Source: Macrostomum lignano (taxonomy: Eukaryota). From it: a stretch of DNA of 64,000 nt. Position numbers and translations under genes: made by a program. The stretch's first letter is position 1. Every line of letters starts with the position of its first letter. This document shows positions 1-64,000 of this stretch, piece by piece. The notes below the pieces were generated by a model that saw nothing but the letters and a program-made list of their open reading frames with translations, did not search any database and was not told where the DNA came from. Where the stretch lies: positions 248,001 through 312,000 of the forward strand of contig NIVC01000349.1 of NCBI GenBank assembly GCA_002269645.1. The letters are read 5' to 3'.

Positions 1-169
1 ATTGAGCTGCCTGTGTCACCATGCAAACACTTTGGCTTTGATCTTGTGGACTGAGTGAGGCTGTCTCAGTGACCTGTGTTCGATAGATTTCATAATGCAG
101 TGGTAAGTACAATACTTGTTGAAGGCATTCGTTCAGCATATGGGGCCTGTGGGGGTCAAGAAGGGCCAA

Positions 170-1090
170 GGGGGAGTTTTCAGGAGAGTCAAGAGGTGGA
201 TGTCAGTAGAGTCAAAAGGCAGGTGTCAGGAGAGTCAAGAGGTGGATGTCAGGAGAGTCAAAAGGCGGATGTCAGGAGAGTCAATAGGCGGATGTCAGGA
301 GAGTCAAGAGATGGGTGTCAGGAGGGTCATGAGGCGGGTGTCAGGAGGGTCAAGAGGCGGGTGAGAGGAGAGTCAAGAGGCGGGTGTCAGGAGAGTCAAG
401 AGGCGGGTGTCAGGAGAGTCAAGAAGCGGGTGTTAGGAGAGTCAAGAGGCGGGTGTCAGGAGAGTCAAGAGGCGGGTGTCAGGAGAGTCAAGAGGCGGGT
501 GTCAGGAGAGTCGAGAGGCGGGTGTCAGGAGAGTCAAGAAGCGGGTGTTAGGAGAGTCAAGAGGCGGGTGTCAGGAGAGTCAAGAGGCGGTTGTCAGGAG
601 AGTCAAGAGGCGGGTGTCAGGAGAGTCAAGAGGCGGGTGTCAAGAGAGTCAAGAAGCGGGTGTCAGGACAGTCAAGAGGTGGGTGTCAGGAGAGTCAAGA
701 GGCGGGTGTCAGGAGAATCAAGAGGTGGGTGTCAGAACAGTCAAGAGGCGGGTGAGAGGAGAGTCAAGAGGCGGGTGAGAGGAGAGTCAAGAAGCGGGTG
801 TCAGGAGAGTCGAGAGGCGGGTGTCAGGAGGGTCAAGAAGCGGGTGTCAGGAGAGTCAAGAGGCGGGTGTCAGAACAGTCAAGAGGCGGGTGAGAGGAGA
901 GTCAAGAGGCGGGTGTCAGGAGAGTCAAGAGGCGGGTGTCAGGAGAGTCAAGAGGCAGGTGTCAGGAGAGTCAAGAGGCAGGGGTTAGGAGAGTCAAGAG
1001 GCGACTCTTCTGTCAGGAGAGTCAAGAGGCGGGTGTCAGGAGGGTCAAAAGGCAGGTGTCAGGAGGGTCAAAAGGCAGGTGTCAGGAGGG
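170..1090. repeat. Minisatellite, 23-bp unit TGTCAGGAGAGTCAAGAGGCGGG
   Basis: About 40 diverged tandem copies; explains ORFs 76-1131, 116-364 and 476-778. Confidence 0.95.
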
Positions 1091-1796
1091 CCCAGTGTCA
1101 TGTCAATCATGTCAATTGGTTCGGAGGATAAATGAGGCAGTATTGAAATGAAATTTCTATTTAATAATGCGACAAGGATGTTTACATATAGCGTAAGAAT
1201 TATAAACACGCATTTTCACCTTTTCTGCACAAGGACCACTAAGAGTCGAAGAAGCTGTTAGGCATTTGTCTTTGGCAATAAAGTTGAAATTTTGCTTTTC
1301 TAAAAAAGTTTTCTAGTCCTCCTGACTAATCCACAACTGTAGCAAGATGTTCCGCCTGCTTTAAACAAAAATTTCACTGCAAATTCCGCAGCTTTTGCTT
1401 TGATGAAGGGCAGTCAGGAAGTGCTTTTCAGCGTCTAATTAACGAAATCTGCGGTAGGTGTAAAATCACGATTTGTTATAACGTGACGAACGGCAAAACC
1501 GGAAGTTGCGCTCCGTTTTCGACTTTCAGTTTTTGTTGCCGGAAAAGTGTTTGGTTTTATAACTGAAGTGAGGCCGCTGTTTCCCGAAAAGATTCAGGCC
1601 TTCCTGCCTTAGTGGGAAACTGAGGGGTGTAGGGTTTTGTTCTTTCTAAGAAAGCGCCTTTCATTTCAGATCCTAATATAGCTTCAATTGAGGGTTTCAT
1701 CCCCGCAATCAATTTGCAGCTTTTAATTAGTGGCCTCATGATGAGGCATCTCGCCGTCTCATTTAGCTATTCGATAACAACTTCGATAACGAGCGA

Positions 1797-3275
1797 GCCT
1801 GACACAAATACTGTACCCACTGAAACTAATCTGACACAAATACTGTACCCACTGAAACTAATCTGTCACAAATACTGTACCCACTGAAACTAATCTGACA
1901 CAAATACTGTACCCACTGAAACTAATCTGACACAAATACTGTACCCACTGAAACTAATCTGTCACAAATACTGTACCCACTGAAACTAATCTGACACAAA
2001 TACTGTACCCACTGAAACTAATCTGACACAAATACTGTACCCACTGAAACTAATCTGACACAAATACTGTACCCACTGAAACTAATCTGACACAAATACT
2101 GTACCCACTGAAACTAATCTGACACAAATACTGTACCCACTGAAACTAATCTGACACAAATACTGTACCCACTGAAACTAATCTGACACAAATACTGTAT
2201 CCACTGAAACTAATCTGACACAAATACTGTACCCACTGAAACTAATCTGACACAAATACTGTATCCACTGAAAATAATCTGACACAACTACTGTATCCAC
2301 TGAAACAATCTGACACAAATACTGTACCCACTGAAACAATCTGACACAAATACTGTACCCACTGAAACAATCTGACACAAATACTGTACCCACTGAAACA
2401 AATCTGACACAAATACTGTATCCACTGAAAATAATCTGACACAAATACTGTATCCACTGAAAATAATCTGACACAAATACTGTACCCACTGAAACTAATC
2501 TGACACAAATACTGTACCCACTGAAACAATCTGACACAAATACTGTACCCACTGAAACAATCTGACACAAATACTGTACCCACTGAAACAATCTGACACA
2601 AATACTGTATCCACTGAAAATAATCTGACACAAATACTGTATCCACTGAAAATAATCTGACACAACTACTGTATCCACTGAAACAATCTGACACAAATAC
2701 TGTACCCACTGAAACAATCTGACACAAATACTGTACCCACTGAAACAATCTGACACAAATACTGTATCCACTGAAAATAATCTGACACAAATACTGTACC
2801 CACTGAAACTAATCTGACACAACTACTGTACCCACTGAAACAATCTGACACAAATACTGTACCCACTGAAACTAATCTGACACAAATACTGTACCCACTG
2901 AAACAATCTGACACAAATACTGTACCCACTGAAACTAATCTGACACAAATACTGTATCCACTGAAACTAATCTGACACAAATACTGTATCCACTGAAAAT
3001 AATCTGACACAAATACTGTATCCACTGAAACTAATCTGACACAAATACTGTACCCACTGAAACAATCTGACACAAATACTGTACCCACTGAAACAATCTG
3101 ACACAAATACTGTATCCACTGAAACTAATCTGACACAAATACCGTATCCACTGAACTAATCTGACACAAATACTGTACCCACTGAAACTAATCTGACACA
3201 AATACTGTACCCACTGAAACTAATCTGACACAAATACTGTACCCACTGAAACAATCTGACACAAATACTGTATCC
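1797..3275. repeat. Minisatellite, 30-32-bp unit CTGACACAAATACTGTACCCACTGAAACTAAT
   Basis: About 47 tandem copies with no spacers; homogeneous at the left, variant units to the right. Confidence 0.97.
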
Positions 3276-3520
3276 TGACACAAATTTAGAATCATTTAGA
3301 CTGAAGCAAATCCAGAATCATCCTGACACAAATCCAGAATCATCCTGACACAAATCCAGAATCATCCTGACACAAATCCAGAATCATCCTGACACAAATC
3401 CAGAGTCATCCTGACACAAATCAAGTATCATCCTGACACAAATCAAATATCCTCCTGACACAAATCCAGAATCAACCAGACTGACACAAATATTATCGAC
3501 CTGACACAAATCAAGTATTA
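3275..3520. repeat. Minisatellite, 22-bp unit CCTGACACAAATCCAGAATCAT
   Basis: About 10 copies sharing the CTGACACAAAT core with the adjacent array. Confidence 0.9.
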
Positions 3521-3963
3521 ACTTACGCAAATTCACAAGCGGGCTTCAATGCCCAAATCAAGGCAGATCTCCTGCCGAATGCAACAGTTAAACAATAGCC
3601 TGAATAGAGTCTGGTCTAAGAATGAAATAAAAAATGAAATCAACTTTTTTGCTGCCTCCAGCCATTTTATTTTATTTTCCCGGACTGAAAATCCGGTTCT
3701 CTTGGAGGAAAATCAATTATAATTATAATTTATTAATCAGAATAATAGCGCGGCTCCATTCAAAAAAAATCCCCCCTCCCCCCCCCCCGAACAATTGAAA
3801 TCTGGCGGCGGCTTACCGATTCAAAAAATGATTGATTATTATTATGAAGAAGAGAGCTGAGCGGATTATGGCAGCAGATCCGCCGGCAAGTCCCCCATGT
3901 GCGCAGCTCTCCAGCAGAGACAATGGGGACTCCGTGAGCCTTGATTTTTCTCTGGGCTTTTAA

Positions 3964-3965
<2 letters not shown>

Positions 3966-4026
<61 letters not shown>
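3966..4026. repeat. (CT)n microsatellite
   Basis: About 30 perfect CT units. Confidence 0.98.
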
Positions 4027-4030
<4 letters not shown>

Positions 4031-4349
4031 CTGTCTGCCTGTGGGCTGAGTTCTTTGCTGCAGCGATACTGCCGCTTGGAGGAATTTAATATAGGAAGAA
4101 TCATTATTCCCAAATAAACTAGCTAATAAAGCCCTGGTATGGAGGGGAGTGGGAAATTTCTACATTGCCAATTGGATGAAAATCGGATAGCCAATACGGT
4201 TTTTCTGATGTCAATAGAGGAGCTGAAATGGAGCCGTTCATAGTACTGATAGTAACAAATAATATTTGTGGAACATTATTTTTGCAAAATCTAATTGGTT
4301 ATGCGTCTGAGAATGATCGGGATTGCCCCTTCCTGACTGCACCCACCAC

Positions 4350-5195
4350 ATCCTGTCCACCCCCACCCCATCCTGTCTCCCCACCCCATTCTGTCTCCCC
4401 ACCCCATCCTGTCTCCCCACCCCATCCTGTCTCCCCACCCCATCCTGTCTCCTCACCCCATCCTGTCTCCCCCCCCATCCTGTCTCCCCAACAACATCCT
4501 GTCTCCCCAACAACATCCTGTCTCCCCCACCCCATCCTGTCTCCCCCACCCCATCCTGTCTCCCCACCCCTTCCTGTCTCCCCCACCCAATCCTGTCTCC
4601 CCCACCCCATCCTGTCTCCCCCACCCCATCCTGTCTCCCCACCCCTTCCTGTCTCCCCCACCCAATCCTGTCTCCCCCACCCCTTCCTGTCTCCCCCACC
4701 CCATCCTGTCTCCCCCACCCAATCCTGTCTCCCCACCCCATCCTGTCTCCCCAACAACATCCTGTCTCCCCCACCCCATCCTGTCTCCCCCACCCCATCC
4801 TGTCTCCCCACCCCTTCCTGTCTCCCCCACCCAATCCTGTCTCCCCCACCCCTTCCTGTCTCCCCAACCCCATCCTGTCTCCCCCACCCAATCCTGTCTC
4901 CCCACCCCATCCTGTCTCCCCTACCCCATCCTGTCTCGCCACCCCACCCTGTCTCCCCCACCCAATCCTGTCTCCCCCACCACATCCTGTCTCCCCTACC
5001 CCATCCTGTCTCGCCACCCCACCCGGTCTCCCCCACCCAATCCTGTCTCCCCCACCCCATCCTGTCTCCCCTACCTCATCCTGTCTCCCCCACCCAATCC
5101 TGTCTCCCCCACCCCATCCTGTCTCCCCCACCCCATCCTGTCTCCCCATCCCATCCTCTCCCCCACCCTTCCTGTCTCCCCCAACCCTTCCTGTC
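4350..5195. repeat. C-rich minisatellite, ~18-bp unit CCCCACCCCATCCTGTCT
   Basis: Dozens of copies; explains the Pro-rich and Gly-rich ORFs 4228-5264. Confidence 0.95.
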
Positions 5196-5853
5196 TTCCC
5201 ACAGACATCAGCACACCTGACTCCTACTTCAGCACGTCATATTATTTCATCTCCAAAAATCTGATGCCCTTTTCAGTGTTTTAATACCATTCGTTTTATC
5301 GATTTAAATAAATAAATAAATAAACAAATAAAAGGCGAATTAAAAAACGCAAGTTACGCTACTGTTAGTAGAAAACTTTGAAAAATAATTCCGTTAAAAT
5401 TCGATATTATTTTTAATTCGATTTTAGATGCCAGATTTAGTAAAGCGTGTCTGAAAATTTCTTAGACTAAAACTAAAAAATTCAATATTTTAAAATTAAA
5501 TCGATAACACAGTCGTTTGGAAATAAATTCTGTACGTTCTTTAGTTTGTTAAAACAAAAACCCGTTCTACTTATATAGTAGTTGGACTGAGTTCCTACCC
5601 TATAGAAAAGTTTGTTTGTTTTTTTCCAAAACAAAAAGAATCATCGCTTCGCACAGCCAACTGCCACTTTTAGTTTGTTATAACTGAATGTTTTTACCAG
5701 CGTTTAAACTGTAATTTTCTTGGAATTCTTATTGTAACACCTGACACCTGTCTCTTCTTATCAATTGGCTGTTGAAACTGCGGAAGTAAATTCAAAGTAA
5801 TAAAACAAAGAGACCGGCAGTTCTGCCTCAATAAAACACAATCAATTAATCAA

Positions 5854-27650
<21,797 letters not shown>

Positions 27651-27904
27651 GTCGTTGCTGATGCTGCTCCGCACTGGGATGCCAGCAGTGAGTTAACTCA
27701 GTTAATATCTGTCGATATTGGAGGTTCTGTCTCAGATCTACGGATCCAAGGCAAATGCAAGGAAAGGGGCCGCTCCTTGCGACACGAACGAGGCCTGCTT
27801 ATAATTACCTGCTCTCCAGCCTTGCCTGCCAGGTCGGCCCCATTCGCCGCCGTCCTACCCTCCCTCCGCGCCGCGAGAAGAAGCAGAAGAGAGACGAGAA
27901 TTTT

Positions 27905-27925
27905 GGTTAGCAACTGTTACTAAGG
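27905..27925. promoter_or_regulatory. Two adjacent X-box half-sites (GGTTAGCAAC and GTTACTAAGG)
   Basis: AGCAAC and GTTACT half-sites ~255-275 nt upstream of the dynein ATG, next to a GC-rich segment. Confidence 0.4.
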
Positions 27926-28331
27926 CGCGAAGCGCACACCCATAGACACATTAACCAGATAGAATTTAGATATTGCTCCACTTGCACACTTATTAATCTC
28001 AAACCCCCTCCCCCCCTCAGCGTCGACACAATCTCTGCAGTTTGAATACAATTGAAATTCAGTTTAACTAAAGCTTACTCTGACTAAGTACAGCATTGAT
28101 GCACAAATAATGATGCCGAGTGAGATGAGGTGAGGCTGCTGGGCTCAGCCGTGCGAGAAAAGCGCAGCTAAAATACCGCGCACCCTAAAACCCCTTCATC
28201 GGTTTGTGCTGCTCCGTTCTTTATATTTTTATTGCTTGAGAAGAGGCGCACAGAAAGGCACTGCACCTCTGCCTCTGCTCGGTTCTTAACCACCTCCTCA
28301 GCAGGCAGACTGCTCGTTTTCGCGGGGTTGA

Positions 28332-28346
28332 GTTGCTATTGGCAAC
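28332..28346. promoter_or_regulatory. RFX X-box (GTTGCT-ATT-GGCAAC)
   Basis: Near-palindromic match to the X-box consensus GTNRCC(N0-3)RGYAAC, ~680 nt upstream of the dynein ATG; RFX factors are established regulators of ciliary genes. Confidence 0.6.
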
Positions 28347-28878
28347 GCCAAACGGTTAGAGGGGGCAGCAGACAGCTCAGGGCAGCTGACAATGGGTCTC
28401 ACTCTGGCTTAGGTGTTTGTTGGCCTTTTTAAAACTCAATTTGCGCACTACGCAGCACTGCTGCGCACACCATAACGCAAAGAGACCCAAAATCTACATC
28501 TTGGAGTTGCAGATAAGCAGTAGTCATATGGCTCTACGAAGCAACCATAATATTATCTTTAAACTTCAAAATTTTCTCTGAGTTTCCATCACTACCTCTA
28601 TTTTATTGGATTTGAAACATAGCTAAACTCCGCACATTGAGTATTGAAGATCCCCTGATTAGTGTAGAATTTCCTAGATCTAAGTTTAAAATTCCGTGGC
28701 CGGGGTGCTCATATTTTACAAGGTTGGATTTTGACTCAGTCTGCGCGGCCGCCATTGGGGCCGATTCCATTCCTTACCTGTCATGCAAAGTTCTCTATGA
28801 CTGCTCAGCTGCATAATATGGAGCAGCTTAATGCTCTCGAGTACGGGCGGTTCGCTGCACTGCAGCAACTACACACAG

Positions 28879-29417
28879 CAGGGGCGTCGCCATGGATTTT
28901 ATAGTGGGGGGGAGGGGGCAAAGTCAACAATTATACATATACATGTACACGACTCGATTTCTACATGTACATTACTTTCAGAATCGGTGTTTTCAGCACT
29001 CATTTTAGCGCCGCAGGCAATCATTTTAGCGCCTCAGGCACTCATTTTGGGGCCGCAGGCACTCATTTTAGCGCCTCAGGCACTCATTTTAGCGCCTCAG
29101 GCACTCATTATGGCGCCGCAGGCACTCATTTTGGGGCCGCAGGCACTCATTTTAGCGCTGCAGGCACTCATTTTAGCACTGCAGGCACTCATTTTAGCAC
29201 TGCAGGCACTCATTTTAGCGCCGCAGGCACTCATTTAGGCGCCGCAGGCACTCATTTTAGCGCCGCAGGCACTCATTTTGGAGCCAAAGGCGCCATATTT
29301 TTGGCGCCCTGAAGAAAAATTATTGATTAGCACAACGGAGGGGTGGAGGGACAAAGCATTGTCATGTCCGCCCATAGCTTTTACTGCTGTCCCCCCCCCC
29401 ACGTGGCGACGCGCCTG
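28879..29417. mobile_element. Non-autonomous DNA transposon (MITE) with an internal 21-bp tandem array
   Basis: TIRs CAGGGGCGTCGCCA / TGGCGACGCGCCTG (1 mismatch); CAG immediately flanks both ends (possible 3-bp TSD); internal array GCGCCGCAGGCACTCATTTTA at ~28990-29300. Confidence 0.75.
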
Positions 29418-30619
29418 CAGTACGTGAGATCTCTTAAGCCCCATGCACATGAGTACAGAATTATGAATTAAGTGTTATTCGACAAATCTACACTGTACGT
29501 GAACTGAGAATTATCAATTTCTGATTCAAGTAAGTATTATACTATATCTGAGTGCAATCAGCTGAAATCCTGATACGATTTGAGATAAATCGATTTAATT
29601 AAATATTGTTAAGTAAACCTTGTTTCTGCAAGTTAGTAAGCCCCTAAATGGGCCCTTTGACAGGCCTTAAACGTTTATTATTTGTAAGCCATTCAAAAAT
29701 GTAATTATTCATGGACATTTACGGCCTATATGCTTTCAAGAATGATTTGACACATTCACTGTCAATACTCACATGTTACATATGCTTAAAGAACTTAGTT
29801 CACCAAAGCCCTAGAGTACTAAATGTACATGCAATGATCCTTCTTTGGTTACACTCGTGCAATTCTACTAACAATTAGTAGACGTAAAAGAAAATCAGCA
29901 AGACGTATGATAGTTTGGATGCCGCGTCCGATAGAAATAAGCGTGTGGAATTCAAATTATCGATTAGTTGGATTTTTCAACTACAAAAAGTTATTGTAGT
30001 GAATGCATGGGAAGTAGGATAACAGCAAACCTAGGTTAACAGGCGGACTCCAAGTTTCTACCTTTTAAAGTCGGCCTCAAGAAAACTAAATGGAGCTGAG
30101 TCGGCCTCAAGAAATCTATACACACTTAGTGTCTGCATTATCAGTAATACAAATTTAGCATTCTAGCTGCTGGATGAGACCATGGATCGAAGTCTGCCTT
30201 TATTTTAAATGCCACACTCCGGATCATGTAGTAGATACACCCAAAAATTCGGGCGTGCATTGGCCCTTGCACGCCAAAAGTAGGCGTGCACAGGTTGGCG
30301 TGCATCACTCCTAAGAAAATACGCCTGGCGTGCGCACTTTATAGAATCACGCAGAGAGTTATTGTGAAGTAAGAAAAGGCAAAAAGAGTTCATATTTAGG
30401 CGTAAAATTCGCGCTTTCTGGGTTTTGAAGTCTGTAATAAGGCATTTAAACGAATCGTTGCATGTATAAATTTTTACTGTAAATAGTGCGGCCAAGTAGA
30501 AGAATTAACTAAATTAGCTGCTGAAATGGGTCTATTACGCAATGAAAAAGGTGATTTATTGTCACAACATAAAAAGGTCATTTATTGTCCGGCGTAGTTT
30601 TAAGAATTGGGCGTGCAGT

Positions 30620-31013
30620 CAGTGGCGTAAATAGGGGGGGATACCGGGGATATATCCCCCCATTTTGATGATTTATAGGAAACGAAAATTAGGATTTTTG
30701 GATAAAATGCAAAATAAAGCGGCATAGACGCAGCAAAATTGCAAAAATGGCCTATTTTACCCCTAATTACTATTAAAATGTTTTAAACGATTATTTCCGC
30801 GAATCCCTAGTTCCTAAACTGTCGAAGATAGAACAGACGTCTGCCGGATTTATTTGATTTTAACAAAATAAAGTTTTTTTGAGCCCAAAAACATGGTTTT
30901 GGTACCTTTTAATGCATATTTTTTAGAAAAAATGTACAAAAATTTTTTTATTACTTTCAAATTTTGCCCTTAAAAGTTCCGCCCCCCTTTTCAAAATCCT
31001 GTGTACGCCACTG
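30620..31013. mobile_element. MITE with CAGTGGCGTA...TACGCCACTG termini
   Basis: Perfect 10-bp TIR, subterminal G and C runs, AT-rich interior; no clean TSD found. Confidence 0.65.
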
Positions 31014-32753
31014 CACGACTGCAGTGTCACAACTAACTACTGAATTCACCGGCACTTGGGTTCACCGGATTTTTAACTTTATTTTTAAGGCTTAAAAATA
31101 TATATAATCGATAGCGCAAGTAAAACTAGAGATGCGCCTAGATTTTTGGCTCTGCGCGTTGCCCCTGGACATCAGGAGGGCGATTTTTGTTATTTTTTTG
31201 GGGGGGGGGGTGAAACCGGCGGTGAACCCAATAAATCCTTCCAGAGAGCTGAAAACCTGTCATGCAATATTTCAAAGCAAAATATAGGCAGATTTCGACG
31301 TGCGCATAAAATTTCAGCGTTGCGCGTTGCTCCTGAACTGCAGGAGAACGTTTTTTGTTAAATTCCGGTGTTGAATGACTGCCGCTCAACTCCGCGGTCA
31401 GCCGTGTCCCACTCGTGAGGCCATTCTATCCTCGGAAAACACGGCCTTGCAGCCCAGTAATGAATGCAGCGGTGTAGCGCTGCATGTATTTCTGGCTTTA
31501 TTTTACGTTGTATTTAATACATTTGCGCACGTATGCACCAGCCGATTCTATAAGCAAGCCACGGGTGATATTGGTAAACAAGTGTACAATTCAAATTGCA
31601 TTTTAGCTAGCTATTAAAATAAGCCTGCCTATACATAAAATTTTACCACTTGCCAATTAGTTAGGCTTACAGATTTATTTATTGCTCTTTAGACTTTGGA
31701 ATCATTTAAAATTTACATAACTATATCCATTTTTTGTTTAGCCTAGGCAAAATGCATATTTAATAAGCTTTCTAGGCTTCTAAAATCTAATAGCAATAGA
31801 TAAAAACTACCTGCCTAGTAATTTTTTACCTAATAGTAATACAAAGCCTTCTATTTCAAATCATTGATTATTTTCTACTATTGACTAGTAGGTCTAAGTC
31901 TAAAATATTTTCTTTTCTTTTGTGTTATAAAGCCTTTATGCTATATTAGAATATGTTTTTTAATGATAATAAGATTAAGAATCTTTTTTTTCTTTGGATC
32001 TAAAATTCATTTGGTCCTTCTTTAATTTAAGTAGCTTAGGCCTATCTTTTTATAAGACCTAAGCCTAGCCTATGTTTATAATGTATTATATTAAAATGTT
32101 TTAATAATATTGTTTTATGGGATAAAACAAACATATTTTAATAATCAAAAGTAGGAATATAACTATATAAGATAAAGCATGCCTAGATTGGCTAGAATAT
32201 AAAACTTTTTGAAATAATTAGCCATAGTCTAATCAACTATAGACTAAGTAATAATTATTCATTGCCGCTATATAAAGTCATGATATCCCTCTAGTTGTGA
32301 CCTTTTCTTTCCCTCTAATGCTAGGCCTTACCTTTTTCTTTCTAGCCCATATTCTCTTCTCTAAAGCCTCACCTTCTTTTCCCTTCAGTATTACCCTCCT
32401 CCCCAGTCCCACAATGTTTTCCCATTAAATTCTTACCCTTTTTTCATAATCTCACCCTCCTACCCTCTAGCCCCACCTTCCTAGCCTCTAGTCCCATTAT
32501 CCTTTCCTTCCAGCCCCACCCTCCTTCCCTCTAGCCCCGCCCTCCCCTCCAGCTTCCACCCTTTTCTCTCCTCTAGACCCATCCCTTCTCTCCAGCCCCA
32601 CCCCTTCCCTCCAGCCCTACCCCTTCCCTCCAGCCCCTCCCCTTCCCTCCAGCCCCATCCCTATTCAGCCTCACCCTTTCTCGTAGCTCTGCTAATAAAA
32701 TTTAATTATCCTTTTCAGAAGTGAAAAATAATATTTCTCTTTTCTCTCTTCAG

Positions 32754-33617
32754 AATGTCCTCGCACCGGTCTTGAGGTCATACCACGTGCCGGAGCGACT
32801 GGTCGCAGCAACCATAACTCTCTTCTAGGAGACCCTGGCCGCCGTGGTGACACCTGACGGACTATCCGACCTGTTCAAAACGACCTCAGGGATGCTACAA
32901 GGCGACACGCTTGCGTCCAACCGTTTCGTGTTGGTGCTCGATGGGGTGCTACGTAGGGCCCTGCCAACAGATGAGGACAGTTTCCTACTGTGCCGGCAAA
33001 CAAGCAGCCGCCAATCGGAGAAGCGGCTGTCGCTCCTGGGTTACGCCGACGACCTGGCGCTGCCCGCCTCTACGGCTGAGGGAGCTCAGCGCATGCTAGA
33101 CAGCCTGGTTGGTGGCAGCTGCGGCATCGGTCGGGCTAGCGGTGAACATCGAGAAGACGCAGGTGATGACTGTACCTGCGGAGCTGCCTATCAAAATCAC
33201 CTGCTGGGACACCCGACAGTCATGCAGCAGCTCTACCTCGCTGCGCGTGCTTCACGTACCCGGCGATCTTGTGCCCAGTGTCCAGGAGGACTTGGCGCGA
33301 CGCAGGGGCCTGGCCTGGGCGGCCTTCCGCTCCATCCGAGTCGTCCTGCAGAACGCCGCGCTGCCAGACTGCTGCGATCACCTAGCGAGACCCTCCGCAG
33401 GCGAAGACATCAGCTGGCGGGCCACACCATCCACGCGGAGGCCTACTGTTCTCAACCAGTGCAAGACGTTCTGCTGCTCACGATGCAGGGCCCCTGGCGC
33501 CGGGGCTACGGCCGGGCGAGTCGCGTCGCGGATTGCCTGTTGGATGGCGCTGGGGTGATTGGCCAGGCGCACACTGTTGACGCCTTTAGAGAGCTCGCAC
33601 TGAGAGAACTGATCTGA
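32754..33617 (+). pseudogene. Degenerate non-LTR (RTE-like) reverse transcriptase fragment, left arm
   Basis: TTSGMLQGDTLA and LGYADDLAL motifs; in-frame TAG near 32826 and frameshifts. Confidence 0.8.
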
Positions 33618-34195
33618 CACCGCCTCCCATTGTGAACTGTTACTTTTAACTCAACAATACTGGGTGTGCCTTGTTGTTATTTTCTCTTCAAAAAAATTTG
33701 CCTAGCTGCGAACTGTGATGGTGCATATCGCGTACTCGCGATTCAATAGCTTATACTTATTACTGTTTTACTTATTGCCTTCCGATGTCAATGCTATTTA
33801 TTGCGTGTAATATTATCGCAAAATTCAAGTTCGGGTGTCATTATTTAGCTACTGCCGCTGTTCTGCATTACAATTATTATAGTACTTCGTATCTACTGAC
33901 GTAACATTGTACCAAACATTTTACATTGCGTGGCGCCAAAACCAATCTTGTTGAATGCTACTAGCGTAATAGCCGTTTGAATCGCTTGAAATACATTGTA
34001 ATGCCTTGCTGTATTGCTTTTGACGATCTAAACGACACTGGCTAGACTTCACTGATCCAAATGCTCCTCAAGCAAGGTATATGGAAAGCAGATTGAGCAG
34101 CAAACTTAGTGTTTGATTGATAGAGATATTGTATAGTTGGATCTTTGGATCACGGATAGAACCAAGGAATCTAGATCTGGAGGCATGGAGGCATG

Positions 34196-34995
34196 CGGGG
34201 GGAGCCGCGGAAAGCAGCGGAGCTGTTGGGGGGAGCGGCGGAAAGCAGCGGAGCTGTTGGTGGAAGCGGCGGAAAGCAGCGGAGCTGTTGGGGGGAGTGG
34301 CGGAAAGCAGCAGAGCTGTTGGTGGAAGCGGCGGAAAGCAGCGGAGCTGTTGGGGGGAGTGGCGGAAAGCAGCGGAGCTGTTGGTGGAAGCGGCGGAAAG
34401 CAGCGGAGCTGTTGGGGAGAGCGGCGGAAAGCAGCGGAGCTGTTGGGGGGAGCGGCGGAAAGCAGCGGAGCTGTTGGTGGAAGCGGCGGAAAGCAGCGGA
34501 GCTGTTGGGGGAGCGGCGGAAAGCAGCGGAGCTGTTGGGGGAGCGGCGGAAAGCAGCGGAGCTGTTGGTGGAAGCGGCGGAAAGCAGCGGAGCTGTTGGG
34601 GGAGCGGCGGAAAGCAGCGGAGCTGTTGGGGAGCGGCGGAAAGCAGCGGAGCTGTTGGTGGAAGCGGCGGAAAGCAGCGGAGCTGTTGGGGGAGCGGCGG
34701 AAAGCAGCGGAGCTGTTGGGGGGAGCGGCGGAAAGCAGCGGAGCTGTTGGGGGAGCGGCGGAAAGCAGCGGAGCTGTTGGTGGAAGCGGCGGAAAGCAGC
34801 GGAGCTGTTGGGGGAGCGGCGGAAAGCAGCGGAGTTGTTGGGGGAGCGGCGGAAAGCAGCGGAGCTGTTGGGGGGGGGAGCGGCGGAATGCAGCGGAACT
34901 GTTGGGGGAGCGGCGGAAAGCAGCGGAGCTGTTGGTGGAAGCGGCGGAAAGCAGCGGAGCTGTTGGGGGAGCGGCGGAAAGCAGCGGAGCTGTTG
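34196..34995. repeat. GC-rich ~30-bp minisatellite GCGGCGGAAAGCAGCGGAGCTGTTGGGGGA (left arm)
   Basis: About 26 copies; source of ORFs 34106-35066. Confidence 0.96.
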
Positions 34996-35814
34996 GTTTG
35001 ATAACAGCTGACAGGCTTATTTGCATAGAGCGATGCTATGAGAATGAATTCAGTCAGTCAGTTTAAGGCAGAATGCTGGCTCTCTGCCTCTGCCTACCCT
35101 TCAACTGAATCGAGTGAACTCGCAGTGCCCGAAGTTGGTTCTACATGTACGTATGCATATTGTTTTGGCAAACTGGATTACAAAAAGGTACGGCTCATAT
35201 ATTACAGTGTACTACATGTATTTGAGTGGCGAATTGGTGACGGTTTAAATGTTGCTAGGGCTACGTGTATGTGACCCGGCCGGTGCTCTACTACCTTGAA
35301 TTCATGCCCACGGTTAGGCTGGGCACTGATATTGAGGAAAAAATTGCCACAAGACGGCACCTATGTGCCATTAAACTACTGCCTTTCTGTAGTTTGGAAA
35401 GCCCACTCATTAAAATTCATGTGCCTATCTTTGCTGTGTATGGCACTATATGTTTCGGTACACTTTAAAACAAAATATTTTATTGCTCTAATAGAATTTT
35501 TGCTAATCAGATGATAATTATGAATAGACCACAAAGGACTTTGGGAAAATATTGCCCCATATCTGCTTGAGCAATAAAACGCTGCACCACAGGTAGCTTA
35601 TGCCTTATAATTGCAGTCATAAAGAGGAATTTATCAATAGTAATAACACAGTAGTATCTTATCTATAATTGCTTTGTAATATTTCTGCCAGGTGCGTTAA
35701 CTTGGTTATCATACTGCTCAATTTACTTATAAAGGTTTGATCTAGTTCTATTTGATCTAAAACAAGCGAGTGCCTGAACTGAAAGAGTTGTTTGCATAGC
35801 TTGTACTGTCTACA

Positions 35815-37217
35815 ATGCCAACGACAAAAAAAACTCATAACGAGAACAGGCAAAGTTTGTGCCTGCTCTGCTTGAGACGAGCTTCTGCGCTGATTTCTTC
35901 TTGCTCTAATTTCGAATCCGTGGCAGCCGACTTGTTCCAGGACTACGAGGCAGTGCGGCACTTTCTACCTGAAGGAGTTTGCCAGGGCTGCAGGCGCGTT
36001 TTATCGTCACTAAGAAGTCTGACGCCTCGTGCTCTGCCACCGCGACCAGATTACGAGAAGATAATAGCCGACATGAAGAGTCTGCCTCAGCCACCAGAAG
36101 CAGACCGGATTGCAACTGCCAACTGTGCGAAATGGCTCGTGGCAATCACCACAAAGCGCAGCGATCCAAAGACGCCTTACACAACAGGTCCTGCTCGAGC
36201 CCCACCTGGTCGACCACGCGAAAGATCCCAGCACCAGCTGAAGGAGCAACGGCTGTGCTTTCCTGCTCATACTGTCATTCTCCAGTTGGGCGTGGCAAAC
36301 AGCACAAATGCAACTCGACAGCTAAGGTGACTAACATTGAGCAAACAGTCAGCCCAAGGACAAGGGAGATGCTGGCCAGCAACTGCATTGCCGAAAAGAC
36401 GGGTGGGTCGACGGCGGATTCGAATTCGATCACTCTGGCCAGACATCGAGGCGGCCATCCGATTCGAGTTGCTGTGCATGTTGCTCAAAACAGCAGTGCG
36501 AGCTTTCCTCCAACGAGGACGGACACTATGATGCACTTGAAAACAACTCTGAATCTGAGCAACAATCAAGTGCTACAGGCTGCTCAAGTGCTTCGTGCTG
36601 GCGCGAGCTCATCTCGTGCAGTCGAGTCAAACTTGAAGAAAATTTGGTACAGCAAAATCGGCATTAGAGATTACTTCGACATCCAGAATCTCCAGTTCTC
36701 GGAGCTGACCTCGACTGCCGCAACAGCCGACACTATTTGCCGCCCGAGTTGTCTGCAACGACTCGGTCAAACTCATTGCACATGTTGCTCAGCAACGCAG
36801 TTTCAATGATTTTCACTGTCTGCTGGGTCTCGATGGTGGCGGCGGATTTTTTAAAGTTTGCGTTTCGATAATTGGCTCTAACGCAAAACCCGAAATCGGA
36901 ACTCGAACGCCAAACAGCAGGAAATTCTGTGACACGGGTGTCAAGAAGATCCTGTTGCTTGCGATCGTCAACGACGTTCCTGAGACTTACGGAAATATTC
37001 AGGCTCTGCTAGAGGCGATCGCTGTCAACGAACTTCAAATCCCAGTCACTGCAGATATGAAAGTTGCAAACATCATCTGCGGACTGCAACCTCATTCCTG
37101 TACACATCCGTGCCCTATTGCGAAGCTCTGGCCTCCTCTTACAGAAAATGTTGTGCCAAGAACTCTTGGGAGAATTCGGCAGTTTGCTCAGCAGTTTCAA
37201 GCAGCTGGCCAAGTTCG
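35815..37217 (+). pseudogene. Frameshifted Chapaev-like transposase (3' part lost in the gap)
   Basis: N-terminal H-x7-C-x2-C...C-x2-C...CxC-x2-C zinc-binding region (THNENRQSLCLLC, VCQGC, CNCQLC); downstream GLDGGGGFFKVC, DTGVKKILLLA, ADMKVANIICGLQPHSCTHPCPYC; at least three reading-frame changes. Confidence 0.72.
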
Positions 37218-37683
37218 NNNNNNNNNNNNNNNNNNNNNNNNNNNNNNNNNNNNNNNNNNNNNNNNNNNNNNNNNNNNNNNNNNNNNNNNNNNNNNNNNNN
37301 NNNNNNNNNNNNNNNNNNNNNNNNNNNNNNNNNNNNNNNNNNNNNNNNNNNNNNNNNNNNNNNNNNNNNNNNNNNNNNNNNNNNNNNNNNNNNNNNNNNN
37401 NNNNNNNNNNNNNNNNNNNNNNNNNNNNNNNNNNNNNNNNNNNNNNNNNNNNNNNNNNNNNNNNNNNNNNNNNNNNNNNNNNNNNNNNNNNNNNNNNNNN
37501 NNNNNNNNNNNNNNNNNNNNNNNNNNNNNNNNNNNNNNNNNNNNNNNNNNNNNNNNNNNNNNNNNNNNNNNNNNNNNNNNNNNNNNNNNNNNNNNNNNNN
37601 NNNNNNNNNNNNNNNNNNNNNNNNNNNNNNNNNNNNNNNNNNNNNNNNNNNNNNNNNNNNNNNNNNNNNNNNNNNNNNNNNNA
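37218..37683. other. Assembly gap (466 N)
   Basis: Run of N inside the Chapaev element. Confidence 1.
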
Positions 37684-38701
37684 AAGAAATGGCAGTGTTG
37701 TTAGTCTTACAGTAAAGTAGTATTCAAAGGACCCTATAAATTTAAAATACTAAAATTTTTGCAAGCTCCCGTACTGTAGAAAGCTTTCATACTTTTGCTA
37801 CTTTATATCTAAATACGAGCGTACCTTTGCAAATATTATTGCAGAAATGCATGTAGTTCTGGTTAATATTTGAGGAACTTGCTACACAAAAAGAGAATAT
37901 AGTTATTTCGAAATTTTTCTATAAAACCCATGCTGTTTCTGAGTATTTAAATGTAAACAATTTGTAATGTTAGAAATCGTAAAATTATTTAACTTACTAA
38001 CTTACAAGCTAGTTAACAAGTAAAACAAGCAATAATACTACACAAACATTAACCTAAATAAACTTCTTGTAATCTTGTACTCTTTTTTGTACAAGTATAC
38101 ATTAAGTCTGTCACTTGCTAAAAATTTCTGCTTGTCTTATTAACGAGAGCAATTAATGAGAGCAATTGTACACAGATTGTACACAAAGATAGGCACATGA
38201 ATTTTAATGAGTGGGCTTTCTGAACTACAGAAAGGCAGTAGTTTAATGGTACATAGGTGCCATCTTGTGGCAATTTTTTCCCCAATATCAGTGCCCAGCC
38301 TAACCGTGTGCCCGTAAGGCTCAGCCTCCGATCATTTACTAATTATTTAATGTCGCGAAAGGGGACTCTCAGTCCCCAACATCCTGCATGGTATTTAGGG
38401 GGCCTATACTAGGGTCTTGTCCTTGGGGCCTTCGACAAGTGACTGCCGCAATTTGACTGGGGACTATGAACTCTAAACATTGGCACCTCAACATTAGAGC
38501 GGCGGCACTCGAACCAAAATAATGTTGAAGGACTACAGAATACATGCTGTATATATAGCTACGTACATGTAACGCATCTTGCACTCAATGTATCAATGTT
38601 ACATGTACAGTATCTAATATCATGCTAAAAGAGCACGTAACTTCTGAATGTACAGTGTACATATAGCAGGCTTGAGGGCATTAAAGATATTCTTCCATCT
38701 A

Positions 38702-39335
38702 TACCGAGGGTCATCTCAAAAGTTTCATTAAACACTTATTAATTTTCAACAAACGAGTGTCAGAACAGTGAACAGCTCAAAAAGCTTCAAAATAACTTCC
38801 GTTGGTTTGAATCGTGCGCTACCAGCAGCCAGGCAACTTGTGGACGCCGTCAGCAGCGCCAGATTCGCACAGGTCTTTTGCAATGCGGCCGATCTCGCTG
38901 CCTGGATGCTGGTTCCCTTGAATATCCTTGAAGCTGGTTCTTAGGCTTTGGGAAAGGCTGAAATCGCAGGGACTGAGGTCTGGGGAGTAAGTAGGATGAG
39001 GCAGCACCTCCCACTGATAGTCCCGCAGTAGGTCCTGCACAATGCGGGCTGTGTGCGAACTGGCATTGTCGTGCGGAAGGAGTGGACCAAGTTCCAGGGT
39101 CTGGCCGCTTTTTGCGCAAGGCAGGCCGAAGATGGTGGGTGTGGAAGCTCCGATAAAACTTTTGGTTGATGTTTTGGCCCTCAGAAATGCGGTGGATTAG
39201 AATAATGCCAAAACTGTCGTAGCATGCGATGATCATCATTTTGTCGGCTCCCTTGGCGCGCCGCAGAACTGATGGTTTCAGTGGCTGGGCAGAATTTTTC
39301 GACTGCCACTCGGAATTCTGGCTCTTGAGGTTGGG
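38702..39335 (-). pseudogene. 5'-truncated mariner (Tc1/mariner) transposase relic in the foldback spacer
   Basis: KMMIIACYDSFGII, LRPALRKKRP, WEVLPHPTYSPDLSPCDF (mariner YSPDL motif); mariner-like end TACCGAGGGTCATCTCAAAAGTT at 38702; frameshifted. Confidence 0.85.
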
Positions 39336-40380
39336 CTAAATGAGCTAGCTTCTCTCTGTTCTATGATCTCGTATACATGTAGCTGAATATGGCAGCTTTC
39401 AAACATTTCGTAAAAGGTGCCCCAGTTCCAAATTACGTCATATTCAACTTAAGAATATGATACCTGACCCGACCAGTCTTATACAAGTTTCTCGTAAAAG
39501 TTGCCAATGCCCTATACATGTATCCCCTAATTTTCCCCTACTATTTTCTATCTCCTCTCTGCTCTCACATATTTCTACTCTACTCCTAAAACAGGATCAT
39601 ATTTCTAAAGATGTATATAGCTAAAGCAGCAACTCGGTCCTCAGAAGCCTCCCCTAATCATTACCCTCTGAGGGATATCAACAAGCTAGATTCGGATTTC
39701 AACATTAGGAATCAGGGATATAAGGGAATTAACAATCGGGGATTGAGGTTTAGAAATGAAAATGAAAATGAAAATTGGGGATTAAGAATAAATAATGTCT
39801 AAATGAACTAGCTTCTCTCTATTCTATGATATACATGTATTCTGTAGTCCTTCAACATTATTTTGGTTCGAGTGCCGCCGCTCTAATGTTGAGGTGCCAA
39901 TGTTTAGAGTTCATAGTCCCCAGTCAAATTGCGGCAGTCACTTGTCGAAGGCCCCAAGGACAAGACCCTAGTATAGGCCCCCTAAATACCATGCAGGATG
40001 TTGGGGACTGAGAGTCCCCTTTCGCGACATTAAATAATTAGTAAATGATCGGAGGCTGAGCCTTACGGGCATGAATTCAAGGTAGTAGAGCACCGGCCGG
40101 GTCACATACACGTAGCCCTAGCAACATTTAAACCGTCACCAATTCGCCACTCAAATACATGTAGTACACTGTAATATATGAGCCGTACCTTTTTGTAATC
40201 CAGTTTGCCAAAACAATATGCATACGTACATGTAGAACCAACTTCGGGCACTGCGAGTTCACTCGATTCAGTTGAAGGGTAGGCAGAGGCAGAGAGCCAG
40301 CATTCTGCCTTAAACTGACTGACTGAATTCATTCTCATAGCATCGCTCTATGCAAATAAGCCTGTCAGCTGTTATCAAAC

Positions 40381-41182
40381 CAACAGCTCCGCTGCTTTCC
40401 GCCGCTCCCCCAACAGCTCCGCTGCTTTCCGCCGCTCCCCAACAGCTCCGCTGCTTTCCGCCGCTCCCCCCCCCAACAGCTCCGCTGCATTCCGCCGCTC
40501 CCCCAACAGCTCCGCTGCATTCCGCCGCTCCCCCCCCCAACAGCTCCGCTGCTTTCCGCCGCTCCCCCAACAGCTCCGCTGCTTTCCGCCGCTCCCCCCA
40601 ACAGCTCCGCTGCTTTCCGCCGCTCCCCCAACAACTCCGCTGCTTTCCGCCGCTTCCACCAACAGCTCCGCTGCTTTCCGCCGCTCCCCCAACAGCTCCG
40701 CTGCTTTCCGCCGCTCCCCCAACAGCTCCGCTGCTTTCCGCCGCTCCCCCAACAGCTCCGCTGCTTTCCGCCGCTTCCACCAACAGCTCCGCTGCTTTCC
40801 GCCGCTCCCCCAACAGCTCCGCTGCTTTCCGCCGCTCCCCCAACAGCTCCGCTGCTTTCCGCCGCTTCCACCAACAGCTCCGCTGCTTTCCGCCGCTCCC
40901 CCCAACAGCTCCGCTGCTTTCCGCCGCTTCCACCAACAGCTCCGCTGCTTTCCGCCGCTCCCCCAACAGCTCCGCTGCTTTCCGCCGCTTCCACCAACAG
41001 CTCCGCTGCTTTCCGCCACTCCCCCCAACAGCTCCGCTGCTTTCCGCCGCTTCCACCAACAGCTCCGCTGCTTTCCGCCACTCCCCCCAACAGCTCCGCT
41101 GCTTTCCGCCGCTTCCACCAACAGCTCCGCTGCTTTCCGCCGCTCCCCCCAACAGCTCCGCTGCTTTCCGCGGCTCCCCCCG
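40381..41182. repeat. Inverted copy of the ~30-bp minisatellite (right arm)
   Basis: Reverse complement of the left array, with a different order of variant units. Confidence 0.96.
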
Positions 41183-41760
41183 CATGCCTCCATGCCTCCA
41201 GATCTAGATTCCTTGGTTCTATCCGTGATCCAAAGATCCAACTATACAATATCTCTATCAATCAAACACTAAGTTTGCTGCTCAATCTGCTTTCCATATA
41301 CCTTGCTTGAGGAGCATTTGGATCAGTGAAGTCTAGCCAGTGTCGTTTAGATCGTCAAAAGCAATACAGCAAGGCATTACAATGTATTTCAAGCGATTCA
41401 AACGGCTATTACGCTAGTAGCATTCAACAAGATTGGTTTTGGCGCCACGCAATGTAAAATGTTTGGTACAATGTTACGTCAGTAGATACGAAGTACTATA
41501 ATAATTGTAATGCAGAACAGCGGCAGTAGCTAAATAATGACACCCGAACTTGAATTTTGCGATAATATTACACGCAATAAATAGCATTGACATCGGAAGG
41601 CAATAAGTAAAACAGTAATAAGTATAAGCTATTGAATCGCGAGTACGCGATATGCACCATCACAGTTCGCAGCTAGGCAAATTTTTTTGAAGAGAAAATA
41701 ACAACAAGGCACACCCAGTATTGTTGAGTTAAAAGTAACAGTTCACAATGGGAGGCGGTG

Positions 41761-42625
41761 TCAGATCAGTTCTCTCAGTGCGAGCTCTCTAAAGGCGTCA
41801 ACAGTGTGCGCCTGGCCAATCACCCCAGCGCCATCCAACAGGCAATCCGCGACGCGACTCGCCCGGCCGTAGCCCCGGCGCCAGGGGCCCTGCATCGTGA
41901 GCAGCAGAACGTCTTGCACTGGTTGAGAACAGTAGGCCTCCGCGTGGATGGTGTGGCCCGCCAGCTGATGTCTTCGCCTGCGGAGGGTCTCGCTAGGTGA
42001 TCGCAGCAGTCTGGCAGCGCGGCGTTCTGCAGGACGACTCGGATGGAGCGGAAGGCCGCCCAGGCCAGGCCCCTGCGTCGCGCCAAGTCCTCCTGGACAC
42101 TGGGCACAAGATCGCCGGGGTACGTGAAGCACGCGCAGCGAGGTAGAGCTGCTGCATGACTGTCGGGTGTCCCAGCAGGTGATTTTGATAGGCAGCTCCG
42201 CAGGTACAGTCATCACCTGCGTCTTCTCGATGTTCACCGCTAGCCCGACCGATGCCGCAGCTGCCACCAACCAGGCTGTCTAGCATGCGCTGAGCTCCCT
42301 CAGCCGTAGAGGCGGGCAGCGCCAGGTCGTCGGCGTAACCCAGGAGCGACAGCCGCTTCTCCGATTGGCGGCTGCTTGTTTGCCGGCACAGTAGGAAACT
42401 GTCCTCATCTGTTGGCAGGGCCCTACGTAGCACCCCATCGAGCACCAACACGAAACGGTTGGACGCAAGCGTGTCGCCTTGTAGCATCCCTGAGGTCGTT
42501 TTGAACAGGTCGGATAGTCCGTCAGGTGTCACCACGGCGGCCAGGGTCTCCTAGAAGAGAGTTATGGTTGCTGCGACCAGTCGCTCCGGCACGTGGTATG
42601 ACCTCAAGACCGGTGCGAGGACATT
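41761..42625 (-). pseudogene. Degenerate RTE-like reverse transcriptase fragment, right arm (inverted copy)
   Basis: Same motifs as the left copy; differs by one extra C in a C-run near 42120. Confidence 0.8.
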
Positions 42626-44887
42626 CTGAAGAGAGAAAAGAGAAATATTATTTTTCACTTCTGAAAAGGATAATTAAATTTTATTAGCAGAGCTACGAGA
42701 AAGGGTGAGGCTGAATAGGGATGGGGCTGGAGGGAAGGGGAGGGGCTGGAGGGAAGGGGTAGGGCTGGAGGGAAGGGGTGGGGCTGGAGAGAAGGGATGG
42801 GTCTAGAGGAGAGAAAAGGGTGGAAGCTGGAGGGGAGGGCGGGGCTAGAGGGAAGGAGGGTGGGGCTGGAAGGAAAGGATAATGGGACTAGAGGCTAGGA
42901 AGGTGGGGCTAGAGGGTAGGAGGGTGAGATTATGAAAAAAGGGTAAGAATTTAATGGGAAAACATTGTGGGACTGGGGAGGAGGGTAATACTGAAGGGAA
43001 AAGAAGGTGAGGCTTTAGAGAAGAGAATATGGGCTAGAAAGAAAAAGGTAAGGCCTAGCATTAGAGGGAAAGAAAAGGTCACAACTAGAGGGATATCATG
43101 ACTTTATATAGCGGCAATGAATAATTATTACTTAGTCTATAGTTGATTAGACTATGGCTAATTATTTCAAAAAGTTTTATATTCTAGCCAATCTAGGCAT
43201 GCTTTATCTTATATAGTTATATTCCTACTTTTGATTATTAAAATATGTTTGTTTTATCCCATAAAACAATATTATTAAAACATTTTAATATAATACATTA
43301 TAAACATAGGCTAGGCTTAGGTCTTATAAAAAGATAGGCCTAAGCTACTTAAATTAAAGAAGGACCAAATGAATTTTAGATCCAAAGAAAAAAAAGATTC
43401 TTAATCTTATTATCATTAAAAAACATATTCTAATATAGCATAAAGGCTTTATAACACAAAAGAAAAGAAAATATTTTAGACTTAGACCTACTAGTCAATA
43501 GTAGAAAATAATCAATGATTTGAAATAGAAGGCTTTGTATTACTATTAGGTAAAAAATTACTAGGCAGGTAGTTTTTATCTATTGCTATTAGATTTTAGA
43601 AGCCTAGAAAGCTTATTAAATATGCATTTTGCCTAGGCTAAACAAAAAATGGATATAGTTATGTAAATTTTAAATGATTCCAAAGTCTAAAGAGCAATAA
43701 ATAAATCTGTAAGCCTAACTAATTGGCAAGTGGTAAAATTTTATGTATAGGCAGGCTTATTTTAATAGCTAGCTAAAATGCAATTTGAATTGTACACTTG
43801 TTTACCAATATCACCCGTGGCTTGCTTATAGAATCGGCTGGTGCATACGTGCGCAAATGTATTAAATACAACGTAAAATAAAGCCAGAAATACATGCAGC
43901 GCTACACCGCTGCATTCATTACTGGGCTGCAAGGCCGTGTTTTCCGAGGATAGAATGGCCTCACGAGTGGGACACGGCTGCCGCGGTGAACGAAATTAAG
44001 TGCGTTTCCCGAGTCGAAAAATAGTAAATTTTCCTATTAAAAAAGTTATCAAAGTAAAGTTTTATCACTTTCATCAGCATTTTTGCACTCCCTTTTGTGT
44101 TGACTGTTAAGCTATTTATTTTATATTCACAACTCAATTTTTACGGCGTGCATTTTTGAAACTATCGGTTTTTTGTTTGGGCGTGCACCCAATGTGATTC
44201 GGACTACGATTTAAATTACACAGACACTGGCGGTGCAGCTTTAGTTTGATTGTTGAGTCTTACTCTTGTCTTAGGCCTATTCTTTTGTTTAATGATGGAT
44301 AAATTTTGGAAATGCCAATGCAATGGTAAGCCATTTTTAGTTTGTGTTCTAATGAAATACTGAAAATGCAATACTTGATACCATCATGGTAGCGAAGTAT
44401 ATTGTTTTATGGTTTCGTATTATAGGCCTAATATAGAGAAAATGCATTGAAATTGTCAATTGTCATCATAACTCATAAGTTGGACTTCCTGAACTTATTT
44501 ATAGTCTTTAGGTAGATAAAATAGTTGCAGTTTTGATAAGATCATAATTTTGTCTCTATAGGGATTTTTGATAGTGCTGATTTCAAATTTAAGCCTTATT
44601 TTTGTAGCTTAAAGCCAACTACGGGGGCATGGGGAGGGAGGTTTTTGGGTAGGGAGAATCTTCAATTCATGGGAATTGATTTTATCTACCTAAACTTCAA
44701 TAGAGGGATGGGGGTCTATTGAAGATTAGGTAGGCCTAGGTAAATTCCAAATTCAAGAGGGGTCTGATGAGGCCAAGGGGGGGGTGGGGCTTGACTTACT
44801 TGACTTAGCTGCAGGGCTGTCCCGGAGGGGACACAGCGGGAAGGCGCGGGCGCCCATTCCGCTAGTCCCTGAACAGCCGACGCGTCA

Positions 44888-47800
44888 CTATGGATGGAGG
44901 GTTGGCGCCGCCCAGGGAGGTCCCCCAGTGTCGCCAGCAGCTATGGTGCTCTCTGGAAAGGAGAGTTCAGCCCTGCGGGTGGCCCGAAGGTAGCGCATGA
45001 GCTGATTAAAGTTTTCGGGTTTGCACGCTTCAGTAATAGATGTGTGTGGCCCGAGGTAAGTGAGTCTGGCCTGCGTGAAGGCGGGACAGATGCTGACGAA
45101 ATGCTCAGCGGTTTCGTCACCTGAGTTGCAGAAACTACAGGTGGCGTTGGTGGCGTTGCCCTGCAGGTACTGGTGCCTGGAGAAGCAGCCGTGACCAGAG
45201 AGGGTCATGGTGGCAGCCCGGATGTCTCTGCGCGAGAGGCGCAAGAGGAGCTTCCGGAGCTGGTGAGAGGGCTGAGGGACAGCGCCTCTGGATTGCCTGC
45301 AGTTCGTGCGGTTCGCCCAAGTCGAGCGGTGCTGAGTCCTGATCCACGCTTTGATGCGCGAGTCGATGACACAGCCAGGAATCGGGACAAGAGGTTCGGG
45401 GCCGAGAAAGGAGCCGGAGGCACCAACTTTTGCAAGGTTGTCAGCCAACTCATTTCCTCGGATCCCCACATGCCCCGGAACCCACTTAAGGGTAATTTTG
45501 TTGGCGGAACCCAACACATTGAGGAGTTTGATACAGTCAAGGACTGTAGCAGAGTTGGTGCTGCAGCCACTGATGGCGTGCAAGGCAGCTTGGCTGTCCG
45601 AATGGAAAATGATGTTCTTACCAGTAACGCCAGTGGCGAGAAGCTCTGCAGTGCAGGAGCTGATGGCCAGAACTTCATTTTGGAAAACACTGGAGTTGAC
45701 CCCAGTGTATTGAGCGTGGGTAGCGATGACCCTCCCGTTCAGAAAGATTCCAACACCAAAGCCGGTGTTGGCTGACTGCTTAGAACCGTCGGTGTAGCAA
45801 TGAAGCTCACCAGGGTTCCAATGGTCATTGATGTTATCGCGCGAGTCGATAGCTACGGAGTAGCGCTGTCTCAGGTTGAGCGTTGAGGCAATGCCATTGG
45901 TGAAGACGCGATTGGCCTGACACTCGTTGAGAAAGTTGAGGCACAGATCGCTATGCGGGACAAGGTTCCGCTTAGCAGGTGCTCTCATGTAAATGAATTT
46001 GACGCCGGCATCAATTAGACGCCGCGTCGTTCTAGCCGCCTCACCCCTGATGAAGAGGTCAAGAGGCGGAAGATTAAGAAAGGCCCCCATGCCAGCAAAG
46101 GGCGTAGACCTGGTGGCGTTGCAGATGAGCCTACACGCTCTGCCTTGGATCGTGTTGAGCAGGTCTGCATGGCTTTTGACCTGGGTAGCGCTAACCCAGA
46201 CAACAGAGGCGTACGTAATGGCAGGTCTAACTACGGAAGTATAGATCCACCAAAGCCGCTTTGGGGATAGACCCCAAGAAGTGCCAAGTGCTCGTCGGAG
46301 CTGGGCCAGGATGGCTGAGGCACACTTAGCTTTTGCTTTCACGTGGAAGGACCAGTTGAGCCGGTGGTCAAGTGTGACCCCGAGACATCTGGTCTGGTGC
46401 ACGAAGGCAATATCTCTGCCGTAGAGCTGCAGAGGACGTATGTTCCAGCATAGTCTGCTGGTAAACATAATGGCAACGGTTTTGGGCTCAGAGAGTTCCA
46501 AACCATTGTCATTGGCCCAGGATTCTGCTTTGCGGATAAAGCTCTGCATCAGATCCCTGAGCGTGCTGGGAGACGGTCCTGCCACAATGGCCGTGACGTC
46601 ATCAGCATACCCGACTTTGAAGACGGGGTCAGGTCGGGAGTCACTCAGAAGAGCGTCCATGACCAGGTTCCAGAGCGTCGGGGTGAGGACTCCGCCTTGG
46701 GGTCCACCCTTACAGACTCTGGTGGAGGCAGTTTGCCCAAGAAGTTGGGCAGTGACCGTACGGTTGGAGATCATGTACATGATCCACCGTATGAGGGTAG
46801 CATGAGCTTTGCGATTTTGAAGGGCCCTCTGAAACGCTTCAAAGATAACGTTGTCGAAGGCGCCAACAATGTCAAGAAAGAGAGCCAGGGCGTAACCGTC
46901 ACCCAGTACCGCCCGTTCAATCTTTTCGACAATCGCATGCAGGGCGCTGTCAGTCGACCTCCCGGTACGGAAGGCGTGCTGATTATTGCTGAGGGGCATC
47001 GCTGTCAGCTCGCAGGAGAGCAGCCGCCAGAGAATAAGCCTCTCAGTGAGCTTAAGCATTGCTGACGTTAAGCTAATTGGCCGGAAGGCCTTGACGCTTT
47101 GGTAGTCACCCTTCCCAGGTTTGGGAATAAAGACTACTCGAGCTTCAGTCCAGCTTTTGGGAACGTATCCCAGCTGGATAGAGGCCCGCATAAGATTGCG
47201 GGTGAGTCTCAGGAACGAGGGTATCTTGGCTGCTTCACGAAGGAGAACAGGGTAGATACCATCAGGTCCAGGAGATTTGAAGGGTTTGAAGGTTCTGACC
47301 GCACGAGCGATTAGGTCTTCAGTGACAATGCCCGCCGCTAGGGTGGCTCCATCCATCGAATGGTTGGGCTCCGGTCTAGCAGTAGGTACCCTCGGGAAGA
47401 ATGTGCTAAGCATATGCTGAAGCACTTCTTCAGGGTCTTTAGTAAGAGAGCCATCATCTTTTTTGATCATGGCTAATTTGGACATTTTGTCCATTGTAAG
47501 GGCCTTGACAAGCCTAGAAGTAGGTCTGTCTTGATCCAATTCATTGCAGAATTGGCGCCACTTACATTCCTTGGCCTTGCGCACTTCAGATTTGAAATTG
47601 CGGGAGGCTTGCCGGAAAAGCTCCATGTCCTCCGGGTTTCCGGTCTTCATGGCACGGCGATGAAGGCTTTTGGCCTTCCGCCTGAGTTTCCCCAGCTCCG
47701 GGTTCCACCACGGCGCCGAGGTCTTGCCTCTGTAGGCGCGAGCAGGACAAGCCGCTTCGTAGGCTGCAATAATGCAACCTGTCAGCGTCTCAGCCATATG

Positions 47801-48627
47801 ATCCACATCCTCGCAGGTCTCAATCGGACGTAAGTCCGTGAGTTCCTGCAGGTGCAGATCAAGGGCAGCCTTGTAGGCCGCCCAATCAGTGTTGCGGATA
47901 TTGCGTCTCCAAGTGATCGGAGACTGGGTTTTAGTGTCCGCGATATTAAAGGCAATAAAGCAGTGGTCAGACAGGGAGGGCTCCTCAGACCAGACTCTCC
48001 ACTCCTTGACTCTGTCAAAGAGTCTTGGGGTAACGAGTGTGGCGTCGAGGACCTCGGTCCATCTGCCATTATTAAAGGTAGGAGTGCTGCCGCGGTTGCA
48101 GAGCATGAGGTTTGTGTTAGAGATGAGGGCCAGAAGCTCCTCTCCTCTAGTGTTGGTATCTTTGCTGCCCCAGTGCTTGTGGTGCGCGTTGAGGTCGCCC
48201 CCTAAGCACAGCTCAGCGTTCTGGGACTCGCAGTACTGCGCAAGGCGCAGTAAACTCTCGGAGCAGGGTCTCTGTCGCCTGGGATATAAACCGAGGCAAC
48301 AAGACACGTACGCGGAGAGAAATGATTAGATTGGATGACGCAAAGGTCTCCATCAGAGAGATCAGTCCTCAGCCAAGCCTGGAGATGGCTAGCAGCGAGG
48401 ATAGCCGCTCTAGGGCGGCTGTTCCCCGGGCCACACACATAAAAATCAGAGTAGCCAGAGGGAATGTTGGGCAACTTACCGTTGCGCATCCAGGGTTCCT
48501 GGATCAGGATGAGGCCTGGCCTGTACAGCTCAGCAATCTTCATCAGATTTACTGACGCAGATACGCAATGCTGTAAATTTATTTGCAGACAGAATGTCGC
48601 TCCTTTGGCAGCGTGGAGCTTAGTCAT
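44888..48627 (-). CDS. LINE ORF2: AP endonuclease, reverse transcriptase, RNase H, C-terminal CCHC; one frameshift near 48258
   Basis: LQINLQH, LIQEPW, GGDLNAHH, SDH (APE); KGGPQGGVLTP, YADD (RT); YTDGSK, SDSQAAL, WVPGH, NELADNLAK (RNase H); CSFC..ETAEH..C; ORFs 48202-48627 and 44888-48307 join with one base missing at CCGAGAGT. Confidence 0.9.
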
Positions 48628-48650
48628 ACTGTATTAAATGCAATATCTGG

Positions 48651-50228
48651 CTAGAGCCCAGGGTCATCAAGGAGACTTGGACAACAGATCGTCCTCGTCC
48701 CAGGCCGCTGGGGCTTGACTGGGAGATGGGAGTTGGTCGACGTCCATGGCCTCCTCACCCCCACCGGCCCCCCAGCAGACTCCTCAGGCTCCGATGACAG
48801 GATGGAGGAAGCTTCCTCACCTGCATCTTTACCTTCAGACCCCACCAAGGTGGCCGAGGAGAGCTCGGATTCCGAAGACCCGGCCTCGTCCTCAACTCCT
48901 TCTCCGACTGGCAGGTTTGGTTCCCGGGGCTCGGCCGGAGCCGTTACCGCGGTCGCCGAACTGCTGCTAGCAGAGGGGCGAGATGCAGCTTTGGCTTTGG
49001 GATCGGCTTGCGCCTTTCCTTGGGCCTTAGACTGCGCCCCGCTCTTGCCGGAGATGCCGGGGTTGGCAGTAGCCTTCCCTTTGGCAGACTTTCCTCGGCG
49101 CAACTTGAGCTTGAGGGCACCCAGCTGGAAAGAGGATCCATTAGGGTACCGACTCGCCCAAGTGCTGGAAAGGCCGAGGACAATTGAGTTGCCCGTCTCC
49201 CCCCTGCGGACTTTACGGTGATACACCAGTCCACTAGCAGGGAGGTCGGGGTTCAGACGCAGTAGGACCCGGCGAATAACGTCTGGTCCAGCTGCGGTGC
49301 TCTTAGCAGGGACGAAAACCACATAGGGTATCGTCTTTGGACGCTGGCCCTCGCGAAGAAAAAGAGCTCCGCCAAGGTCAGCATCCAAGGAGACCGTCGG
49401 TAGCCGCTGGAGCAGCCGCCGAGCGTCCTCCTCGCTGCTAGGAGCAATAAGAACGAATGTGCTTCGCAGCACCATCCGCTCAACGCCGATGGAGATTCCC
49501 TCCTCGACAGTCAGCTCAATCAGATAGGAGTCAACAGCACTCCACACTTTTTGAAGCTGATCAGTGGTCCAGTCCTGGTCGCGACCTTGGATGATCACTC
49601 CCGGGATTTTGGCCTTGGCCTTCGCCGCAAAGGTAGCTCCCGAAGGAACCTCCTTGTTGGCAGTGGCCATTTGTTGCGCCGTGGTTTCGGCCTCAGCAGC
49701 CGCGGCAGCAGCTCCAGGGAGCGCCGCCGCTGAACTACTGGAGCTTCCACCGGCCGGCCCGCCTGGTTGCCTTGGGACTCCAGTCGCTTCAGCATCCATG
49801 GTGGACGCCGCCGCTTTGGCCCCCGCAGCTCCCTTCTTGGCCTGCCTTTTGGCGCGTTGTTTAGCGCGTTTGCGCTCAAGCCGAGCCCGCTGAGCTTCAT
49901 CGGATCTGCCAGATTTGGCCGGTCCTTTAGGCTCAGAGCTCGCGGTTCCCTTAGATCCACCAGCGGAGCTGGCAGGTCTTAGGGTATTTTGAGTTTGGTA
50001 GCTCTGGTCGGATCTGCCAGCAGAGCCAGCCGGTCCTTCCTTTGCCACAGTTGAATCAGTCGGTTGGGATCTGCCAGCAGGGCCGGCCGGTCCTTCGGAC
50101 TGAGGTTGGGGTTTAGAAGGGTCCCCATCCCTAGAAATAGCTTGTTTATCCATAGTCGGCTCGAAGGCCATGATAAAAGGTTGGTGGGCTACCCTCAAAG
50201 GGGCGCGGTACCCACCCGGCCGCTCCAC
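48651..50228 (-). CDS. LINE ORF1 (gag-like, 525 aa)
   Basis: Long intact ORF directly upstream of ORF2; basic and low-complexity ends, no clear CCHC knuckle. Confidence 0.8.
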   Translation of the reverse strand: MERPGGYRAPLRVAHQPFIMAFEPTMDKQAISRDGDPSKPQPQSEGPAGPAGRSQPTDSTVAKEGPAGSAGRSDQSYQTQNTLRPASSAGGSKGTASSEPKGPAKSGRSDEAQRARLERKRAKQRAKRQAKKGAAGAKAAASTMDAEATGVPRQPGGPAGGSSSSSAAALPGAAAAAAEAETTAQQMATANKEVPSGATFAAKAKAKIPGVIIQGRDQDWTTDQLQKVWSAVDSYLIELTVEEGISIGVERMVLRSTFVLIAPSSEEDARRLLQRLPTVSLDADLGGALFLREGQRPKTIPYVVFVPAKSTAAGPDVIRRVLLRLNPDLPASGLVYHRKVRRGETGNSIVLGLSSTWASRYPNGSSFQLGALKLKLRRGKSAKGKATANPGISGKSGAQSKAQGKAQADPKAKAASRPSASSSSATAVTAPAEPREPNLPVGEGVEDEAGSSESELSSATLVGSEGKDAGEEASSILSSEPEESAGGPVGVRRPWTSTNSHLPVKPQRPGTRTICCPSLLDDPGL

Positions 50229-51073
50229 CTGACCGGGCAGTAGGCCAATAGCACCCTCAAGGCTGGCCCGACACCAGGAGGGGGACCGCTTGCGACCGGA
50301 CTACTCCCCGGCCTTCCAGCCCATCGGCACGGTCAACACCTTAGGCATTAGAGAGTACGTTGAGCAGTACCACGGCCTGCAGGTTGGCGAGCCAGACCCG
50401 CATACCCAAATTCGGCCGAAGCCACTGGATAGGGTCGCCAGCGCCGGAGCCCAGTCTGTCCAGCAGCCCTAGGGACTGCCTTGAACACACGCGGGGACGA
50501 GTACCCTGGGTCGACTTGCGAGACAGCGTGGGGGGGGGGTCTGCGGCTGCCAGAGGCAAATAGAGGGTGCAGACCTCCCACCAGCCTTGACCTGCTGAAG
50601 ATAGGGGCAGGCGTGAAGCATCGCAGACCTTAGCCCATGGGCCTAGTCTGTCTCATACTTCAGACATACTTCAGGGGGTGGGGCAATAACCACCAACCAC
50701 CAGGGCCATATGACTAACCACCAACCATATGGGGGTTTTAGGGTGAAGAGAATCTTTATTTGGGTCTCCAATGAGCAAATAAAAAATAGAAAAATGAACT
50801 AATCATGAAAATTGATATAATGTTCTGAAGAAAGTTGAAGAAATTTTTGGTTAGAAAATAAAGCTTATTATCAATAAAAAGAAGATAAAATTTACTTTCC
50901 AACAAGTGTTTCTATGCTATAATAGGTGCAATAACAAGAAAGCTATATGGGCAATCCTATACTTCCGTTCGGTAAATTATTTTCACATTTGAATTCGTAC
51001 CACCGAGTCAAATGACGTCGATTGGCAATGTGTCTATGGCCAAAAGTTTGAGCGAACAGAGTTTAAAGGGGTG

Positions 51074-51424
51074 CAAACTATTCTAAACTGGACTATAGTC
51101 TGAACCATAGACTGTTTGGCTTCTGACTGAGCCATAGATATTTTTTCCGGTCGGAAGCACACTGGTCCCTGTACAAGAGGAATGGAGATGAAGGAGTAAG
51201 GAGATGAGGAGATAAGGAGATGAAGGATGAACGAGTAAGGAGATGGATCAGCTTCTCTGTTTGAACTGACTGGGGCTAGGAAAAAGAATGTTTCTTATAT
51301 TGTTTGTGTTGCCCATTCTTCTTGTACAGGGACTAGTGTGCTTCTGACTGGAAAAAATATCTATGGCTCAGTCAGAAGCCAAATAGTCTATGATTTAGAC
51401 TATAGTACAGTTTAGAATAGTTTG
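51074..51424. mobile_element. MITE-like inverted repeat with ~110-bp arms
   Basis: CAAACTATTCTAAACTG...GTCCCTGTACAAG is the reverse complement of 51313-51424 with several substitutions; GA-rich spacer. Confidence 0.75.
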
Positions 51425-51559
51425 TTTGTTTTAGTTTGTTTTAGTTTAGAAAAGTTCCGAAAGTACAGAGTTTTTATTGTCTTAGGAGCAGTAATCATTT
51501 CATTCAACAGATAGAAGTTCAAAGTTGAGGCCAAAGAGGCGCTCATCTGAAACCCGTGG

Positions 51560-52691
51560 AGCACCATCCAAGGGGTAGACGTGCTTTAAGTCCTGGAAGA
51601 ACTCATTGACGAACTGTTTCATTTCTTTGTTACAATGGGAGCGGTAATGCGGTATATTAGCTCGACTAGGTATGAAGCGAAGTGTAGTGCGCTAGTTCCA
51701 CGCATGTTCTTAAATTTGGCTTTTGCAGTACCCCAAAGCCCTCAATGCGATTCGTGTATACGTCTTTCTTCTTGCCATTTTGTTCAATAGTCATCTTAAA
51801 GTGCTCTTTGTGGTAGACAACCCAGTGACTGTAACCCATGTGTTCCAAGTCAAGGTAAGCAGACCAGCCGTCGCTGAATACAGTCGTTCCGGGGAGAATG
51901 AACTTCTCAATTAAAGGTAGAAGAGTTTCTTTTGACCTGTTTTCAACAGGCCAAATGACAGTACGGCCATCGTGTCTGTTTGTCATGCCAAAAATCCAAA
52001 TTTGTTGGCCTAGTTTCGCACCTCGGTTATATTTCATCTTTTGGCCAAAGAGGGACTCATCTATTTCAACGATGTGTCCGACACTGCCAAGAGAGATTGT
52101 ATCTCAACGTGTCTTGAACCATTCACATATTATGTCTCGAATGAAGTGGCCCCATTGCACGGCTGCCTCCGCTTCAATGCCGTACATGGCGCGCAGTGAA
52201 CTGTGGGTTATAATATGGATGCACCCCCCTCAGTTTCGGAAAGCGATCATTCTTAATGTAATTTGTACATTGTAATGATCGTCAACCGAAAGTACATGGC
52301 TTACCTTTGCGGAGTGTTCAGAAGATAACCAATGCAGTACCCAATGATGTCCATTGGATTCAGTTTAGAATTCTTGAAAAAAGTTCCCCTTCTAATAAAG
52401 ACTTTTTTCATGTGCTCCAAATGGCAAACCAGCTCCCTTCTTGCACCGGAACACGATGCCGTCTGTCGAATTATGGGCCTTGACAATGTTCATTGACGAT
52501 GCACAAATAGGGCAGGGCATGGTTTCCAGAAGCAGTCCTTCTCTTTGAAGAAGGCCAATCCAGTTTTCAGCTATAATAAAGCGCCATGACATGGGACACA
52601 CCAGTTCCTCGATATGCTCCAGTGGCTTCAAATCAACAAACAAGCCGGCACGTTCAATTTTCCGTTCTTTGGCAGGTTTTGAGCATGCCAT
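51560..52691 (-). pseudogene. Merlin (IS1016/ISXO2-like) transposase relic
   Basis: N-terminal CPIC..DGIVFRC zinc ribbon, IVEIDESLFG, KYNRG, IWIFG, SDGWSAY, YTNRIEG; in-frame TGA and frameshifts; probable intron donor near 52305. Confidence 0.85.
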
Positions 52692-53223
52692 AGTGAGTGC
52701 TACTGAAATATGAGAAAGAAAAGCTGTAGTTTCGGATCACGATCATTTGTATTCAAAAGTATCATTTAAATGATCGCATTCCAAAACTGATTATATACAC
52801 ATCCATGACAGAAATAATGCTATTGATGTTGCTGGTTTTAAATTGGAAAGTTTCTCTGTTTTTCTGTAGTTTCAGATCGCGATCCTTTCTATTCAAAACT
52901 TATATTGAAATGATCGCCTTCCGAAACTAATTATATAGTTGCCGTTTTACCATGATTTCTACAGCACAGTATACCATTTTCATAGGTGATCGTCAACCAA
53001 AACTTGTAAGAAACGGAATGATTGTCATCCGAAAGAATGCCGTATGTACTAGGCCTTTCAGCTCTCTCTAAAAAATCTCAACCGCTGACACCAAAGTTAT
53101 ACTAGTGGTGTTTCCTGTACACTGAGAATCCCATCGTTATGTCACCAAGGTTGTACTAAGGGTAACTCTTTTTACTGAAATTGTCAAAGGGCTAAACTTC
53201 CTACACTAATCTTTAAGTTGGTA

Positions 53224-53797
53224 GCTGCCACCAGGATTATCCTATTAATAAATTATGAGTTTATCAATCTTAGAATAATCCGAGAAATGTTTCTTAGAAT
53301 TGATCTGAGTATATATCTTAGTATTTAGTCGGAGTATTTAGTCTGAGTATTTAGTCTGAGTATTATTCTTAGAAAACTATTAGCTCTTAAAGATTTTATT
53401 CCTCTGTTATTCTGGTAGTGTTCTATTTAATAATTTGGCCTGAGCGGTATTTTGGCTTACTGGTATATGTATTTCATGTACTTTGCAAGTCCTTGGGCGT
53501 TACCGAGATCAGAGGGTCACAGCCTCCGGTTATTCTTACACGTATGACTTCAGATCTACTTCGTATTCTCTTACTACTCAATACTGCTGCTTCTCAATAG
53601 TATGTACTGTATACGCTTCAGTCTATTTCGCTCTTACTTCTTAAAAGGAATTAACACAGAAAACACTTCTTCAACTCTTATTTTCTTGGAACTTTTACTA
53701 TTCGCTATCAATCACTTATTGTGGAATCGCGATGTGCGAGGTTGGTCTCCTCTCCGCTGAATTTGCTTCTATTTATACTAATTTTTACGATGATTTA
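53224..53797 (-). mobile_element. Probable remnant of a second LTR element (LTR-like segment plus PBS) hit by the Gypsy insertion
   Basis: GCTGCCACCA (PBS on the minus strand) at ~53224-53233; minus-strand TATAAATA near 53770-53777. Confidence 0.4.
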
Positions 53798-54343
53798 TGG
53801 ACAAGTCGTGGTACCTGCGGTTTCGGCTACTGGTTTTCTTATTTGCTACTAAGGATTTTACTAGTGGATTATTGTCTGCTGTACTGATTTGAGATTTGGT
53901 AGAATCGCTGTCACCAGGTTTCCTGCTTTCCCTAATTCTAGTACTTTAGATTAAAGAAGTGAGTCAGGACACCAAAGATTATATTTAACAGTTGGAAATA
54001 TTTAATAATAAAGAGAATGTGTACAAAAGGTTATTTATTCCCTAGTTTTATTCCCGTTGTGCGTTGGGCAAGACTCCCAATATTTAGAGGCAAGACTCCT
54101 CCGTGCAAGCCTAACCCTTATATTTCCCTTTCTTACCACTTCTTCGTGAACTCTCTAAGTTAAACAGGAGAAGACACTCCAACGAAGGCGTTTTTTTTCC
54201 CAAGAGCCCAACTGCTCTGTAGTTCTAAAGGAACCCCAATTTTATCCACTTACCCCCGCTCTAATTATTTCCCCGGGTTGAAACTACTAAAAGCATATTT
54301 GAACCTGCAAAATTTCCCGTTCCTAAAATAATGCCCTACTACA
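53798..54343 (-). repeat. 3' LTR (546 bp)
   Basis: Direct repeat of 61681-62237; about 6 substitutions plus one 11-bp indel; PPT (minus strand AGGGGGAGG) at 54344-54352. Confidence 0.95.
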
Positions 54344-54875
54344 CCTCCCCCTCGCTACAAGAATGTGCAAAACCCCCTTTTGTACATTAATTGTTGTGTG
54401 TATTTTATTCGAGAACAATGTTAAGTTTTCCACAAGGCTGTGGTATGCTGAATAATGTCATAGTTTGGCTAAATAGTTGCACGCATCAGCTAGCATAATA
54501 AAATCGCAATGGCATACAGTTCATGGTTAATTGGCTGGATAATGGCTTAATGATGAAATTGTAGTGCGCGTACAGCTTTCGGTTCAATGGTTAAATGGGT
54601 GGTGCAAAAATTTTTGGCAAGTGGGACATTGTTGGCGCAAGAAAAAGAAATATTATAAAGAATATTCGCGTGAGCAATAGTTTTGGCTAAGAAGGTAGGA
54701 TCATGTATGGCAAGTAGTAAACTGCTAATAACAAACAACAAAAAAACAAAAAATGCTGTGTCCTAATAAAGCACTGTGTAATTGTTAAGGCAGCCTATGT
54801 AAATAATATTCGTTCCAAGGGATGGTAAAATATATTTGGAAGTGTCTGTTATTAATTTCAGCTTATTAATGTGAA

Positions 54876-55712
54876 CTAATCGGTGTGTACCGGCCGTAGG
54901 TTCACCGTATTCTGCGCCGACAGGTATAGAAGCCCATTGATGGGTACCATTCTATGGATCGGATCGAACTGTTCCGCCAGGTACTCGAGTAGTTCTGTTG
55001 TGGCCCTCATGCATCTCGGCCCTCGGGCCCTACTTTCTGCATATTGCAAGCAGTAGCTACACGCCATTTCGAAGCATTTGATGGCCTCGTCGTTCGTGGC
55101 AGTGGTCAGGAATGCGGCACAGGCCTCCGGTAGATTGCGCTCGAACTGGCCGGTTTTACCCGTTCGCAGGATCTTCTTTTTGAGAGCGCGCCGGCACTGA
55201 CGAAACTTGGCCTCTTGCCCGCCGGGGCTCGTCTGCTGTTCGGCCGGGCAGTCCTCTGTGCGCGGCTCCTCACTGGTATCCGCCCTGAGCAGAGTCGCGT
55301 AATTGATGTCGTGGCTCGAGTCTAACGCAGGCCCAGGCTGATCTTCCTCTGGTTGGCGTACCGGTTGGCATTCAGTTGTCTCGTCTGACTCGTCAACGAG
55401 GCTTACTCCTTCTTCATGCTGCCAAATCTCTTCCATGAAGCGCGCCATCTCATCTCGAAATCTCTCCTCTTCTTGTTTGGTCGCCCTCTCTAAATCTTCT
55501 AGATTCACATCTACGACTAATCCTCCTTCTGGTTCACTGTCCTCTTCTCTTGGTTCCAGCTTCCGCCTCTTATGTTCTCCCTCGATGACCTTCGTGCTTG
55601 CGTCATGGACAGCCCTAATTCGTGGAGGTTCATTTTCTTCTTGGCCTTCATTCCTCCTCTTCTGTCCATAGATCTTCTTTTTAGCGTACACTCGCAACGG
55701 GGCGTCGGCCAT
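54876..55712 (-). CDS. Third ORF of the Gypsy element (278 aa), unknown function, not env-like
   Basis: ATG 2 nt after the integrase stop; intact; acidic/basic N-half and Cys-containing helical C-half; no signal peptide or transmembrane segment visible. Confidence 0.75.
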   Translation of the reverse strand: MADAPLRVYAKKKIYGQKRRNEGQEENEPPRIRAVHDASTKVIEGEHKRRKLEPREEDSEPEGGLVVDVNLEDLERATKQEEERFRDEMARFMEEIWQHEEGVSLVDESDETTECQPVRQPEEDQPGPALDSSHDINYATLLRADTSEEPRTEDCPAEQQTSPGGQEAKFRQCRRALKKKILRTGKTGQFERNLPEACAAFLTTATNDEAIKCFEMACSYCLQYAESRARGPRCMRATTELLEYLAEQFDPIHRMVPINGLLYLSAQNTVNLRPVHTD

Positions 55713-55714
55713 TG

Positions 55715-57600
55715 TTAATTAGTTTTAGGCTGTAAGAGGTTAAATGGGTTAAACAACTCCGCTATCCTCTGTACATAACTTTTCTGGTTTAGCCTGATAG
55801 TTAATCTATCTGGAGCATGACGCTCTCTCGCTGGCCTAGCTTCTAAATTAATCCCTAGATTATTGTTATTATTTAATTGTACTGGCATAACTCCTTGTAC
55901 ACCTACTAAATTATTTTGATTATTATTTTGATGCTGCACTTGTTGATTTGGCACTAACTGCACATTATTTTGATTTTGCACTGGCATAAACTGCTCATTA
56001 TTTTGACGTTGCACTGGCATAAACTGCACTGCGTCTTCGTACTCGTCTTCACTTTCTGAGTCATTGTACACATTCGGCTGGCTATTGGCTAACTGTTCCC
56101 TATTGCACTGCTTCTTTTGTTCCTTTGGCTTAGTACGAGCTTCTTCCTCCTGATAATCTGCTTGTGGTACTTTCATTAAATTATCCCTATGCATAATAAG
56201 TTCTTCCTTCCTAGCCTTCTTATTTTTGGTGACTGGTCTAATCTTAAAGACTACTTCTGATAATTGTTCTACAATTTCGTAAACTGCCCTTTGCTTTATG
56301 TGAAATTTGTTAGCCTCTGTGTTAGCAATTACTGGATTATTGATAAATACTAAGCTTCCTACAGACAATATTTTCGGCTTAGGCTTATTAGAGTACTCCT
56401 GCTCACGGTTTTGTTGCACTAATTTTAATCTCTTTCTTGCTAGTTCTTGGCCTTCCTGCAGATTCTGCTGATGATCCTGGACATAAGATGGCAGGTCCTG
56501 AAACTGCTTTGGCTCGTTCAGCTCATTGTCACAGGGCATTCTGGCCTCTCGTCCAAAGACTAAATAGTGCGGACTAAATCCTGTGGCAGTGTGCGTGCTG
56601 GTTCTCAGAGCTGTTATGCAACCTGGCAACAGAACGTCCCAGTTGGAATGCTCCTTCTCCAGTAAACAGGTGAGAATTGATTTAATCTGCTTATTAAGGT
56701 TTTCTACTAAGCCATTGCTCTGCGGATGATAACTAGTTGTTCGAGTGTGTCTAATGCCATAGAGGTCTAAAAATTTCTTAAAGGCCCTACCAGTGAACTG
56801 TGTTCCCTGGTCTGTGTGAATCCATTGTGGAATCCCGAAATCAGCGAAAACTCGTTCTTGTAAAATTTTGATAACTGTTTTAGCCTTCTGATTCCTAATT
56901 GCGAATGCGAATGGAAATTTGCTAGTGCTGTCTATGACTGAAAGTATATATTTGTTTCCTGATTTGCTAGTTTGGCCAATAGGTCCTATTAGATTTATGT
57001 GCAATCTACCGAACGGTTCGACTACAGGATAGTTCTGAATTGGTGCCTTAATTCTTCGTCTAGTTTTGCTTTCTAGGCATGATTTACATTTGGCTACGTA
57101 GCGTTCAACTGCTGTTGCTAATCCTGGCCTCCAAAATCGAATTTTAATTCTCTGATAAGTGTTATCTCGACCTAGGTGTCCCGCTAACGGTGAATCATGG
57201 AATTGGTGAAAGACTTCACTATCCAGAGACTTGGGCAACACTACCTTTGGATCAGTCTGCCCCATAGATAAGTCTACTTTGAGTACACCGTCCTCAATTC
57301 TGAGCAACTCATAGTAACCTAAGAGGTTCCTACAGTCGTGGGTTAACTCTAGTCGTTCTTGAAATGTCGGTTTAGGCGAGTCATTCTCGATTAAATTTCT
57401 AACAAAGCCTACCGCCGGATCGGCTAGCTGTGCTGCGATCAATTGGTCACGGCGAACTGGGCTACGGAGATAGTCACTGAGCAGGGCATTGCATGCAGGC
57501 GGATTTCCGGTTTTAGGCTCCTGTCCCTGTCTATTGTCTAGCCTACTGCTACTAAAGATCGGAGTATTGTGTCGGTTCGTGACAGTGTCTTGTGACGAAC
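55715..57600 (-). CDS. Gypsy integrase region, out of frame with RT-RH
   Basis: HDSPLAGH...CKSC zinc finger, [19 protein letters not shown]; first catalytic Asp reads HINLIGP (D to N); frame change in the RH-IN linker. Confidence 0.88.
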
Positions 57601-60242
57601 AGCATGACGGAACTCCTGCTCGAGCTACAGGTTTCAGCGAACGCGGAATTGCCTGAGCTGACAGTAAAAGCTGATGCTGGGTCTGTATTCACAGTTGCCC
57701 TACAGCTTAGCGACCTGGCATGTGGGGACATCTCTTCCGGGTGAGGATCAGGGATCCTGGATAGAGCGTCAGCATTCACATGTTTAGGGCCACTCCTATG
57801 TTCTATCTCAAAATCAAATTCGGAAAGTCTTTCGATCCAACGACCTAAAATGTCTGTCTGTTCGGTTTGGCGAAGCAACCAGGTTAGGGCATTGTGATCA
57901 GTGCGCACCTTAAAATGTTTTCCTACGAGGTAAAATCTAAAATACTTCAGCGAGTCAACAATCGCTAGAAGCTCCTTCCTCGTAATCGGATATCTCGTTT
58001 CTGACTGCCTCATCTTCCGACTATAATACGCGATCGGCCTTTCTATGCCGTCGCTCTGAACTTGATTCAAGACCGCCCCAATTCTGACATCTGATGCATC
58101 AGTGTCTAACACAAAATAAACTTGGGGGTCTGTATTAAACTCTGGGTAAGCAAGCACTTCTTCGGAACACATCCGTTCCTTCAACGACTCGAAGCATTCA
58201 TCATGAATCCTGGTCCATTTGTCCTGGATACACTTGATGTTCTTCTTAGTTAACTCACAGAGTGGTGCTGCTACCTCGGCAAAATCTCTAACGAATTTTC
58301 TATAGTAGTTACAGAGTCCGAGAAAACTTCGAAGCTCTGTCACAGATTTAGGTTTCGGCCAGTTCCTAATTGCTTCTAATTTTGACGCATCTCTCTTAAT
58401 TCCTGTTTTGCCTATGACGTGTCCTAAATATTGTAGCTCTGATTTGAAAAGGTGACATTTCTTAGCCTTTAGTTTCATGTTAGCTTGTATTAGTCTCTTG
58501 AGCACTTCCTTCAGGTGTTCTAAATGGGCTTCGAAATCTGTACTGTAAACTATTACATCATCTAAGTAAGCTATGGCGAACTTTTGTGCAATGTCCTTAA
58601 GAACTAAGTTCATGCACCTTTGGAAAGTTCCTGGAGCTCCTTGCAATCCCATTGGCAACACTTCGTACTCAAACGAGCCTCGATGTAAAGTTGGAAAGCT
58701 AGTCTTGCACTTATCTTCTTCCCTAAGAGCTATCTGATAATATCCCGAAAATAGATCTAACGTAGAAAATTGACTGGCTCCATGGAGACATGAGAATGTT
58801 TCATTGATATTAGTTATTGGATACGGAAAGTACTCAGATTTGTTATTTAGTGCTCGATAGTCGTTAACTAATCTCAGCGAACCGTCTTTCTTAGGTACTA
58901 TGACTAATGGAGTCGAGTACTGCGAGTAACTAGGCCTAATTATGCCTCTAGCCAACATGAGATCCAACTGCTCATCTACCTCCTTGATCCAATGAGGTGG
59001 AATTTTCCTAGCTGGTATCTGAACTGGGTTGTTGTCCTTCAAGATAATTTCATGTGTGACTAAATGCGTTCTGCCTAAGTCCAACTCGTGCTGCGAGAAA
59101 GCTGCTGAATGTTCCTTGACGACCTCGATCACCTTTTGTCTCTGCTCCTGAGTCAGTTCATTTCCTATGTTAATCTCACTAATCCAATCTTCTGACTTCT
59201 CCTGCACCTGACTGATCTTTTCTCTACCTTCGCAAAACTGCGTGTTCCTATTCCGCTCTTCTTCTGGCTGTTCCTTGAGATAGTTAAGCTCGCTAGCTAA
59301 GAGTGGTTTAGCCATCCCTACTAATGCTGATGCTGGTACTCTAGCTTCCTGTGAACTGGTGTTGATCACTTCTAAATAAGCTTCCCCTTGTCTCAGAGTT
59401 ACTAAACTTGGCACTACAGTTACCTTCTCTGTTCTAGTCTTTAATCCTGATCTGAGTGGCTCAACAACTGATGGCACTCCGAAATTAGTTTCACTACCTG
59501 CTGCTAATCTGACTTTGACTAATCCTGAACTATTGGCTGGAACTGTCGTCTTTTCTGCGACATAGATTCTCCTAACCTGAGGCTTAGCTCTGGTTGATCG
59601 AAGCGGAATTCTAGTTCCTTGTTTCATGGTCAGCATTCCTGCATCGAAGTCAATAGTAGTACAATAATTTTGGACAAACGTCACACCTATTACATTGTCT
59701 ACATCTGCGTCACATAAGAGAAACTCAACTTCTTCTTCGAAATCGCCAAATGTTGCCTTAATAACTACGAAACCCTTAATTGGAATAGGTTCTTCCATAA
59801 AAGAAACAATTCTATTGTCCCAATGCTTAATTAGATGCCTATTCTTGCCAGTGAAAAGATGCTTCAAGGTTTCGCGTCCTAAGATATTTCTATTACTGCC
59901 AGTGTCTAATAGATAAACTATTTCCTTATTTAAAATGCTGCCAGTGATGTACGGATCATAACTTTGTTTTTTAGTTTGTTCAGTTAATTTTGGTTGTTTT
60001 AGCTGCTGCTTGCTAGAATAAGGTTGCTGTTGTGGTGCGGTTGAAAAGTGCTGAGAATAAATATTTGGCTGATTAAATGATTGATTAAATGATTGCGCAT
60101 GCGTACTGTTATACACTGAAGAATTCAATTCACTATTTACAGAAAAAGTATCGCTGCTATTTACAGGTTGTGAGGCTACAGACTGTGAGGGATCTACTGC
60201 TGGAAAGCGTTGCCTCCGACGCTTCCGTCTATTCCGTTTCCC
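57552..60242 (-). CDS. pol: Gypsy Pol: protease, RT, RNase H (entered by -1 frameshift)
   Basis: YLLDTGS protease, [37 protein letters not shown]; frame open back to GGGAAAC in the gag tail. Confidence 0.9.
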
Positions 60243-61225
60243 GAATTCTGCTGCTGAGGGTAATGCGGCTGCTGATACTGCGGCTGCTGATACTGCGGCT
60301 GCTGATACTGCGGCTGCTGATACTGCGGCTGCTGATACTGCATTTGCTGCTGAGCCGGGTACCTAAGCTGGTTCTGCGGATGTGGCTGTCTACAGTTCTT
60401 AGCTATGTGACCTAGCTTGCCACACCTGTTACACTTTACTGGGGGACGCCCTTGCTGATTCTGGCCTTGCTGCTGCTGACCTGACGGCTGCTGCTGCTTG
60501 ACCTTTTGCTCAACGTTCTGGTGGTGTCGGAGTAACTCCTGAAGCACCTTCTGCTGGTTTTCTAGCGCCTCACCCTGCTTGCGGACTAATTCCTTCAAGC
60601 TATTCTCAGCTTCTTCTCCTCCAGTTGCCTTACACTGCTGCGGATCTCTACCTCGGCGAGACATAGCGTACGCCATTTCAATACGTCGCAAGACTCGACG
60701 TGTCTCTTGAAGCGAGTTTACCTGAGCTAGCAGTAGCTTTTCTCTAGTCTCTGGGGCAACCCTAACACCTCTAATGAACTGTTCCACCACCTCTTCCTGT
60801 CTCTGATCGTTAGTTAGATGGGGAAACGCCCTGCATGCTAGCTCTGTTAGCTTCTCAGCGTAGTCATCAGTGCTCTCAGTTTTGCACTGGAACCTACTAC
60901 GGAACTCTTCCCTAGCTTCTTGAGCACTACCTACATGCGTGAACCGCTCGATTAGCCTATCTTTATAGTCTGCGTATGCTAGATTAGGATCTAAATTTAG
61001 CCTTGTCACGATAGCGAACGCTGACTGAACATCTAGGTTAGACAGTAGCTCATTCTTCCACTCAGCTGGGGGTATCTCATCTGCGATACACCTCTGCTCA
61101 AAAGCCTGAATCCACACGTCTATATCCTGATTAGGCGTGTACTTTTGGATCCTAATATGTTTCCTAATGTCTAGCCTGTCTCTAATGCCTTCAGCCAGTG
61201 CTTCTACTACGTCATTCGCTTCCAT
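60194..61225 (-). CDS. gag: Gypsy Gag (343 aa)
   Basis: Zinc knuckle CNRCGKLGHIAKNC; capsid-like helical region; QQPQY repeats. Confidence 0.9.
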   Translation of the reverse strand: MEANDVVEALAEGIRDRLDIRKHIRIQKYTPNQDIDVWIQAFEQRCIADEIPPAEWKNELLSNLDVQSAFAIVTRLNLDPNLAYADYKDRLIERFTHVGSAQEAREEFRSRFQCKTESTDDYAEKLTELACRAFPHLTNDQRQEEVVEQFIRGVRVAPETREKLLLAQVNSLQETRRVLRRIEMAYAMSRRGRDPQQCKATGGEEAENSLKELVRKQGEALENQQKVLQELLRHHQNVEQKVKQQQPSGQQQQGQNQQGRPPVKCNRCGKLGHIAKNCRQPHPQNQLRYPAQQQMQYQQPQYQQPQYQQPQYQQPQYQQPHYPQQQNSGNGIDGSVGGNAFQQ

Positions 61226-61668
61226 ATTAGTTTAATTTTAGGTTGGATTTTAGAATTAACGCTTCTGGTTTAATAATTTTGGTCAGTAAATTGGCAAGAC
61301 TCCAAATTTAGCTGCTAAATTGCCTAATGGTAAGACTTTAGTTAATAAAGTAGCAGTGACTCTACTTTTATTACTTCCGCCTTACTTCTGGTCTTAATTG
61401 AGACCTTACTAATCTTCTAGCGAAGAAACTAAGTTAGAATTCCTTTCAGGAGCGTTAATCCGTTCCTAATCCGTTAATCTCTTAATCTGAGATCAGACAA
61501 TCTTAGATCAACTGACTATGTACATTAATTCTCTAATTTAGAACCTAATTAGTAAATTTGTGTTAGTTTTAGTTCTAATTTCAGCACATAGGAGTTAATT
61601 CGTTGATCCCTTACTAATCCTAAGCTCCAGTCTAATGTATGCGCTTCTCGGGTATTCTAATCCTCTAA

Positions 61669-61678
61669 GCTGCCACCA
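61669..61678 (-). other. Primer-binding site TGGTGGCAGC (complementary to a tRNA-Leu-type 3' end)
   Basis: 2 nt after the 5' LTR; tRNA identity recalled from known tRNA-Leu 3' ends, not searched. Confidence 0.75.
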
Positions 61679-61680
61679 AT

Positions 61681-62237
61681 TGGACAAGTCGTGGTACCTG
61701 CGGTTTCGGCTACTGGTTTTCTTATTTGCTACTAAGGATTTTACTAGTGGATTATTGTCTGCTGTACTGATTTGAGATTTGGTAGAATCGCTGCCACCAG
61801 GTTTCCTGCTTTCCCTAATTCTAGTACTTTAGATTAAAGAAGTGAGTCAGGACACCAAAGATTATAGTTAACAGTTGGAAATATTTAATAATAAAGAGAA
61901 TGCGTACAAAAGGTTATTTATTCCCTAGTTTTATTCCCGTTGTGCGTTGGGCAAGACTCCCAATATTTAGAGGCAAGACTCCTCTGTGCAAGCCTAACCC
62001 TTATATTTCCCTTTCTTACCACTTCTTCGTGAACTCTCTAAGTTAAACAGGAGAAGACACTCCAACGAAGGCGTTTTTTTTCCCAAGAGCCCAACTGCTC
62101 TGTAGTTCTAAAGGAACCCCAATTTTATCCACTTACCCCCGCTCTAATTATTTCCCCGGGTTGAAACTACTGATAGTAGGGTAAAAGCATATTTAAACCT
62201 GCAAAATTTCCCGTACCTAAAATAATGCCCTACTACA
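61681..62237 (-). repeat. 5' LTR (557 bp)
   Basis: Direct repeat of the 3' LTR; followed on the minus strand by AT and then the PBS. Confidence 0.95.
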
Positions 62238-62989
62238 TTTAAAACAAAAATTAACTCGCGTGATATATTTTTGAAAATACGAGTAGTAAAACAAAATAGA
62301 TATCTTAGTTTTTGGCGTGAGTTTAAATTGGCTAAACGGTGATTATTTTTGTAAAGAAATCGGGAGGGGCCCTTTACAGGTACCAAAGTTTGTTATTATT
62401 TCAAAAAAAATTTGTTATGTGATCAAAAAGTCAAAAATGAACATATGTAGATTTTGAAATTTGAAGTAACAAATTGATACTGAGTCTAAAAAAGTAAATA
62501 TTCAGAAAGAGAATATAAAATTCTATGAAAAAGTATTTATTAATATTAGTTAAAAAAATGTTTCTTTATAAATTTTCTGTTTGAAAGTTTCATTTTCTGT
62601 TTTCAACCATTGTTTATAGTGACTTCCACGTGACTCCCATCAAAATTTTATGTAGAACATGATATATACATACTTTTTTATTTTCCTTTAGCGAAATCTC
62701 ACGGAAACATGTTTTTCCAAATGTACCCTCAATACATATTTCAGATGGATAAAAGCAAATGGACTTACTTTTCTGTTTTAGTATCCAAAATGGCATATAA
62801 ACACAAGGAAACAATGATCTCATTGCTAGATCTTACCACAACTCCAATAATGGTCTCAACCAATGTTTTGGGTAAATGGCAGGAATAAATACCTCGTCAT
62901 CTAATTAGTACTCTTTTCCTAATTTAGAGTACTAATTTAATGGGCATTTAAACTATTAAATTCTTTTGTCCATTGAATAGCGCACAAGC

Positions 62990-63545
62990 CTGGTTCTACA
63001 AAATGAGCCCCAGTCCACTTTGTATATGAAAAATGTGATGACATGGTAGGTGGTAGCTCCTGTAGAAAATGCAGCTGCAACTTTCTGCCGTAATGTTGAG
63101 ACAGTCTCCGGAAATTTCTGCCAGATTTAGCTGACAAATAATCTTTTTGAGTGCAACATGTGTAAGAAGCTCTAAGTAGCTCATTTGAGCAGAACCCTTC
63201 TGGAAAGGATGGACAGAGGCTTTAACAATAAAGGCAGTAACAACAACATCTCATTGAATTCTTGTTGAAGTGATGAACTTGAGCAGATTTTCAATAAAAC
63301 TGTAGGAATCCAGAATTTTTCTGCACTATGGTCTTGACTTTCTGATTTAAAGATTCGACACAATTCATCATATTATTACTGAGGCATGCGTCTTTGAGGC
63401 CCATAACCCACTGGTTGCGGATTGGATGCCAATTCTTTGTGAAGTAATCCATGAACTTTGCACTTGCAGTTTGCTGGAGTTCAAGCAGTTCTGAATTGTA
63501 CGTCGCCTCATCAGCAGCATATGCCAGGGCCTCAAGAATAATCAA
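62990..63545 (-). pseudogene. Mutator/MULE (ZSWIM3-like) transposase relic with a SWIM finger
   Basis: YFTKNWHPIRNQWV, VESLNQKVK, SWIM-like CSCIFYRSYHLPCHH; stops and frameshifts. Confidence 0.65.
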
Positions 63546-64000
63546 ACTTGTTGTGCAATTCCGGTTTCAAGTGTCGGGGTTATTATTCCCTTTGTTCCCA
63601 TTCTTTGGATTCCTCATTTTCGTGACTCATCCTGTTTTTCGTCTTCTTTGGGCTCTAGTTTCGCTTTGGATCGATAATTTTAGGGGGTCTTTGTACATTA
63701 GCATTGCCCTGGGTGAGTTCTTTCTTTGTATAAAATTTGGGGTTGGTCACGCAATCGGGGACGGCGAGAGGGCTAGAATTCGAGGTTGCGCAACAGACTG
63801 AGGGCTGTCAATAGACGCTTTTGATGGCAGTCGCATCTTTGTCTGGCCTGGGTTGGGCGCCTTAGATTGTAGGGGTGGGTGTGCGCGGGCTCGGGATCTC
63901 GCGGGGCAGGAGAGGGGGGAAGGGATTGAGGGGCTTCTTCGTTAGAGGCTTCACTCTCTGAGTCATCGCTTGCTTCTTCTATCTGGGCTTCAGGCAATTC

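Follow-up and report, generated by a model that had tools for sequence, protein, structure and literature searches.

Background

Little has been learned about the accessory proteins that LTR retrotransposons of animals encode. CERV, encoded by the Ty3/gypsy element Cer1 of C. elegans, is an example with a shown function: the protein is described as nuclear and needed to export the genomic RNA (PMC10309623), and its mRNA is both spliced and SL1-trans-spliced (PMC10309623, PMC3315495). For the Juno and Vesta elements of bdelloid rotifers, published work describes third open reading frames (ORF3s) that encode captured enzymes (DEDDy, GDSL), transmembrane proteins or coiled-coil proteins (PMC5408684). 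The third ORF of Tor elements of Oikopleura is described as expressed by splicing or from an internal promoter among relatives (PMC4402516). Plant elements are described with extra ORFs between pol and the 3' LTR which are conserved and of obscure origin; some are nuclear and an accessory-like role has been proposed (PMC7264820). The premise of an earlier sequence-only reading of the DNA studied here, that third ORFs of Gypsy elements are usually env, is therefore too strong, as varied non-envelope ORF3s figure in the accounts of PMC5408684 and PMC7264820.

The host of the element described here is the flatworm Macrostomum lignano, for which PMC8629364 gives [T/C]TNCAG as the top acceptor motif in trans-splicing of the spliced leader (SL), and 30 % as the share of trans-spliced genes. 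We did not find the present ORF3 family in print and a search for Macrostomum retrotransposon ORF3s was empty; earlier classification work may mention the ORF. In the text searched, PMC12801592 does not mention the family and uses the word 'ORF' 0 times, and PMC13524379 does not mention a Macrostomum host. Non-envelope third ORFs being already known, what is new here is an allele-swapping cassette together with three apparent expression layouts in one clade.

Results

An intact third gene in a young Gypsy element

The window is the whole stretch of 64,000 nucleotides that was analysed, and all coordinates are positions in it. Its reverse strand carries a Ty3/Gypsy LTR retrotransposon (53798..62237, -) with two LTRs that have TG...CA ends, a 4-bp target duplication (TTTA), a primer-binding site and a polypurine tract (PPT). 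Pfam finds gag followed by pol in the order PR-RT-RH-INT, with clear matches for gag, RT, RNase H and integrase and a weak match for the protease (E 0.068). Database proteins nearest to the element carry the label Macrostomum lignano. The element is a young copy. The 5' LTR (61681..62237, -; 557 nt) has 96.9 % identity over 557 with its 546-nt partner, the pair being 6 substitutions and one 11-nt indel apart; a second comparison, whose span takes in 2 flanking columns, counts 8 mismatches. A contig joint from 53792 to 62237 spans the whole element in two runs and fits an empty site. No heat-shock element was found in the LTR.

The primer-binding site TGGTGGCAGC (61669..61678, -), which we take to be tRNA-Leu-like, precedes gag (60194..61225, -) with one CCHC knuckle. 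A slippery heptamer, G GGA AAC (60236..60242, -), would likely serve a -1 frameshift into pol; it is kept in 4/4 other copies checked, from both families of copies. In the window copy, a frameshift between RNase H and integrase splits pol into two ORFs, one for protease, RT and RNase H (57552..60362, -) and one for integrase with a disordered tail (55715..57688, -), so that ORF3 is intact and pol as assembled is broken. ORF3 is followed by an AT-rich 3' UTR (54344..54875, -) that travels with the ORF3 type and contains the polypurine tract (54344-54356, -) and, near its end, a hairpin (54363-54387, -) common to 4 of the 5 types compared.

Elsewhere in the window we noted a non-LTR retrotransposon (44888-50300, -) with a 549-aa ORF1 that has no Pfam match and a 1145-aa ORF2 with endonuclease-RT-RNase H, a dynein heavy chain gene (7481-23774, -) with very large exons and tandem repeats between them, and a MITE-like inverted repeat (51074-51424) with 112-nt arms of 93 % identity.

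ORF3 encodes a predicted soluble protein

ORF3 is a 278-aa ORF in the env position (54876..55712, -). Its translation agrees with the motifs quoted in the sequence-only reading, and its ATG (55710-55712) does come 2 nt after the integrase TAA (55715-55717). The same reading was right to call ORF3 richer in GC than pol, with 0.544, where 837-nt windows of pol range over 0.38-0.48 with a mean of 0.43 and the adjoining integrase end is at 0.39; gag is at 0.50, which ORF3 exceeds only slightly.

On 19-residue hydropathy, values for membrane helices usually exceed about 1.6. The best value is 0.50 in the window ORF3, which has no hydrophobic N-terminus, as expected from the earlier claim that it lacks a signal peptide and a transmembrane helix, and 0.19-0.65 in 28/28 open ORF3 copies. 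None of these 28 copies has a signal or transmembrane stretch, and thus none has the signal peptide and transmembrane anchor of an envelope protein. Each has 0-2 glycosylation sequons.

In an AlphaFold2 model based on 16 sequences, the N-terminal half of ORF3 has low confidence with one helix at residues 71-100, and a helical domain is predicted at about residues 163-265 (54918..55226, -), a block with pLDDT mostly 87-97. The helical C-terminus claimed earlier thus stands, but the cysteines of its CFEMACSYC stretch are not a conserved cluster: among the 16 aligned sequences C213 is kept in 11, C218 in 15 and C221 in 8, and none of these is invariant in the C-domain of the sister (spacer) lineage described below. 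A zinc finger is ruled out because the cysteines are not conserved. The helical domain contains no conserved catalytic or metal cluster.

Residues 1-33 (55614..55712, -) belong to the disordered region and hold the conserved motifs MADAP, KxIY, RR and ENEPP. Of the basic clusters that had been called NLS-like, the N-terminal one holds up, with K12-x-I14-Y15 in 16/16 and R19 and R20 in 15/16 each, but KRRKLE is confined to one of two families. A basic K[KR]x[KR] cluster is present in 23/28 copies and the other 5/28 are without the pattern; no export-signal pattern is common to all ORF3 types in the 28 open copies. The N-terminal KxIY(G/S)xxRR (55680-55712) is presumably similar to the motif with which Haspin and Wapl bind Pds5, and we take ENEPP to resemble KEN-box contexts. 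From sequence and model, ORF3 is predicted to be a soluble protein, with a disordered arm carrying conserved short motifs and a small helical domain.

ORF3 is conserved by selection and has no recognised relatives outside its clade

A genome search with ORF3 gave 113 matches with 33-100 % identity. We surveyed the integrase-ORF3 junction in 74 stretches: 57 fit the junction pattern and correspond to 31 haplotypes, 8 further junctions were recognisable, 7 stretches were without the region and 2 were not displayed. With ORF3 open over at least 235 aa in 31 of the 57 junction loci, the gene is not one that is disrupted in most copies. Pol is in one frame in only 5/28 copies with an open ORF3, so breaks are common in these copies generally.

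Nor is the evolution of ORF3 neutral. dN/dS between ORF3 types is 0.05-0.34 where dS is estimable, and 0.04-0.19 for the C-domain in the 4 estimable of 7 pairs. Nonsynonymous differences are fewer than synonymous differences in 77/78 pairs from 13 ORF3s (p ≤ 1.2e-4, the pairs not being independent), and the lone nonsignificant pair is near-identical (dN/dS 0.52, p 0.19). We are practically certain that ORF3 is a real accessory protein gene.

We found no Pfam family for the window ORF3, for 16 aligned members or for the sister domain, nor any Pfam match in ORF3 to DEDDy, GDSL or DnaJ cargo. PDB sequences contain no match for ORF3 or the sister domain. In an Atlas search the best ORF3 score (0.78) is below lead level and the sister domain has no usable match. 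No homologue came from a word-index protein search with a single ORF3 and a profile, which covers near lengths only, and none from metagenome contigs; viral contigs contain 2 matching stretches, with 0 loci returned, and exact look-ups found 0/11. A representative-sequence search with the tight-lineage ORF3 gave 2 matches; remote homologues in other flatworms may lie beyond its reach. One host gene model labelled lectin-domain (P0005, UniRef) begins with an ORF3 fragment and is probably a mis-joined annotation. A match of ORF3 to a WD40 repeat protein was judged spurious.

At the level of folds, Foldseek gave no match at E ≤ 0.001 for the ORF3 or sister models. The best VIA row is a Cul3 repeat for the window ORF3 (Z 6.5, rmsd 4.5, 112 aligned) and the Gle1 CTD for the sister domain (Z 7.8, rmsd 3.8, 116 aligned); both are within helical-bundle noise, and cullin mimicry or an export-factor fold are leads only for these models. 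The ORF3 model is a small helical bundle, and no clear match to an env or fusogen appeared among the families listed in the fold searches. Taken together, a dN/dS well below 1 and the lack of an env match or a known family bear out the proposal of a novel, non-envelope, selected accessory protein. The suggestion that the gene was captured fares worse, as no cellular homologue appears in the genome or the databases searched.

ORF3 and the 3' UTR form a swappable cassette

The 28 open ORF3 copies fall into 9 types at less than 80 % amino-acid identity. Synonymous sites are saturated between these types, of which there are at least 9, whereas the gag-pol backbones that carry them are 95-99 % identical. 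Nucleotide identity to the window copy is 96-97 % in RT, 53-67 % in the C-part of ORF3 and 50-62 % in the 3' UTR for 14 of 15 copies of the first family; the remaining one has the window copy's ORF3 type. Since deeply diverged types sit on near-identical gag-pol, we consider ORF3 and the 3' UTR a swapped cassette. Between types of the first family, pS is 0.01-0.08 in the integrase core and 0.69-0.86 in ORF3, and in the second family the values are 0.04 and 0.77. By this contrast, the ORF3 types predate by far the backbones on which they are found. ORF3 types only 33-45 % identical are paired with integrases 97-98 % identical, and several types are found in young copies with LTRs 99-100 % identical.

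Recombination between cassettes takes place in the conserved flanks and inside the N-terminus. Among 21 cassettes typed in the first family, two recombinants (L032 and L071) have an exchange within the N-terminal part of ORF3, and no separation of the C-domain from the 3' UTR was seen; this linkage could come from low similarity alone. One copy, L041, has about 570 extra bases in the 3' UTR before the 3' LTR compared to copies of the same type. The second family (L045-L064) is 93-96 % identical to the first in RT/RNase H, about 82 % in gag and 72-79 % in integrase, which means that exchange between families has reached pol modules as well. Balancing selection, and template switching that homogenises only similar regions, are equally open readings of the cassette pattern.

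A conserved acceptor-like site precedes the ORF3 start

The sequence-only reading had proposed that ORF3 is expressed by termination-reinitiation or splicing. We found a stop-start gap of 1, 2, 3, 4 or 6 nt in 54/57 junctions. The variable gap rules out a readthrough or frameshift fusion in the tight lineage, to which the window copy belongs. The UGGGA reinitiation motif is present within 110 nt in 0/57 junctions. Because the gap varies, UGGGA is absent and an acceptor-like site is conserved instead, we no longer regard termination-reinitiation as the main route.

This predicted 3' splice or SL trans-splice acceptor (55730..55756, -) consists of a branch-like TTTAAC, a pyrimidine-rich zone and TTACAG. 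In the window copy, TTACAG is 17 nt above the ORF3 ATG and the AG-free zone is 25 nt. A YTNCAG lies 13-18 nt above the ATG in all 57 pattern-picked junctions, the picking of which partly favoured YTNCAG-like sites, and in 5 of the 8 further ones, giving 62/65 with 3/65 lacking it. Across junctions the AG-free zone is 23-30 nt. The acceptor is the best of the 16 YTNCAG sites of the window element (pyrimidine share 0.71, AG-free 25 nt, branch motif in 1/16), and the ORF3 ATG has a purine at -3 in 57/57 junctions. The acceptor block shows no significant excess of synonymous constraint in 4/4 comparisons (p 0.10-0.17), and another Gln codon of the block is nearly as invariant (28/30).

Contigs span ORF3 and run across its border with integrase in 4/4 runs, in a strand-blind comparison. 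Among the contig rows listed for six runs guessed to be RNA and one of unknown kind, none shows a joint at the acceptor or a loose end there with the spliced leader, which is not evidence of absence. None of 72 genomic stretches is a retrocopy starting at the acceptor. A TATA-type internal promoter was rejected for the tight lineage, as only 1/13 has one within 400 nt.

One explanation for the conserved site is that ORF3 of the tight lineage is expressed by SL trans-splicing, which we put forward tentatively on the motif. Expression by cis-splicing, which the same sequence would allow, is a less probable route; an internal promoter is unlikely and reinitiation is the least likely of all. The published SL ends in AUG, from which a mini-frame would run to the integrase stop, in which case the ORF3 start would need leaky scanning or reinitiation.

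Sister lineages have other layouts

The tight, spacer and fused lineages are separated with strong support in an integrase tree of 38 rows, and the host clade stands well apart from 6 database proteins. In one member of the clade, L109, the 3' LTR begins right after integrase and there is no third ORF.

The spacer lineage has an open ORF3 of 289-454 aa in 14/16 loci, with the layout of the tight-lineage protein and often an acidic ENE-x-P-like motif. These ORF3s start 223-535 nt after the pol stop, and the spacer holds upstream ATGs. A TATA is found 72-106 nt above the ATG in 7/15 loci and a CCAAT in 11/15, while YTNCAG within 30 nt of the ATG occurs in 1/14, close to the roughly 4 % that its density over the element predicts. 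A TATA/CCAAT promoter of its own is frequent for the sister gene, so that expressing ORF3 separately looks like an ancient trait of the clade. Four of the 15 spacer loci (L093-L096) have paired sites 180-250 nt above the ATG beside CCAAT, which we assume to be RFX X-box-like; such pairs may point to expression in ciliated cells or sperm.

The spacer C-domain has at least 150 matches in the genome and a dN/dS of 0.03-0.28 in 5/5 pairs. An hhalign comparison of the tight and spacer C-domains gave E 2.5e-4 and a score of 28.8 (probability only 43 %, and 21-43 % over the hhalign comparisons made), compared to 16.6 for the best of 30 column shuffles and 14.4 for the reversed profile; global alignment gave E 0.013. 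The ORF3 HMM detected 0/48 sister ORFs, the relation being picked up by profile-profile comparison alone. Both C-domain models have four helices in the same long-short-long-medium order and have 24 of their top 50 structural neighbours in common. The profiles and models suggest that the helical domain of ORF3 is likely homologous to the spacer-lineage C-domain.

In the fused lineage (L108, L110-L129), the integrase tail runs on in frame into an ORF of about 245 aa, and one copy has a 1798-aa frame. The ORF is under purifying selection and compared with both profiles does not rise above shuffles (E 0.087 and 0.35). In 13/14 distinct loci an internal Met is preceded at 7 nt by TTCCAG, whose codon phase differs.

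An antisense spliced transcript crosses the element

On the opposite strand, a GT..AG intron (56670..60166, +; joint 56669 to 60167) of an antisense transcript removes the protease through the integrase core. The joint is found in contigs of three RNA-guessed runs from three studies, with depths of 22.6, 14 and 12.6 and shorter sides of 24, 39 and 30 nt, and is not listed in a fourth run of unknown kind. Both families retain the donor and the acceptor, which match host motifs. One run has a loose end at the donor, perhaps reflecting a second acceptor outside the element. The antisense RNA could be encoded by the element or stem from a silencing locus by read-through. Across the join there is a Leu-rich frame of 96-106 aa in 10/10 first-family and 1/6 second-family copies and is probably a shadow of the CAG-rich gag.

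Discussion

As the third gene of a Gypsy lineage in a flatworm, ORF3 is conserved and under selection, and we propose that it encodes a soluble, non-envelope and likely nuclear protein. The splice acceptor just above its ATG would open a short mRNA of its own; the short motifs of the disordered half may recruit host factors and the helical domain may dock a partner. Such an adaptor could help the element RNA past host nuclear controls, either export retention or silencing. Weighing the whole analysis, we place this chain ahead of its rivals while thinking it may well be wrong, followed by a pure host antagonist and then by an integration tether. The protein looks like an adaptor because it appears soluble, with conserved short motifs, a small helical domain and no conserved catalytic or metal cluster. 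A trans-acting regulator also fits because promoter-like boxes often separate the sister ORF3 from Gag-Pol. A strong acceptor inside the genomic RNA would create a retention problem as in Cer1, which favours an export or anti-silencing adaptor. Folding the 3' UTR of 5 types gave no Rev-like conserved fold (the best of 37 folding windows has z -2.2), and the only structure common to the types is the PPT hairpin.

It is conceivable that ORF3 instead acts with Pol in integration or in the particle, as a chromatin tether or integrase cofactor made in small quantity by reinitiation past the integrase stop or, in the fused lineage, by fusion to Pol. The 1-6 nt gap in 54/57 junctions, the fused-lineage ORF in frame with pol up to 1798 aa and the basic and acidic disordered segments, which would suit chromatin binding, are all in keeping with such a role. 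We nevertheless consider it improbable: UGGGA is absent from the 57 junctions, reinitiation would have a very low yield if pol itself needs a -1 frameshift, and ORF3 types of 33-45 % identity are combined with integrases of 97-98 %. Moreover, the sister ORF3 lies 223-535 nt from pol with upstream ATGs between, and the fused-lineage ORF matches the ORF3 profiles no better than shuffles. Alternatively, ORF3 may directly antagonise a fast-changing defence, such as piRNA or chromatin silencing, its types being kept like serotypes by frequency-dependent selection. This would account for at least 9 saturated types on a homogenised backbone, several of them in copies with LTRs 99-100 % identical, and the antisense spliced transcript suggests control of the family at the RNA level. 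However, all measured dN/dS values are well below 1, with saturation blocking a test for positive selection, and template switching that homogenises gag-pol would alone give the same pattern without balancing selection. RT/RNase H is homogenised between families too (93-96 % compared to 72-79 % in integrase), and no conflict with the host is needed for the cassette pattern to arise. Antagonism as the sole role is thus also doubtful, though it ranks before the tether.

A reading of ORF3 as a decayed envelope gene, or as a piece of a host gene that was captured and has no regulatory role in particular, is very improbable and in our view largely refuted. ORF3 does occupy the env slot with a GC content unlike that of pol. 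Yet signal and transmembrane stretches are missing in 28/28 copies that have 0-2 sequons, Pfam offers no family for the window ORF3 or the 16 aligned members, and the sole informative database match is a mis-assembled host model with an ORF3 fragment. Long-term purifying selection and a clade-wide domain also speak against a passenger. Returning to the nuclear adaptor, a broader version of it would combine a retrotransposon operon resolved by SL trans-splicing with a hitherto unknown nuclear class of counter-defence or export ORF3s, kept as many ancient serotype-like alleles that recombination moves among near-identical gag-pol backbones; we regard this combination as a long shot.

ORF3 and its relatives form a new protein family with more than 200 genome matches in a flatworm with working transgenesis (PMC12801592). 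The natural ORF3 alleles on a common backbone are a ready comparison for studying function and a possible race between host and element through a swappable module. One clade seems to reach its 3' gene by an acceptor, an internal promoter or fusion to Pol. If SL trans-splicing does free a gene downstream of pol, the element would be using host splicing in the manner of an operon, for which our literature searches gave no precedent.

How does ORF3 compare with known systems? Like the extra ORFs between pol and the 3' LTR of plants, it is a conserved gene of obscure origin with a possible accessory role; the nuclear plant examples are antisense and no homology to ORF3 was found (PMC7264820). With Juno and Vesta it shares a family-specific, non-envelope ORF after pol, there a separate transcription unit (PMC5408684). 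Unlike them, ORF3 has no known domain and comes as many deep types on one backbone. CERV is likewise a lineage-restricted Gypsy accessory protein that combines helical with disordered regions and has a candidate NLS, and its host also uses SL splicing; its own features are a length of 517 aa, an overlap with gag, five exons, a Cys loop, a G-protein-like domain and a shown role in export (PMC10309623). ORF3, by comparison of the descriptions, follows pol and has one exon and no conserved Cys cluster. The third ORF of Tor is a membrane glycoprotein, which ORF3 is not, but the tight and spacer lineages seem to share the alternatives of splicing and internal promoter described among Tor elements (PMC4402516).
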